Shown here: piece by piece, positions 1 to 64,000 of the stretch | Numbering within the stretch: the first letter of the stretch is position 1 | Layout of the letters: the number at the start of each line of letters is the position of its first letter | Source of the DNA: a virus | Length of the DNA: 64,000 nt | Reading direction: 5' to 3' (one strand) | IMG/VR virus record: IMGVR_UViG_3300041586_000126 | Coordinates: 23,193 to 87,192 of that record | Translations under genes and position numbers: made by a program | Notes under the pieces: model-generated | The model's input: the letters and a program-made list of their open reading frames with translations, nothing else | The model's database searches: none | Told to the model about the DNA's origin: nothing

Positions 1-199
1 AGAACGTAAAGAAAAAGGATTAAAAGGTAGAGAATGGGCGATAGGTAAAGAAGCAGGGTTTACAGCCGAACATCAAGCACAAAGAGTAATGGAAGCATTT
101 GAAGAATTATTTTTAGTTTGGGAACCTAGAAAGGATTTCGAAATAGTAAATGCAACCGAATATAAAGGAAGAACATTAAATCATAAAGTTATATATTAA
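1..199 (+). CDS. C-terminal part of probable GT-B glycosyltransferase (partial)
   Basis: Open frame from position 2 (ERKEKGLKGREWAIG...KVIY*). The stop overlaps the next ATG, and the sequence resembles the C-terminal helix of GT4 enzymes. Confidence 0.6.
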   Translation, partial: ERKEKGLKGREWAIGKEAGFTAEHQAQRVMEAFEELFLVWEPRKDFEIVNATEYKGRTLNHKVIY

Positions 200-1473
200 T
201 GAACAAACCAGTTTTTATAATCAGTTCACCAGTAGATACCTACTCAGGTTACGGAGGAAGAAGTAGAGATCTCATAAAATCCATAATAGAACTAGATAAA
301 TATGATGTTAAATTATTATCCCAAAAGTGGGGAGACACCCCAACAGGTTTTATAGATAACCATGACGAGTGGAAGTTCTTACAACCACTAATTATTCAAA
401 ATCTACAATCTAAACCTGATATTTGGATGCAAATCACCATTCCAAGTGAATTTCAAGCAGTAGGTAAATATAATATAGGATGTACTGCAGGAATCGAGAG
501 CACGGGGTGTGCTGTGAGTTGGATTGAAGGGTTAAATAAAATGGACATTAATTTAGTATCATCCCAACACAGCAAAAAAGTATTTGAAAGTATTAAATTT
601 GAACAGAGAGATAAGATTACAAATACAGTTCAAGGGGTAATCAAACTAGAAAAACCAATTGAAGTAGTATTTGAGGGAGTAGACCTAGATACCTATTTTT
701 ACAAAACCCCACAGGATGTAAATTTAAATCTTGAAGAAATTAAAGAATCATTCTGTTTCCTATTTGTAGGTCATTGGATGGGTGGTGATATAGGGCATGA
801 TAGAAAAAATGTTGGAGTCTTAGTAAGAAACTTCTTTGAAACGTTTAAGAACAAAAATATAACACCTGCTTTAATATTAAAATCAAGTGTGGGGAGAAAT
901 AGTTATTTAAGTCGGGAAGAATTACTACAAAAAATCAAAGTTATTAAAAACCAATACCCATCAGACACTAAATTACCTAATATTTATATTCTTAATGGAG
1001 GTCTATCGGATGAACAAATGAATGATTTATATAACCACCCCAAAATTAAAGCGATGGTTAGTTTTACTAAGGGTGAGGGTTATGGTAGACCCCTAGCAGA
1101 GTTTGGTATAAGCAAAAAACCAATAATAGCATCAGGTTGGTCAGGTCAAGTCGATTTTCTAACTCCTGGAAATTGTATTTTATTACCGGGTAGCTTAGAG
1201 CCGGTACACCATAGTGCAGCTAACCAGTGGTTACTAAAAGAAACACATTGGTTTAAGGTTGATGATAAAGCCTCTATGGATGCTTTTAGGGATGTTTATA
1301 CTAATTACAAGAAACACCTAATAGGAAGTAAAAAACACGGTCATTACATAAAAACAAATTTTTCATTTGGGGCTATGAAAGCGGTAGTAGGAAATATTTT
1401 AGACCTACATATCCCCCCTTTCCCTCAAGAAGTTAAATTATCTTTACCAAAATTAATAACACCCAAACTATAA
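199..1473 (+). CDS. Glycosyltransferase family 4 (GT-B)
   Basis: N-terminal SGYG motif; C-terminal GEGYGRPLAE (E-x7-E) and PIIASGWSG motifs. Confidence 0.85.
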   Translation: MNKPVFIISSPVDTYSGYGGRSRDLIKSIIELDKYDVKLLSQKWGDTPTGFIDNHDEWKFLQPLIIQNLQSKPDIWMQITIPSEFQAVGKYNIGCTAGIESTGCAVSWIEGLNKMDINLVSSQHSKKVFESIKFEQRDKITNTVQGVIKLEKPIEVVFEGVDLDTYFYKTPQDVNLNLEEIKESFCFLFVGHWMGGDIGHDRKNVGVLVRNFFETFKNKNITPALILKSSVGRNSYLSREELLQKIKVIKNQYPSDTKLPNIYILNGGLSDEQMNDLYNHPKIKAMVSFTKGEGYGRPLAEFGISKKPIIASGWSGQVDFLTPGNCILLPGSLEPVHHSAANQWLLKETHWFKVDDKASMDAFRDVYTNYKKHLIGSKKHGHYIKTNFSFGAMKAVVGNILDLHIPPFPQEVKLSLPKLITPKL

Positions 1474-1477
1474 TAAT

Positions 1478-1924
1478 ATGGCAAACCATGATGAAATAAT
1501 TAAATGTGCAAAATCCGGTGGCGATTTATGTTACAAAATAGAGGTAAGCAAAGATATAACGCAATATATGAGTTTATCGTGTGGTTTTTGGACCAACACA
1601 TTAATGAAAATTGGGACCGATTTTTATGAGGAGCAGGTAGGCCTACTTCCTGAAATATATAAAGATTTATTATGGTTAGACCCCAATACTGAGTTAATAT
1701 GGATTCCCAATACTATAAATATCCCTGAATTGGGGATGGTTTACGCTTCAGGAAATAATAAAGAAGAATGGTGTTGGTCGGCAGTCAAAGCGGTATTAAA
1801 CGAAGAAGAATTAAATTCAGATGATTCTAAACCAAAATACAAAATGGATATGTCTACGTTATCCAAATTCAACGAGCGTGATTACATAGATGCTTTGAGT
1901 TACATAGGAATATTACCCACCTAA
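1478..1924 (+). CDS. Hypothetical protein
   Basis: 148-aa ORF tightly packed in the operon. Confidence 0.7.
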   Translation: MANHDEIIKCAKSGGDLCYKIEVSKDITQYMSLSCGFWTNTLMKIGTDFYEEQVGLLPEIYKDLLWLDPNTELIWIPNTINIPELGMVYASGNNKEEWCWSAVKAVLNEEELNSDDSKPKYKMDMSTLSKFNERDYIDALSYIGILPT

Positions 1925-1936
1925 ACTAAAATAAAT

Positions 1937-2593
1937 ATGAAAATATCATACGGTATCACTTGTTGTGATGAACATAAAGAATTATTACATCTAATTAACT
2001 TTATAACTCCCCTCATAGATGAAGAGGATGAAATTGTAGTAGTATATGATCAAAATAGAGTAACACCTCAAGTTTTAGCAATACTAGAAGAATATAAACA
2101 TCTTATTAATAGTTTTTCATTCGATTTTCAACAGAACTTCCTAGATAATAAAAACTATTTGGGAACTAAATGTAATGGAGAATACATATTTCAAATAGAT
2201 GCTGACGAAATACCACATGAGGTTTTAATAACTAATTTAAAATCTATTTTAGAGGAAAATGATATTGATATGCTAGTTATTCCCCGTAAAAATATTGTAG
2301 AAGGTATAACTCCGGAACATATTAAAAAATGGGGTTGGAATGTAAATGAAAAAGGTTGGGTGAATTGGGCTGACCAACAAAAGCGAATATACAAAAATAC
2401 ACCCGACATACAATGGACAGGACACCCAGTTCACGGTATGGTTACGGGGTATAAAACATTTGCAAGTTTACCATTAGAGGAACAATTTAGTATAGAACAT
2501 AATAAACAGGTTAAAAGGCAAGAGTCACAAAATATGAGATATTCTAATATAGAAAAAGGAATTGAATTAAAATCCTTTAGAAAAAAGCATTAA
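1937..2593 (+). CDS. Glycosyltransferase family 2
   Basis: MKISYGIT start, DEIVVVYD, IDADE (DxD) motif, W-x-G-x-x-VH. Confidence 0.85.
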   Translation: MKISYGITCCDEHKELLHLINFITPLIDEEDEIVVVYDQNRVTPQVLAILEEYKHLINSFSFDFQQNFLDNKNYLGTKCNGEYIFQIDADEIPHEVLITNLKSILEENDIDMLVIPRKNIVEGITPEHIKKWGWNVNEKGWVNWADQQKRIYKNTPDIQWTGHPVHGMVTGYKTFASLPLEEQFSIEHNKQVKRQESQNMRYSNIEKGIELKSFRKKH

Positions 2594-2600
2594 ATTTTAC

Positions 2601-2632
2601 TAGGATATATCAACACTGTTACGTACATTCCC
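2601..2632 (+). promoter_or_regulatory. Early-type promoter
   Basis: TAGG-N19-TACATTCCC upstream of the ATG at 2651. Confidence 0.55.
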
Positions 2633-2650
2633 ACAAATTAAATTATAAAT

Positions 2651-2977
2651 ATGAACCTAAAAATGATCCCTTGTAATAAATGTAACCAGGATATGCCTGA
2701 ATTGAGATGGTCTCAATATCAGTATACCTTTTGTGTTGCATGTTCAGAATCAGGGCTGGGTAATAAACCCCAAAAGGCCATTACAGTACTAATGGGGGAA
2801 GGAGACCATACTTGGATTGAAACCATAATAATGTCGGATTCAGATTATGCTTCTTACTTAAATGTTAAGGAAGAGGAGTATAAAAGGAATAATAGAATTA
2901 AAGAAGATGTAGATATCATAGAAGATGATAAAAATTTACAAGGCCCCTTTAAGATTATTACCCTTAAAGACGAGTAA
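2651..2977 (+). CDS. C4 zinc-finger protein
   Basis: CNKC...CVAC with TraR/DksA-like spacing. Confidence 0.6.
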   Translation: MNLKMIPCNKCNQDMPELRWSQYQYTFCVACSESGLGNKPQKAITVLMGEGDHTWIETIIMSDSDYASYLNVKEEEYKRNNRIKEDVDIIEDDKNLQGPFKIITLKDE

Positions 2978-2979
2978 TT

Positions 2980-3597
2980 ATGCCAGCAGCTAAACCCCTT
3001 TCCAAATCCCAAATTGTAGCCGCTCAGGCAAAAACACTATCAAATTTAAGTGCTTCAAGATATCTTCATGTCTCGTATCAACACTATAAAAGATGGGCTA
3101 AATTATATGACCTATTCGAATCCCACAAAAACCAAGCTGGGGTAGGGGTACCTAAATTCTTAAAAGGCCCTAAAAAAATGCCTCACATGGTTGAGATAAT
3201 TGAGGGAAGGATTTCAGCTTCACATTTTAACCCTAACAAACTAAAGTATGCTCTTATAGAACAGGGGTACATACTAGAAGAATGTTCAATATGTAAATTT
3301 AAAGAAAGACGAGTTTTAGATTATAGAATACCTTTACTTTTACATTTTAGAGATAAAAATAGTAATAACTACAATTTAACTAATGTTCAATTATTATGTT
3401 ATAATCACTATTTTCTTTCTGTAGGTGATATATTCAATAAAAAGGATGAAAAGCAAATAGAATCACAACAAGAACATTATGGTACCACTGAAAAAATAGA
3501 GTGGGAAGTTGATGCTTATCATTTACAACGTCTAAAAGAATTAGGGTTAGATGGAGATGATATGGATGATACTAACCAATACATAAGTAGAATATAA
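2980..3597 (+). CDS. HNH-like zinc-binding protein (possibly degenerate nuclease)
   Basis: CSIC...LHFRDKNSNNYNLTNVQLLCYNHY resembles an HNH motif. Confidence 0.6.
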   Translation: MPAAKPLSKSQIVAAQAKTLSNLSASRYLHVSYQHYKRWAKLYDLFESHKNQAGVGVPKFLKGPKKMPHMVEIIEGRISASHFNPNKLKYALIEQGYILEECSICKFKERRVLDYRIPLLLHFRDKNSNNYNLTNVQLLCYNHYFLSVGDIFNKKDEKQIESQQEHYGTTEKIEWEVDAYHLQRLKELGLDGDDMDDTNQYISRI

Positions 3598-3752
3598 TGA
3601 AGAATAAAAAACATAATCATTTTATAGATGATTACGACACCCAAAAATCAAAACATCTAGAAAGATTGGCAACTAAATCTTTAAGGGATGATGAAAAATA
3701 CAAGAAATTAAAAGGTAAACCTCTAAAAGGTGATTTCTTAGATAATTTTTAA
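3597..3752 (+). CDS. Small hypothetical protein (51 aa)
   Basis: TAATG overlap with the previous stop; MKNKKHNHF...DFLDNF*; below the ORF-track cutoff. Confidence 0.6.
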   Translation: MKNKKHNHFIDDYDTQKSKHLERLATKSLRDDEKYKKLKGKPLKGDFLDNF

Positions 3753-3764
3753 TGCCACAAACGG

Positions 3765-3796
3765 TAGGATACCGCATATATATTTCGTATATTTAC
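3765..3796 (+). promoter_or_regulatory. Early-type promoter
   Basis: TAGG-N19-TATATTTAC. Confidence 0.75.
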
Positions 3797-3815
3797 ACAT
3801 AAATAAGAACATAAT

Positions 3816-4172
3816 ATGAAAACCGAAATCTGTTTAGAATTCCAAGAAGAAAAACACCCCAGCTCTAAATTCGAACATTATCTAGAATTTGAAGACTCAG
3901 AGGATATGGAAGAAATGTTTGAAGATGATAACAAATCCTTATCGAATTTAATAGTAGATATTGCTCTGAAAAATCTTGATACTACTACTGAGGAAATACC
4001 CGTTATTTCTATTTACACAAAAAACAATGATACTACCTATGAAGTTATAATAGATCGCAATGATATGATTGAGACTTTAGAAGCAAATTTAGAAATAATG
4101 GAGGATTTTGAAGATTATGAACGTTGTCAAAAAATAACAGATGCTTTATATTATCTAACAAAAGAAAACTAA
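3816..4172 (+). CDS. Acidic protein with C-terminal UVR-like motif
   Basis: Ends in ...FEDYERCQKITDAL. Confidence 0.6.
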   Translation: MKTEICLEFQEEKHPSSKFEHYLEFEDSEDMEEMFEDDNKSLSNLIVDIALKNLDTTTEEIPVISIYTKNNDTTYEVIIDRNDMIETLEANLEIMEDFEDYERCQKITDALYYLTKEN

Positions 4173-4186
4173 ATTAAATAAAGGTT

Positions 4187-5458
4187 ATGACTGATTTAAA
4201 ATTATTTATTGAAGAAATGAGAGCTACTAGTAGCTCTACCGAGAAATCTGCCATTATAGCACGTAGCTCGACGTTTATACACGAAGTACTAGAAGCAACG
4301 TACAACCCGTATAAACAATATTATACCACAAGTAAAACATGTCTAAAAAATAGTGAATTGGTAGCTTATGGCAATACTACTCCATTACTTTCACTATTGA
4401 AAATGTTAAATACTCGGGAAGTAACAGGACATGATGCAATAAAATTGGTAAATAGATTTGCTCAATCTAATATTGATTGGGATTTGATTTATAAAATCAT
4501 TGATAAAGATTTAGATATTAGAATTGGTGCTAAAGGTATTAATAAAGGTGTTCCAGGTTTAATCCCAACATTTTCCGTTGCATTAGCAAAAGAATATGAA
4601 GATGGGAAATGTGAGTGGAAAGATGGATGGTTTGCTTCTCGAAAATTAGATGGTGTTAGATGTTTAGCTCGTGTAAATGAAGAAGGAAAATGTACCTTAT
4701 TCAGCAGAACAGGTAAAGAATTTACCACATTAGATAAAGTAAAAGAAGCAATAGAAGCAACGGGTGTAACTAGTATTACATTTGATGGAGAAATTTGTTT
4801 AGTAGATAAAGATGGTAATGAAGATTTTCAAGGTGTTATGAAACAATTAAGACGCAAAGACCATCAAATCCAAAACCCCGCTTATATAATATTTGATGTA
4901 TTAGATAATATTGATTTTGATAATGCTAAAGGTAATATACCTCTAAAGACTCGATTACAAAAAATAAGAAGTTGGTTGGCACTTACAGGAAACAATAATA
5001 GTAACATTTTACGTTATACCGAGCAAGTCAAAATAGAAGATAATAATCATTTTGAGCTTTGGTCTGAAATGTCTAATCAAAACGGTTGGGAAGGTGTTAT
5101 GTTGCGTAAGAATGTTGGTTATGAGGGTAAACGAACTAAAAATTTAGTTAAAGTTAAAAAATTCTTTGATAATGAATATAAGGTGGTTGGTTTTGATATT
5201 GATAACCATGAAGTAGTTAGAGATGGCAAGTCAGTTACTATGCAAATGCTATCCCAAGTATATATTGAACATAAAGGATATAAAGTAAAAGTTGGCAGTG
5301 GTTTTACACAAGAACAACGTTTGAAATATATGGATGGAAGTATTATGGGTAAAACAATTTGTGTACAATATTTTAGTGAAACTAAAAATGATAAAGGTGG
5401 TATTAGTTTAAGATTTCCAACATTAAAACACATATATGATGGTAAAAGAGATATGTAA
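4187..5458 (+). CDS. lig: ATP-dependent DNA ligase
   Basis: Motif I KLDGVR, FDGEI, EGVMLR, VKVK, VGSGF, LRFP. Confidence 0.95.
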   Translation: MTDLKLFIEEMRATSSSTEKSAIIARSSTFIHEVLEATYNPYKQYYTTSKTCLKNSELVAYGNTTPLLSLLKMLNTREVTGHDAIKLVNRFAQSNIDWDLIYKIIDKDLDIRIGAKGINKGVPGLIPTFSVALAKEYEDGKCEWKDGWFASRKLDGVRCLARVNEEGKCTLFSRTGKEFTTLDKVKEAIEATGVTSITFDGEICLVDKDGNEDFQGVMKQLRRKDHQIQNPAYIIFDVLDNIDFDNAKGNIPLKTRLQKIRSWLALTGNNNSNILRYTEQVKIEDNNHFELWSEMSNQNGWEGVMLRKNVGYEGKRTKNLVKVKKFFDNEYKVVGFDIDNHEVVRDGKSVTMQMLSQVYIEHKGYKVKVGSGFTQEQRLKYMDGSIMGKTICVQYFSETKNDKGGISLRFPTLKHIYDGKRDM

Positions 5459-5587
5459 TATACAAAATGGAGATTGGATTATTTATGGTGGGAAACGCAA
5501 AATATGTTATGGTACCCACCATAATGGGAATATTTTAATTAAAATGAATGGTAGATTAGTACAAGTACCCAAATTAAATATAAATTT

Positions 5588-6220
5588 ATGAAATTAAATG
5601 CAAACATCCCAAGCTTCAAAGGATTTGTTAGAAAATCCTATTTTACAAAGCTAGAAGAAGATAACACAGAATTTTATAACGTTTATGTTTTTGGAATACA
5701 ATCATGTTCCGGTAAGATACTTACGTTCCACGTTATGACAGATAGTGGAATGCTTAGAAGTAGAGTTCCTTTATCCGAAATATACGCAAAGGAGCCAACA
5801 AGTGATATACCCTTTAACTACAAACAGCTATGGGATTGCTTTAGTGAAAACGTTGCCATAGTAGAATATGAGTTTTTAGCTTTCCACAGGGCAGAAATAG
5901 TTCTTAGAGATGGTACAAAGGTTTGGGGTACTTACATCTTTACAGTAGATTGGTTTAACAATCCATACAGTGATGAGCCATCTGACTATAAATGTGGCCA
6001 TGTATTTGAAGGGGATGAAGGTTACTTATTGTGTATGCCAAATAACAGGATATTTTGGAGAGATAGCAATTGGGTTACAAAAAACCTTCCTGACAACCTA
6101 AAACAGTTTAAGGTAGACACAGAGCTTCTTTCAGTAGAAAACCAATCAGACAAGTGGGTAACAGAGGATAGTAATTCATTTTATTACGATATACATGAAA
6201 GAAAGCAAGACATAAAATAA
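5588..6220 (+). CDS. Phage hypothetical protein
   Basis: 210-aa ORF with an A-rich leader. Confidence 0.75.
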   Translation: MKLNANIPSFKGFVRKSYFTKLEEDNTEFYNVYVFGIQSCSGKILTFHVMTDSGMLRSRVPLSEIYAKEPTSDIPFNYKQLWDCFSENVAIVEYEFLAFHRAEIVLRDGTKVWGTYIFTVDWFNNPYSDEPSDYKCGHVFEGDEGYLLCMPNNRIFWRDSNWVTKNLPDNLKQFKVDTELLSVENQSDKWVTEDSNSFYYDIHERKQDIK

Positions 6221-6236
6221 CTAAAATAACATTGGT

Positions 6237-6422
6237 ATGAAAAGATACATCAAGAGTAAATTAATAGAATTATCAAGACCATTAAGAATATGGTTTGGCA
6301 AATGTTTTTTATATATGATTGGAAAACATGGGACTCATGAATTTAAAGATGATATAATTCTTTATAACGAATTAAAAAGGTGGGTTGACTCAGGAGGTAA
6401 ACCGACAACACCTTTCCTTTAA
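6237..6422 (+). CDS. Small hypothetical protein
   Basis: 61-aa ORF in the co-directional cluster. Confidence 0.55.
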   Translation: MKRYIKSKLIELSRPLRIWFGKCFLYMIGKHGTHEFKDDIILYNELKRWVDSGGKPTTPFL

Positions 6423-6476
6423 TTAACCCTAACCAACCTATATGAGTATGTTTTAAAAATTTAAAATATAAAAGTT

Positions 6477-6842
6477 ATGAAAGAATATAAAGTAGTAGTT
6501 ACAGAATATAGCACAAAATGGTTCAATTTAGAAGGTCAACTTCATAGAGAAGACGGACCAGCTGTTGAATACACAGATGGTGGTAGAGAGTATTATATTA
6601 ATGATAAGATTCATAGAGAAGACGGACCCGCTGTAGAGCATGCAAATGGAGATAAATGGTATTATATTAATGATAAGCTTCACAGAGAAGATGGCCCGGC
6701 TGTTGAATATGTAGATGAAGATAAATTATACTTCATTAATGGTAAAAAATTAACCGAAAAAAAATTCAAAAATACAAACAAAACCTGTGAAGGCAAGGTT
6801 GTAGAAATAGAAGGTGTAAAGTATAAATTAACTAAAATATAA
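6477..6842 (+). CDS. HREDGPA-repeat (MORN-like) protein
   Basis: Three tandem 23-aa repeats HREDGPAVE...YYINDK. Confidence 0.8.
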   Translation: MKEYKVVVTEYSTKWFNLEGQLHREDGPAVEYTDGGREYYINDKIHREDGPAVEHANGDKWYYINDKLHREDGPAVEYVDEDKLYFINGKKLTEKKFKNTNKTCEGKVVEIEGVKYKLTKI

Positions 6843-6860
6843 AAGTCTATTAAATATAAC

Positions 6861-6914
6861 TTGGTTGAGCCAAATATTGTTCGTATATTTACACTTAATA
6901 AGAAAATAAAGGTT
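6861..6914 (+). promoter_or_regulatory. Early-type promoter plus conserved leader
   Basis: TTGG-N19-TATATTTAC...AATAAAGGTT-ATG; near-identical to 12652-12704. Confidence 0.8.
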
Positions 6915-7337
6915 ATGAAAGAACAAAGAGGAAGACCAGCAGAAAAGCCCCCAGTTGTATTAGATAAGTGGGTTCAAACCTTTTATGAGGTACCATCCAA
7001 ACCTGAACTAGGTTATAAGTCTGTTTGGCATTTTGACAATTCTATCAGTTCAAAGGGTGCCTATAAAGTAGAATATACCTTACCTAAGGGACATAGGCCA
7101 CTTAAAGTAAAACTTGAAAAGGGAAAAGCATATAGTCAACAACCTGTTGTGATGGTATTTAAGACCTCAGACCGTTTAAACTCTAAAACCAAAATGAAAA
7201 TTTGGAACAACGAGAATATAGATTATATATTATCAACTAGTAATTTAATAGGTATCCCAGCAAAAGCAATTATATTAGATATAGGTGTGGGGCGTAAAAT
7301 AATAGAGATGTATAAACAAAAATATAATTTAACTTAA
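6915..7337 (+). CDS. Hypothetical early protein
   Basis: Start moved from 6861 to the ATG after the conserved leader; RGRP motif near the N-terminus. Confidence 0.7.
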   Translation: MKEQRGRPAEKPPVVLDKWVQTFYEVPSKPELGYKSVWHFDNSISSKGAYKVEYTLPKGHRPLKVKLEKGKAYSQQPVVMVFKTSDRLNSKTKMKIWNNENIDYILSTSNLIGIPAKAIILDIGVGRKIIEMYKQKYNLT

Positions 7338-7373
7338 TTACTATATATTTATAATAAATAAAATAAAATAATA

Positions 7374-8057
7374 ATGGGTAGATATAAATTAACAAATAAA
7401 TCAGAGGGAATGAGTAATGACGAATTTTCTAATGCAAAGGAACAAGATAGATTAGATGCTCACCCTGATAGAGATAAAATAATTAAAATGCGAGCTCTAC
7501 TTAAAAAAGAAAAAGATGCTAGAGAGAATAATGTTGAAGAAGGTGAAGCTGTGGATTTAGCAATTGAAGCATCACAAAAAAAAGCAGGTATTCGTGAGAA
7601 TGATATTGAAGATAATATAGAAAGGCGTATTGAAGACTTATCTCAAGAACCTACAAAACGTAAATTTCTAGATGATTTTTTAGATCTATATAAAGGATTA
7701 ATAGGTGAAGATCCCTATTTTGTCAAATCAGTATTTAATTATTTGAATACTGGAATGGATAATCAAAACCAACAAAAAACCATGGGAGAATCATCAGATG
7801 GTTATGTAGAAGAAATTAGCGAAACCGATTCAAATGCCCTAGGTAGTATTGTAAAAATTCTAAGGGATAATCAGATATCAATAAGTGATATTAATGGTTT
7901 CTACAAAACCCATAAACAGGATATTATAAAAGGAGATATAAATCCTTTTGATGAAGAAGATGTAATGATGAATTATAATGAATACAGTTCAATTAATTCT
8001 GAGGATTTTAGTGACCTAAGAGAACATTTTAGTAGATTCCTAAAACCCTACCAATAA
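7374..8057 (+). CDS. Acidic late protein (possible internal head protein)
   Basis: Preceded by the late motif ATATTTATAA at 7345; Glu/Asp rich. Confidence 0.6.
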   Translation: MGRYKLTNKSEGMSNDEFSNAKEQDRLDAHPDRDKIIKMRALLKKEKDARENNVEEGEAVDLAIEASQKKAGIRENDIEDNIERRIEDLSQEPTKRKFLDDFLDLYKGLIGEDPYFVKSVFNYLNTGMDNQNQQKTMGESSDGYVEEISETDSNALGSIVKILRDNQISISDINGFYKTHKQDIIKGDINPFDEEDVMMNYNEYSSINSEDFSDLREHFSRFLKPYQ

Positions 8058-8083
8058 TATATTTTAAAATTATTTAAAAAAGG

Positions 8084-8116
8084 GTGGGTATCATTAGGAT
8101 ACCCACTACTATTTTT
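8084..8116 (+). terminator. Putative intrinsic terminator overlapping the next early promoter
   Basis: GTGGGTATC-ATTAG-GATACCCAC 9-bp stem followed by a T-rich tract; promoter TAGG(8095)-N19-TATATTAAC overlaps it. Confidence 0.55.
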
Positions 8117-8144
8117 GTATATTAACGTATTAAATAAAGGTATA

Positions 8145-8294
8145 ATGAGAAAAGTTAGAGAATATAAAGGTTGTGAATTTGAGTCTCCTATGTTTAGACA
8201 AATAATGGCAGAAAGGGAGAAGGGGTTAAATGGATCTTCAATAATGGATGGTACATTTGAATATAAACCCAAAAGAGGAAAGCATAAAATATAA
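8145..8294 (+). CDS. Small hypothetical protein (49 aa)
   Basis: ATG follows a promoter and AATAAAGG leader; MRKVREYKG...KHKI*. Confidence 0.6.
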   Translation: MRKVREYKGCEFESPMFRQIMAEREKGLNGSSIMDGTFEYKPKRGKHKI

Positions 8295-8313
8295 TCACTT
8301 AAATCAACATAAC

Positions 8314-8469
8314 ATGAACCCAGATGAAAGAAAACTAAAATTGGACGAGCTAAGATTAAAAATAACAGCATATAAACTCCAGCAAAACCCACTCTTAGGT
8401 AATAATAAATATAATATTCAAAAACTACAACAAGAGATAGATAATCTCCCTCCAAAAAATAATATATGA
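8314..8469 (+). CDS. Small coiled-coil hypothetical protein
   Basis: Start moved to ATG 8314 (MNPDERKLK...). Confidence 0.55.
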   Translation: MNPDERKLKLDELRLKITAYKLQQNPLLGNNKYNIQKLQQEIDNLPPKNNI

Positions 8470-8675
8470 ACTATAACATAATATACAAAGACCAAAACGC
8501 ATATAGAATAGTAGACGAAATATCTATTTCTAACTTCCAAAATAAGGATGGAAGCATTCATCAACAGGTCTTAGGGATGTATGTTCACGACTTAAGATGT
8601 GATAGAGTATTTCAAAAAGATAATAAGTTTTTGATATGCTCCCTAATCCCCGATGTTATATATGAAGAAGTCTAA
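8466..8675 (+). CDS. Hypothetical protein
   Basis: ATGA overlap with the previous gene. Confidence 0.6.
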   Translation: MNYNIIYKDQNAYRIVDEISISNFQNKDGSIHQQVLGMYVHDLRCDRVFQKDNKFLICSLIPDVIYEEV

Positions 8676-9003
8676 CACTTGTAGTTGGTGTCACAAATCA
8701 ACAGGATTACCAGAGGTTTTTGCTTCTCAAGTCCCCATATTAGAATGGTTAGAGGAAAAAATAGACTTATATTGTAAATATAAAGATATTAGCCGAGATG
8801 AATTGTGGGGGGAAAATAGTGATTGGAGTCAATTAAATTTAGGTAAAAATTGGGAATCGGAGTTATTAGCTTATGATGAATTAGCCAATACAATCTCCAG
8901 AAGGGTTATATGTAAAGAATGCCTAATTCAAGACGATGCCCTATTTAAAAAATACTATATAATGTTAGATGATGACGAGAATATAGAGTTTGAAGAACCT
9001 TAA
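8653..9003 (+). CDS. Hypothetical protein with two CxxC motifs
   Basis: CSWC ... CKEC. Confidence 0.6.
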   Translation: MLYMKKSNTCSWCHKSTGLPEVFASQVPILEWLEEKIDLYCKYKDISRDELWGENSDWSQLNLGKNWESELLAYDELANTISRRVICKECLIQDDALFKKYYIMLDDDENIEFEEP

Positions 9004-9004
9004 T

Positions 9005-9685
9005 ATGATAAATAAAAGTGTTTTGATATGGGCTGGCTACTATGATGATAGGTGGAACGCAACAAATTGGATTGAAGGTGGGATTAATGATAGCGAGTAT
9101 TCTATAATTAAATTAGCCTATAAACTCCAAAGTAAAGGTTATGATGTAACAGTAGCTGGTAATGTTAAAAGTGAACTGTTATGGGGTATCAAATGGGTTA
9201 ATGAAGATATACTTTTATCAAATCGGGGTCCTAGAGGTTTAAATGAAGCATTCGATTTAAGAGTAAAAGATCACTATAACATACTAATAGGATGTAATTA
9301 TATACACTTTATAAGACATCTAGAAGATGTAAATATCTCGTTTGATAAGGCATACTTTTGGATGCATCAAGATGGGTATTACCCTTGGTATAAAGGAAAT
9401 GAATTAAATCAATGTAAAGATTATTTTAAACACCCCAAACTAAAAGCTATAATAGGGATAAGTAAAACCCACGCTAAAACACTTAAAAAAAGTGCAAAAA
9501 ATATATTCCACTACACACCCCTAGATTCTAATAAATACATACACTTTATTACACATCCACTTGATTTAAAGGATAATACGGAATCACAAACCCCACCATT
9601 AATGAACGAAACACTACATATGTGGTTAGAAAAATCAAATTGGGATTTGACCATGAATGAATGGATTAGTATGTTTGAGAATTAA
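9005..9685 (+). CDS. GT-B N-terminal-domain protein (internally truncated glycosyltransferase)
   Basis: GGINDSE...LAYKLQSKGYDVTV and FWMHQ motifs present; no E-x7-E donor-binding domain. Confidence 0.55.
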   Translation: MINKSVLIWAGYYDDRWNATNWIEGGINDSEYSIIKLAYKLQSKGYDVTVAGNVKSELLWGIKWVNEDILLSNRGPRGLNEAFDLRVKDHYNILIGCNYIHFIRHLEDVNISFDKAYFWMHQDGYYPWYKGNELNQCKDYFKHPKLKAIIGISKTHAKTLKKSAKNIFHYTPLDSNKYIHFITHPLDLKDNTESQTPPLMNETLHMWLEKSNWDLTMNEWISMFEN

Positions 9686-9706
9686 AAATAGTAATGCATG
9701 TCATAT

Positions 9707-9738
9707 TTGGCTCCCCGCAATAGGGTTCGTATATTTAC
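9707..9738 (+). promoter_or_regulatory. Early-type promoter in front of the cassette array
   Basis: TTGG-N19-TATATTTAC. Confidence 0.75.
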
Positions 9739-9760
9739 ACATAAGTTAATAAATATTATC

Positions 9761-9892
9761 ATGAGCGGAAATACAAAGTTTTTTAATAGGGTGCTTTGCA
9801 TACAAAATTATTATGATATATATAATGAAGTTTATTTTTATAGGTTTTGGGTGCTTGGATTTTACTTTGATACTGACAAAAATTCTTTATAA
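9761..9892 (+). CDS. Small hypothetical protein (43 aa)
   Basis: ATG after the promoter; the TAA stop lies inside the TTATAAC box of hairpin element 1. Confidence 0.5.
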   Translation: MSGNTKFFNRVLCIQNYYDIYNEVYFYRFWVLGFYFDTDKNSL

Positions 9893-10092
9893 CGGTTTGG
9901 GTATGGTTAGATTTTTAACGGATTAAATATAAAAATATGAATGAAGAAGCAGAATTTGCAGTAGAAATACTGAAAGAATACGCAAAACAAAACCAGGTAT
10001 TACCAAGAAGTACTTGTGACTTATCTAAATTAGAGGAATGGCTAATTATAGAGCTACTTAGAGTTAAAAATTAACTATACCCGTTGTTGTGG
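9887..10092 (+). repeat. attC-like inverted-repeat element 1 enclosing an ORF
   Basis: Left arm TTATAAC-GGTTT-GGGTATGGTTAGATTTTTAAC (9887-9919); right arm GTTAAAAATTAACTATACCC-GTT-GTTGTGG (10063-10092). 20-bp stem with one G.T pair and one extrahelical G. Confidence 0.8.
9937..10074 (+). CDS. 45-aa protein inside hairpin element 1
   Basis: MNEEAEFAVEILKEYAKQNQVLPRSTCDLSKLEEWLIIELLRVKN*, with an A-rich leader. Confidence 0.65.
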   Translation: MNEEAEFAVEILKEYAKQNQVLPRSTCDLSKLEEWLIIELLRVKN

Positions 10093-10160
10093 GTACGTTG
10101 TGCGAACATAATTGACATCACTTAGATAATCATAGTGATAGAATGATACTAAAGCATTGT

Positions 10161-10372
10161 GCCTAACAAATTAGAATATGAATAGTAAAAATTACGGCTT
10201 ATGGATCAATTACCTTTAGACTTTAACTTGGTTATGTTATTATATGACCTTGATGAATTATTGACATTATTAGAAACCGATACTAAAAAATGGCAATGGT
10301 TAATAGATGAACTGAACAAACAATTAAAAGAACAGATTGAGTAATTTTTATTATTTATATTCTGTGTTGTGC
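10161..10372 (+). repeat. attC-like inverted-repeat element 2 enclosing an ORF
   Basis: Left arm GCCTAAC-AAATT-AGAATATGAATAGTAAAAATTAC (10161-10195); right arm GTAATTTTTATTATTTATATTCT-GT-GTTGTGC (10341-10372). 23-bp stem with two G.T pairs. Confidence 0.8.
10201..10344 (+). CDS. 47-aa protein inside hairpin element 2
   Basis: MDQLPLDFNLVMLLYDLDELLTLLETDTKKWQWLIDELNKQLKEQIE*; the stop is at the start of the right arm. Confidence 0.65.
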   Translation: MDQLPLDFNLVMLLYDLDELLTLLETDTKKWQWLIDELNKQLKEQIE

Positions 10373-10485
10373 GGTCTTTTTAATGTCGACACAACGCATT
10401 GTATAAGAAATGTTGATGTTAGCACCGATGTTCATTTGAAATACTAAATGGCTTTTTATTGGAATGGAATTAGTTAGAAATTAAG

Positions 10486-10740
10486 ATGAAAACAGAAGGA
10501 AATATGATTACGGATTGGTTAGACCAAAACCGAAACCCAGAAATAGACCGTTTTATTGAAAAAAACCTTGCCATTACTGAAAAAATTCGTTTGGCATTAG
10601 CAGAAAAAGAGTGGAATTGGTATGGTAATGAGGTGAGGGAGTTAGAAGATATAAAAAGAATAAATAAAGAGGTTATGGGAAAAATGACTTTTACAAATCA
10701 ATTCTTCAAGAACATTTTAAACACAACCCACATAAAATAA
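10486..10740 (+). CDS. Hypothetical protein; N-half resembles the pre-HTH region of XRE-family regulators
   Basis: NPEIDRFIEKNLAITEKIRLALAEKEW followed by unrelated sequence. Confidence 0.5.
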   Translation: MKTEGNMITDWLDQNRNPEIDRFIEKNLAITEKIRLALAEKEWNWYGNEVRELEDIKRINKEVMGKMTFTNQFFKNILNTTHIK

Positions 10741-10796
10741 TACGTATATATTTAACTTAATATGGCTAATATTAGTAATATTGGAATTAGAACATT

Positions 10797-10982
10797 ATGG
10801 AGAAGAATAGAAAAGAAATCATAGCAAAATTAAATATACTTGCTAATGGTAATAAAAGCCAATGGTTTGCAGATGCCACTTGGAGAGCAGAAAATAGTGT
10901 ATGGTTGATAAAATTACAAGCCACCACTATAAAAATTTTAAGGGCATTAAGAAAGAATAATACACACACAAAACAACATTAA
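10797..10982 (+). CDS. Hypothetical protein resembling the pre-HTH region of XRE/HigA-like antitoxins
   Basis: SQWFADATWRAENSVWL...IKILRALRKNN, then a stop shortly after. Confidence 0.5.
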   Translation: MEKNRKEIIAKLNILANGNKSQWFADATWRAENSVWLIKLQATTIKILRALRKNNTHTKQH

Positions 10983-11011
10983 TAATTAATAATTAAAATT
11001 CGGTAAAACAC

Positions 11012-11158
11012 ATGAGTAAATCAAGCCCAAAACAACGGTTGACACAATTAGTAGAATGGATGTCTACATTGAAACCACAACGTAGTAGACCAATTAAAAA
11101 CGAGGATACTAAACAACCACCAACACGTAGTTATAATGTTAGAATAAAAAATATGTAA
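11012..11158 (+). CDS. Small basic hypothetical protein (48 aa)
   Basis: MSKSSPKQRL...IKNM*; TAATG overlap with the next gene. Confidence 0.55.
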   Translation: MSKSSPKQRLTQLVEWMSTLKPQRSRPIKNEDTKQPPTRSYNVRIKNM

Positions 11159-11562
11159 TGGAAAGTAATCTTAAAGTATGGAATGAAGTATTTACTATAT
11201 TGGCTTGGAATTGTAAAGCGGATAAATCTGGTAAAATGATTTTGGATAAGGGTATTTACTACAACGATGTTTTATCAAAGTATTGCATTACTGAAAGAAC
11301 TAGCGAGATAAGTGAAGTAGAAATATATAAAAAAGTATATGCAACAACAACACTAAAAGATCTGGCAATGGTAATCCTGGAGATAAGTCGAGATGGGATA
11401 ATATCAGATAACAACAAACAATACGATGCATTAGTAATGGTACATCAGTGCATCAACTTCAGTCTAGCTATACCGAATACATTAATGCGTGGGTATGGAA
11501 TACGAGCACAGGCAACGATGTTGGGTGTACAAAATGATATATTAAAAGTAATAAGTATGTAG
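11158..11562 (+). CDS. Hypothetical protein
   Basis: 134-aa ORF. Confidence 0.6.
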   Translation: MESNLKVWNEVFTILAWNCKADKSGKMILDKGIYYNDVLSKYCITERTSEISEVEIYKKVYATTTLKDLAMVILEISRDGIISDNNKQYDALVMVHQCINFSLAIPNTLMRGYGIRAQATMLGVQNDILKVISM

Positions 11563-11611
11563 AGCATGTAGGTGTACGTAAGGGTACGTAAGGGTGTCCA
11601 ACGATTCAAAG

Positions 11612-11883
11612 TGTGGGTAACGGTGGTGGATTGGTGGTGGTGGGAGTGTAAATTGATATGACATGTGGAAAGCAGTAGGGATGGTATGTGGAGTGGTGGA
11701 GGCGTGTCGCTAACCCATTCACACACCACACAACCACTCTTCGAAATCTCTAAAAATATATACGAACCACACATGAACAATGCATTATCCACAACCTACC
11801 CACAATAAAATTGAAGTATACTCTATTGCTACATGTGAACATTCTTTTTATTCACAATGTTTGGCGCCTCCAAATGTGAATAA
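11612..11883. promoter_or_regulatory. Cluster of DnaA-box motifs in a non-coding region
   Basis: Exact TTWTNCACA matches at 11785 (+), 11848 (+) and 11875 (-); one-mismatch copies at 11612 (-) and 11664 (-). Confidence 0.5.
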
Positions 11884-11953
11884 TGCAATACCCGCTACTT
11901 CGCGCGAGACCGAATGTTTCATGTCCTGTTGTTAAATGCTTATGCGATAGGAC

Positions 11954-12007
11954 TTGGAGGCACCGGCAATTGTTCGTATATTTACACCTAATAAAAAAAT
12001 AAAGGTT
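11954..12007 (+). promoter_or_regulatory. Early-type promoter plus conserved leader
   Basis: TTGG-N19-TATATTTAC...AATAAAGGTT-ATG. Confidence 0.8.
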
Positions 12008-12496
12008 ATGAGCAAGTCAAGCGAAATGTATAGTAAGTATGGAGTGGAGAAAGCAACAGCAATGCTATGTAAATCCGAAGATAATGATTGCGTTGTTAGA
12101 GCGGTTATGAATGCATTTCAGGTTGATTATTTAGATGCACATAATTTTTGTGAAAACAAATTGCTACGCCAATACAAGATGGGAACATACGTTGATAGGT
12201 ATTTACCTTACATCCACACCGCATTTAATAAGTCTGTTGTGAGACTGGGTGTTACACGTGGACTTAAGCATAAGGTTAAAGTATACAACAGCATTTTTGA
12301 TAGAACTGCTACTAGTACTCAGATTAAACAAATACCAATGAAGGTAGGGGAGTTTGTTAAGGCAAACCCAACCGGGAATTTTTTAATCACAGTAAGAGGT
12401 CATGCGATATCGCTCGTAAACGGTGTAATATCAGGTAACAGGGGCGATGGATTGAAAGTAAATAGAGAAATAATGTCAGCATATAAAATTAACTAA
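12008..12496 (+). CDS. Putative papain-fold (C39-like) protein
   Basis: NDCVVRA (Cys) and RGHAISL (His) motifs; start moved to the ATG after the leader. Confidence 0.55.
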   Translation: MSKSSEMYSKYGVEKATAMLCKSEDNDCVVRAVMNAFQVDYLDAHNFCENKLLRQYKMGTYVDRYLPYIHTAFNKSVVRLGVTRGLKHKVKVYNSIFDRTATSTQIKQIPMKVGEFVKANPTGNFLITVRGHAISLVNGVISGNRGDGLKVNREIMSAYKIN

Positions 12497-12508
12497 ATAA
12501 ATAATATT

Positions 12509-12649
12509 ATGATACATGAATTTAACAAGTGGATGCAACGGATTGGAAATGTTTATTACTCCGATAATAATAGAATGGCCGAGGCGTTTATACGTTTAGA
12601 GCAAACACCATTACCGCATGAAAATATTATTAAGAATAAATGCAAATAA
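12509..12649 (+). CDS. Small hypothetical protein (46 aa)
   Basis: MIHEFNKWMQRIGNVYYS...KCK*. Confidence 0.55.
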   Translation: MIHEFNKWMQRIGNVYYSDNNRMAEAFIRLEQTPLPHENIIKNKCK

Positions 12650-12651
12650 AC

Positions 12652-12704
12652 TTGGTTGAGCCAAATGATGTTCGTATATTTACACCTAATAAGAAAATAA
12701 AGGT
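12652..12704 (+). promoter_or_regulatory. Early-type promoter driving a non-coding region
   Basis: Same promoter and leader as 6861, but the leader ends AAGGTATAA with no ATG. Confidence 0.75.
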
Positions 12705-12714
12705 ATAATAATAC

Positions 12715-12985
12715 AATTCGTAAGCGTATCCAAGCGGGCAGTAGGGGATAACGAATTAAAATAAATTGTATAATAAGCTAGAAATAGTCAACTTAAGATA
12801 AGGCTAGAGTAAAGTACGAAAGAATACCCGAAAGGGGAATAACGAAGCTCAGCGGTACCAATCAAACGCCTCCACGTGGCGGTACTGGAAAATGGTTATG
12901 AACCTCGGCCGAGGAAAGTAACCAAAACTAAGTTTGAATAATGGTAACTGAAGAATGTTGGTTCGATCCCAACACACCCCCACCA
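12715..12985 (+). ncRNA. Structured RNA ending in a T-arm and ACCA (family unknown)
   Basis: GNRA hairpins (GCTA-GAAA-TAGT, CCC-GAAA-GGG); GGTTA/TAACC and CCTC/GAGG stems; T-arm GTTGG-TTCGATC-CCAAC then ACACCCCC-ACCA. The 5' boundary is uncertain. Confidence 0.55.
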
Positions 12986-12989
12986 TAAG

Positions 12990-13102
12990 GTGAAGCATTT
13001 AGGATACCGGATGCGTAAGTTATAACAGATCTGCAGGTCTAGAAGTGGTTTGGTTAAAGTCGTACAGGTACAGACACAAGGTTCGAATCCTTGCACTTCA
13101 CA
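12990..13102 (+). ncRNA. tRNA-like RNA (about 113 nt) without a canonical anticodon arm
   Basis: 5' GTGAAG pairs with CTTCAC (13096-13101); perfect T-arm CAAGG-TTCGAAT-CCTTG. Confidence 0.55.
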
Positions 13103-13169
13103 AATATAAACCCCCTATATTCGTAGTCGCGAGTAGGGATGCTTCACAATGACGTGAAACCAAGCCGTG

Positions 13170-13223
13170 AGGGACTTGGTGGGTATAGTTCGTATATTTA
13201 CACCTAATAAAAAAATAAAAGTT
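13170..13223 (+). promoter_or_regulatory. Early-type promoter plus leader
   Basis: AGGG-N19-TATATTTAC...AATAAAAGTT-ATG. Confidence 0.7.
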
Positions 13224-13580
13224 ATGAAATTCAAACAATTAAATACATCTCAAGATATGTTAAGTCTTAACCCATTACCAACACCATTATCGTTTAAGAA
13301 GATAGCAGATACTATGGATGAAGGAGATGTAATGTCGTTTAGATATAATTCCACTGACTATGAGATGGAAATATTTCTAGTATCTAGTAATAAAAAATAT
13401 ATGCATGTAAAAACCCTACATAAAATAAATTCATTAAGAGGAACTATGAATGTGGGTGATATCAGCAAAACATATATTAAAATGTTTACACACAACATGA
13501 TGGGCATTAAATCGAAAGCTAAAATACCGGTGGGCGAGATTACCGATGTTACGATAACAATAAGAAATCTAAGGTGGTAA
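13224..13580 (+). CDS. Hypothetical early protein
   Basis: Start moved to the ATG after the conserved leader. Confidence 0.7.
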   Translation: MKFKQLNTSQDMLSLNPLPTPLSFKKIADTMDEGDVMSFRYNSTDYEMEIFLVSSNKKYMHVKTLHKINSLRGTMNVGDISKTYIKMFTHNMMGIKSKAKIPVGEITDVTITIRNLRW

Positions 13581-13631
13581 TGCATGCGGATGGACGTGGG
13601 TACTGAGGCGGTACTTACGCCTTATGTATTA

Positions 13632-13783
13632 CGGGGGTGTAACGTACTGGGACGGTTATATCGTGGGCGGGCGGTACGGCGTATGCTGTGTATATCCATG
13701 CGCGCTGCTGTCCGTATATAACGTGGCGTGCGTAGAAAATGGTGGATGGTGACAAATCTATCTCGTACAACTTTACACCCCCG
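13632..13783. repeat. 11-bp perfect inverted repeat in a GC-rich non-coding junction
   Basis: CGGGGGTGTAA (13632) / TTACACCCCCG (13773). Confidence 0.6.
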
Positions 13784-13936
13784 GGAAGTATATACAAATA
13801 TACTACACTCCCCACATTCTAAACCGCGCATTAGCGTTTGGTAAAAACCCAAAACCCAATCAATTCAGAATACCCAAAAAATCTCTCTCAAAAAATTTTT
13901 ACGTAAGGAGAAACGGCCGTATCACCTTGCGTATAC

Positions 13937-14254
13937 TTATTTTTTCAATTGGGTTATAGATGTAAAACCATTCCAAAGTGGTTGTTTTGAAATTTCCATT
14001 AAATCTACTTCTATATCTTCACTATCCAAAGTTATTTCAGAGATGGTTCCACCTTTTGTTTTATATTTTATCAGATATTTAGGTAGGATATTAGAATTAT
14101 CAACCCATTTCCAACCTAAAAGCAACCTACAAAATAGTCGATTAATGGCATTTGGTTTTGTACCTATATAAAATTCTAATTTCACACCTTCTCTATTACC
14201 TATTACATAACCCCCAGCGTGTGTGTGTATATTTCTTGCTACAAATCCTAACAT
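13937..14254 (-). CDS. Hypothetical protein
   Basis: Last gene of a 3-gene minus-strand operon. Confidence 0.6.
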   Translation of the reverse strand: MLGFVARNIHTHAGGYVIGNREGVKLEFYIGTKPNAINRLFCRLLLGWKWVDNSNILPKYLIKYKTKGGTISEITLDSEDIEVDLMEISKQPLWNGFTSITQLKK

Positions 14255-14274
14255 ATTATATTGTGGTTTATTTA

Positions 14275-14664
14275 TTACTTTAAACGTGATAATGTGAAAT
14301 TTATCGACGTGATTTGTTCAAAAATGTTTTCAAACGCTGTTGAATTCATTTTATCCGTAGCATTCACGGCATTTTTTTGATTATCCAAGAGTGTGTGGAT
14401 GTGACTAATTTTTTCTTCTAACGAGTGCATAATTTTAGCATCATTTTCCTCATATTTCTCAATAGAATGCTCGATATCCTCCAGTCTACTTATGATGTCA
14501 ACGATATGTTTTTCTACATCGTTAAATCCCGTAGATGACGTAGAATTACCATTGTATATGTTGGTTTTTGAACCGAAAAACTTATAGTAAACGATAATAG
14601 CTAAGTTTACCTCTAAAATAAATAAAACTGTTAGTAAAATGGCTGTGTAAGTGATAGTAATCAT
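14275..14664 (-). CDS. Membrane-anchored coiled-coil protein
   Basis: N-terminal hydrophobic helix and heptad-like C-terminus. Confidence 0.65.
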   Translation of the reverse strand: MITITYTAILLTVLFILEVNLAIIVYYKFFGSKTNIYNGNSTSSTGFNDVEKHIVDIISRLEDIEHSIEKYEENDAKIMHSLEEKISHIHTLLDNQKNAVNATDKMNSTAFENIFEQITSINFTLSRLK

Positions 14665-14676
14665 AATTTTGTTGTT

Positions 14677-14967
14677 TTAAATTGTTTGGTTAATAATGTC
14701 GTGCTGTGTTAATTCTTTAATATAAACTCCTTTATTGAAAAATGCTATTGTAGGGTAGTATTTAATTACACCTGGTAAAAATTTGCAACTCTTAACGTGT
14801 TTTAGGGAATCCACTATTATTATTGTGTGAATATTTTCTAATTTACGTAAATGTGGTAGGAGTTTTCTACAAGCACCACACCCATCGGATTTAAACATCA
14901 CTATTAGGTTATCCATTCCCACGTAATGTTCTAAATCATCACCCTGTAATTCTATTATATCATTCAT
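14677..14967 (-). CDS. Thioredoxin-family protein
   Basis: CGAC active site; YPTIAFFNKG cis-Pro motif. Confidence 0.8.
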   Translation of the reverse strand: MNDIIELQGDDLEHYVGMDNLIVMFKSDGCGACRKLLPHLRKLENIHTIIIVDSLKHVKSCKFLPGVIKYYPTIAFFNKGVYIKELTQHDIINQTI

Positions 14968-14970
14968 ATT

Positions 14971-15002
14971 GATAATATATGACTTTATTTTAGATAAACC
15001 AC
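14971..15002 (-). promoter_or_regulatory. Early-type promoter (minus strand)
   Basis: Reverse complement reads GTGG-N19-TATATTATC just before the thioredoxin ATG. Confidence 0.6.
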
Positions 15003-15111
15003 ATTATTTTGGTGAGATTGTGTATATATGTATTTATTTATTAAGGGAGCGTTAGCAAGTTAGTTTAAGGTTTTTTTATTTTTATATCTTTAATAATAAT
15101 GCATAGGAGAC

Positions 15112-15187
15112 TTGGCTTCCCCGGCAATATTTCGTATATTCACGTGTTCGAATGGTTCGAGGCATTAATAATTAAAAATAAAGGTTT
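15112..15187 (+). promoter_or_regulatory. Early-type promoter with a leader palindrome
   Basis: TTGG-N19-TATATTCAC, then TGTTCGAATGGTTCGAGGCA. Confidence 0.7.
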
Positions 15188-15997
15188 ATGTTAGATTACA
15201 AAAGCAATGAGTTCAAAAGTTTAGAAGAGTTAAAGAAAATAGCTCCTAGTATTTTCACAAAGTCCGGATCCTCTGATACTTCCGAAAAGTATACTCACAT
15301 TCCAACTAATAAAGTGATTGGAGATATGGAATTATTAGGATGGCGTGTTGTAGATGCTAAACAAGTAGCTGCAAGAACACAAGCTACTATGGGATTTCAA
15401 AAACATTTAGTTGTTTTTAGAAATGCTGATGTTGTAATTAGTGGAGAGGATGGAGATACTGTTTACCCTCAAATATTACTTACTAACTCACATGATGGTA
15501 AAAATTCATTTAAATTTACTGCGGGTTTATTTAGAATGATTTGTGAGAATGGTTTAGTTATATCAACCGAAACCTTCGAAGATATTAAGGTTCGTCATAT
15601 GGGATACGATTTCGAAACACTACAAGGTGTTATTAAAGAGATGGTTTTAAAGTTGCCTTTAACTGTTGATTCAATGAACAAAATGAAAGAAATTGAATTA
15701 TCTGAGGATCAGATGTTTGATCTAGCGAAATCATTTTTAGACATAAGAATTGAAGGATCTAGCAATTCATTTAATGATTCAGCTATTTATGATGTTTTAA
15801 TACCTCAAAGAAATGCTGATGAAGGAATGGGATTATGGGAAGTTTTTAATAGAGTTCAAGAGAATATTATTGAAGGAAATTTTAAATATAATACCTCCAA
15901 TGGTAAAACCCGTCAAGCTCGAGTTATTAAGAATTTTAAGCAAGATCATGATTTGAATAAAAAATTATTTTCAAGAGCTTTAGAATTTGTAGTATAA
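15188..15997 (+). CDS. DUF932/DUF945-family protein
   Basis: SEKYTHIPT, NSHDGKNSF, GLFRMICENGL, LWEVFNRVQEN motifs. Confidence 0.85.
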   Translation: MLDYKSNEFKSLEELKKIAPSIFTKSGSSDTSEKYTHIPTNKVIGDMELLGWRVVDAKQVAARTQATMGFQKHLVVFRNADVVISGEDGDTVYPQILLTNSHDGKNSFKFTAGLFRMICENGLVISTETFEDIKVRHMGYDFETLQGVIKEMVLKLPLTVDSMNKMKEIELSEDQMFDLAKSFLDIRIEGSSNSFNDSAIYDVLIPQRNADEGMGLWEVFNRVQENIIEGNFKYNTSNGKTRQARVIKNFKQDHDLNKKLFSRALEFVV

Positions 15998-16635
15998 TGA
16001 ATAATTTTAAGTATATATTATTATTATGTACCTTTGGGGCGTGTAGCCCCGAAGATATTAATGAATCAGTTTGTGTAGATGGGTTATGCAATTCTGAATT
16101 CTATATAGATACATTAGTTCAACCTAATACTTATCAAGATGTTAATGGATATTGGCATGTTTTTTATTATGGGTTAGGATATTTCACAATTCAGGGGAAA
16201 TTAGATGAAATCAATGCAGAAATTAACGGTGTTCCCTTAATTGAAACACAGTATGATTCTGATTATTGGGTAGTGTTTGATAGTATTAATTTTAAAGTAC
16301 CTACCTACTCAGTACTAAGTTGGTTTACAGGAGGCGATTTTAATACTCCAATTTCTATAGGAAATATTGAATATACTTTATCAGATATAGCACAAATAAG
16401 TCCTCCTTTAAATATTTCGGGGTATCAAATTCCTAAACATTTTTGTTGGGAGTGCCCCTATGCTGAGAGTTTATTAGGTACATACAGTAAATATAATTAT
16501 AAACCTAGACAGCAAATATTTTTGGATAATGAGATGATAGGTGATACTTTACAGATATTTATAAAAACTACTTTTAATAATGATATAGGTCCTAGGGAAG
16601 TTATAGAAAAATCATTTAAAATAGTAGTGGATTGA
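15997..16635 (+). CDS. Putative lipoprotein
   Basis: Signal peptide with lipobox FGAC followed by acidic residues. Confidence 0.65.
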   Translation: MNNFKYILLLCTFGACSPEDINESVCVDGLCNSEFYIDTLVQPNTYQDVNGYWHVFYYGLGYFTIQGKLDEINAEINGVPLIETQYDSDYWVVFDSINFKVPTYSVLSWFTGGDFNTPISIGNIEYTLSDIAQISPPLNISGYQIPKHFCWECPYAESLLGTYSKYNYKPRQQIFLDNEMIGDTLQIFIKTTFNNDIGPREVIEKSFKIVVD

Positions 16636-16781
16636 AACCTTGCCTACTCCATATGCCATAATGACACATAATAACACGTGTTTTAACGTGTTTTAACGCG
16701 TAAATACTCGTATGTGCCATATATAGCATCTTAAAATAATATTACGTTAAATTACAGTATAATTTTTTTAAAACATATATA

Positions 16782-16928
16782 ATGGGAAAAATAATAGTAA
16801 TGAAGAAAACCATTGATTGGCTTGTAATGAGCAAACAATTTGAGGCTGTTGATAATTTAATGGGAGCGGGTTTAGATTGGCAAACTATAAACATGGAAGA
16901 TGAATCAATATATTATAAATTAAATTAA
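16782..16928 (+). CDS. Small hypothetical protein (48 aa)
   Basis: MGKIIVMKKTIDW...YKLN*; abuts the next ATG. Confidence 0.45.
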   Translation: MGKIIVMKKTIDWLVMSKQFEAVDNLMGAGLDWQTINMEDESIYYKLN

Positions 16929-17192
16929 ATGAACAAAAGAAAGCCGAGAGTAATACCAACAGTTAAGCCAACTGACAGAGTTAACCTAAATGAAGAATTA
17001 TATCTATCCAAACCATCTTCTGATGGTAGAGATGTATTAATTAATGTCTTAATGTCTACTATTAAAGTGATGGAGGAAATGTGGGATTACCACCCATCTA
17101 ACCCAAATAAAATAGATATAATAAGTGAATATTCAAAATTAGAAATAATCAGGGAAGACCTTGAAAAATATTTGGATGCGATGGATATCTAA
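16929..17192 (+). CDS. Hypothetical protein
   Basis: 87-aa ORF. Confidence 0.65.
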   Translation: MNKRKPRVIPTVKPTDRVNLNEELYLSKPSSDGRDVLINVLMSTIKVMEEMWDYHPSNPNKIDIISEYSKLEIIREDLEKYLDAMDI

Positions 17193-17207
17193 TGTATATT
17201 TATAATC

Positions 17208-17621
17208 ATGATAGATGCCAATAAAATTTTTGACCTATTTTCTGAGGGTTCAGATATTAAAAACAGACTACTTGAAGATTTAATAGAAGACCCATTAACT
17301 AAAATAGGTATGTTTGTTAAATTAATACAAAACCACGAAATATTTTATAGGAAATTAAGTCAGTTTTTATCAAAAGATAATCCTGATTATGATGTTGAAC
17401 AAACTAAAACATCGTCCAGTTTTGCGGTTTATAATAGAGCTTGGTTTTATATAAAGCAAATTGATTTGAAAAATAAAGACCACTTAGAAGCAATATTAAA
17501 ATTTAAAAGTGAACCCCTCTTAGATACTTTAAGTAAAGCACTTCAATATTTTGAGAATACAGAGCAATATATAATATGCGCTCAATTGCTAACTATAATA
17601 AATCTTAAAAAAAATATATAA
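17208..17621 (+). CDS. Hypothetical protein with C-terminal UVR-like motif
   Basis: Ends ...ALQYFENTEQYIICAQL; late motif at 17196. Confidence 0.65.
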   Translation: MIDANKIFDLFSEGSDIKNRLLEDLIEDPLTKIGMFVKLIQNHEIFYRKLSQFLSKDNPDYDVEQTKTSSSFAVYNRAWFYIKQIDLKNKDHLEAILKFKSEPLLDTLSKALQYFENTEQYIICAQLLTIINLKKNI

Positions 17622-17660
17622 AATAACTAGGATATTAGAGAAACTTTACATACCTTTGCT
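17619..17660 (+). repeat. Direct repeat copy A (contains an early promoter)
   Basis: 39/42 identical to 21219-21260; TAGG-N19-TACCTTTGC matches the Bacteroidota TAnnTTTG box. Confidence 0.85.
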
Positions 17661-17679
17661 ATACCGAAATATTAGAAAA

Positions 17680-17761
17680 TAAGGGTTAAGAAGATAGGGA
17701 ATAAGGGAATAAGGGAATAAGGGAATAAGGAATAGGGGTTAAGGAGATAGGGAATGGGGGG
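17680..17761 (+). repeat. Purine-rich (GGGAATAA)n tandem repeat with G-quadruplex pattern
   Basis: GGG-AATAA-GGG-AATAA-GGG-AATAA-GGG at 17697-17723, plus further G runs. Confidence 0.8.
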
Positions 17762-17818
17762 AACAACCTTACCATTTTATGTACACTTATTTTCCATTTC
17801 AATATTTATAATTAAAAC

Positions 17819-18415
17819 ATGTACACATTATACAAAGATAAGTCTGAAATTTTCGAATGTAAAGTAATGGTAGAGGGGGCTGATTTAAAAAATGCCCAAG
17901 CTAGATTAATATTAGAAAATGATGAATATTCATTATTATTTAAAGGTAATATAGATTCTGATGGTAAATGTTCTATAGATATCAGACAACTAAAATTTTT
18001 ATCTGAGAACCTTAAAGGTAAAATGAAATTAGAAGTTATAGTGGATAATGATACTTATTTTATACCTTATGAAGATGACTTTATAGTAGATGTAAGTAAA
18101 AAAGTAAGAGTAGAGGTAATACAAACAACTTCACCCTTAATTAGTGATAAAAAAGTTGTAGTAAAAGTTAATAACCCTAACAAACTTATTAAGTCTCCTA
18201 AGATTTTAAATACTTTACCTATATTTGAAATTGCGATTAAAGAAGCATATGATGCTATAAACGATGATACTATTAAGAATTTAAAACCCTTGGTTAAAAA
18301 GTTTTTAATAAAAGAAATGTTACAAGAAGTAATTGATAAATATAAAATACCATCATCAGATATAAGTAAATTTAATAGAGGGATAATACAGGAAATCAGA
18401 AAAAATAAGTTATAA
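17819..18415 (+). CDS. Late protein with beta-rich N-terminal domain (probable virion protein)
   Basis: Late motif at 17802. Confidence 0.6.
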   Translation: MYTLYKDKSEIFECKVMVEGADLKNAQARLILENDEYSLLFKGNIDSDGKCSIDIRQLKFLSENLKGKMKLEVIVDNDTYFIPYEDDFIVDVSKKVRVEVIQTTSPLISDKKVVVKVNNPNKLIKSPKILNTLPIFEIAIKEAYDAINDDTIKNLKPLVKKFLIKEMLQEVIDKYKIPSSDISKFNRGIIQEIRKNKL

Positions 18416-18418
18416 CAC

Positions 18419-18631
18419 ATGGAAAATAATTTAGAATTTGAAAATATACAAGATACATATCAGAGACTAATACAAGTTGTTGATAATATATTATATGATG
18501 GGAGTGGAAACTTATTAGAACTATCCCTAAATAGTATTGAAAACTTAGAAGCCTACATAATATATAAGGCAAATACCCAAATGCTTAATCAAATAAATTT
18601 TATTAATCTAAGAAATGAAATATGGATTTAA
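18419..18631 (+). CDS. Hypothetical protein
   Basis: 70-aa ORF in the operon. Confidence 0.55.
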   Translation: MENNLEFENIQDTYQRLIQVVDNILYDGSGNLLELSLNSIENLEAYIIYKANTQMLNQINFINLRNEIWI

Positions 18632-18831
18632 CAATACCAGAAGCAATAATAGCCTTAGAAACAACTAACGCAGAATTATTAGCCAGCGTTAATATATCTA
18701 AAAATAATATTGATAGTAGAATAGCAGAAGCCGTGGTTTTATCTGAAAATAAAGCTATTGAACCCTTGTTTGGGGTTGTAACTAATCAGTTGATTACTCA
18801 AACCCTATTAATAAATTTAATAACATTATAA
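18622..18831 (+). CDS. Hypothetical protein
   Basis: 69-aa ORF in the operon. Confidence 0.55.
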   Translation: MDLTIPEAIIALETTNAELLASVNISKNNIDSRIAEAVVLSENKAIEPLFGVVTNQLITQTLLINLITL

Positions 18832-18834
18832 AAT

Positions 18835-19443
18835 ATGCCAACTACAGAAGAACTTTTATTAGCCATATCCAATGCCGCAACAGCACAAACCTTAGCTGTA
18901 GCAGCTTCAAAAACTTCAGTTGATAACTTAACTGATAGTTATGTTGATACTAAAAATAAAGTTGATAATGAGCTTAATAATGTAGATAACACTTCAGATT
19001 TATCCAAACCTCTAAGTGAGGCAGATATATTAGCTTTAAATTTAAAAGTAAATATTAGTGATTTATCTACTATAAATGGTCAATCTATTGTTGGTGGGAG
19101 TCCTTTAGTTATAGCAAGAAGTCTAACTGAATTAGAAACTTTACCCTATGAAGATAGAGGGGCATTAAGGACTCCCATCCCTCCATTACCTTCTTCGGAT
19201 GATTCTGTTATAGTTGAGGGAATTGGACTTTTAATTTTTGTAGATTCCTTTACGGAACCAGATGATGATGAAACCTCTTTTATAGCTGTTGACCCCGTAA
19301 GTCTTTTACCTATTGGACAATGGCTTTTAAATCTAGCGGCACCTGATCTAGCGGATTCATGGGCTACGGATGAAAGACATCTTAGAGATGAACTAGATGA
19401 GGATGAAATAAGTAGACTTAGCATGTTTTTTACAACAAAATAA
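18835..19443 (+). CDS. Tail-fibre-like protein
   Basis: NNVDNTSDLSKPLS and TINGQSIVG motifs typical of phage fibre shafts. Confidence 0.6.
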   Translation: MPTTEELLLAISNAATAQTLAVAASKTSVDNLTDSYVDTKNKVDNELNNVDNTSDLSKPLSEADILALNLKVNISDLSTINGQSIVGGSPLVIARSLTELETLPYEDRGALRTPIPPLPSSDDSVIVEGIGLLIFVDSFTEPDDDETSFIAVDPVSLLPIGQWLLNLAAPDLADSWATDERHLRDELDEDEISRLSMFFTTK

Positions 19444-19466
19444 ATATTATATAAATTAAAACTATT

Positions 19467-20909
19467 ATGAGATTAACAACAAGAAGATTATTAAATGCTA
19501 TTAAATCTACATCGGTACTAGGCGTGGAATTAGAAGAAAGATTAGCTGATGAAGGAACTACCTCGGGTTTTCTTGAAGCGTTAGCTATGCGAAGTGAAAC
19601 TAGAAGTTTGGCCGCAAGTCCTACTGCATTAGCAGCTATAATTTCAAGTGCTAGAGCAACTAATTCTATTTTTGCAGCCGCTAGTATAAATAATTCTACT
19701 GCTGCTCAAGCTGTAGTATTAAGTCCCCTAGCAATGAGTATGGTTTCAAATTCATTACCTGCTTTAATTACGGTAATAGAAAACTCAATTTCCTGGAAGT
19801 TATTTTATGAAAGTTCATTTTATGAAAATAATATAGTAACCATAACAGCATTGTTTGCGGGTAGAAATCCTAGTAATTATAGTTCTATGAATTCCTTAAT
19901 TGCGGACGTTGTGGCTATGGCTGAAATATCAGTAAGTAGTAGGGCAATGATGGCTATTGTTCAAAGTGCACCAACAATGGCTATTGTAGTACAAAGTACA
20001 AATGCAATGGAAAATATTGCAACATCATCTGGGGCCATGAATATATTTGCAAACTCTGATTTAAGTATGAATTTACTATCACAAAGCCCAATAGCTTTAT
20101 CTCAAGTAACTAATGAAGCTAGGCAAATAGTATCATCCATACCCTCTGCTATTAAAATAGTTTCATCATATTCTGCAGTTTGGTTAGGTTTAATTAGTAA
20201 TTCATCTACTTTAGAATCAAATTTATTTAATATAATAACAGGTATAGCGGATTTAGATAAAGCCCTATATTTTAATTCAGTTGAAAATATATTTGATGAT
20301 GGGGATGCTATGGCTAAAATAGCAAATATTCTACCTATTATACAAGCTATTACACGTGTGCCTTCGGCCTTAACTTTATTAACTAATAGCCCAAATTTAG
20401 GAATAGCTCTAGCTAACCCTATTACCGTTGGAGTATTAGCAAATGATACGCCCACACTAGTATCTCTTATTCAAAATACAACAGCATTTCCACTATTATT
20501 ATCAAGCTCTACTGCTAAAGCAGCTATATTTTCTTCAACCGCTGCTATTGATGCCATAGCGGGAAGTTCGGAAGCTATATCAACTTTAACTGCACTTAAA
20601 CTAACAAAAATTGCACCAGCTTTACCAGATGCTCTACCAGCCGTCTTCCAGACATATGGAATACCAGGGAAAACTTTAATACTTACAGTAGTAGCTAACT
20701 CGATTGTAGCAACGTTTGTAGAATTTGAATTTAACGGAACACCTCAATTCGGTTCGAATGCGGGGGTAGGTATCCAAACACCAGGAACTTCATTATCATC
20801 AGGACCTGTTGCACATATTGCGGCCTATACAGATTTAACATGGAATGTAAAAGCCATTGCGGCAACAGCGGGTGCTCAACCTATTATTACTTATGTAGAT
20901 TTTAATTAA
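19467..20909 (+). CDS. Ala/Ser-rich helical-repeat protein (probable virion accessory)
   Basis: About 10-aa repeats (AMxxIxxS). Confidence 0.65.
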   Translation: MRLTTRRLLNAIKSTSVLGVELEERLADEGTTSGFLEALAMRSETRSLAASPTALAAIISSARATNSIFAAASINNSTAAQAVVLSPLAMSMVSNSLPALITVIENSISWKLFYESSFYENNIVTITALFAGRNPSNYSSMNSLIADVVAMAEISVSSRAMMAIVQSAPTMAIVVQSTNAMENIATSSGAMNIFANSDLSMNLLSQSPIALSQVTNEARQIVSSIPSAIKIVSSYSAVWLGLISNSSTLESNLFNIITGIADLDKALYFNSVENIFDDGDAMAKIANILPIIQAITRVPSALTLLTNSPNLGIALANPITVGVLANDTPTLVSLIQNTTAFPLLLSSSTAKAAIFSSTAAIDAIAGSSEAISTLTALKLTKIAPALPDALPAVFQTYGIPGKTLILTVVANSIVATFVEFEFNGTPQFGSNAGVGIQTPGTSLSSGPVAHIAAYTDLTWNVKAIAATAGAQPIITYVDFN

Positions 20910-20912
20910 TAT

Positions 20913-21221
20913 ATGCCTTTTAATGAAACTAAGGTTCCTCACAAATGGGGTAATGCCCCTGTAATATGGGGTAATAACCCCTTCATATGGAGTGATGTCT
21001 TTTACATAATAAAAGAAATTATTAATGGAGGGTCTTACCAAGAGGGTTTTAGGGCGTTATCTAAAGAAAAAAAGGAGAAATTTATTAAAGTGGTTTTAAC
21101 TTTAAAGGGTATTAAATACGAAGATAAAAAAACAAAATTTAAAAAATATAAAGTGACCGTTAAAGATATAGAAATGGTTATAAAAGAAGTAAAAGTAAGA
21201 ATGTTAGAAAATAAAATCTAA
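20913..21221 (+). CDS. Hypothetical protein
   Basis: N-terminal 7-aa Trp repeats (WGNAPVI-WGNNPFI-W) and a basic C-terminus. Confidence 0.6.
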   Translation: MPFNETKVPHKWGNAPVIWGNNPFIWSDVFYIIKEIINGGSYQEGFRALSKEKKEKFIKVVLTLKGIKYEDKKTKFKKYKVTVKDIEMVIKEVKVRMLENKI

Positions 21222-21260
21222 AATAACTAGGATATTAAAGAAACTTTACGTACCTTTACT
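21219..21260 (+). repeat. Direct repeat copy B (contains an early promoter)
   Basis: Exactly 3600 bp downstream of copy A. Confidence 0.85.
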
Positions 21261-21288
21261 GTATAATAAAATAATAAAAACAATAACT

Positions 21289-21471
21289 ATGAGAAACAAA
21301 AATTTATTTGAGAAAAAATTATTACAAATATCATCAACTCTAATAGAGCTTAAACGTATGACTAGTGATTCTAGAGAATCCGTTTCAAGTTTTATTAAAA
21401 AAATTGAATCTACCGAAGGGGTTGTTGAGGATTTACAATCAATGGTTGAGCAGGATAATACAATTAGTTAA
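21289..21471 (+). CDS. Small hypothetical protein
   Basis: 60-aa helical ORF after a promoter. Confidence 0.6.
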   Translation: MRNKNLFEKKLLQISSTLIELKRMTSDSRESVSSFIKKIESTEGVVEDLQSMVEQDNTIS

Positions 21472-21488
21472 ATTAAAAATAATAAGTT

Positions 21489-22265
21489 ATGATATTTACA
21501 CCAGAACAAATCCAATCTAATTGGGAAGAATTTTTAGGCAATATTTCAGACTATATAGCAGAGCCTAGACAACAAAAATTACTTGACTTTTATAAAAAAT
21601 TTGAAGACCGTGTAATACTAATGCCCGCGGCCAATCATAAAAAATATCATTCGGCATTTCCTGGAGGATATGTTGACCATGTCAATAGGGTTGTTAGGGG
21701 CGCATTAGCCACATCTGATATGTGGGAGAGTTTTGGTTGTGATATGTCTACCTTTACTAAGGAAGAATTAGTATTTTCAGCAATAAATCATGATCTGGGT
21801 AAAATGGGTTCCGAGGAACATGAAGCATATATACCTCAGACAGATAAATGGCGTAAAGAAAAATTGGAGGAAGATTATACTTTTAATACAGCTTTACCAT
21901 TTGCATCGGTTCCAGATAGAGGATTATTTTTACTACAACAGCATGATGTTAAATATAGCTTTAATGAGATGGTAGCAATCCAAACCCATGATGGAATATA
22001 TGACCCCGCTAATGAAAAATATCTAAAGGGATTTATGCCAGAAACCAAACCTCGTACATCTTTACCTTTCATTTTACACCAAGCAGATATGATGGCTGCA
22101 AGGATTGAATTTGAAATTGAATGGTTGCCTAAATTTTCTAAGCAGGAGAAAAAGGTTTTAAATAAACCAGAACAATCTAAACAAACCAACCCAACAATTA
22201 AAACTAAAGCTTTTAGTAAGGTAGGTAGTGTAGGGTTAATGAATATGTTAGATACTATCACATAA
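21489..22265 (+). CDS. HD-domain phosphohydrolase (YhaM-like HD domain)
   Basis: YHSAFPGGYVDH, HDLGK, HDG, HQAD. Confidence 0.85.
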   Translation: MIFTPEQIQSNWEEFLGNISDYIAEPRQQKLLDFYKKFEDRVILMPAANHKKYHSAFPGGYVDHVNRVVRGALATSDMWESFGCDMSTFTKEELVFSAINHDLGKMGSEEHEAYIPQTDKWRKEKLEEDYTFNTALPFASVPDRGLFLLQQHDVKYSFNEMVAIQTHDGIYDPANEKYLKGFMPETKPRTSLPFILHQADMMAARIEFEIEWLPKFSKQEKKVLNKPEQSKQTNPTIKTKAFSKVGSVGLMNMLDTIT

Positions 22266-22380
22266 CTTATTAAAAATAATGTGGATACGTCAAATAGGGG
22301 TTGTATGTTACCGGTAGAACATAACCCCCTTATAAACAAATATCATTTGTCAATGTAAGATTAAAAAGCATTAAATACTT

Positions 22381-22653
22381 ATGATACTTAAAATAGTTAT
22401 TATATTAGGTGTATTGGTCGTTATCTTAGGATATACGACCTTTAACTTATTCCGAAAATACGGCAAATTAATGGACATTGTAATATCCCAAAATAAATTT
22501 CTTAATAAAATAGAAGAAAACATTACATCCAGTAATAACCGTTTAAAAAAAATAGATGAAAAAGGATCTTTTGAAAGCGATGATGAAATAGGTTGGTTTT
22601 TCAATGAGATTAAAGATATTCAAAATAATTTATTACAGTTTAGAAAAAGTTAA
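22381..22653 (+). CDS. Small membrane-anchored protein
   Basis: N-terminal TM helix and coiled coil. Confidence 0.7.
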   Translation: MILKIVIILGVLVVILGYTTFNLFRKYGKLMDIVISQNKFLNKIEENITSSNNRLKKIDEKGSFESDDEIGWFFNEIKDIQNNLLQFRKS

Positions 22654-22655
22654 TA

Positions 22656-23369
22656 ATGGAGGAAATAAAAAAAACACGCAAACCTAAGAGCAAAAATTAC
22701 TTCACCCAGGATACTGAAAATGCTATTGTATTATATAATAATACTGAGTGTTCTGATATGAGAAGTAGAATATACGATAAAGAAATCCACTATGCATTCT
22801 TTAAACTTACTCAAAATATCATTCATACTTTTAAATTTTATCACACTGAAGTAGAAAATTTAGAACACCTACAACATGAGATAATTATTTTTCTTTTATC
22901 AAAGATCCATAAATTTGACCCAACACGAGGTACTAAGGCGTATTCCTATTTTGGTACTATAGTAAAACGTTGGTTAATATTATATACCACTAAGAATTAT
23001 TCTAAAAAGATAAAAAAAGTACCCATCGATATATTAATGGATGAAAACTCGACCCATACTTGTAAAATTGGTGACGAAGAAGTCAAAACAGATCTTGACA
23101 AATATATTGAAATCTATTTGGAGCATGTTACTAAAAACATTTATACATTTTTCCCAAAAAAGAATGATGCTCAAATTGCGGATGCTATATTAGAATTATT
23201 TCGTAAAAGAGAAATTATTGAGATATTTAACAAAAAAGCACTTTATATTTACATTCGTGAGATAGTTGATGTAAAAACTCCTAAAATTACCAAAATAGCT
23301 AATAAGTTACACGTTATTTTTAAACAACAATACATACCTTTTTTAGAAAATGGGTATGCTAAATTCTAA
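22656..23369 (+). CDS. Phage RNA polymerase sigma factor (T4 gp55-like, probably late)
   Basis: Region-2-like KFDPTRGTKAYSYFGTIVKR; immediately precedes the structural module. Confidence 0.75.
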   Translation: MEEIKKTRKPKSKNYFTQDTENAIVLYNNTECSDMRSRIYDKEIHYAFFKLTQNIIHTFKFYHTEVENLEHLQHEIIIFLLSKIHKFDPTRGTKAYSYFGTIVKRWLILYTTKNYSKKIKKVPIDILMDENSTHTCKIGDEEVKTDLDKYIEIYLEHVTKNIYTFFPKKNDAQIADAILELFRKREIIEIFNKKALYIYIREIVDVKTPKITKIANKLHVIFKQQYIPFLENGYAKF

Positions 23370-23384
23370 TTCCTTTCTACTTTC

Positions 23385-23394
23385 ATATTTATAA
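23385..23394 (+). promoter_or_regulatory. Late-type promoter motif ATATTTATAA (representative copy)
   Basis: Identical 10-mer upstream of ATGs at 7345, 17196, 17802, 23385, 26497, 36007, 40593, 43364, 47606 and 50701. Confidence 0.75.
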
Positions 23395-23402
23395 TAAAAA
23401 TT

Positions 23403-23756
23403 ATGGGAGCATTAGATAGCGTTATATTTGGTGATAAAAAATTTTCAGATATATTAAGTGAAATATATAATAATCAAAAATCCAAACAACAACAAATTGG
23501 GGGGCTTATTTCAGAATTAAAACCTCTTATTAAAGATATAGGAGATGCAACTCTACTTGTACCCCTTATTAAAGAATATATGGAAATAGGTGTTCGTAAT
23601 GATGAACAGCTAATCAAAATGGCTACTATTATACAACGTGTAGTTAACAATTCAAGCAGCGATGATGCCTCAGGTATAACAGATGCTGAAAAAGATCAAT
23701 TAATGGCTGAACTTGATAAACTTAATGAAAATTACGAAGCCAATAAAGATAAATAA
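23403..23756 (+). CDS. Late hypothetical protein
   Basis: 117-aa helical ORF, first gene of a late operon. Confidence 0.7.
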   Translation: MGALDSVIFGDKKFSDILSEIYNNQKSKQQQIGGLISELKPLIKDIGDATLLVPLIKEYMEIGVRNDEQLIKMATIIQRVVNNSSSDDASGITDAEKDQLMAELDKLNENYEANKDK

Positions 23757-25048
23757 TGTTAAAAACAGGCATATCATATTTAAATAACTCGGCAACATCC
23801 AATATGGACAACTCACAGTTGTCTAACCTTAATAGTGGTGATTTTATTGTAGCTCGAGTACTTGATATCTCTATAAATAGCGACTCAGAAATATTTTCTA
23901 TTACAGGGGGGTGGAGTGGGATTGGCTCTATAAAATTTCAACAAATTACTAAATCACTTTTACCTTCTACTAAAAGTCAGGAAAATACTACCTTTGCAAC
24001 TCCTTGTAATGGACAATTTAAATCTTTTCCACTAGTAAATGAAATGGTACTTATTTTTAAAGGACCTTCTACTAAAAATACTCAAACTACCAACACTAAA
24101 ACTTTTTACTATCTAAATACTTTTTCGCTTTGGAATAACCAACATGCAAACCCCTTCCCTGATGTGTATTTTAATGATATAACATTATCACCTTCTATGA
24201 ATAAGAGTAATGCTGATATACAAGCAGGTAGTGTGAGAAAAATATCAAAATCCATAACATCAATAAATCTAAATGGTAATAGTGGGGGTAAGTTCATAGA
24301 AAAAGGGAACATTCACCCTATTTTACCTTTTGCGGGGGATAGTATATTTGAAGGTAGATTTGGTAATAGTATTAGATTAGGAAGTACTTCCAACAATAAC
24401 GGACTACAAAACAACTGGTCGTCTGCAGGAGAAAATGGTGACCCCATTACTATATTTAAAAATGGTCAATCCCCTTTTAATAATTCAAAAGGATTTGAAC
24501 ATATAGTTGAAAATATAAATACTGATCCTTCATCGATGTATTTAACTTCTACCCAAAAAATACCTATTAGAGTTGCAACGGCAACACAAAACGTAGGTGA
24601 AGGAGTTACTATACCCTTTAATAATTTAATATCACAAACCCCTATATCCCCACAATCTTTTAACACACCTCAAGTAATACTAAATTCAGAAAGGCTTTTA
24701 TTCAATACAACAGTTGATAGTATAATATTTTCAGCTCAAAAATCGTTTATTGCAGAATCTAAAGAAGATATGGGGTTAAAATCCTTAAAGGGTAACGTAA
24801 CTTTAGTAGCTGATAAGGGTGTTGTATCTTTAGGTAAAAAAGATGCAAATCAATCCTCTATTAGAGGTGATGACTTTGCTATTCAATTTGATGCTCTTGT
24901 AGGTACGTTAAAAAATCTATGCTTAGCTCTATCTAAAGAATCATCAACTCCTATTGCTGCATCCGCTTCAGAACTATTAATAAAAACTTTAGAGGGGATA
25001 CAGCAAGCAACACCTAATTTTTTGTCTAAACAAGTAAAACTTAATTAA
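23756..25048 (+). CDS. Baseplate hub/spike protein (gp5/gpV-like)
   Basis: N-terminal OB-like FPLVNEMV, GDSIFEGRFGNSIRLGS, and beta-helical C-terminus. Confidence 0.65.
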   Translation: MLKTGISYLNNSATSNMDNSQLSNLNSGDFIVARVLDISINSDSEIFSITGGWSGIGSIKFQQITKSLLPSTKSQENTTFATPCNGQFKSFPLVNEMVLIFKGPSTKNTQTTNTKTFYYLNTFSLWNNQHANPFPDVYFNDITLSPSMNKSNADIQAGSVRKISKSITSINLNGNSGGKFIEKGNIHPILPFAGDSIFEGRFGNSIRLGSTSNNNGLQNNWSSAGENGDPITIFKNGQSPFNNSKGFEHIVENINTDPSSMYLTSTQKIPIRVATATQNVGEGVTIPFNNLISQTPISPQSFNTPQVILNSERLLFNTTVDSIIFSAQKSFIAESKEDMGLKSLKGNVTLVADKGVVSLGKKDANQSSIRGDDFAIQFDALVGTLKNLCLALSKESSTPIAASASELLIKTLEGIQQATPNFLSKQVKLN

Positions 25049-25049
25049 C

Positions 25050-26492
25050 ATGGTTATTTTTACAGAAAACATGCTACTTGATTTAGGGAAATTATTCTTA
25101 AAGACACAACAAGGTCAAAATCTTATAGCAAAATCCGAAGGGATTAATAGTGATGTAAAATCATACAAGGCATCGGCCGAGGTTTTAAAAAAATATGTTC
25201 CTGAGATGCAAACCTTTACTACAACTGGTAGGGTATATGATAAACAAACAGGTCTTCCCTTAAAGGGTATTGAAGTAAAACCTCAATTTACTTTATATCC
25301 TGTAATTCGAGTAAAAAGAACAGCTGAGGAACTACTTGAAAAGAAAAATGCAAATAAAGGAGAATATAAATTTATAAAAGATAACAATTCCCCCAATTTT
25401 ACTAAAACAGATGAAGAAGGTAGATTTGAAATTCAATTTTCAATACCCACTCTACCCTCACTAGGTAATAAATCACTAGTTAAACCAACTATTTTTTATA
25501 ATGAAAAGGAATATGCACCTGCTATACAAAGTTTAATAAATGGTGATAACGAAATACCCCAAGAATTACCCATATTTGGTTTAATAAATCTAGATTTAGC
25601 CTCAAAACAATCATTAAGACAAATAGAAGAGGAACTTGCATCTGTATCTGAAAAAGCTGCAAACACCGCTTTGGATGCTACTGAACTATTAATCAATGCA
25701 ACCAGACGTAAAGTAATGGGTATGGCTACTGTTATACAAACTAAATTATTCCCATTAGCTTTTCAATTAATGATTCTATTTGGTATAGCTAAAATCGAGC
25801 AGGCTTCTAATAATCAAGAAACTTGTCCTAGTGGTGAAGTATTAAAAAGCATAATTAAAAGAAGAAATAGTGTAGTACGACAATTAAATAACATATATAG
25901 TGTTATTATAGCTAATACTCTTTTAGCGGGTTTATTATTATATTTGAGTACTTTATTAAAACAATCACAAATATTAATTTCATCTATCCCAATTCCCTTA
26001 GGAGCACCTGTAGGGGTAGGTGTACCTTACTCAGTAGTAGCTAAGCTAGAAGATATAAAAAAACAAATCGACAAATTAATAAATATAGCAGATAATACTA
26101 AAAAAGCTTTGTTAATTTCTTTAGTCTTTTTAATAATATCTTTATTGTTAATTTTAAAATATTTAAAAGCAATTGATGGGTTAATAGATAAATGTACTAT
26201 AGAGCCTAATAGTGGGGAAACCATGATAGAATTAAATGCTGAATTACTAGCATTATCCAGTTTACAAGCGGAGCAAGGAAATCCTGTTATTACTAAAGTA
26301 AATGGGTTTATTATGTCTGTGCAGGTAGTTGATAAATCTAATGTTGACGATTATTTTAGAAGACAAGCAATAGCTAAAAACTCTCAGGGTATTACCATAT
26401 TAAAAGGAGAACCTTCATTTAGTGCCGGAGATCAAATATTAATAGACGAATTAGTATTTTATATTCAACAAAACAATTTAAAAGCAGATTAA
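25050..26492 (+). CDS. Virion-associated protein with hydrophobic helices
   Basis: GRVYDKQTGLPLKG...TDEEGRF Ig-like domain plus hydrophobic segments; baseplate context. Confidence 0.6.
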   Translation: MVIFTENMLLDLGKLFLKTQQGQNLIAKSEGINSDVKSYKASAEVLKKYVPEMQTFTTTGRVYDKQTGLPLKGIEVKPQFTLYPVIRVKRTAEELLEKKNANKGEYKFIKDNNSPNFTKTDEEGRFEIQFSIPTLPSLGNKSLVKPTIFYNEKEYAPAIQSLINGDNEIPQELPIFGLINLDLASKQSLRQIEEELASVSEKAANTALDATELLINATRRKVMGMATVIQTKLFPLAFQLMILFGIAKIEQASNNQETCPSGEVLKSIIKRRNSVVRQLNNIYSVIIANTLLAGLLLYLSTLLKQSQILISSIPIPLGAPVGVGVPYSVVAKLEDIKKQIDKLINIADNTKKALLISLVFLIISLLLILKYLKAIDGLIDKCTIEPNSGETMIELNAELLALSSLQAEQGNPVITKVNGFIMSVQVVDKSNVDDYFRRQAIAKNSQGITILKGEPSFSAGDQILIDELVFYIQQNNLKAD

Positions 26493-26510
26493 TTTAATAT
26501 TTATAATTAT

Positions 26511-26912
26511 ATGAAACTAAGTCAATTAAAACAAATAGTAAAAGAAGCCGTAAAAGAGGCAATACAGGAAGAAATGAAAGACATTTTATTGGAAGCAGTA
26601 CGTTCTTCTAAACAAACAATTTATGAAAACCAAATGTCTACACCTACAACAAATGTAGTGGCACCAATATCTAACAATTATGAATCATATTCACCACTCC
26701 CTGAAACCGATAGATTGAAACTAAGAGAAAACATGATGAGTGTACTGGATGGAATGAGACCAGGAGCTAACGGTACTCTAAATGCCACTACCTCAAACAT
26801 TCAACCTTTACAAATGGTAGGAAGTATGGATACTACAAGCCCAAATGGTCAATTACCTCAAGGAGATGTATCTATAGAAATGATTAATAATATAATGCAA
26901 GGAAAAATATAA
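26511..26912 (+). CDS. Late protein with MKLSQLKQIVKEAVKE N-terminus
   Basis: Late motif at 26497. Confidence 0.65.
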   Translation: MKLSQLKQIVKEAVKEAIQEEMKDILLEAVRSSKQTIYENQMSTPTTNVVAPISNNYESYSPLPETDRLKLRENMMSVLDGMRPGANGTLNATTSNIQPLQMVGSMDTTSPNGQLPQGDVSIEMINNIMQGKI

Positions 26913-26915
26913 TAT

Positions 26916-27323
26916 ATGGCATTTGGGGCAATACAACAATTTCCAAACGATACCCAACCTAGAGTAGGGATAGGAGTTAATATACCATTTAATGAAGGTG
27001 GAGTATTCACCCCTAATTACCTAACAGCTACCGCTATTAAAAATAACTTAATAAACTATTTTTTAACAAATCCGGGAGAAAGACCGGGTAACCCATCATT
27101 TGGGGGAGGTTTAAGAGCATTTATTTTTGAGCAAATAGTAAGTGAAAATATAGATTTTTTAAGGGAGGATATTTCAACTAAAGTTGGAATGAAATTCCCA
27201 AATATAGTAATTAATAACTTAGATGTATTACGTTCTGAAGATAGTAATACTATAACAGTACAATTATCTTATATTGTAGTAAACACATCTATTAGAGATG
27301 AAATAGTATTAAATTTCGCATAA
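26916..27323 (+). CDS. gp25: Baseplate wedge protein, gp25/GpW family
   Basis: IKNNLINYFLTNPGERPGNPSFGGGLRAFIFE signature. Confidence 0.9.
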   Translation: MAFGAIQQFPNDTQPRVGIGVNIPFNEGGVFTPNYLTATAIKNNLINYFLTNPGERPGNPSFGGGLRAFIFEQIVSENIDFLREDISTKVGMKFPNIVINNLDVLRSEDSNTITVQLSYIVVNTSIRDEIVLNFA

Positions 27324-29164
27324 TGGCAACAAAAAGAAATATAAATTACATAAATAAAGAGTTCTCAGAATTTAGGTCTCAGCTTATTAATTATTCGCAA
27401 ACCTATTTTCCAACAACCTATACTGACTTTACAGACTCCTCACCAGGAATGATGTTTATAGAACAAGCTGCTTATGTTAGTGATGTTTTATCTTTTTACT
27501 TGGATAATCAAGTCCAAGAAAATTTTATGCAATATGTAAGGCAAAGTGATAATTTATATGATTTAGCCTATATGTACGGTTATAAACCTAAAGTAACAGG
27601 CTTAGCCGAAACTACAATGGAATTTTTTCAACAACTCCCTTCTATACAGGTAGGAGATGTTTTCCAACCTGATTATAACTACTGCGTTAATATACCTAGT
27701 AATACTGTCATTACAACCCAAACAGCATCCCCTATAAGTTTTACAATAGAAGATCCTGTAAACTTTTCAGTATCTAGCTCAAATGATCCTACGGAAGTGT
27801 CAGTGGCTCAGATGAATGATAGTCAACCCCTATATTATCTATTAAGAAAAACAAGAAAAGGATTTTCTGGGAAAATTAATACTGAAAGTTTCAGTTTTTC
27901 GGCACCACAAGAATTTCAAACTATAACTTTATCATCCCCTAATATAGCGGGAATTATAGATGTGATAGATTCAGAGGGTAATAAGTGGTATGAAGTAGAC
28001 TACTTAGCTCAAGATTTAGTATATGATAGTTTAAGAAATACTAATATTAATAGTCCTAAAACTTCTGAGGATACTGATACCCCATTTTTACTACAAACTA
28101 AAAATGTACAAAATAGATTTGCAACTCGTTTTCTGTCTTCTACTCAATTACAAATACAATTTGGGTCAGGTAACCCTTTAAACACCACTGAGGATGTTAT
28201 TCCTAATTCTATGAATGTAGGCTTAGGTTTACCTTTCGAACAGAATAAACTAACGGCTGCTTACAGCCCCACTAATTTTATATTTACCAATACCTACGGT
28301 GTATCACCTACTAATACAACCTTAACAATCAGATATTATACTGGAGGTGGGGTTGTTTCGAATGTGTTATCAAATTCCGTTAATTTATTAAATAAAAATG
28401 ATATTACCTTTAATACAAGAAGATTAAATTCTAATACTTCAAACTATATATTTAATACCATAGCTGCTAATAATGTAGTAGCGGCGAGTGGGGGGCAAGA
28501 TGGAGATACAATTGAAGAAATTAGACAGAATTCTATTTCTCAATTCTCTACACAAATGAGAAATGTAACTCGAGATGACTATTTAGTAAGAGCATTAAGT
28601 ATGCCTTCAAAATATGGTGTAGTATCTAAAGCTTTAACTCAAAAACCTAATGCTGAAAGCTCTAATACTACTTTAGAACTATATGTTTTAACTAATGATT
28701 TAAATAACAAATTAACAATTTCCTCTAATTCACTAAAAGAAAATCTTCGTACTTATATTAATCAATACCGAATGATTGGCGATACTATAAGCATTAAAGA
28801 TGCTTTTATAATTAATTTTGGAATTCAATTTGAAATAATAACATATCCTAATTTTAATAATAATGAAGTGACTGAGAGGTGTATATCATCTTTACAAGAT
28901 TATTTCCAAATAGATAAATGGCAAATTAACCAACCCATAATTTTATCTAGTCTTTTTGTATTACTAGATTCACTAGAAGGAGTACAAACGGTTAGAACAA
29001 TTACAGTTGAGAACATAGCAGGAACACTATCTGGATATTCACCTTGGGCTTATGATATGGATGGGGCTAATCAAAATGGTACTATATTCCCATCTCTAGA
29101 CCCTAGTATATTTGAATTAAAATATCCTAACACTGACATTAAAGGAAGAGTAGTAAACATATAA
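27323..29164 (+). CDS. gp6: Baseplate wedge protein, gp6/J-like
   Basis: FSEFRSQLI, DVLSFYLD, QIQFGSG, GGQDGDTIEEIR, RNVTRDDY. Confidence 0.85.
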   Translation: MATKRNINYINKEFSEFRSQLINYSQTYFPTTYTDFTDSSPGMMFIEQAAYVSDVLSFYLDNQVQENFMQYVRQSDNLYDLAYMYGYKPKVTGLAETTMEFFQQLPSIQVGDVFQPDYNYCVNIPSNTVITTQTASPISFTIEDPVNFSVSSSNDPTEVSVAQMNDSQPLYYLLRKTRKGFSGKINTESFSFSAPQEFQTITLSSPNIAGIIDVIDSEGNKWYEVDYLAQDLVYDSLRNTNINSPKTSEDTDTPFLLQTKNVQNRFATRFLSSTQLQIQFGSGNPLNTTEDVIPNSMNVGLGLPFEQNKLTAAYSPTNFIFTNTYGVSPTNTTLTIRYYTGGGVVSNVLSNSVNLLNKNDITFNTRRLNSNTSNYIFNTIAANNVVAASGGQDGDTIEEIRQNSISQFSTQMRNVTRDDYLVRALSMPSKYGVVSKALTQKPNAESSNTTLELYVLTNDLNNKLTISSNSLKENLRTYINQYRMIGDTISIKDAFIINFGIQFEIITYPNFNNNEVTERCISSLQDYFQIDKWQINQPIILSSLFVLLDSLEGVQTVRTITVENIAGTLSGYSPWAYDMDGANQNGTIFPSLDPSIFELKYPNTDIKGRVVNI

Positions 29165-29166
29165 TT

Positions 29167-30336
29167 ATGGCTGTATACAAATTATTTCCCTCACAAGATG
29201 CTTCTATATATAGTGGTAATCCTTCTATGAACACCGGACTTGATCCTATTTTAGATGTAGCTAACTACGTTACAGATATAAACCCTGTATCCAGAGTAGC
29301 AAGATCTTTAGTTAAGTTTGATCAATCCGAAATAGAAGATGTGATTGATTCAATATCTAAGGTAACAGGTTCTTGGGATAACTGGTCAGGAAGTTTAAAA
29401 TTAAATGTAGCTAAGGCAACTAATGTTATTTTAGAATCAAAAATTGAAGTATACCCCATATCAGGCTCATGGAATAATGGTTCTGGGCAACATATGGATA
29501 ATCCCGTTAATCATACAGGAACAAGCTGGGTATTTTCAGATTTTTCAGGTTCAAATAAATGGCCAACTTTAAATCTTCCTCCCTTAGTTACATCCTCTTA
29601 TTCTGGAAGTAGTAATGCTGGTGGGGGAACCTGGTTTACAGGTTCAGGTGGTTATGATGGGGTTGGTTCTTTAGAATTTACTCAATCTTTTAATTTAAGA
29701 AGCAATAAGGATTTAGATATTAATGTAACAGATGCTTTAAAGGTATGGTACTCTTCATCTAAAAATATAAATGAAGGTTTAACTGAAATACCAAATGAAG
29801 GGTTTATAATTAAATGGGAAGACAGTAAGGAATTTTCAACAGAAAGATCAATATCCCCCCAATTAAGTTATTACTCTATTGATACTAATACTATTTACCC
29901 CCCTCAACTAGAAATAAAATGGGATGATTCTGTTTATGAGACTGGGTCTTTAAGTGTAATAGATACCCCACATTTGTTTGTAGCATTGGACAACAACCCG
30001 GGTATATTTTATAGTGAAAGTATAAATAATTTTAGACTAAATGTTCGCCCTGAATTTCCAAAACGTAGTTTTCAAACATCCTCTATTTATACAACTAATT
30101 ACGCCCTACCATCACAATCCCTTTATGCAATTAAAGATTTAGATACTAATGAATTTGTAATAAATTTTGATAAATCATTTACCAACATTAGTTGTGACTC
30201 TACTGGAAGCTTTTTTACTGTTTACATGAGTGGTTTGGAGCCCGAAAGATACTATAGTATATTAATACAGACTAACATAAATGGACAGACCATAGTGATG
30301 GATGAAAACTACTACTTTAAAGTAGTTAACGGATAG
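29167..30336 (+). CDS. Virion structural protein (DNRLRE-like domain)
   Basis: DASIYS...NTG...RSLVKFD...PQLEIKWDD. Confidence 0.65.
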   Translation: MAVYKLFPSQDASIYSGNPSMNTGLDPILDVANYVTDINPVSRVARSLVKFDQSEIEDVIDSISKVTGSWDNWSGSLKLNVAKATNVILESKIEVYPISGSWNNGSGQHMDNPVNHTGTSWVFSDFSGSNKWPTLNLPPLVTSSYSGSSNAGGGTWFTGSGGYDGVGSLEFTQSFNLRSNKDLDINVTDALKVWYSSSKNINEGLTEIPNEGFIIKWEDSKEFSTERSISPQLSYYSIDTNTIYPPQLEIKWDDSVYETGSLSVIDTPHLFVALDNNPGIFYSESINNFRLNVRPEFPKRSFQTSSIYTTNYALPSQSLYAIKDLDTNEFVINFDKSFTNISCDSTGSFFTVYMSGLEPERYYSILIQTNINGQTIVMDENYYFKVVNG

Positions 30337-30343
30337 ATATAAA

Positions 30344-30793
30344 ATGGAGAATAATAATAAAATAAATTTAGTACGAGAAGTATATTCAAAAACAGGATAT
30401 CCTAAAATAATTGATACAAAATTTAATCAGTTAGGGAATATTTCTGTTAATGAACAACTTAATGCTTCAATTACTGTAGATCAATTTTTTGAAACTTACA
30501 CTCAATTATTTTACGATATCCCCTCTTACGGTAATATAAACTCACATGAATACTTAATCACAACAAGCACAGAATATATTGGTTTTGAAGCAGATAACGC
30601 CATTATAAACGCATTACAATCAGAAATAACACAATTAAGAAGAGATTTATTACAATCTCAAATTGATATGGCCGAAACCTTATCAGGAAATAATTTGGGT
30701 ATTGACCTAAACTCCCTAGAAGATGAAAATCTTCAAGGTAATGCCTTTAAGGAAATTCAATCAAGAATTCAACAATCAACAATAGTTAATTAA
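30344..30793 (+). CDS. Baseplate-region hypothetical protein
   Basis: Operon position. Confidence 0.7.
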   Translation: MENNNKINLVREVYSKTGYPKIIDTKFNQLGNISVNEQLNASITVDQFFETYTQLFYDIPSYGNINSHEYLITTSTEYIGFEADNAIINALQSEITQLRRDLLQSQIDMAETLSGNNLGIDLNSLEDENLQGNAFKEIQSRIQQSTIVN

Positions 30794-33700
30794 TGGAAGA
30801 ATTAAATAGTATAACAATCAATCCTGTAGATCCTACTACATTTGAATATCAAGAATATTTAGATAGGGATATTAATTTAATATCTTCTTCAAGGTTAGAT
30901 ACTACATTCACCCCTACTACTGATTACATAGAGTATTATGTATATGATAATTCGGAGCAATTAATATTTCCTAATCCCAATTCTACTTTAGAAATTTATG
31001 ACCAAAGAGATTACAATGTATTAAATGGGGATGTTATTTTATCCCCTGATGGTAACTTAGAAGATTTAGGTTTTGATGAAGGTACTTTTTATTCCACATA
31101 TAATTTTTATAGAAAACAATTAGAATCAGACCAGTTTATTAGGTATTATATCTGTGAAATTAGTAGTGATAGGACTGAAATTAGATTAAAAAGTGCGACT
31201 ATACCTAATGATTTACTTATAAGTTCCTCAAATTCTTTCATAAGATATAGAGATGAAGCTGATTATTTTGTAGATTTTTTACTTAACTTTGGGGGTGACC
31301 AACAAGTAATAGCTAATAACTTAAAATTAGATACAGTAACTGAAGTTGATCCTTCTTTATTAGTTAAGTTATATGAACCTTTACCTGCTAATTTTAACTT
31401 AAAAGATACTTTATGGGTAGTTGAGGAAATTTCTTCCCCTCAAGCCTATAGTGTAACCTTCCCACCTATAATTTTTGCTCCTAACGATTCTCAAATTATT
31501 AAGGGTCCAAATTATAGTATATCAATAACTCAACAAACAGGTGAATCCTCACAGTTATTTAACTATGATACCCTACTAAGTTCAAACGTAACTAGCTCTT
31601 CTGATCAACTTAAAAATCTCCTAAGTAGAAAAGAAATAAGTATAAACGTAGATTATAAAAATTATAATAACTTTATTAAATTTAGTTCGGCACAAACCCG
31701 TTTAGAAAATTTCTATTATAAAGTAGGATTAATACAATCTACTACGGGTCAGATAGATTCTTTACCCTTAAATGATGCTTTTTACAGTGCTAGTAAAGCC
31801 GAGTTATCAACTAATATTGAAAAAATAATCACAAGTTTTGATGGTTATGAGTATTTTTTATATTACGATAGTGGGTCTGCATCATCATATCCTAAATCTA
31901 CTACAACCCCTCCTTATATACTAATGCCTTCAGACAGTGTTATAGTAAAAACATGGTTAGGTAGTGCCGACCCCGAAAATTCTTTTTATGGAGGGCAAGC
32001 TTTAATCGCATCAGAGTATGATAATAATAATCAAGATTATTTATACAACACAATACCCGAATATTTAAGGTCTGACCCAAATAACGAAAAATATGAATTA
32101 TTCGTGGATATGGTGGCTCAACAGTACGATAACACATGGTTATATACTAAGAATATTACCACAAGATTTGACGCGGATAACCGTTTAGATTATGGTATTT
32201 CCAAGGATTTAGTAGCGGATGCTATTAGGGATTTTGGTGTAAAGCTATATTCAAATAATTTTAATACTAATGACTTATATACTGCATTTTTAGGATTAAC
32301 CCCTTCAGGTAGTGATTTCCCATTCCCCTATATGACGGGTTCAATAGATGGTGAAGTTAATACACCTACTGGGTATGAGTACATAGATACTCAAATATCA
32401 GCATCCAATAATATAGTTCCATTGGACGATGTCAATAAGCGATTATATAAACGAATTTACCATAACATACCTTTACTACTTAAGAAAAAAGGCACAATAG
32501 CAGGAATAAGAGCTTTAATAACTGCATATGGTATTCCTAGCACTATTCTAAGAATAAACGAATTTGGTGGGAAGGATAGAAATGATTTTCAAGACTGGGA
32601 TTATAGTCAAGATGTTTTTAATTACGCTTTTTATTCCGATGGGGTAAATAGTACTATGACTTCTTCATTTGAATTAAATAATGGTTTTACACAAACTAGA
32701 CCTAAAACTTTACAATTTAGATTTAAGACACCTGGGATACCTGAAGATTCAAATCCGATACGTCAAAACTTATGGGTTGGAGATAGTAATACATCCTTTA
32801 TTACATTAGATTATAATGAATTAGGGATGACTACTTCAAGTTATAGTGGGTCGACTACCTCCGTATTAAATGCTTATGGAACTTTAACATTTTTTCCTGA
32901 CGGTAATAATGGATTAAATAAAACAGCGAGTATTGATTTACCCTTCTTTGATGGGGGATGGTGGTCAGTAATGGCAACAATAGACTATACAAATCATGAA
33001 ATTCCTGCTTATTTATACTCTGCTAACAGAATTGGAGATCAAATTGGTCATTCTGCTGTAAGTAATGTGACCCATAACTGGCAGTATTTTAATTTGATAA
33101 ATACTTCAAGTTTTCCATACCCTCATAATATGTCTGTAAATGGGGATGAAATAACTCCTTTTGTAGGTTCATATCAAGAAATAAGATATTGGAATACTCC
33201 TTTAAGTGAAAGTTTATTTTATGATTATGTAGTTAATCCCTATTCAACACAAGGTAATACCATTAATATTACCCCTAATGATCTAGCTTTTAGAGCAGAC
33301 TTAGGAACACAGCTAATAACCTCAAGTAGAAAATCCATACATCCCAAAGTAACGGGGTCTTGGGAGATAACGGAATCATTTGCCTCTGGAGACAGTATGT
33401 TTTATGTATCAGGTTCATTTGTAGAAAACAAAGAAACCATATTTTTAAATCAAGTACCTGGAGGTATTAAAAATAGGATAAATGATCAAATACGTATAGC
33501 TCAAGAAGCAACCCCTTCTGGCTCTACATTATCCCCTTATAGGTCAATTCAACAGGATAGTTACCCAAATGGGAGTAATCCAAGTATTAATTATCTAGAG
33601 GTAGCATTTTCACCTACAGATCAGGTTAATGATGATATTATAGCTCAAATTGGTGCTTTTAACCTAGGGGATTATATAGGTGACCCAAGACAAATAACTG

Positions 33701-35973
33701 AATCTGGTACTTCTTATCCTGCTTTGGATGCCTTAAGAGATGAATATTTTACAAAATATATTAGCAGCTATAATATAAATGATTTTATTAGATTAATTTC
33801 ATTTTTTGATAATTCTCTATTTAAAATGATAGAGGATTTTACACCTGCTAGAACAACTTTATCTTCGGGGGTAGTAGTAAAACAAAATTTATTAGAAAGA
33901 AATAGACAAGCTCCTCCTATAGTATCATACACAACCCCTGAATACTCTGGGAGTGTTAAGTCATTCCCCAGAAATTACCAAGTTCCTGATTCTGATACTT
34001 CATTTCCATCATATGGTAATACTAGTGGTTCTGCTATATATAAATTTAGTGGGGGAACCGGTGGAACCTTTGAACCATTTAACAACTTATTCTCAGCCCC
34101 GGCTAGCACTAGTGGTTTAACCGAAACAGAAATTTCGTCCTCTAAATTTTTTGCCCAATATCCTGAGTTTGTACAGCAGTGGAGCGAATCTATAACACCT
34201 TCTTTAGGGATAACTCCTCCATATAATCAAGCTCACCCCGAATTAAATCAACAACCCCCTATAAATTATCCTAGAATTGATCAAAGAGAATTTTATAATG
34301 GAGAATTCGGAAATTCTATACAAGTAAAAGCAAATGAAATCTGTAAAGCATTTTTTGGGCAAGATTCTATTATAGATTATTTCTTTAGAATAGCATGGTT
34401 TAATAATAATAACAAACAAGAACAAGAGTTTTTATCATCTGACTTTTTACCTTCTCCAGGAAATGTTTGGTTTTGGGCAGATACAGTTAATCAAGATGGT
34501 GAACTCACACAGAATTACCCACTTAATATAACACAAAATTTCCAAACATCGTCCTATGGAGCCAATTCTACTTTTTTTACAAATGCCTCTACTACTAGTG
34601 GTAATGGGAGTGGTGCTTCATTTTCCATTACAACAACAACAGACCCTGCAGCACTTTCCTGGTTAAAAGTAGTATCAACAAATCCAGGTAGTGGTTATAA
34701 AAAGAACGATATCGTAACAATATCACAATCAACATTAATAGGCTTAGGTTTTCAATCAGCTACACAAGATTTAATTATAACTTTACTTACTCAGGATGTA
34801 GCAAATAAAGTAACTAATAAAGTATCATATATTAAAATGTCTAATGTTGATGATAATGGGGTAAAAATACTACCTTTTATTATTGATAGTAATTATGCAA
34901 TATTTAAACTAACGAGTGCCTCAGATTGGAGAAATGTTATAATTGAAGGATTTCAAACTTACTATATATCAAACACACTACAACAATCAGGTTCAACCTT
35001 AATAGTAACTAGTGAGTTAGAAGGTTCAGAGGCGGTTAATTCTTTTGATACTAGTTTTTATGATTTAACCTTTAGTGCTAGTGGGGTATTTAGTTATTCT
35101 GCTACCTCTTCGGGGGAAGATCCTAATGTTATACCTTCTTCAGGAATTACAGAATCTATATCTCAAGGTTATTTCCCACCTATACCCTCATTTCCAACAG
35201 AATCATTCTTTAGAGGGTGGTCACAGGCTGATTATTTCCAAACATCTGCTACAGGGGATGTTTACCGAGTATCTTCAGGTAGTGGATTCAACACTGATAC
35301 TTTTGGTAATTTTAATACAGGTTCAACTGAATTTGATGGCGATGATACCAACACTGTAAGTAATATCCCATGGTTTATGAATGCCAAAGCTTCAACATAC
35401 CATGCTTTAAGTGCTTCTTCTACAATAACAAACTCCCAAAGAATTGATAAATTATATCTATATGAAGGAGATATTACGGCATCATCCGTTCCAATAGGTC
35501 CAGCCTATAACATATATACACCACCACCACCTGTAACAATTGACATCCAAATTGAAATGGTAACCCCAGTTAGTCCTATATTAACTACTACTTGTGTAAG
35601 TGGGTGGTCTATGCCTCCTGATAACTCCAACCTTGACGCTTCAATGAATATAAATGTAAACGGAGATCCTAACATACAATATTATATGGTATTTAAAAAT
35701 TTAAATGATGTTATAATCTCCCAACCTAGTTGGATTACGATTGTAGGTGATGGTAGTCCTTTAATGATACCGGGTTCTAATAATTTATATAGCGGGAATA
35801 GAACACTAACTCTTAGGGCCTCACCTGGTGGAAACGTTGTTGTAGATGGACCAACTGAAGTAAGAAGTGTTAAAAGTGTTATAGTAAATAATGATGATCT
35901 TAATAATCAATCTTCTTGTACCTTAACACAAGAAATATATACCGAAGGTTCATCACAAGGGGGAGGACTTTAA
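30793..35973 (+). CDS. Large baseplate/virion structural protein
   Basis: 1726 aa; IPEYLR and LLKKKGTIAGIRALI (gp7/tail-P2-I-like) motifs; LamG-like segment. Confidence 0.75.
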   Translation: MEELNSITINPVDPTTFEYQEYLDRDINLISSSRLDTTFTPTTDYIEYYVYDNSEQLIFPNPNSTLEIYDQRDYNVLNGDVILSPDGNLEDLGFDEGTFYSTYNFYRKQLESDQFIRYYICEISSDRTEIRLKSATIPNDLLISSSNSFIRYRDEADYFVDFLLNFGGDQQVIANNLKLDTVTEVDPSLLVKLYEPLPANFNLKDTLWVVEEISSPQAYSVTFPPIIFAPNDSQIIKGPNYSISITQQTGESSQLFNYDTLLSSNVTSSSDQLKNLLSRKEISINVDYKNYNNFIKFSSAQTRLENFYYKVGLIQSTTGQIDSLPLNDAFYSASKAELSTNIEKIITSFDGYEYFLYYDSGSASSYPKSTTTPPYILMPSDSVIVKTWLGSADPENSFYGGQALIASEYDNNNQDYLYNTIPEYLRSDPNNEKYELFVDMVAQQYDNTWLYTKNITTRFDADNRLDYGISKDLVADAIRDFGVKLYSNNFNTNDLYTAFLGLTPSGSDFPFPYMTGSIDGEVNTPTGYEYIDTQISASNNIVPLDDVNKRLYKRIYHNIPLLLKKKGTIAGIRALITAYGIPSTILRINEFGGKDRNDFQDWDYSQDVFNYAFYSDGVNSTMTSSFELNNGFTQTRPKTLQFRFKTPGIPEDSNPIRQNLWVGDSNTSFITLDYNELGMTTSSYSGSTTSVLNAYGTLTFFPDGNNGLNKTASIDLPFFDGGWWSVMATIDYTNHEIPAYLYSANRIGDQIGHSAVSNVTHNWQYFNLINTSSFPYPHNMSVNGDEITPFVGSYQEIRYWNTPLSESLFYDYVVNPYSTQGNTINITPNDLAFRADLGTQLITSSRKSIHPKVTGSWEITESFASGDSMFYVSGSFVENKETIFLNQVPGGIKNRINDQIRIAQEATPSGSTLSPYRSIQQDSYPNGSNPSINYLEVAFSPTDQVNDDIIAQIGAFNLGDYIGDPRQITESGTSYPALDALRDEYFTKYISSYNINDFIRLISFFDNSLFKMIEDFTPARTTLSSGVVVKQNLLERNRQAPPIVSYTTPEYSGSVKSFPRNYQVPDSDTSFPSYGNTSGSAIYKFSGGTGGTFEPFNNLFSAPASTSGLTETEISSSKFFAQYPEFVQQWSESITPSLGITPPYNQAHPELNQQPPINYPRIDQREFYNGEFGNSIQVKANEICKAFFGQDSIIDYFFRIAWFNNNNKQEQEFLSSDFLPSPGNVWFWADTVNQDGELTQNYPLNITQNFQTSSYGANSTFFTNASTTSGNGSGASFSITTTTDPAALSWLKVVSTNPGSGYKKNDIVTISQSTLIGLGFQSATQDLIITLLTQDVANKVTNKVSYIKMSNVDDNGVKILPFIIDSNYAIFKLTSASDWRNVIIEGFQTYYISNTLQQSGSTLIVTSELEGSEAVNSFDTSFYDLTFSASGVFSYSATSSGEDPNVIPSSGITESISQGYFPPIPSFPTESFFRGWSQADYFQTSATGDVYRVSSGSGFNTDTFGNFNTGSTEFDGDDTNTVSNIPWFMNAKASTYHALSASSTITNSQRIDKLYLYEGDITASSVPIGPAYNIYTPPPPVTIDIQIEMVTPVSPILTTTCVSGWSMPPDNSNLDASMNINVNGDPNIQYYMVFKNLNDVIISQPSWITIVGDGSPLMIPGSNNLYSGNRTLTLRASPGGNVVVDGPTEVRSVKSVIVNNDDLNNQSSCTLTQEIYTEGSSQGGGL

Positions 35974-36028
35974 TGTAGTCCATAATATTAAAAAAATAGT
36001 TTCAAAATATTTATAACAAAACAACGAA

Positions 36029-39000
36029 ATGCCAACACAAACCCCAGACATACAATATTACTTTAAGGAAACAACTAATCAAATATTAGTGTCAGGTTCT
36101 TCTCCAATAAATACCCAATTAGAGTCTATTAAAGATCCCACAACAGTATTTGATCAAAATTATACTGCTAAAATATCGTCATTAGGGGCTAATATGTCTT
36201 ATGTAGTCCAAAATGGTGTTGAGTTTACTAATTTAATATTAAACAACAACTTAACATACCCCTCACAAACAACAACCTCCACCACTACTGTTACTCTACC
36301 AAAAAATGGTAGCAAAAAGGGTATTAATGGTGAATTTCAAATAAGTTCTGCAGGAACTAATATTAATGAAATTATAGTTGTAAATACGGGTTTGGGGTAC
36401 CAAGTAGGGGAAACAATTACATTCACTCAGTCAGAATTACTATCAGAGGGTTTTACAGGTATTTCCGGGGATATAATTATCACTCTAAGTGGAAACAACA
36501 TAGTAGAATCATCTACAATTATCCCACTTGAAAGTGACCAAGAACTATGGGTATATAGGGGATATAATACATCTAGTGGGGACGGTAATACTTATAGATA
36601 TAACCCTCACCTACATAGACCCTATAAAGCCTATATAGTAACAGAAACAGGATCAGGAATCCCTACATCTGCTTTTATACCAGTAGGTGGTCCCATAAGA
36701 AATACTAGTATAAATAGTAATGTAGACATACCTAGTTTTTTTCTAGAGGGAACACTAGCTTCATTAGGTAATGGGGTTTTAAATGGCACACCCCAAATTA
36801 ATATTGCAGTAAGTGGATCATTTCAAGTATTCCATGAACAGATGTCAGTTTACCCTTGGGTTTTTACACAATACACCTCCTTACCTTCTCCCCCAACCCT
36901 AGGAGCACAATGGCGTCTATATCTAGAAAATGCCGAAGTATCTTCATCCAATTATGAATTTAATACTACAACAACCCAAGCTCCTGGGAATTCTAAAATA
37001 TCTTATAACAGTTCAACTATAGCTTCCATAACTGAAGTTAAAGTAGGTCCTGAAACTGCATTGTATAATACTTTAATAACACTATCAAATTCAGTAACAA
37101 CCTACGGTAAAGAACCTGGGATGATAAAAATACAACAAACCTCAGAAAATACAAATTTTATATTATTTGAAATAGATGCTGTAGTAGCAACATCATCTTC
37201 ACCACTTACTGTTGATTTTTATGTAGAATTAACTGTAAGTAATGCTATTATAGGTTCGGGGTATACTAGCTTAAATAACGACGAACCCTTAGAAATAACA
37301 CTCTCTGAATTTAGCGAACTTAAAAATAACCTCTTTCAACAACAAACTAGTGGTGTTAATTTTTCACCTCAAGTATATCAAAATAATACATTAATAAATG
37401 GTATTTATACTTATACAAGTAGTATAGTACCTCCCTTTGGAACTAATACTAATGGTAATAATGCAATAGGGACTACCCAATTTGGTTTATGTACTGCTTT
37501 AAATTATTTTGTAACATATAAGGCATCCCATAACCTCCAATTAGGTAACCCTCCCATAGACATATTGTTTTCTGCGAGTAATGCTACTATAACTCCAACC
37601 ACCTTTACTTTGGATAGTGGATATGGAGCACAATTTAATGCTTTAGCCGGTTCTCCATCTGCAGCAGGTTTTGATATAGAACCTGATGGTACTTATTCTT
37701 CCCCTACTTTAAATATAGAAATAATAAATACAAATGTAATAACTAATTTTTTACCACCTAACTTATTTTCAACAAGGTGGAAAGATACTTACATATCATA
37801 CTCAGAATCAATATCATCTAGTTTAGATGGTTTATATATATTTAATCAGTTACCACAGAATGATGTGGAGGTAACCGCCTCTATGTTTTTAACATCATGG
37901 ACTGATAGCGATACTTCGGGTGCACAATACGCGGCAGCTATATATGGCACAAACTCATATGGGGAGGGTGATGCTGGCGGTGGTCCAACTTGGCCTACGG
38001 CATCAATTCGAATATATACAGGCAGTTATCCTAATTCTATCCCCTCAATAGGGGATGCATTTGCAGTCGAGGAAGTATTTCAAAATTCTGATATCCATGT
38101 TAATGGTTTAGCTATAACCATGAGTTATCTAATCCCTTCTCAATCAATTAATATTAGAGATTGTTTATCTTTAGCATTACAAGTGTCATCGGGTTCTGCA
38201 AACCCCTCTTCAGTAGAAAATTCTTTAGTAGTGCAAAACTACCAATTAGAATTTAACGTACAAGCCAGCCCTCTAGAAGGTGATGGTTTAGTTCCTACGT
38301 TTATAGAAAATGCTTTTGAGGGGACAAATGGATTTAGTAAAGCTTTGGATTGTCAGCCTTTTTTAAATAATGTTAATGAGGAACGCGAAAATAAAGATAT
38401 ACAAATAGTTAATTATTCAACAGGTATATACAAACCTTCAAATTTTGAATTAATAATAAGTGGGTCGGCACGAAAATCCACAGTACCTCTTTCAAACTAC
38501 ACACAGTTAGCTTCTATAAATAATAAATATGTAGGTAGTAGATCAACAGCCCAGGATTTTAATGTAGCTGTTGAACAAGATTCAACGGAATATACATATG
38601 GAAATGTACCTGTAGTGGATTATCAAAATGCATTTTTTGCATATTGTGAGCAAATTACAGACCCTTACCCTGTAATAAATGATAAGATACAATTTAACAT
38701 TAAGTATTTAATTAATGCTGGTGGTGATGTTAACAACCCTAACCTATCACCTTACACTGCTTTTGATATTGAGGGTACTTGGGTAGAGACGACAGACCCA
38801 TTATCAAAACAATATGGTAAAGTAGGTATGAATCAACAAGGAGGAGTTACCTCATATAATATATTAAATGGTGAACAAGAAATAGAAAAGGTAGCAAAAC
38901 AATTAGTTCCTGTTTTATATTCTCAAACATCATCTAATGGTTATCAAAGTTTTATTCCTATAAAGGGAACAACTATCCCTGAATATAAACCCGCATTTAC

Positions 39001-40591
39001 AAACTATGCAATGACTTTTAGGGGACCATTAAATAATTCATCTTCATTTAATTCTAAAGCCATAACATTGGATAATTTTATGGGTTCTAGTAATAATGCT
39101 GCATCCAATTTAACAAGCGGAATAATATACGATCCTAATTTTACTTCTAGTATTTCATCATCTATAGTGTCTTCATCTGTGAGCTATGCATCACTAGGTG
39201 AAGTATACTTCTCTGCAGACTCCGATAGTGATTATAATGTACCGGATTTATCTGCTCCGTATACCATAGAATTAACAACTACCTTCCCTACAACTCCCCC
39301 ACAACAATATAGGACATCAACAGGAAATATATTTAGTCGTAGTAGTTTTAATGGGGGGAAAGTAGGTGAATTTAGTATATCAATGGAAAAAAATAGTGGT
39401 AGCTCATTTGTAGCAATACCAATACAACAAATCTCCCCTCCAACTTTAACTTTACATTATACTGGAGGTAATACATTGACACTCGATTTATTTACAATAT
39501 ACGGAAGTAGTAATGTTGGACTTATAAATAACAATAAAACATATAGAATTAACATGATGGCTAATCTTACTAGAGATGCTGCTACTCAATTAGGTCAGGA
39601 TGCTTATGGAGCAATATATGCAACTTTAAACTTAGGTATAAAAAATGCAGATAGTGAAGTTATTCAATCCGAAACCCGATACAGATTTAAGGTTCAACAA
39701 AGCTACTTAGTGGAATCTATTGATCCTCCTAGAAATTATTGGAATCCTACAAACCGACCTACATTCCAAGGGGGTGCACAAATTATACCAATACAAAATG
39801 GTCCCTTTGTAGGTTTAACTATCAACCCTAATTTAACAGATCCAGGTCAATCAGAAAGTGCGGGTTCAATGACAGTACCTTTTTGGACATTTCCAACTTC
39901 TTCAACTTCAGAATTCCCTGATTCTTCTTTAAATTCACAAATAGAATTATCTAATTTAACACTAGTTAGTGGTGTTACTCAACCTGTGGGGAATGAATTC
40001 TATAATAAAGGTAATACTCAACAATCCTTAGTGTATAATCCAGGCCCAAGTACAAGATTTCCAGGTGGAGTTGAACCTGCAGATACTACAATGCCTAATT
40101 TTAACATAGAATGGAAAGTAGAAGAAGGAGATCAAATAAGATTTATTAATAGTGAAGATCAGGTGTATAATATTTTATCAGTTATCCCTCCTACTGAAAG
40201 ATCTAACAGACAATTACTACTACTACTAGATAGGGAAGTACCTGCTTCTATAGATAAAGATTTCTTTTTATTAAGAAGGTGGATATTTGAACCGTCATCT
40301 ATAATAATAAATAAGGAATTTCCTTATGCTGAACTACCAATTAAAAAAGAGTTTCGACCTAATGTAAATTTAATTACTACAAATACCCCAATAGGTTCCA
40401 CAGGTAATGATGCTACGGGTTCAACTACAACTCAAGAACAATCTGGTAGTATAGTAACAGTATATGCTCCATTATTAAAAAAGAATAATACCCCATCAGG
40501 ATTTTTATTTCCATCATTCCCAATCCCTGAAATAGAACTTACACCTGATAAAGTAATGAGTGCACTAAGAGATAACAAGCTAATAGATTAA
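36029..40591 (+). CDS. Large virion structural protein
   Basis: 1520 aa, S/T/N-rich and beta-rich; late motif at 36007. Confidence 0.7.
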   Translation: MPTQTPDIQYYFKETTNQILVSGSSPINTQLESIKDPTTVFDQNYTAKISSLGANMSYVVQNGVEFTNLILNNNLTYPSQTTTSTTTVTLPKNGSKKGINGEFQISSAGTNINEIIVVNTGLGYQVGETITFTQSELLSEGFTGISGDIIITLSGNNIVESSTIIPLESDQELWVYRGYNTSSGDGNTYRYNPHLHRPYKAYIVTETGSGIPTSAFIPVGGPIRNTSINSNVDIPSFFLEGTLASLGNGVLNGTPQINIAVSGSFQVFHEQMSVYPWVFTQYTSLPSPPTLGAQWRLYLENAEVSSSNYEFNTTTTQAPGNSKISYNSSTIASITEVKVGPETALYNTLITLSNSVTTYGKEPGMIKIQQTSENTNFILFEIDAVVATSSSPLTVDFYVELTVSNAIIGSGYTSLNNDEPLEITLSEFSELKNNLFQQQTSGVNFSPQVYQNNTLINGIYTYTSSIVPPFGTNTNGNNAIGTTQFGLCTALNYFVTYKASHNLQLGNPPIDILFSASNATITPTTFTLDSGYGAQFNALAGSPSAAGFDIEPDGTYSSPTLNIEIINTNVITNFLPPNLFSTRWKDTYISYSESISSSLDGLYIFNQLPQNDVEVTASMFLTSWTDSDTSGAQYAAAIYGTNSYGEGDAGGGPTWPTASIRIYTGSYPNSIPSIGDAFAVEEVFQNSDIHVNGLAITMSYLIPSQSINIRDCLSLALQVSSGSANPSSVENSLVVQNYQLEFNVQASPLEGDGLVPTFIENAFEGTNGFSKALDCQPFLNNVNEERENKDIQIVNYSTGIYKPSNFELIISGSARKSTVPLSNYTQLASINNKYVGSRSTAQDFNVAVEQDSTEYTYGNVPVVDYQNAFFAYCEQITDPYPVINDKIQFNIKYLINAGGDVNNPNLSPYTAFDIEGTWVETTDPLSKQYGKVGMNQQGGVTSYNILNGEQEIEKVAKQLVPVLYSQTSSNGYQSFIPIKGTTIPEYKPAFTNYAMTFRGPLNNSSSFNSKAITLDNFMGSSNNAASNLTSGIIYDPNFTSSISSSIVSSSVSYASLGEVYFSADSDSDYNVPDLSAPYTIELTTTFPTTPPQQYRTSTGNIFSRSSFNGGKVGEFSISMEKNSGSSFVAIPIQQISPPTLTLHYTGGNTLTLDLFTIYGSSNVGLINNNKTYRINMMANLTRDAATQLGQDAYGAIYATLNLGIKNADSEVIQSETRYRFKVQQSYLVESIDPPRNYWNPTNRPTFQGGAQIIPIQNGPFVGLTINPNLTDPGQSESAGSMTVPFWTFPTSSTSEFPDSSLNSQIELSNLTLVSGVTQPVGNEFYNKGNTQQSLVYNPGPSTRFPGGVEPADTTMPNFNIEWKVEEGDQIRFINSEDQVYNILSVIPPTERSNRQLLLLLDREVPASIDKDFFLLRRWIFEPSSIIINKEFPYAELPIKKEFRPNVNLITTNTPIGSTGNDATGSTTTQEQSGSIVTVYAPLLKKNNTPSGFLFPSFPIPEIELTPDKVMSALRDNKLID

Positions 40592-40667
40592 CATATTTAT
40601 AATATATAACAAACATTTAAATCAAAAATATAAAAATTATAAATTTAATTACATAAACTAATAAAAT

Positions 40668-41333
40668 ATGGGTTACCTTAACAATTCAGTAATAACAATA
40701 GATGCTATTTTAACTACCAAAGGTAGAGAATTACTAGCAGCTAACGATGGTTCATTTCGAATCACACAATTCGCCTTAGCAGATGACGAAATTGACTATA
40801 CATTATATAATCCTAGCCACCCATCAGGTTCACAATTTTATGGAGAAGCAATAGATGGAATGCCTTTATTAGAGGCATTCCCCATTGAATCTCAAATTAT
40901 GAAATATAAGTTAACGACATTACCTAGAGGAACGGCAAAATTACCTATATTAAATGTTGGATATGGAGCGGTAACACTTCAACAAGGTGCTACTTTAGCA
41001 ATTACTCCTCAAACATTGAATTATTTAGGTAATGATCAAGTATTTGAAACATCAGGATATAGTGTAACAATTGCGGATGTTAGATTGTTGAATACTTTTG
41101 AGGCAACAGGTATTAATACTGAAGCAGCATCTATTTCTAATATCAATTCAACAACAACATTAGGAACAAATGTTTCTTCAACAATAACAGGTACACAAAT
41201 TACCTTAAGAGCAACAACCGTAAATACTTTATTTGGTGCTAATGCATCTTTAGTAAGTACTCTGACATTTACAGGTTTGGATAGTGGAGCTAGAATTACT
41301 ATACCAATCACGATAACAAGATCAACAACATAA
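40668..41333 (+). CDS. Virion structural protein (tail/baseplate)
   Basis: DAILTTKGRELLA...ITQFALADDEIDY, a tail-collar-like N-terminus. Confidence 0.7.
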   Translation: MGYLNNSVITIDAILTTKGRELLAANDGSFRITQFALADDEIDYTLYNPSHPSGSQFYGEAIDGMPLLEAFPIESQIMKYKLTTLPRGTAKLPILNVGYGAVTLQQGATLAITPQTLNYLGNDQVFETSGYSVTIADVRLLNTFEATGINTEAASISNINSTTTLGTNVSSTITGTQITLRATTVNTLFGANASLVSTLTFTGLDSGARITIPITITRSTT

Positions 41334-41343
41334 TATAACAGAC

Positions 41344-42360
41344 ATGGGATTCAAAAGACTAGAAACAGACGATTTTATAGTAAGCGCTCAAGCTCAAACA
41401 TCAACATGCTGGACCAGCAACGTACCTGTTTTAACAACATTTTTCACACAATCTAATCAAGTAAATTCTGATTCGTTTAGTTACTACACAACCATATTTG
41501 ATTTAGACCCCACATCCTCACTTTCTAAAGCTCAATTTGAAATTGCATATGGTAATAAATCTGGAGGAGGAGCAGCAGCATTTAATCAAGCGGCAGTTCC
41601 AGGTGTTTCACCCTCTTCCACAATATATGGTCAATATAGAACTTTAGTTTTAGAAGATGAAAATGCATCCTTTATGTTCGGCACAACGTCATCAGATTCG
41701 ATTTATGCTTTAAGTATAGAAAGAGCTGCTTATAAGGAATCATTATTTCCAGGCTCGTTAAATTTAACTTTAACACTGGGTAGTGCTACTATAAGTCTAA
41801 CAGATAATTCTAATATGGTTTCCACTCCAACTTATTTTGGTACCATGAGATCATATCAAATAATTAGTGGTTCTAATGGTTCTGCCCCTTCTGGCTCTGG
41901 GGGGTTCTTACCAAATGGTAGCTCATATGGACTATTCTTGCCAGATATAGGAACTATATTATTAAATGGTGATGCTTTAGATCAATCCGCGGGTAATGGT
42001 GGTATACTTTTAAATACTAACAAAGCACTAAATACCATAGCTAATAACTCACTAAAACTATTAGCCTCTATCCAATCAGGATCATCATTTGGATTAAATT
42101 CAGAAGAAACAATTACGTCCGATTACATATTTGTTAGAGCAAGAAATTCAGAATTTAATTATTCCGAAAACCCCTCATATATATCGGGTTCAACTGGGGA
42201 AGTAGTTTATAATTATTTTATTAATAACCCACAAACGTATCTTACAACTATAGGTTTATATAATGATAGTAATGAGTTATTAGCTGTAGCTAAACTTTCA
42301 AAACCATTAAATAAGGATTTTACTAAAGAAGCTTTAGTTAGGGTTAAGTTAGATTTTTGA
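41344..42360 (+). CDS. Virion structural protein
   Basis: C-terminal TTIGLYNDSNELLAVAKLSKP motif shared with the next gene. Confidence 0.7.
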   Translation: MGFKRLETDDFIVSAQAQTSTCWTSNVPVLTTFFTQSNQVNSDSFSYYTTIFDLDPTSSLSKAQFEIAYGNKSGGGAAAFNQAAVPGVSPSSTIYGQYRTLVLEDENASFMFGTTSSDSIYALSIERAAYKESLFPGSLNLTLTLGSATISLTDNSNMVSTPTYFGTMRSYQIISGSNGSAPSGSGGFLPNGSSYGLFLPDIGTILLNGDALDQSAGNGGILLNTNKALNTIANNSLKLLASIQSGSSFGLNSEETITSDYIFVRARNSEFNYSENPSYISGSTGEVVYNYFINNPQTYLTTIGLYNDSNELLAVAKLSKPLNKDFTKEALVRVKLDF

Positions 42361-42401
42361 TGTAACTCTAACCAACATTTATGTTAAATAAATAAAAGTA
42401 T

Positions 42402-43355
42402 ATGGGGGCTTTCAAAACACTAAATTCACAGGATATAATAATATCACCATTAGAAGTAACTAAGGGATTTTCATTTCAAGGAAATGCCCTAACTGCTTCC
42501 GATGTTGGTATTGACCGTTTTTTAGGAGCAAAATTTCAAACTTCGAGTGCTACGGGATATATAACAGAATACTCACAATCAGCTATATACCATTCTATAC
42601 AGCAACTATATTATTCAAATTATATTTCAAGCAGTAATGGAGAGGTACAAATTGCAAATCTTCTCAACAACAACCCCGATGGAACTGTTACAGGTGAAAT
42701 AGCATCTAATGCTTTTAATAACTACCCTCAAACTGATCTTAACCCTGAAAAATATTTTCCTACAAGCTCAACACCATCATTTGACCCCATGATTGGGGTA
42801 ATGTCAATTCCAAAATCAATGTTTGGGGATTATATTTTACCTAATTCTATTAAAATTACAACAGATAGTGGTAGTTACTACGATGATGGTGAAGGGAGAT
42901 TAATAATAAATAACGTAAATGATACTAAAATAGTAGTAGGCAATGTTATTTATGGTCACGGGATGATAGTATTTAGTGGAGGAACAAGAAACGAAACTAT
43001 AGAAGAAATAAATAATGAAAAAATAATTGATAATGATGATGTTATTTATTTTGTGGATACAACAAATATTATACTATCCTTTTCATCTTCTTTTACTATA
43101 TACGAAACACAATATAAATGTACTATCACAGAAAATGATTTTAATTATTCTCAAAATCCTACAACTATATCAAATTCCAGCAATAACGGTACTGTTTATC
43201 ATTATGCAACAAGCTCATATTTCTCACCTTATGTCACAACATTAGGGTTATATAATAAAGATAATGAGTTAATGGCAGTAGGTAAAATGTCACAACCCCT
43301 CCCTACCTCTCGAACTACAGATACAACAATCTTAGTAAACATTGATAGACAATAA
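42402..43355 (+). CDS. Virion structural protein (paralog of 41344)
   Basis: C-terminal TTLGLYNKDNELMAVGKMSQP. Confidence 0.7.
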   Translation: MGAFKTLNSQDIIISPLEVTKGFSFQGNALTASDVGIDRFLGAKFQTSSATGYITEYSQSAIYHSIQQLYYSNYISSSNGEVQIANLLNNNPDGTVTGEIASNAFNNYPQTDLNPEKYFPTSSTPSFDPMIGVMSIPKSMFGDYILPNSIKITTDSGSYYDDGEGRLIINNVNDTKIVVGNVIYGHGMIVFSGGTRNETIEEINNEKIIDNDDVIYFVDTTNIILSFSSSFTIYETQYKCTITENDFNYSQNPTTISNSSNNGTVYHYATSSYFSPYVTTLGLYNKDNELMAVGKMSQPLPTSRTTDTTILVNIDRQ

Positions 43356-43395
43356 AATTTTACATATTTATAACAAAACAAAAATATAACATACT

Positions 43396-44628
43396 ATGCC
43401 TCCACTTAAAATATTATTACTAGATGGTATACAAACCGGACAAACAATAGAGGCACAACAAGTTTCACAATCCGTAGCTGCTTTTACTGGAGCCGAGGGA
43501 TATGCAATCACAATATCAGGCTCACTTGAGTTAACCGGTTCACTAGGTACAACAGGTTCCGTAAATTTTATGGGAGTAGCTGATAATGTAGCTGGAGTAT
43601 CTGAGGCATCATATGGGGTAGTATTAATAGGACCTGATGGTTCACTTTGGTCAGGCAGTTCAGCAACAAACCTTCAAGGAGCACAAGGACCTCAAGGTTC
43701 AATAGGTTCACAAGGTATAACAGGTATTCAAGGTATAATAGGTATTCAAGGTATAACAGGCTCTCAGGGTACACAAGGTGTAACAGGGGGTTTAGGTGTG
43801 CAGGGTACTACTGGTGAGGATTCTACGGTACCTGGTCCTCAAGGTCCACAAGGAACAATAGGTAATGTTGGAATCCAAGGTACAACTGGAGATACAGGAC
43901 TTCAAGGTTCTCAAGGAAGTACGGGTACTGGAATTCAAGGTATAACGGGTACACAAGGTACTCAAGGTCCAACTGGGGAAGATGGTAGTGTAACAAACCC
44001 TCAAATAAGCTCAACAATTAGATACCAAGCCTTTACAAATGGCTCAGGATTAACAGCTCAAGAAATTAACATATTATCCTCAGGTAACGTATACTCAGGT
44101 TTAACATATTCTAGAACAGGCACAACCGTAACTATAACATCAAACTCTCATGGTTTGACAAATGGTAATCATATTGTAGTAAGAGGAGGAGTGGATAATT
44201 ATTTATATGCCATAATTTCAAATGTAAGTGCAAACCAATTTAATTATACATCAACAACTTCAGGTACTACAACAGGGGTAAATGCTGCTTATATACCCGC
44301 TATTACGACCTCAGATGTATCACAAGGGGGGGTTACAATTTTAGCACCCTCTTCAGGAGATATACAAGTGTTATCTATATCAGCAACAACAGGACCAAAA
44401 AGTAACTCGTCTTTTGTACTAACTATGCCTCAAGGTATAACAAATGGTTCCGGGACTAATACCTCTGTTACTAATCAAATTCCACCGCAAGCAGGAACAT
44501 GGAATTTATCTAACGGAAATTTTAATGGTGCCAGTGGAATCCAAATTAATACGGGAGCAAACTTTAATTCGTATACAATGGGTGCAATTGCAACATTCGT
44601 AAACAACTTAATAAGATTTGATTTTTAA
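43396..44628 (+). CDS. Collagen-like tail fibre protein
   Basis: Long G-x-Q/G-x-T repeat tract. Confidence 0.8.
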   Translation: MPPLKILLLDGIQTGQTIEAQQVSQSVAAFTGAEGYAITISGSLELTGSLGTTGSVNFMGVADNVAGVSEASYGVVLIGPDGSLWSGSSATNLQGAQGPQGSIGSQGITGIQGIIGIQGITGSQGTQGVTGGLGVQGTTGEDSTVPGPQGPQGTIGNVGIQGTTGDTGLQGSQGSTGTGIQGITGTQGTQGPTGEDGSVTNPQISSTIRYQAFTNGSGLTAQEINILSSGNVYSGLTYSRTGTTVTITSNSHGLTNGNHIVVRGGVDNYLYAIISNVSANQFNYTSTTSGTTTGVNAAYIPAITTSDVSQGGVTILAPSSGDIQVLSISATTGPKSNSSFVLTMPQGITNGSGTNTSVTNQIPPQAGTWNLSNGNFNGASGIQINTGANFNSYTMGAIATFVNNLIRFDF

Positions 44629-44644
44629 AAAATACCCATAAAAA

Positions 44645-45643
44645 ATGCCAAACATAAACCAACTTTTTATTGGTAAAATAACAAACACTACCCCTACATA
44701 CCTTAATGTAGTAGCCTTAAAAGGTAATACTATATTAGGACAAAATACAATAACGGGGTTAGTATCATTTGATGTCACCTATGACTTAAATTTATTAAGG
44801 ATAGGTATGACAATAAATACCCTACAAGATGGATTTGATGAGGTTGTTACTATTGTTAGTATAGATTCTACAACTCAAATAACTGTAAGTACAAATGCAA
44901 CTTCAACCACCTCCCAAAACACATTTACAGCAAACACCGCTCCAGGTAAATACTTAATTCAAAGTGCTTCCTTTTCTGACCCACAAAATTTCTTAACTGT
45001 AAATGATATTACAGGTAGTTTAGATGTAGGTTATAATGAAACTTTAAGTCCAGTGTATGGCATTTTAGGAGTAGCGGCACAGACATTAGGAGGACCAGTA
45101 ATTAATGGTAGATTTTTTAACTACAAGATAACTGAAAAAGTTTACAATAATATATCTACAGCCCAATTCTCGGCATTTATAGAATGGGGTGGAGAAGGTT
45201 CTGAATTGGATAGTGGGAATGTCTTACATACATTTGCAAATCAAACATTAGCAATTGGAGCCTTATCTGACATATCATCATATCAAAACCTATATGATCC
45301 TTCTCTAATTACAGGTACCCCGGCAGGCTCAGGAATAGCGGCTTATCAAATAGCTATACCTCTTATAGATAAGGCAATAAGCACCCCCTTTCCATTTACA
45401 GGATCTGCTCAAATTACGGGTTCATTAGCGGTAACCGGAAGTAGCAAATTTATAATTCCTGTAGGAGGAATTGATGGAGAATTTTCTATAAAATCTGGTT
45501 CGTTACCTACAAGTCCTTCATTATTTAATGTAAATGGGGAAGGTACAATTCAATTTTTTGCATATGACAATTCATATACCCCAACCCCTATATTAGGAGG
45601 AATATATTTTACTTCCGAAAGTATATATGTGGGGATAGAATAA
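44645..45643 (+). CDS. Tail-fibre-associated structural protein
   Basis: FPFTGSAQITGSLAVTGS fibre motif. Confidence 0.65.
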   Translation: MPNINQLFIGKITNTTPTYLNVVALKGNTILGQNTITGLVSFDVTYDLNLLRIGMTINTLQDGFDEVVTIVSIDSTTQITVSTNATSTTSQNTFTANTAPGKYLIQSASFSDPQNFLTVNDITGSLDVGYNETLSPVYGILGVAAQTLGGPVINGRFFNYKITEKVYNNISTAQFSAFIEWGGEGSELDSGNVLHTFANQTLAIGALSDISSYQNLYDPSLITGTPAGSGIAAYQIAIPLIDKAISTPFPFTGSAQITGSLAVTGSSKFIIPVGGIDGEFSIKSGSLPTSPSLFNVNGEGTIQFFAYDNSYTPTPILGGIYFTSESIYVGIE

Positions 45644-45698
45644 AAATTAAAATTTTTAATAATTATAATAAATAAATAACTAAATAACTAAATAAATT

Positions 45699-47312
45699 AT
45701 GGCAACATGGAAAAAAGTAGTTGTATCTGGATCGGACGCTAATTTAGCATCCCTAACCCTAGATACAGCTCTTACAGTAGAAAATGGTGGAACAGGCAAA
45801 ACAACCCTTACAGATGGTGGTGTACTTGTAGGTAGTGGTACTGGAGCAATCACATCGCTAGGTCAAGCAATTAATGGTCAATTAGTAATAGGCAGTACAG
45901 GAGCAGACCCTGTATTAGCTACTTTAACACCAGGATCTAATATTGAAATAACAAATACAGCAGGGTCTATTACCATAGCGGCTACAGGATTAAATTCTGG
46001 AACTGTTACATCGGTAGGGACTGCTGGAACAGTAAACGGAATCACTTTAACAGGTGGTCCCATAACCACAACTGGAACAGTTACTTTGGGAGGAACATTA
46101 GCAAACATTGCAAATTCCCAACTAACAAATTCTAGCATAACTATAGGTTCTACATCTGTAGCTTTAGGTGGGACAGCCGCAACGGTTGCAGGTTTAACAC
46201 TTACAGGGGTACAAGCCACAGGATCATTTAGTGGTTCATTTACTGGAACATCTGATCTACCTGATTTAGTAACAGGTAATGGTTTAACTGGAGGACCTTA
46301 TGATGGTTCTTTAACTAGAACATTTGCTGTAGGAGCGGGTACTGCTATAACAGTAGGAGCAACAACCGTAGGTGTTTCTAACGCGGGAATAACTGCAGTA
46401 CAATTAGCAACTTCGGTTGCAGGTGCGGGTTTATCAGGAGGTGCGGGAACTGCCTTAGCAGTAAATGTAGATAATACTTCATTAGAAATAACAGCCGATA
46501 TTTTAAATGTTAAAGCCTTAGGTATTACTAACGCTATGCTTGCGGGTTCGATTGCAAATAATAAGCTAGCAAATTCTAGCATAACTATAGGTTCTACATC
46601 TGTAGCTTTAGGTGGGACAGCAACTACGTTTGCAGGTTTAACGCTTACAGGGGTACAAGCCAGTGGGTCATTTAGTGGTTCATTTCAAGGAGATGGTTCT
46701 AATATTACTGGTATAGCATCTAACTTAGCAATAGTAGGTGAGACTGGAACAGGTACTGTAGCCTTAAAAACTCAAACCTTAACAGTAACGGGGGGCGAGG
46801 GTATTAATACTGTAGCAAGTGGTCAAACTATAACAATTTCAGGTGAAGATGCTTCATCTTCAAATAAAGGTATTGCTTCTTTTGCTTCAAGTAATTTCAC
46901 AGCTACAGCCGGAGACGTTGCATTATCTCAAGATATAGCAATTGTACGAGATTTAACTATTGGTAGAAATTTAACAGTACAGGGTACTGCTTCCTTTCAA
47001 AACACTACAAACTTAGATGTAACCGATAGATTCATCAGAATGGCTTCGGGTTCAATTTCTGGAGGAGATGGTGGTATAGCAATTCAACAAACTGGAAATC
47101 TAGATGCCGAAGCATTTGGTTGGGATTCAGCAGTATCACGTTGGGGTGTAACAGGTTCATTTGATGCCTCTCAAAACTTAATGGTACCTGATGCCTTTAT
47201 GTCTACAGTAATACAAGGTGCAGCCTCAGATCCTACAGCAGTAGTATCTAAATATACTAAACGTGGTAATATTTTTGCTGCGGCTGATGAATCCATATGG
47301 ATTTATTCATAA
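45699..47312 (+). CDS. Tail fibre protein
   Basis: G/T/S/A-rich shaft repeats; internal duplication of about 45 aa (46127 vs 46571). Confidence 0.8.
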   Translation: MATWKKVVVSGSDANLASLTLDTALTVENGGTGKTTLTDGGVLVGSGTGAITSLGQAINGQLVIGSTGADPVLATLTPGSNIEITNTAGSITIAATGLNSGTVTSVGTAGTVNGITLTGGPITTTGTVTLGGTLANIANSQLTNSSITIGSTSVALGGTAATVAGLTLTGVQATGSFSGSFTGTSDLPDLVTGNGLTGGPYDGSLTRTFAVGAGTAITVGATTVGVSNAGITAVQLATSVAGAGLSGGAGTALAVNVDNTSLEITADILNVKALGITNAMLAGSIANNKLANSSITIGSTSVALGGTATTFAGLTLTGVQASGSFSGSFQGDGSNITGIASNLAIVGETGTGTVALKTQTLTVTGGEGINTVASGQTITISGEDASSSNKGIASFASSNFTATAGDVALSQDIAIVRDLTIGRNLTVQGTASFQNTTNLDVTDRFIRMASGSISGGDGGIAIQQTGNLDAEAFGWDSAVSRWGVTGSFDASQNLMVPDAFMSTVIQGAASDPTAVVSKYTKRGNIFAAADESIWIYS

Positions 47313-47330
47313 ACAAATATGGTTTAAAAA

Positions 47331-47558
47331 ATGAGTTTTAAAAGTGGACATTTAGAAATAGGAGTGGTAGATCTTAAGCAGGATCTACCTACCCTTTCTA
47401 TAGGCGAATTATATTTTCTTTTATCTTTTATAGGTGAATCTAAATTTAAAGGTAAAGATGTAGAAAAAGTTTATGCTTTATCCCTTAATTTAAATAACAT
47501 ACTTCAATATCAATTAGAAATTAATAGAAAAGAAGAAGAAAATAAACCCTCAAATTAA
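47331..47558 (+). CDS. Small protein (possible fibre chaperone)
   Basis: Follows a fibre gene. Confidence 0.55.
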   Translation: MSFKSGHLEIGVVDLKQDLPTLSIGELYFLLSFIGESKFKGKDVEKVYALSLNLNNILQYQLEINRKEEENKPSN

Positions 47559-47678
47559 AAATTAAAATAAAAGTTATTACCTAGTTAATTTTTTAGCATA
47601 TTTTAATATTTATAAGGGTATTATAGGCCTTAACGGAAGTGGACTCTATTGAGTACCTACCATAATAAAAATATTCAT

Positions 47679-48533
47679 ATGCCCAATTGGAAAAAATTAA
47701 TAGTTAGTGGCTCGGATGCCATTTTAAGTACTCTTCAACTGTCTTCAACCCCTATAGGTTCAACCGAAACTAAAATTTTAGTACAGGATAACTCAGGAAA
47801 CATAAAGTTCAGAACTAATTTATCATTACAAGGCACTCAGGGTACAACAGGAGCAACAGGTACTCAAGGAACAACTGGTTCAACCGGTGCAACAGGTATT
47901 CAAGGAACAACTGGAACCATAGGTGTACAAGGTACAACGGGTTCAACAGGTACTCAAGGAACAACTGGAACCATAGGTGTACAAGGTACAACGGGTTCAA
48001 CAGGTACTCAAGGAACAACAGGTTCACAAGGTATTAATGGTTCAAGTGGTATTAGTGGTGGTACATTTACTAATCAACCAAATTACTTAGTAAGAACTGC
48101 AGGTGCAACAACAATACAAAGTCTATCTTTCTTATACACCGATACCGCAAACAGTAGGCTCGGTATAAGAACAACTTCACCTGCTGCTACACTAGAAGTC
48201 AATGGAGATATATTAATAAACAAAGCCAACCTATCCAACCAAGAAAACCTAGATGTAGATATCGGAATAGAAGTAGTAGCACAAGTAGCAATATCAACAT
48301 ATATAGCAGCCTTCTTTGATTACGTTATTAAAAAAGGAACCAATGTAAGAGCAGGAATAGTATATGCCTGTCACGATGGAACAAACGTAGAATTTACAGA
48401 AACATCAACAACAGATTTAGGTAGCACAACAGACCTAGTACTTGGAGTAGATATATCTGCAGGAAATATGAGATTACTAGCTAGTGCTGCATCTGATAAC
48501 TGGGTTGTTAAATCATTAGTAAGAGCGTTGTAA
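47679..48533 (+). CDS. Collagen-like tail fibre protein
   Basis: Start moved to [12 protein letters not shown] (paralogous to MATWKKVVVSGS); G-T-Q/G-T-T repeats. Confidence 0.8.
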
Positions 48534-48534
48534 C

Positions 48535-49188
48535 ATGGCAATATATAGAGGACCAAATATAGTTAGAGATGGATTAGTTCTTGCATTGGATGCGGGTAGT
48601 GAGAGGAGTTATCCTGGGGCTGGAACTACTTGGTATGATTTAAGTGGTGGGGGAAATGATGCTCAACTAGAATCCACACCCACATTTTCAAATGGTCATT
48701 TTAGTTTCGATGGTAGCGGGGCAAAAGCCAGAATCGACTCCCCAATTGGTGGAGTAGGTAAGACTACAGCATATATATGGTATAAACGTGATGAAAGTAG
48801 TAGTTCTACTACATGGCGTACATTAATAGGTGCAAATTCCGCAAATATCCACCATTTAATAAGTAAATCATCATCGAGGGAGTTGGGAGTATGGGATGGT
48901 TCATTCAGAGGTTTTGGATACACACCAACAACTGATGGGCTATATCATAATTATGTTATAGTATATGATAGTGCTGCTACCGCATCGCTTTACGTTGATG
49001 GTTTATTTGTTAGTACGATTGTTATAGTTTTAAATCTAACTACATATCCAATAGGTAACATCGGAAATTGGAATTCTGGAAGTTATTGGGCGGGGTATAT
49101 TGATAATGTATTATTATATAACAGAGAACTAACAGTTGCTGAAATAGCACAAAATTATAATGCACAAAAATCAAGATTTGGTTTATAA
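48535..49188 (+). CDS. LamG/ConA-like lectin-domain virion protein
   Basis: DGLVLALDAG...SYPGAGTTWYDLSG...YNRELTVAEIAQNYNAQKSRFGL. Confidence 0.85.
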   Translation: MAIYRGPNIVRDGLVLALDAGSERSYPGAGTTWYDLSGGGNDAQLESTPTFSNGHFSFDGSGAKARIDSPIGGVGKTTAYIWYKRDESSSSTTWRTLIGANSANIHHLISKSSSRELGVWDGSFRGFGYTPTTDGLYHNYVIVYDSAATASLYVDGLFVSTIVIVLNLTTYPIGNIGNWNSGSYWAGYIDNVLLYNRELTVAEIAQNYNAQKSRFGL

Positions 49189-49199
49189 AATATAAAGAT

Positions 49200-49529
49200 A
49201 TGTTTGAAAACAGAAGATGGTTGGTAATACCAACAAGTATAATAGATAATATAGATTTTAATCAAATACAGCAGTCTAATCAAGAAAGCTTAAGATTATC
49301 TAAAGATGGTTCTAAAACTTTCATTAAATACGATGTTAATGTAGTTGAAGAAACATTTAATACAGCACATATAAACCCAGAGACAGAAGAAGAAGAAACT
49401 TATACAACTGAAAAAGGAGTATATGGAAGACCTTCAATATATAGTGAGGATTATGTAGAATATAATCATGCCAGTATCTTAGAATTATTAGGAACTGAAG
49501 CGTGGGCATCAACTGAAGAATTAATATAA
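49200..49529 (+). CDS. Hypothetical protein associated with LamG genes
   Basis: 109-aa ORF between the lectin genes. Confidence 0.65.
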   Translation: MFENRRWLVIPTSIIDNIDFNQIQQSNQESLRLSKDGSKTFIKYDVNVVEETFNTAHINPETEEEETYTTEKGVYGRPSIYSEDYVEYNHASILELLGTEAWASTEELI

Positions 49530-49530
49530 T

Positions 49531-50697
49531 ATGGCAACAGCAGGGGGACCAGATATAATAACAGATGGGTTAGTATTCGGATATGATACTGGATATGGTA
49601 TTGCTAATAATAGCACTGCTGCAAGGTTTTATAAGGGCCAACCATCAACTAACAATACAATCACTGCGGGGTATACATGGTGGGGGGATGGGAGTAATCA
49701 ATCATTCGCTAATAAGGATCATGTAACCATTACAGATGATTCTCTTAAATATAACGGGTATGATACTCGGCTATGGACACCCGGGAGTAGCAATAATGTA
49801 TATTTGAATGGTTCGGGTGATATTAGTGCAAGTGATGTATCAACCGTATGGACGTTTTCATGTTATATAAAAAGAGATGATGGCGCTCCTATAACTTCTT
49901 TAAAGGTTTATATGTATTATCCGAATAGTGATGGTTCATCTTTAGGAACAATTGTTTCTATGGGTAATGGGTGGTATAGAGTATCTAGAACCAGAACGGG
50001 TTCTAGTAGTTATATAGGTTTAGTTGGGTTTACTGGGTTCCCATCTATTCATAAATACTATCTTAGTGGAGTCATGTTGACTAAAACAAATCAAACCTTA
50101 CCATATATACCTGTACAATCTTCTAGATCTAATACAGCCTCTCTAATTGATTTGAAAAAATCAACTAATATAGATTTATCTAATGTATCTTTTGATTCAA
50201 CAGGGCAGCCTATATTTGATGGAACTGATGATAAAATAGATTTGGGTAATTTAAGTGTTATTAGATTGGGTAGTAATTTTACTATAGAGGCCGTGGTTAG
50301 GCCCTCACAAGATAAGTGGATGTATTTTTTTGATAAAGGATATGGAATAAATAATTGTCTTACATTTGGTAGACACGCTAATGGTAATTGGTTTTTTACA
50401 ACCATGACAGGGGGTTCTTATAATTATATATACTTTGGGACTGCAGTGGTAAATGAATGGTGGCATTTAGTTGCGACTTATGATGGTAGTAGTGTGCGTG
50501 TTTATGAGAATGGTATACTTAAATCAACTTATGGGGCAACACATGATATGATGACTTCTAGTGACTCTCTTAAGATTGGAGGTAGTAGTAGATATTGGAA
50601 TGGTGATATACCAGTTATAAAAGTACACAGCAGGGTACTAACAGCAGAAGAAGTAAAACAAAATTTCAACGCATACAAGAATAGATTTACAATTTAA
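49531..50697 (+). CDS. LamG/ConA-like lectin-domain virion protein
   Basis: WWHLVATYDGSSVRVYENG; LTAEEVKQNFNAYKNRF. Confidence 0.85.
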   Translation: MATAGGPDIITDGLVFGYDTGYGIANNSTAARFYKGQPSTNNTITAGYTWWGDGSNQSFANKDHVTITDDSLKYNGYDTRLWTPGSSNNVYLNGSGDISASDVSTVWTFSCYIKRDDGAPITSLKVYMYYPNSDGSSLGTIVSMGNGWYRVSRTRTGSSSYIGLVGFTGFPSIHKYYLSGVMLTKTNQTLPYIPVQSSRSNTASLIDLKKSTNIDLSNVSFDSTGQPIFDGTDDKIDLGNLSVIRLGSNFTIEAVVRPSQDKWMYFFDKGYGINNCLTFGRHANGNWFFTTMTGGSYNYIYFGTAVVNEWWHLVATYDGSSVRVYENGILKSTYGATHDMMTSSDSLKIGGSSRYWNGDIPVIKVHSRVLTAEEVKQNFNAYKNRFTI

Positions 50698-50745
50698 CCA
50701 ATATTTATAAATGTACCTTTTGGACAATGAAAAAAGGAAGAAACT

Positions 50746-53700
50746 ATGACAAACTCATTTAAAGTAAAAAAAGGCCTCATCGTAGAAGGCTCAGGCTCTG
50801 TAATATTAGATGTACAGGGTTCACAAGGACAGCTATTCTCAGTAACAGACGACCTTACAGGAGACCTCTTTACTGTATCTGACATATCAGGAATACCTAT
50901 CCTAACCGTTAATGCTTCTGGAGATTCAACATTTGACGGAGACGTAATATTTAATGACGGTCTAAAAGATAAAGACGGTGACTTAGGAACTTCGGGTCAA
51001 GTCTTATCCTCAACAGGAACTCAACTAAACTGGGTAGCAGCAACATCCGGACCACAAGGTACAACAGGATCAACAGGATCACAAGGTACAACAGGCTCAA
51101 CTGGACTAACAGGTACTCAAGGAACAACAGGTTCAACCGGTGCAACAGGTACTCAAGGAACAACGGGTTCAACAGGAGCAACAGGTACTCAAGGTACTAC
51201 TGGAACTATAGGTGTACAAGGTACAACGGGAACAACAGGTACTCAAGGAACAACGGGTTCAACAGGAGCAACTGGTACTCAAGGTATAGCAGGTGCAACA
51301 GGTACTCAAGGAGCAACTGGTACTCAAGGAGCAACGGGTATACAAGGAACCCAAGGATCTTCGGGTGTCCAATCGGGTACTCTTAATTTTATACCTAAAT
51401 TTACATCACCAACCACTTTAGGAAATAGTTCTATTTTTGATAATGGTACTAATGTGGGTATAGGAACTACTTCTACCTTAGATAAATTTGAAATATTAGG
51501 AGATGGATTTAATTTAGGGGTTTATAGAAACCTAGATTTTAATGTATTCGGTGCAGCAGGTAGTAATATTTCTATTGGTCAATTAGTAGGTGGGGTAAAA
51601 ACTCCTGCTATTGATTTAGCTGGTTTATCCTCATCGACTGTGGATGGTCAATTTAGACTTAGAGTTAGATTTAATAATGTAATGACAGAATATTTGCGAA
51701 TCCTAGCAAATGGCAACGTAGGTATAAACCAAACCAACCCAACAGAAAGACTAGACGTAGTAGGTAACGGTAAGTTTAGCGGCAACTTATCCATAGGAAC
51801 AGCTATTGCAAACGAAAAATTACAAATATTTGAATCGGGACAATCTAGTTATAAAACATACTTAAACAAAGGCATTGGAGCCATTGTTACTTGTTATCAA
51901 TCAGAGGGTAATCCCTTTACAAAAACAACTGATTTAGCTGCTGGCTCAGATGGTACTGTTCCGTCAGAGATTAGATTTTTAACAAAGCCTAGCGGATCAT
52001 CAACAATTTTAGAACGAGCTCGTATAACACCTACAGGCAACGTCGGAATAAACCAATCAACCCCAACAGAAGTACTAGACGTAGTAGGGAACGGGAAGTT
52101 TAGCGGTACGGTTACAGCAGGCTCGGACATAAGCGCAAACGGTTTGACAGTAGGGCGTGGTGGTGGTAATATATCTACCAATACCGCTACTGGTCAAAGC
52201 GCTTTGGTTAATAACACCACAGGAGCTGTTAACACAGCAAATGGAGTAAGTGCTTTGTTCTCAAACACCACAGGAGCTTCTAACACAGCAAATGGAGCAT
52301 ATTCTTTGTTTGCAAACACAACAGGAGCTTATAACACAGCAAACGGAGCAAGTGCTTTGCGTTTAAACACAATAGGTTCTAGCAACACAGCAAATGGATA
52401 TTTTGCTTTGCTATCAAATACAACAGGAGCTGCTAACACAGCAAATGGGAGTCAAGCACTACGATTCAACACCACGGGAAATGATAACACTGCAAATGGT
52501 AGAAATGCTTTGTTATCAAACACCATAGGTTCTTCTAACACAGCAAATGGATTTAATGCTTTGTTTGCAAACACAACAGGACAGTTTAACACAGCAAATG
52601 GATCAAATGCTTTGCAAAATAATACCACAGGAGGTAATAACACTGCCAATGGATCAAATTCTTTGCAAAACAACACCACAGGAGGTGATAACACAGCAAA
52701 TGGTAGAAGTGCTTTGCAAAACAACACAACAGGAGGTAATAACACCTCAAATGGTAGAGATGCTTTGTTTTCAAACACAACAGGGGGTAGTAACACAGCA
52801 AATGGTAGAGATGCTTTGTTTTCAAACACAACAGGATTTAGCAACACAGCAAATGGATTAAGTGCTTTGCGAAATAACACAACTGGAAATGATAACACTT
52901 CAACCGGGCTTGGGGCCTTATTTACAAACACAACTGGTACTGATAATACTGCAAATGGTATATATGCTTTATATTCTAATACAGTAGGAGCTGCAAATGT
53001 CGCAGTTGGAAAAGGTTCTTTAAACTTTAATACATCAGGCAATTCTAATACGAGTATAGGAGTTAATTCTTTAAGAAATAATAATGGGGGGGGTGATAAT
53101 GTTGCTTTAGGTGTAAATGCGGGTAGAAGTGCTGTTCAATCAAATGCAAACCTAACTGTAACAAACACCTCTATTTTTATTGGTGCAAATACAAGAGCAG
53201 CAAATAATAGTGAAACAAACCAAATTGTAATAGGTAATAGTGCCGACGGTAGGGGGAGTAATAGTGTGGTGTTGGGTAATACCAGTATAACAAAAACTAC
53301 TTTAAGGGGTGATGTAGAAATTACAACATCTGGTACTGCTGGCTCACTTAAAATAAATGATAAATTCTCATTTAGTGGAGCGTCATTAGAGGCGGGTAGC
53401 GTAGTCCCATCTACCCTTAATTACACCCCAGCCGAAGGTATAAGTTCAATAACATCATTCCCAAACATAAAATCGGATTGGGAATCTAATTTTAAGTATA
53501 ACGGGCAAACTTTAACAGGTCTCACTCATGGAGAAACGATAGCAAGTGGAGAATTAGTATACCTAGCCACAGATGGAAAGTGGTATTTGGCTAAAGCTAC
53601 AAATGCTGCTGGTGAGCAATTACTAGGTATTTCCTTAAATGATACTACAACTGGTAATCCTTTTGCTGTATTATTAGATGGTATAATAATGACCATTAAT

Positions 53701-53886
53701 CACACAGACATGGGCTCAGCAGCACCAGGAAAACCTCTATATATTTCTCCTCAAGGGGGGCAAGTTACAGAGGATATCCCAACCGGTGAAGCAGAATACA
53801 TTAGGTTAATAGGACATAATATAATAGATACAGGTGATGGGGTAATCATTAGGTTTAAACCCGATAATGTATGGCTTCAATTATAA
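50746..53886 (+). CDS. Long tail fibre with collagen and 14-aa beta-roll (YadA/Hep-Hag-like) repeats
   Basis: GTQGTTG tract, GNVGI fibre motifs, about 20 copies of NTANGxxALxxNTTG. Confidence 0.85.
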
Positions 53887-53930
53887 TAAAAACTAATAAA
53901 AACTAATAAAAACTAATAAAAACTAATAAA
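53884..53930 (+). repeat. 10-bp tandem repeat (AACTAATAAA)x4
   Basis: Exact copies at 53891-53930 plus a partial unit. Confidence 0.9.
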
Positions 53931-53934
53931 AATT

Positions 53935-54144
53935 ATGGAACATATAGAACTAACACCCGAAGAAGAAACACAAAGATCAATATTAGCGGCATTTGATTCT
54001 GTTAATCTTATCTATAATAATCTAGAAGATCAAGAAACTCTTAACAGAAATATAGAACATTTAAAAGTTATGATGGCTAAAGATTGGTTTGTTAATGGGT
54101 TAACCACGCAACAAGCATTGGACATTAATAATTGTATTATATAA
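53935..54144 (+). CDS. Small protein (possible fibre chaperone)
   Basis: Follows a fibre gene. Confidence 0.6.
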   Translation: MEHIELTPEEETQRSILAAFDSVNLIYNNLEDQETLNRNIEHLKVMMAKDWFVNGLTTQQALDINNCII

Positions 54145-54162
54145 TATTTAAAATATAAAATT

Positions 54163-55725
54163 ATGGCAATAAAGTGGGCGGGTATCACCCTAACTTCAGT
54201 AAGATTGGGAATTGAGAGTAGATTACAAAAGGCAGATACTATATATACTAAATTAACAACTATATCCGAAGGAAGCAACGAACATAAAATAGTAGTGTTA
54301 GACAATTCTGGAAATCTTAAATTTAGAACTAATCTATCATTAACCGGAGCAACAGGTTCCCCAGGAGCTCAAGGTATAACAGGAACTCAAGGTACTCAAG
54401 GTCCAACAGGAGCAACTGGTACAACAGAATTATTAGGCACTCAATACGTATTTGTACAAGCAAATGGGACAGACATTGAGAATGCAATAGAATTGCAAGC
54501 AGCTTATGATTTAGCAATTACAAAAATTCAAACTACGCAAGCTCTTTCTGCACCTTATGATTATGTAAACCAATCCACACCAACTACACTTGAGATTTAT
54601 GATTTTTATGGAACTTTACCTGTTTTAATTCAAGGACAATCATATACTTTTAATGTTGAAGGGGTTGATATGATAGGAGAAGTCGTTATGGGAATGGATG
54701 GTTTTGAATATACAGTTGAATTTCCGACAGCGTTTACATATAATGAAGGCGATGTTCGTGTCTACTTTTCTGAAACTACAAAATCAATCGTAATCGCAGC
54801 ACCTGGAAATTACAATTTTGAAAATGGAAATTTTATCATGGATACCGAATATGTTGATTTAGTTTCATTAGACAGCAATAGAAGCATTGTTTTTAATGGA
54901 GCAAACACCATACAAATTACAGCAAACAATGTTTTTGTAAAAGGTGTTGACGTTCAAGACAAAGAATTTAAAATTGGAAATGATTTATCAAAACTTAACG
55001 CAGAAAGTTGTACGGGTGGTAATGATTCATTCGGAAAAGGTTTAATTGTATCAGGTATATTTACTGATTGTATAGGGGGTGAATATTCTTTTGGTGGAGG
55101 GATCAGTGGTATAGCATCAGGTACGTTCATTAATTGCACGGGAGGTGGTTATTCGTTTGGTAATATGGCATCGGGTACATTTACTAATTGCACGGGAGGT
55201 GGTTATTCGTTTGGTAATATAGCATTGGGTACATTTACTAATTGCGAAGGAGGAATTTTTTCGTTTGGTAGCTTTGGTGTAGCATCGGGTACATTTACTA
55301 ATTGCACGGGAGGTGGTTATTCGTTTGGTGGCTTTGGTGTAGCATCAGGGCTTTTTTATAGCTGTGTAGCAAATGAGGGGTTTGCTGGTGGTGGTGCTGG
55401 CACAGCATCAGGTACATTTACTGATTGCAAAGGATATTCTAATGGTTTTGGCGGTAATGCTGGCACAGCATCAGGTACATTTACTAATTGTCTAGGAAAT
55501 TTCCGTTCATTTGGCGGTAATGCTGGCACAGCATCAGGTACATTTACTAATTGTACATCAGGCCCCCATTCTTTTGGTGCACCAAACGCAACCACGGGGG
55601 CTCAAGGTGTATTGTCAGGTAAGCTTTACTATTGTCGTTTGACTTCAGGAACATTTACAACTAAATCAGGTGCAGGACGCGTTGTTCTTTGCATAGACGG
55701 AAACAATAATCAAAATAATCAATAA
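54163..55725 (+). CDS. Tail fibre with short collagen tract and beta-helix repeats
   Basis: ASGTFTNCTGGGYSFG repeats. Confidence 0.8.
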   Translation: MAIKWAGITLTSVRLGIESRLQKADTIYTKLTTISEGSNEHKIVVLDNSGNLKFRTNLSLTGATGSPGAQGITGTQGTQGPTGATGTTELLGTQYVFVQANGTDIENAIELQAAYDLAITKIQTTQALSAPYDYVNQSTPTTLEIYDFYGTLPVLIQGQSYTFNVEGVDMIGEVVMGMDGFEYTVEFPTAFTYNEGDVRVYFSETTKSIVIAAPGNYNFENGNFIMDTEYVDLVSLDSNRSIVFNGANTIQITANNVFVKGVDVQDKEFKIGNDLSKLNAESCTGGNDSFGKGLIVSGIFTDCIGGEYSFGGGISGIASGTFINCTGGGYSFGNMASGTFTNCTGGGYSFGNIALGTFTNCEGGIFSFGSFGVASGTFTNCTGGGYSFGGFGVASGLFYSCVANEGFAGGGAGTASGTFTDCKGYSNGFGGNAGTASGTFTNCLGNFRSFGGNAGTASGTFTNCTSGPHSFGAPNATTGAQGVLSGKLYYCRLTSGTFTTKSGAGRVVLCIDGNNNQNNQ

Positions 55726-55730
55726 AAAAT

Positions 55731-56081
55731 ATGAAAAATTTTCAATCAACAATAGAAGGAGTTTGGATAGAGCAAATTGCGATTCAACTAACAGAAGCAG
55801 AAAAACAATTAATGGTTTCTCAAAAAGAAGGTGATGCTGTGAAAAAAGAAGCTTTGTTAAAAAGGCTTAAAAAAGAAAAAGAGAAACCAATAACATCAGA
55901 GAAGTCAGAGGCCCTAACATCTTTTTACAACGTTATCAAACCAAACCTTAAAGAAGCAGATTTGTACGAGCTAATTGCTTGTAATTTTTTAGAAGATGAC
56001 ACAATGACGTTTAGCGGTATATTAAATTACAGATTAAACGACAATCACAAGCAGCTACGTTTCAACATCACAGGTAATTAA
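55731..56081 (+). CDS. Hypothetical protein (possible fibre chaperone)
   Basis: Follows a fibre gene. Confidence 0.6.
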   Translation: MKNFQSTIEGVWIEQIAIQLTEAEKQLMVSQKEGDAVKKEALLKRLKKEKEKPITSEKSEALTSFYNVIKPNLKEADLYELIACNFLEDDTMTFSGILNYRLNDNHKQLRFNITGN

Positions 56082-56384
56082 TCACACAGTAAAACTAAAC
56101 AACTATGGCATTTGGTAAACCTTATACAGAAGATCAGAGAACTGGACACTACATTTTAGCAAGAGTAAAGAAGGAGAAGAGGTATTTTAAAAAAACATGC
56201 TATACATCATTAATTTACCGTTAAATATGTTATATAACTTATTTACTCTTTGTTAATAATGAAGTATGTATTTTTAGTATTATGTAAGTTATAACATTAA
56301 ATTTCCCAAAAACCCACTTAAAACATTTGGTTTTTCTAAAAACTTTTAGTATATTATATATTGGAAACAAATCTATAAGTTTTA

Positions 56385-57419
56385 ATGATAAATAATTTAG
56401 CCAAAATAGTTTTAGATAATGGTGGAATAATATCTCCACTCATAATACCTAGTGAATTAACTGGGGGGACTGGCTTGTGTAATGTATCCGTGTTTATAGA
56501 CGATAATGGAGATATATTAGCCAATATAAGACATGTTCATTACGTATTATATCACTCGGAATTTAGCCAAAACTTTTACTGTAAATGGGGGGTATTATCA
56601 TACTTAAATCCCGAAGATGATGTTCACTTAATAACTGGAAATTATTTATGTAAACTAAATAATGACACATTAGAAGTAGAAAGTTATCAAAAAGTAGATA
56701 CATCTAAAAACGATATTCCTCCCATATGGGACTTTCATGGTTTAGAAGATGCCAGAGTAATGAGATGGGCTGGTAAATTCTATATGTGTGGGGTAAGAAG
56801 AGATGTAAAGCCTAATGGTGAAGGTAGAATGGAACTTTGTGAGGTTGATTGGTATAAAAATAGTGCAATCGAATTAACTAGGGATAGGATTGAACCTCCT
56901 ACTAAAGATACTTATTTAGAAAAAAATTGGATGCCCATTACAGATTTGCCTTTTCATTTTGTTAGATGGCCAAACCCACTTGAGATAGTTAAAGTAAATT
57001 TAGAAGATAAAACCACCGAAGTGGTTACAAATGGGATTTTAAATAAGTTATCTAGTGCAACCATAGTTAATAAAGAAGAAAAATTTGAGTGTCCTTTAGG
57101 TATTAGAGGAAGTTCACAAGTAATACCTCTAGGTAATGAAGGTGATAGAATTTGCATAACACATGAGGTAGACTTTTATTTCCACCCTGGAGGACATAAA
57201 GATGCTCATTATTACCATAGATTTTTAGTTTGGGATAAGAATTGGAATTTAAAATCTATTTCTAAACAATTTAAGTTTATGGATTCTATGATAGAATTTA
57301 ATACGGGGTTAGCTATTAAAGATAATCACTTTATAATAACATATGGCTTTCAGGATAATGCGGCTTATGTTTTGAAAATGCCTGTGAGTTTATTAGATAA
57401 ATTAGAATGGGAGGAATGA
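56385..57419 (+). CDS. Beta-propeller glycosidase-like protein (GH130/GH43-like)
   Basis: GLEDARV, EKNWMP, RGSSQ, IEFNTG, ITYGFQD; promoter TTGG(56327)-N19-TATATTAT. Confidence 0.7.
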   Translation: MINNLAKIVLDNGGIISPLIIPSELTGGTGLCNVSVFIDDNGDILANIRHVHYVLYHSEFSQNFYCKWGVLSYLNPEDDVHLITGNYLCKLNNDTLEVESYQKVDTSKNDIPPIWDFHGLEDARVMRWAGKFYMCGVRRDVKPNGEGRMELCEVDWYKNSAIELTRDRIEPPTKDTYLEKNWMPITDLPFHFVRWPNPLEIVKVNLEDKTTEVVTNGILNKLSSATIVNKEEKFECPLGIRGSSQVIPLGNEGDRICITHEVDFYFHPGGHKDAHYYHRFLVWDKNWNLKSISKQFKFMDSMIEFNTGLAIKDNHFIITYGFQDNAAYVLKMPVSLLDKLEWEE

Positions 57420-57979
57420 AAGAACTAAAAAAACAATTACATAGTTATATTCAAAACCCACAAGATGCATATGTTAATGCTAGTTTAGGAGAAGAATATG
57501 AAAAGATAGGTCAGGGGGCAACGGCTCATTCTTATTTCTTAAGAGCAGCTGAGTTATTATATGATAGTAACCCTAAAATGGCTTATACGTGTTTTTTAAA
57601 AACATGGAAACAAATAAATACTATTACAAGAAGACCTGAATTCGAAAAGGGACAACTTCAAGCTGCTATCATCTATTCCCCACATAGACCTGAAGCTTAT
57701 TATCACCTAAGTATATGGTATAGTAACAGGAAAGAATGGATGACATCGTATATGTATGCCTGTTTAGGTAAAACTAAAATACCTAATAGTTCACCTCTAC
57801 CTTATGATGTGGGATATCCCGGGGATTTTGTATTTGACTTCCAACTTGCCTTCACTGGTTGGTATATAGGTAAAAGAGAACAATCTAAATTTATATTTTT
57901 AGAGTTAGGAAAATTAGATAGTATACCACAAAATTTTAAAGAGATAATTGCTGAAAATATAAGAGATATGGGTTTGTAA
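57407..57979 (+). CDS. TPR-repeat protein
   Basis: SPHRPEAYYHLS TPR-like motif. Confidence 0.7.
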   Translation: MGGMKELKKQLHSYIQNPQDAYVNASLGEEYEKIGQGATAHSYFLRAAELLYDSNPKMAYTCFLKTWKQINTITRRPEFEKGQLQAAIIYSPHRPEAYYHLSIWYSNRKEWMTSYMYACLGKTKIPNSSPLPYDVGYPGDFVFDFQLAFTGWYIGKREQSKFIFLELGKLDSIPQNFKEIIAENIRDMGL

Positions 57980-58020
57980 TAGATTGTTAATATGTATTAT
58001 CACATTTAAAATATAAAGTT

Positions 58021-58494
58021 ATGAATTGGATATACAAAAACAAAGAATTTACTACCCTTAATGATGGAGATTTTGGGTTTGTATACAAGATAACTCACAC
58101 ACCTACAGGCAAAATATATATTGGTAGAAAAAACTTTTTTACTCAACGCAATAAAAGATTGGGTAAGAAAGAACTAGAAATATTAAAAGAAGAAAGAAAA
58201 TCTCTAAAAACAAGAGGAAAACTACCTTCTAAAAAACTAGTAATTGAGGAATCAGATTGGAAAACCTACTGTGGGTCTAATAAAATACTTATTAAATTTA
58301 TAAAAGAAGAAGGCAAACACAATTTCACAAAAGAAATACTTGAGTTTGCTTTTAATAAAAAACACCTAACCTATTTGGAAACAAAATATCTTTTTAAATT
58401 AGAGGTCTTAGAGACACCAAATTCATATTGGAATGATAACATAGCGGGTCGTATGTTTACTAGTGATTTTATTGGTATATATCATACTTTTTAA
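58021..58494 (+). CDS. GIY-YIG (Seg-like) nuclease-domain protein
   Basis: GFVYKIT...KIYIGRK...YCGS...LE...WNDNI. Confidence 0.8.
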   Translation: MNWIYKNKEFTTLNDGDFGFVYKITHTPTGKIYIGRKNFFTQRNKRLGKKELEILKEERKSLKTRGKLPSKKLVIEESDWKTYCGSNKILIKFIKEEGKHNFTKEILEFAFNKKHLTYLETKYLFKLEVLETPNSYWNDNIAGRMFTSDFIGIYHTF

Positions 58495-58566
58495 GCAACA
58501 TGTTAGATATAACTAGGCTAAGCCAAAAAGGAGTTATATATTATCATAAACAACAACACTTAAAGC

Positions 58567-59502
58567 ATGATTAACCATTTATTAGTCACATTAGTTAATT
58601 CAATATTGGGTACTGGTAAAAAGACTGCTAGGGGTAATATGGCTTATAATTGTCCTTATTGCAGTCACCATAAGCCCAAACTAGAAATTAACTTTTCTGA
58701 AAATACCGATGGAAATAATCCTTGGCATTGTTGGGTATGTGGAAAAAAAGGCAAATCAATTAGCTTGTTATTTAGACAAGCGGGAGCATCACAAGATAAA
58801 ATTAATGAAGCTAAAACACTAAGTAAAGAAGTAAACTACATAAACTACCATGAAAAGGTAGATCCCCTACACGTTATTATGCCTGAGGAATATATTAGTT
58901 TACACAATGTTGATCTTAATGATATCATGGCACGACATGCTCTTTCATATTTAAATAATAGAAATGTAGATAAGTATGATATACTTAAGTATAATATAGG
59001 TTATTGTAAAACAGGGTTTTATAAAAACATGATAATAATTCCTACCTATGATGTAGATGGTAAATTAAATTACTTTATTGCTCGCTCATTTGAAAAAGAC
59101 CCATACGTTAACTACAGAAACCCTCAGGTGTCAAGGGATATTATACCTAATGAACATATGATTAATTGGAATGTACCTATTATATTGTGTGAAGGGTTAT
59201 TTGATGCCCTAGCCATAAAAAGAAATGTAATTCCCTTATTAGGGAAAAACATACAGAATAACTTAATGAAAAAAATAGTAACATCAGTAGTAGATAAAAT
59301 TTACATAGCATTAGATAAAGACGCAATAAAACAAGCCTTAAAATTCTGTGAAAAATTAATGGCAGAAGGTAAAGAAGTTTATCTTGTAGACATGCAAGAT
59401 AAGGACCCAAGCGATTTAGGCTTTAAGGGTTTTACAAAATTAATTCAAAAAACCCTTCCATTAACTTACTATGATTTAATGGAACAAAAACTATCAATAT
59501 GA
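58567..59502 (+). CDS. DNA primase (zinc finger plus TOPRIM)
   Basis: CPYC...HCWVC, CEGLFDA, LDKDA, KDPSD; promoter TAGG(58514)-N19-TATATTAT. Confidence 0.9.
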   Translation: MINHLLVTLVNSILGTGKKTARGNMAYNCPYCSHHKPKLEINFSENTDGNNPWHCWVCGKKGKSISLLFRQAGASQDKINEAKTLSKEVNYINYHEKVDPLHVIMPEEYISLHNVDLNDIMARHALSYLNNRNVDKYDILKYNIGYCKTGFYKNMIIIPTYDVDGKLNYFIARSFEKDPYVNYRNPQVSRDIIPNEHMINWNVPIILCEGLFDALAIKRNVIPLLGKNIQNNLMKKIVTSVVDKIYIALDKDAIKQALKFCEKLMAEGKEVYLVDMQDKDPSDLGFKGFTKLIQKTLPLTYYDLMEQKLSI

Positions 59503-60278
59503 TAAAAAAATCGTACAAAAGATTACTAGAAATATCAAGTGATTACCAACAAGTTACAATGCCTGATTCTAGATATTATAGACGTAACAGTAAATATTAT
59601 CCTTCTGTAACCCATGTTTTAAGTTTTTACCCTAAAGGTAAGTATTTTGAAGATTGGCTTAAAAAAGTAGGATATAGTGCTGAGTGGATTGTTAAAAAAG
59701 CAGCTGAAGAAGGTACCCTAGTTCATGAAATGATTGAAGAGTGGCTGAGTGGTAAAGAAATTTCATTTTTAAAAGAAAATGGTAACCCTAAGATGCCTGC
59801 TCATGTTTGGCAAATGTTTCTTAGATTTGTTGACTTTTGGGAAACCTATAACCCAACCCTAATAGAGGCGGAAGTCCACCTATTCTCAGACATCCTCCAA
59901 ATAGCAGGAACATGTGACTTAGTATGTGAGTTGGAATTTAATGGTAAAACCGAACGTTGGATTATTGACTTTAAAACATCAAACCACTTACAAACAACAT
60001 ACGATTTACAAGGAGCGGTATATGCTCAGTGTTACGAAGAATGTTTTGGTAAGAAAATTGATCGTGTAGGGATTTTATGGTTAAAGTCTAAATCTAGAGG
60101 TGAAGATAAATCAGGAAAACGTTTAAAGGGTAAAAATTGGGAGGTATATGAATCACCTCGCACTCAAAAAGAAAATTTAGATATATTTAACCATGTTAAG
60201 GCCTTATTTCATTTAGAAAACCCAAAATTAACACCTTATACTTCAACATTTCAAACTACCTCTAAAAGAAAAGCATAA
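59499..60278 (+). CDS. PD-(D/E)XK exonuclease (RecB/Cas4-like)
   Basis: YPSVT, GTLVH, AGTCD, IIDFKTS, QGAVY. Confidence 0.85.
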   Translation: MIKKSYKRLLEISSDYQQVTMPDSRYYRRNSKYYPSVTHVLSFYPKGKYFEDWLKKVGYSAEWIVKKAAEEGTLVHEMIEEWLSGKEISFLKENGNPKMPAHVWQMFLRFVDFWETYNPTLIEAEVHLFSDILQIAGTCDLVCELEFNGKTERWIIDFKTSNHLQTTYDLQGAVYAQCYEECFGKKIDRVGILWLKSKSRGEDKSGKRLKGKNWEVYESPRTQKENLDIFNHVKALFHLENPKLTPYTSTFQTTSKRKA

Positions 60279-60304
60279 TTAATAAAAGATTTATACGTAC
60301 AAAG

Positions 60305-60361
60305 TAGGCTGCCGCAGGCAGCCTTCGTATATTTACACATAATAAAAAAATAAAGGTTATG
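60305..60361 (+). promoter_or_regulatory. Early promoter/leader, direct repeat copy 1
   Basis: 55 bp (60307-60361) with one mismatch to 60981-61035. Confidence 0.85.
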
Positions 60362-60913
60362 AACGCATTAAATAGAATTTCAGAAGAGGCTAAAGTGATT
60401 GTTATAGATTTAGCTACCAAGCAAGTCAATGATATGAAAGCTTGTTTTGTTAAATACCAGGAATGGATTAAGGAAAATGGGGAAGTAATAAGATACGGTG
60501 AGGTATGTCATTATGACGGTATAAAGAAGTTTGTTTATATGACCGAACATAAGAGGTGGGGTGGTAGCAGTTACGACTTACCTATTACCTATACCGAAAA
60601 GGATGCATATAGTGCAATTAGAAACAATGGTAATTTAACATTCTACGTCTCTACCTTAGAGAGCCAGTTACGTCTTAATTGGGAGGAAAAATATATGGAG
60701 AGCTTTATAGCATCTAATATGTTTAAGCTACAGCGTGCCTTGGCAAAACACTTAACCAATGATATGGTTGCAACTAATATTGTAATTAGAAAGGGTAGTG
60801 ATGGTGCGGAGGTAAGTGCGTTTGTTGATGGTAAGCAATTTGTTACCTACGGAACCTTATGCGGAGGTGATATTCAGTGTTTACATTACAGATACAGAAG
60901 TTCATTAAAATAA
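60359..60913 (+). CDS. Hypothetical early protein
   Basis: Bounded by the two promoter repeats. Confidence 0.75.
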   Translation: MNALNRISEEAKVIVIDLATKQVNDMKACFVKYQEWIKENGEVIRYGEVCHYDGIKKFVYMTEHKRWGGSSYDLPITYTEKDAYSAIRNNGNLTFYVSTLESQLRLNWEEKYMESFIASNMFKLQRALAKHLTNDMVATNIVIRKGSDGAEVSAFVDGKQFVTYGTLCGGDIQCLHYRYRSSLK

Positions 60914-60978
60914 TTAAACTAAATAAATTAAATAAGCGTAAATAAAGTTGCCTACTTAAACCATGATGGTATAAAAAT

Positions 60979-61035
60979 TTGGCTACCGCAGGCAGCCTTC
61001 GTATATTTACACATAATAAAAAAATAAAGGTTATG
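60979..61035 (+). promoter_or_regulatory. Early promoter/leader, direct repeat copy 2
   Basis: TTGG-N19-TATATTTAC...AATAAAGGTT-ATG. Confidence 0.85.
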
Positions 61036-61215
61036 ATAAATAAAATAGATTTTAAAATGCTGCTATGTGTAGTATGTTCCTTTGGTTTAAGTTTTCTTAC
61101 CATAATAGGAGAAATTCAAAGTTACATCCCATTTTCGAACTCCACCACAGAAATGGGGTTTGCATTTACTATGTTTTTTGGAGGGTGTATGTTTTTATTC
61201 GGAATTAAAAAATAA
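61033..61215 (+). CDS. Small two-TM membrane protein
   Basis: Start moved to the ATG after the leader; two hydrophobic helices. Confidence 0.65.
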   Translation: MINKIDFKMLLCVVCSFGLSFLTIIGEIQSYIPFSNSTTEMGFAFTMFFGGCMFLFGIKK

Positions 61216-61220
61216 GGGTT

Positions 61221-61478
61221 ATGTCAGAAGAAGAAATTTATTTTCAAGAGCAAGAGTTTAAGAGATTTGAAACCATTATGAATACTCAAGAGTATTTAAC
61301 ACAAGAGGAGTATGATTTTTGTTTTTACTGGGATAAGGATATTAGAACTGATACTACTTATATTGGGGATTATTCTTCATACGGTGCTTATTTAAACTTA
61401 AGAGTTTATTCTGGATACGAACAAGATAAAGACCAATTTGAAATAGAAAACGGTGTTAATAGCGATTTGCCTTTTTAA
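61221..61478 (+). CDS. Small acidic hypothetical protein
   Basis: Very E/D/Y rich. Confidence 0.6.
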   Translation: MSEEEIYFQEQEFKRFETIMNTQEYLTQEEYDFCFYWDKDIRTDTTYIGDYSSYGAYLNLRVYSGYEQDKDQFEIENGVNSDLPF

Positions 61479-61492
61479 TTAAATATATTTTT

Positions 61493-61951
61493 ATGAAAAA
61501 AATAGTATACCTACATGGTTTAGAGGGCTCACAAGGTGGACCAAAAGTTGAATTTTTATCCATCCATGGTTTTGTTTACGCCCCCATCATGGATTATAAA
61601 ACACTAGATTTAGATTTGTTTATAGAAACCCTAGGGATGCCAGATCTAATCATAGGCTCCAGTATGGGAGGCTATGTTGCTGATATCATAGGATCAGAAT
61701 TAGGTGTAGATGTTTTATTATTTAACCCCGCTCTGCATGGAGTAACAATTGAATTTAATGTAACTAAAAACACTTCTAATTCTTATAATAGAACAATAAT
61801 TCTGGGTACTGAAGATAAAATCATAAACCCAGAAACAACTAAAAAACTATCATTAGTGGGACATAATTTAGATAAATTCGAAGATATTATAGGAATGGGA
61901 CACAGAACACCACTTAATATTTTTATCGATATGTATAATAAATATTCTTAA
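61493..61951 (+). CDS. Alpha/beta hydrolase, YqiA/YcfP-like esterase
   Basis: YLHG, GSSMGG nucleophile elbow, LFNPAL, D, GH. Confidence 0.85.
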   Translation: MKKIVYLHGLEGSQGGPKVEFLSIHGFVYAPIMDYKTLDLDLFIETLGMPDLIIGSSMGGYVADIIGSELGVDVLLFNPALHGVTIEFNVTKNTSNSYNRTIILGTEDKIINPETTKKLSLVGHNLDKFEDIIGMGHRTPLNIFIDMYNKYS

Positions 61952-61953
61952 TT

Positions 61954-62487
61954 ATGATTAAACTACTTAATTTACTAAATGAATTAAATTTGCCTAAAAA
62001 TACATGGCAACCCCTTTCTTCTAGTGAACTAAAGGACTTAGAGTCTGATATATTTAATCTTATACAAACTGCTTATAGTGATATAGGTGGTCACCCCAAT
62101 TATAAAACCGTAAGTGATTTAGCGGGGTCTGATTATAATGTTATAAATTTAGATGATGACCCCGAAATAGATGCAGTTACTATAACCAAAAACAGATCGG
62201 GTGGTATTAAACACGTAGGTATAGGACATGATGGTACTAACTCGGCTAAAAGATCAACTTTATTACACACTATAATTCAACTAGGCAAAAACAATAACTA
62301 CATAGAGGCATCTGGAAGAGTCTCAGATATTCTATTAAAAGCAAAAGTGACACAAGTTACAAATAAAGAGACAATTGAAAAAGCCCTGAAAGGAAAAGAA
62401 ATTCAAATGTATGACGATGGGTCGTATAGTAGATATTTAGGGGGAAAAAAATATATAAAAATGATGTTCGGAAAACCTACAGTATGA
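61954..62487 (+). CDS. Hypothetical protein with MIKLLNLLNE N-terminus
   Basis: Preceded by the late-motif variant ATATGTATAA at 61929. Confidence 0.7.
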   Translation: MIKLLNLLNELNLPKNTWQPLSSSELKDLESDIFNLIQTAYSDIGGHPNYKTVSDLAGSDYNVINLDDDPEIDAVTITKNRSGGIKHVGIGHDGTNSAKRSTLLHTIIQLGKNNNYIEASGRVSDILLKAKVTQVTNKETIEKALKGKEIQMYDDGSYSRYLGGKKYIKMMFGKPTV

Positions 62488-63281
62488 TAAGTTTATCACA
62501 ATTACTAAAAGAAGTACAGGGTAACCCCAAAGCTATTATATTAGCTGGAGCACCGGGTGCTGGTAAGGGTTCTATTTTAAAAGGTTTAGATCTAGGTGGT
62601 TTGAAAATATTAAACTTAGATAATAGATACATTGACTTACTTAAAAAGTCAAATATCTCCCTAGATTTAAAAAATTCAACACCTGAAGAAAGAAGCCAAC
62701 AAGCTATATCTATGGCGGCGGCTAATAAAGATTTTAAAGGAGATATTGCATCTACAATTGAAGGTAAACAATCTTTTATATTAGATGGAACAGCTGCCTC
62801 TTATAAACAAACCAACATATTAAAATTAGAATTAGAAGAAACGGGGTATAATGTTATGATGCTCTATGTCTATACAGATCTAGAAAGATCATTACAACAA
62901 AATCAAGATAGATTCGAAAAATCAGGAGGTGAAGATAGAAGTCTAGCCCCTGCTATAGTAATGCGTACCTGGTTAGATGTAACTAAAAATTATCTTCCTT
63001 ATAAAGAATTATTTGGAGACAACTATGTTATGGTGTCTAATACGTTAGATAACAATAAACTAAAAGATATTAATGACATTATAAGCAAATACCTTACCCC
63101 ATTTAATCCAACAAATACTAAAGAAAAAACACCCTCACAACAAAAAAGATCTGATCAACAGAAGGTAGAAATGAGTGCTGAAATACAAGATTTATTAAGT
63201 GATAATGTAGTTAATAACTTTATATCCAATTCAATGTCTAAAGAAGAAGCACAATCTAAAATAAAACAATTTTTATCCTAA
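62484..63281 (+). CDS. Zeta-toxin-like P-loop kinase
   Basis: GAPGAGKG Walker A, LNLD, FILDGT, SLQQNQDR, RSL. Confidence 0.7.
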   Translation: MISLSQLLKEVQGNPKAIILAGAPGAGKGSILKGLDLGGLKILNLDNRYIDLLKKSNISLDLKNSTPEERSQQAISMAAANKDFKGDIASTIEGKQSFILDGTAASYKQTNILKLELEETGYNVMMLYVYTDLERSLQQNQDRFEKSGGEDRSLAPAIVMRTWLDVTKNYLPYKELFGDNYVMVSNTLDNNKLKDINDIISKYLTPFNPTNTKEKTPSQQKRSDQQKVEMSAEIQDLLSDNVVNNFISNSMSKEEAQSKIKQFLS

Positions 63282-63299
63282 AAATATATGCGAAAAAAT

Positions 63300-63368
63300 T
63301 AGGATACCGCGTGGATATGTTGTATATTCACATGTTCGTAAGATTCGAACATTAAAACAATAAAGGTT
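63300..63368 (+). promoter_or_regulatory. Early-type promoter with a leader palindrome
   Basis: TAGG-N19-TATATTCAC, then ATGTTCG-N7-CGAACAT. Confidence 0.7.
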
Positions 63369-64000
63369 ATGAGTATTGATTTAAAAGTAGAAACTAGAGG
63401 TAGAAAACGTAAAGTTACACAATCTAAAGGATTTAATTCAAACAATATTAAATTGGTTAGAGGAAACCAATTAATCTTTAAGGATGAACTATTCCATCCT
63501 CTAAAAACAAGCACCGAAGTTGACCAAATCCTTTCTACAGAAGGAGGCTTAATGCCTGCTACTAACATGATATTCACAGGAGGACCAGGATCAGGTAAAT
63601 CTACACTGGTACTTGACATGTTATCTTCGTTTACATTACAAGGATATAAATGTTTATTTGTAAGTGGAGAAATGGATGAAATAGCTTATTACAAATATTG
63701 TAAAAGAATGCCACAATTTGATTGTGTTCAAACTTTATTTTTAAAAAATTATTCTGAAGATGTAAAAAGTACTTTAGAGTATGTTTTTAATTTGGGATAT
63801 GATGTTATAGCTATAGATTCACTAGCAGAAGTGTTAGATATGTATCGAGATGTTGAAAAATGTACAATGGGAGCAGCTGAACTATGGTTACTCGGATTAC
63901 AAGATAAAAATAAAAAAGGTCAGAATATAGGAGAGTATTATACCGCTTTTATAAATATTCAACAACAAACAAAAGCTGGTGATTTTGCTGGTTCTAATCG
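63369..64000 (+). CDS. RadA/Sms-like RecA-fold ATPase (partial, runs off the window)
   Basis: Not in the ORF track; GGLMPAT, GGPGSGKST, LFVSGEM, IAIDS, QQTKAGDFAGSN. Confidence 0.8.
   Translation, partial: MSIDLKVETRGRKRKVTQSKGFNSNNIKLVRGNQLIFKDELFHPLKTSTEVDQILSTEGGLMPATNMIFTGGPGSGKSTLVLDMLSSFTLQGYKCLFVSGEMDEIAYYKYCKRMPQFDCVQTLFLKNYSEDVKSTLEYVFNLGYDVIAIDSLAEVLDMYRDVEKCTMGAAELWLLGLQDKNKKGQNIGEYYTAFINIQQQTKAGDFAGSN

Follow-up and report, generated by a model that had tools for sequence, protein, structure and literature searches.

The locus raises the question of why two small phage genes should each lie inside a long hairpin, and whether the structures around them are sites for moving genes, features of a transcript, mobile elements in their own right, or accidents of AT-rich sequence. 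The window, i.e., the whole stretch of 64,000 nucleotides analyzed here, forms part of a viral record of 87 kb. It contains two consecutive elements, E1 (9885-10094) and E2 (10159-10376), in each of which a helix of 20 to 23 bp holds a small conserved gene in its loop. The features of the locus are the following:

9707..9747, plus strand: putative promoter-like site, TTGGCT-N17-TATATT, also TTTG..TATATTTA (consensus scan and sequence only)
9761..9892, plus strand: small upstream ORF of 43 aa, with its ATG at 9761 (ORF list and sequence)
9885..9898, plus strand: E1 R'' box CTTTATAAC (9885-9893) and the unpaired 5-nt spacer GGTTT (sequence and box-plus-stem detector)
9899..9919, plus strand: E1 5' arm with the family motif TATGGTTAG (sequence, repeat finder, and fold)
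9937..10074, plus strand: ORF45, the E1 cargo, 45 aa, with its stop codon within the 3' arm
10063..10082, plus strand: E1 3' arm with the family motif TTAACTATA (sequence and repeat finder)
10083..10107, plus strand: 3-nt spacer GTT, E1 R' box GTTGTGGGTAC, and a tandem near-copy, GTTGTGCGAAC (repeat finder, family D1)
10108..10158, plus strand: short noncoding "body" separating E1 and E2, with a local hairpin (sequence and fold)
10159..10172, plus strand: E2 R'' box GTGCCTAAC (10159-10167, with AAC at 10165-10167) and the spacer AAATT (sequence and detector)
10173..10195, plus strand: E2 5' arm with the motif TATGAATAGT (repeat finder, stem scan, and detector)
10201..10344, plus strand: ORF47, the E2 cargo, 47 aa, with its stop codon at the start of the 3' arm
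10341..10363, plus strand: E2 3' arm with the motif ATTATTTATA (repeat finder, stem scan, and detector)
10366..10395, plus strand: "core" hairpin made of the E2 R' box GTTGTGCGGTC, a T-rich 8-nt loop, and the next R'' box, GTCGACACAAC
10396..10449, plus strand: spacer GCATT and a degenerate 5' arm, GTATAAGAAATG, without a partner (arm at ~10396-10413), followed by a remnant

A preliminary description, made from the letters alone, had recognized two box-bounded elements, each with an asymmetric spacer, a stem of 20 to 23 bp, and one ORF, and all these parts are seen in the sequence, the ORF list, and the output of the repeat finder. The boxes read TATAAC and GTTGTGG in E1, where the R' box GTTGTGGGT runs from 10086, and CCTAAC and GTTGTGC in E2, where the R' box GTTGTGCGG begins at 10366; the R'' box of E2, GTGCCTAAC, is also present in Polaribacter phage P12002L. 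The upstream ORF was said to stop inside the first AAC box, and its TAA (9890-9892) indeed overlaps the AAC of E1 (9891-9893). The stretch that carries this ORF (9761..9892) is 70% identical to DNA of Flavobacterium phage 11b, and the promoter-like site at 9707-9747, the sole such site from the consensus scan, lies upstream of the run of small genes. Two further observations were sound: the linker at 10366-10395 is self-complementary, forming a local hairpin that is a diverged version of a widespread core, GTTGTATGTC-TTTTTTAATTG-CATACAAC, and the third left arm is degenerate and partnerless. Of the 20 pairs in the E1 helix one is G.T, and the helix has a single bulged base; the E2 helix comprises 23 contiguous pairs, two of them G.T. 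The statement that all non-Watson-Crick pairs are G.T holds within this 23-bp helix but not when E2 is stretched to 30 positions, where two true mismatches (A.G and T.T) also appear, beyond the helix.

Comparison with their homologs indicates that the two cargo ORFs are real conserved genes. ORF45 and ORF47 have seven homologs each, at 62-96% identity, and the codon differences are 11 synonymous and 4 nonsynonymous between ORF45 and its counterpart in contig L009, and 8 synonymous and 3 nonsynonymous between ORF47 and its counterpart in L007. Neither ORF has a Pfam or PHROG match. An Rfam search over the window and 11 element-rich loci returned no family except two ordinary tRNAs, and ARAGORN found no tRNA in any cargo loop. 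T-arm-like hairpins were observed in some of these loops.

It had been asked of the original observation whether similar inverted repeats arise often in shuffled sequence, and the answer differs between the two elements. In a scan of every antidiagonal of the 87-kb record for stems with loops of 60-400 nt, the ungapped stem of E2 scored 47, the best in the record and above the maximum of 42 reached in 40 dinucleotide shuffles. The ungapped stem of E1, on the other hand, scored 30, which is at chance level (~13 such stems per shuffle genome-wide), although its gapped duplex energy lies at the ~0.1% quantile. The minimum free energy fold of 9870-10430 holds both stems (z = -3.4), with 0 of 100 shuffles folding equally well, and a detector for the succession AAC, spacer, stem, loop, stem, spacer, GTT picked out no element of the entire record beyond the level of the shuffles other than E1 and E2.

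The two elements belong to a larger family. A search anchored on the arm motifs TATGnnTAG and TTAnnTATA recovered 50 nonredundant elements from uncultured phage contigs, as opposed to 4 in a scrambled-register control, and two phages in culture also carry members: Polaribacter phage P12002L and Cellulophaga phage phi19:3, the latter with sites at about 14674, 15669, and 16035 of its record. The core GTTGTATGTC-TTTTTTAATTG-CATACAAC is highly conserved and occurs in >70 viral contigs; a scan of viral contigs with AGAATATGAATAGTAA gave mostly chance matches. The order of parts in the family is AAC, 5-6 nt, helix, loop, helix, 3 nt, GTT, with the AAC at most 9 nt upstream of the helix in 41/50 elements and the GTT 3 nt downstream of it in 40/50. 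The helix measures 16-23 bp and has a cassette-specific sequence, and the loops range from 32 to 266 nt. Across the family, the sequence of the hairpin varies while its structure is conserved: 3-4 kinds of Watson-Crick pair occur at each variable helix position, and the paired fraction of these positions is 0.92 with their own partners versus 0.53 with swapped ones (maximum 0.61 in 2000 permutations). The expectation that homologous elements with compensatory changes would be found elsewhere was thus borne out. Between the adjacent units 2081 and 2395 of contig L088, the variable arm positions are unpaired across the core, and hence the selected helix is the one that encloses the cargo.

Two wobble positions are fixed in the family, being G.T in 41/50 and 46/50 elements, with the G always in the 5' arm. 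The family helix has no conserved bulge or extrahelical base (E1 has its one bulged base); polarity is marked instead by the two fixed G.T pairs together with the asymmetric spacer. A whole small ORF is enclosed in 16 elements, where the start codons lie 8-27 nt past the 5' arm and the stops in or at the 3' arm. In 15 others the ORF begins in the loop and continues through the 3' arm, with all three frames used, and 19 enclose no ORF, some of these resembling structured RNAs. Some ORFs are translated through the site, such that peptides like AINYTRCC, LYSVSQ, and KLTIPVV are dictated by its nucleotides. A T-run follows the GTT by 9-12 nt in 25/39 cases, but these loci were retrieved with a pattern that itself contains the T-run, and no canonical terminator is recognizable within the element. 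The notion that the core or arms serve as a promoter was rejected, as neither a Bacteroidota -33/-7 nor a properly spaced sigma-70 pair is apparent in the consensus element when read by eye. A gene-enclosing intrinsic terminator was likewise rejected as the main function, because the two boxes of a site, beyond their triplets, pair at 1.97 of 6 positions versus 1.95 for random boxes.

The folding polarity is intrinsic to the element: the G.T-rich reading accompanies the long 5' spacer in a ratio of 59:8, with 29:5 for the mirror image. For E1 and E2, the computed RNA fold energies of the plus strand versus the other strand are -45.6 versus -32.6 and -48.8 versus -28.8 kcal/mol, respectively, and the plus strand also folds better under DNA parameters. 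This agrees with the proposal, originally made from the G.T pairs, that folding occurs on the sense strand. Of 49 phage elements, 45 fold on the sense strand, and in one complete genome (G002) the orientation of the elements follows the local direction of the genes.

Beyond phages, the exact core is present in four Bacteroidota genomes, occurring once per locus without repeat-spacer arrays, which led us to reject the possibility that it mimics a CRISPR repeat. Arrays of 10 and 12-13 sites were found on two Flavobacteriaceae chromosomes, with every site of an array on one strand. Their genes occupy the stretches between sites and are encoded on the opposite strand (9216 versus 1320 nt and 17349 versus 0 nt of ORF sequence), and the template strand of these genes bears the G.T helix, as it does for attC. 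Accordingly, the helix of the host arrays cannot be an mRNA feature of those genes. Such sites are common both in Flavobacteriia phages and on Flavobacteriaceae chromosomes.

In integron arrays, crossover within the triplet leaves a chain of GTT/AAC complementarity from one cassette to the next. A comparable rule is seen in this family: the R' box of a site matches the complement of the next site's R'' box at 5-6 of the 6 variable positions in 43% of neighboring sites, as against baselines of 3.7% for random pairs and 8% for the two boxes of the same site. The rule is kept at 11/12 in one host array (G007). In the window itself, it is broken from E1 to E2 (1/6) and only partial from E2 to the next box (4/6).

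Comparison of relatives offers a view of how the units move. One contig (L001) is ~99.5% identical to the window across E1 and E2, and has 10372-10449 replaced by ~390 nt with an extra 97-aa ORF (393 letters between 10371 and 10449 in the X3 joint), for which no significant enclosing helix was found (z = 0.35). Two others (L006 and L182) share with the window only 10166-10384, and a salt-lake contig of 40.6 kb shares only 10166-10371, with 0 differences. A further three (L009, L010, and L102) share only 9902-10079, and in them the outer three helix pairs of E1 have changed in a compensatory manner from GGG/CCC to TTA/TAA. The breakpoints in the variant contigs, all from salt-lake metagenomes, fall at 9886, 9890, 10088, 10166, and 10371, each a few bases from an AAC or GTT triplet. 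Gain, loss, and swapping of units between relatives with breakpoints close to the boxes, as the preliminary description had envisaged, is thus what the contigs display. The G/TT crossover that it named is a candidate position, the junctions lying near the triplets. The arms and cargo also recombine apart from each other. In this regard, E2-type arms hold a different ORF in L164, the 5' arm and leader of E1 stand ahead of a different ORF in L109, L079, and the X6 contig, and ORF47 occurs without arms in L007. Since arms and cargo also move separately, ordinary recombination that is not specific to the boxes is needed as well. No excised form was seen among the salt-lake metagenome contigs at the locus.

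The preliminary description had noted that no integrase is visible in the window, and this extends to the whole 87-kb record (54% complete), from which PF00589 is absent. The domain is also absent from five element-rich phage records, including a 39-kb genome that is 100% complete, and from the DNA within 800 kb of two host arrays; hence, the search that had been proposed for an IntI-like tyrosine recombinase in phage or host came back empty in all of these. No IntI, attI, or Pc was found, and in the absence of an adjacent IntI or PF00589 gene, the arrays resemble CALINs (integrase-less attC clusters) at most. Two candidates were considered and discarded. The tyrosine recombinase gp036 of phi19:3 is encoded beside a small-gene array, but none of the other phage loci has a homolog of it; with Xer-like host recombinases as queries, tblastn matched only L049 and L188, two loci that do not belong to the family and had fitted the search pattern by chance. 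An RNase III gene was also not found in the record.

Taken together, we consider it somewhat probable that E1 and E2 are integron-like cassettes without an integrase, in which the gene is carried in the loop of the hairpin. Each unit would be a folded single-strand site comprising the AAC and GTT boxes (R'' and R'), the spacer of 5-6 versus 3 nt, and the helix. In host arrays the genes lie between such sites, whereas in this phage the intersite part would have shrunk to 8-70 nt, with the gene housed in the variable loop, on the same strand that folds; in phages, the polarity of the site is inverted relative to the genes. Phage genomes swap these units with junctions in the AAC and GTT triplets or a few bases away from them. 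A tyrosine-type recombinase, provided by the host or by another element, may act on the folded single-stranded plus strand, with the crossover presumably falling within the triplet. We prefer this reading because the fold is rare, the helix covaries, there is one folding strand, exchange occurs at the boxes, and the chain rule is observed, and because the host arrays lie on one strand with a template-strand helix, and a compact member of the family in P12002L is a site predicted in print as attC1 within a phage CALIN. It is weakened by the failure to find a recombinase, the break in the chain from E1 to E2, and the separability of arms and cargo, as well as by the lack of verified IntI1 recombinants for P12002L_attC1, the lack of conserved extrahelical bases of the attC type, and the lack of an excised circle. 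Of the original idea of a hairpin system shuffling genes carried in its loops, therefore, the covarying family, the sense-strand fold, the swaps near the boxes, and the loop cargo have stood, and the recombinase has not come to light. Because the folding strand in phages is also the mRNA strand, the same helix must form in the transcript, where it probably affects expression of the enclosed gene as a secondary consequence.

Virulent phages, P12002L among them, have been reported to carry CALINs (Qi et al. 2023, PMC9892861; for attC and CALINs, see also IntegronFinder 2.0, PMC9024848), and the 60-nt compact family member in that phage is identical to the P12002L_attC1 predicted in the former study, which was the only one of six tested sites without verified IntI1 junctions (PMC9892861). 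The elements described here resemble attC sites and CALINs in their inverse-core AAC/GTT boxes and in the unpaired spacer between box and helix, in an imperfect hairpin that is conserved in structure rather than sequence, and in a single preferred folding strand. They further share arrays laid out on one strand, in which the GTT box at the start of a unit is complementary to the AAC box at its end, and in the host arrays also the placement of genes between sites and the folding of the template strand. In contrast, the genes of the window lie inside the hairpin loop with an intersite part of 8-70 nt, and its sites span 204-210 nt as opposed to the 57-141 nt of attC. The strand that folds is the sense strand in the phages and the template strand of the cassette genes in attC, two fixed G.T wobbles stand where attC has conserved extrahelical bases, and, unlike integrons, the family has no IntI, attI, or Pc that we could find. 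A full-text search of the literature gave no match to the core motif, and neither the placement of genes in the loop, nor the G.T marks, nor the breadth of the family appears to have been described before.

We entertain only tentatively a more general form of the cassette reading, possible without being the expected outcome, in which Flavobacteriia phages and their hosts share one integron-like system of gene exchange that uses a non-IntI recombinase, with the polarity of the phage sites opposite to that of attC and with genes in either loop of the cassette. As part of this, because certain ORFs read straight through the site, recombination could shuffle the N- and C-terminal parts of proteins in frame.

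The strongest competing account, which we nevertheless regard as rather unlikely, is that the structure acts in mRNA. Each small cistron of an early transcript would be bracketed by a helix pairing its 5' UTR with its 3' end, which would insulate, stabilize, or process it, for instance as an RNase III substrate; the modules would be swapped by homologous recombination, and the boxes, core, and arms would be mere short homologies for phage recombinases. The promoter-early stem-loops (PeSLs) of T4-type phages provide a precedent, consisting of a sigma-70 promoter and a terminator stem-loop that act through homologous recombination (Arbiol et al. 2010, PMC2839356; Comeau et al. 2014, PMC4122927). 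As in PeSLs, a short conserved intergenic motif lies between small accessory early genes, single small ORFs are portable, and motif-bounded indels or replacements distinguish close relatives, as seen here in L001, L006/L182, and the variant contigs. Much else is consistent with a role in RNA: the sense-strand folding of 45/49 phage elements and the agreement of orientation with gene direction in G002; the status of G.U as a normal RNA pair and the far stronger RNA fold of the plus strand; the 16 units that frame whole ORFs, their starts and stops placed relative to the two arms as described above; the reuse of one frame by unrelated ORFs and the movement of the 5' arm and leader as a module of their own; and the conserved core between small early ORFs. 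RNase III processing helices, such as the sites of the T7 early region and the leader-trailer stems of rRNA, likewise contain an asymmetric internal loop in a helix at least 20 bp long, as is predicted for the sense strand here, and in rRNA operons the product too lies in the loop of a long-range stem.

This mRNA-based account falters on the host arrays, where a helix of the same polarity is on the antisense strand of the genes, so that the nontranscribed side carries what should be a processing helix. Nothing at the RNA level would explain why GTT and AAC boxes separated by genes of 0.5-5 kb are complementary in a cassette-specific way, cleavage would destroy the message in the 15 elements whose 3' arm lies inside a longer ORF, and 19 elements have no ORF to bracket. 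The E1/E2-type elements differ from PeSLs in having no recognizable promoter, whether of the Bacteroidota or the sigma-70 type, and no recognizable canonical terminator, and in possessing a cassette-specific long-range helix around the gene, chain-complementary boxes, and the same sites on host chromosomes. The record has no RNase III gene of its own, although the host enzyme would serve.

Far down the scale of plausibility is the proposal that these are nonautonomous, MITE-like elements whose arms are terminal inverted repeats for a putative transposase or nuclease and whose passenger DNA is variable. Inverted termini with a conserved 10-nt motif, varied passengers (including none at all, with loops of ~40 nt), and many copies per genome in both phages and hosts would fit it, and REP/BIME and Correia-type (MITE-like) sequences are likewise numerous short palindromic intergenic units, some of them transcribed and folding as RNA. 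Those sequences, however, have conserved arms and lack cassette-specific covariation, variable gene cargo, and the AAC/GTT chain rule, whereas here the nonconserved arm positions covary pairwise, which protein binding to duplex DNA does not require. The flanks are moreover inverted (AAC...GTT), with no direct target duplication, neighboring units are linked by the chain rule, and no transposase-like gene is present in the flanks examined. Finally, chance AT-rich inverted repeats, or by-products of an intergenic palindromic repeat whose copies do not pair across the gene, could draw on the chance-level ungapped stem of E1 and on the partial complementarity of consensus arm motifs of neighboring units across the core, but this explanation is refuted by the shuffles that E2 exceeds, by the scrambled-register control (4 versus 50), and by family-wide covariation across the cargo, with the variable arms of L088 units 2081/2395 unpaired across the core.

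No part of a phage genome is as variable, or as poorly understood, as its small accessory early genes, whose movement is to our knowledge known in detail only for the PeSLs of T4-type phages. The integron-like cassettes favored here would constitute a second structurally defined unit for shuffling the small genes of phages, one following an integron-like logic without an integron integrase. Their gene-in-loop form would mean that a folded recombination site can carry cargo inside its hairpin. Standard attC finders expect sites of 57-141 nt and hence probably miss this form. The cultured carriers, phi19:3 and P12002L, open the questions of the recombinase and of action in DNA versus RNA to work at the bench. 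More generally, members of the family are found widely among flavobacterial phages of marine and salt-lake origin, which have them in common with the chromosomes of their hosts.

In one viral locus (L088, IMGVR_UViG_3300024348_000060, 2000-6400), about a dozen small genes stand in a row, almost all of them framed by sites of the hairpin family. Several of these ORFs continue through a site, so that the nucleotides of the site set peptide motifs in their products:

AINYTRCC, site-dictated, in two paralogues of the L088 run
L(Y/S)SVSQxxELL, site-dictated, in three ORFs of the run
KPLTIPVV, site-dictated, in the same run

The sequence of the 3' arm of E1, the first hairpin element of the window, is also present in this run, where it is translated in a different frame.

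Across the family, loop lengths group around 48, 83, 155, 190, 227, and 260 nt, in steps of roughly 36 nt, which may merely reflect the usual sizes of small ORFs. Loops of ~75-85 nt that lack an ORF, structured and richer in GC, are seen in five viral loci (L045, 3925-4040; L125; L098; L106; L039). That of L045 combines an acceptor-like closing stem with two T-arm-like hairpins, and those of L125 and L098 are homologous, with compensatory changes between them. No tRNA was called in the ORF-less loops of these five loci, and Rfam returned 0 matches for them.

Two features flank E1 in the window:

9761-9892, a 43-codon ORF immediately downstream of the promoter-like site (9707-9747, + strand), with 70% DNA identity to positions 2560-2703 of Flavobacterium phage 11b, unannotated there
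10086-10107, directly after E1, an 11-nt tandem near-repeat (GTTGTGGGTAC / GTTGTGCGAAC)

The near-repeat resembles two consecutive GTT boxes and may be a scar from an earlier exchange.

Cellulophaga phage phi19:3 encodes a tyrosine recombinase of 418 aa (gp036, L199:8630-9886), on the same strand as its small-gene array, whose last site lies ~500 nt upstream of the recombinase gene. Because no homologue was found among the other loci, gp036 is probably the phage's own integrase.

Two Flavobacteriaceae chromosomes also bear arrays:

G006:C2:122270-137688, 10 sites, without an integrase
G007:C1:294514-316053, 12-13 sites, likewise without an integrase

Their cassette genes include a 7TMR-DISM/LytTR protein and an amidohydrolase. 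In six sites of the G006 array the arms are near-identical and the loop measures 76-80 nt, a pattern that closely resembles the repeat uniformity of sedentary chromosomal integrons.
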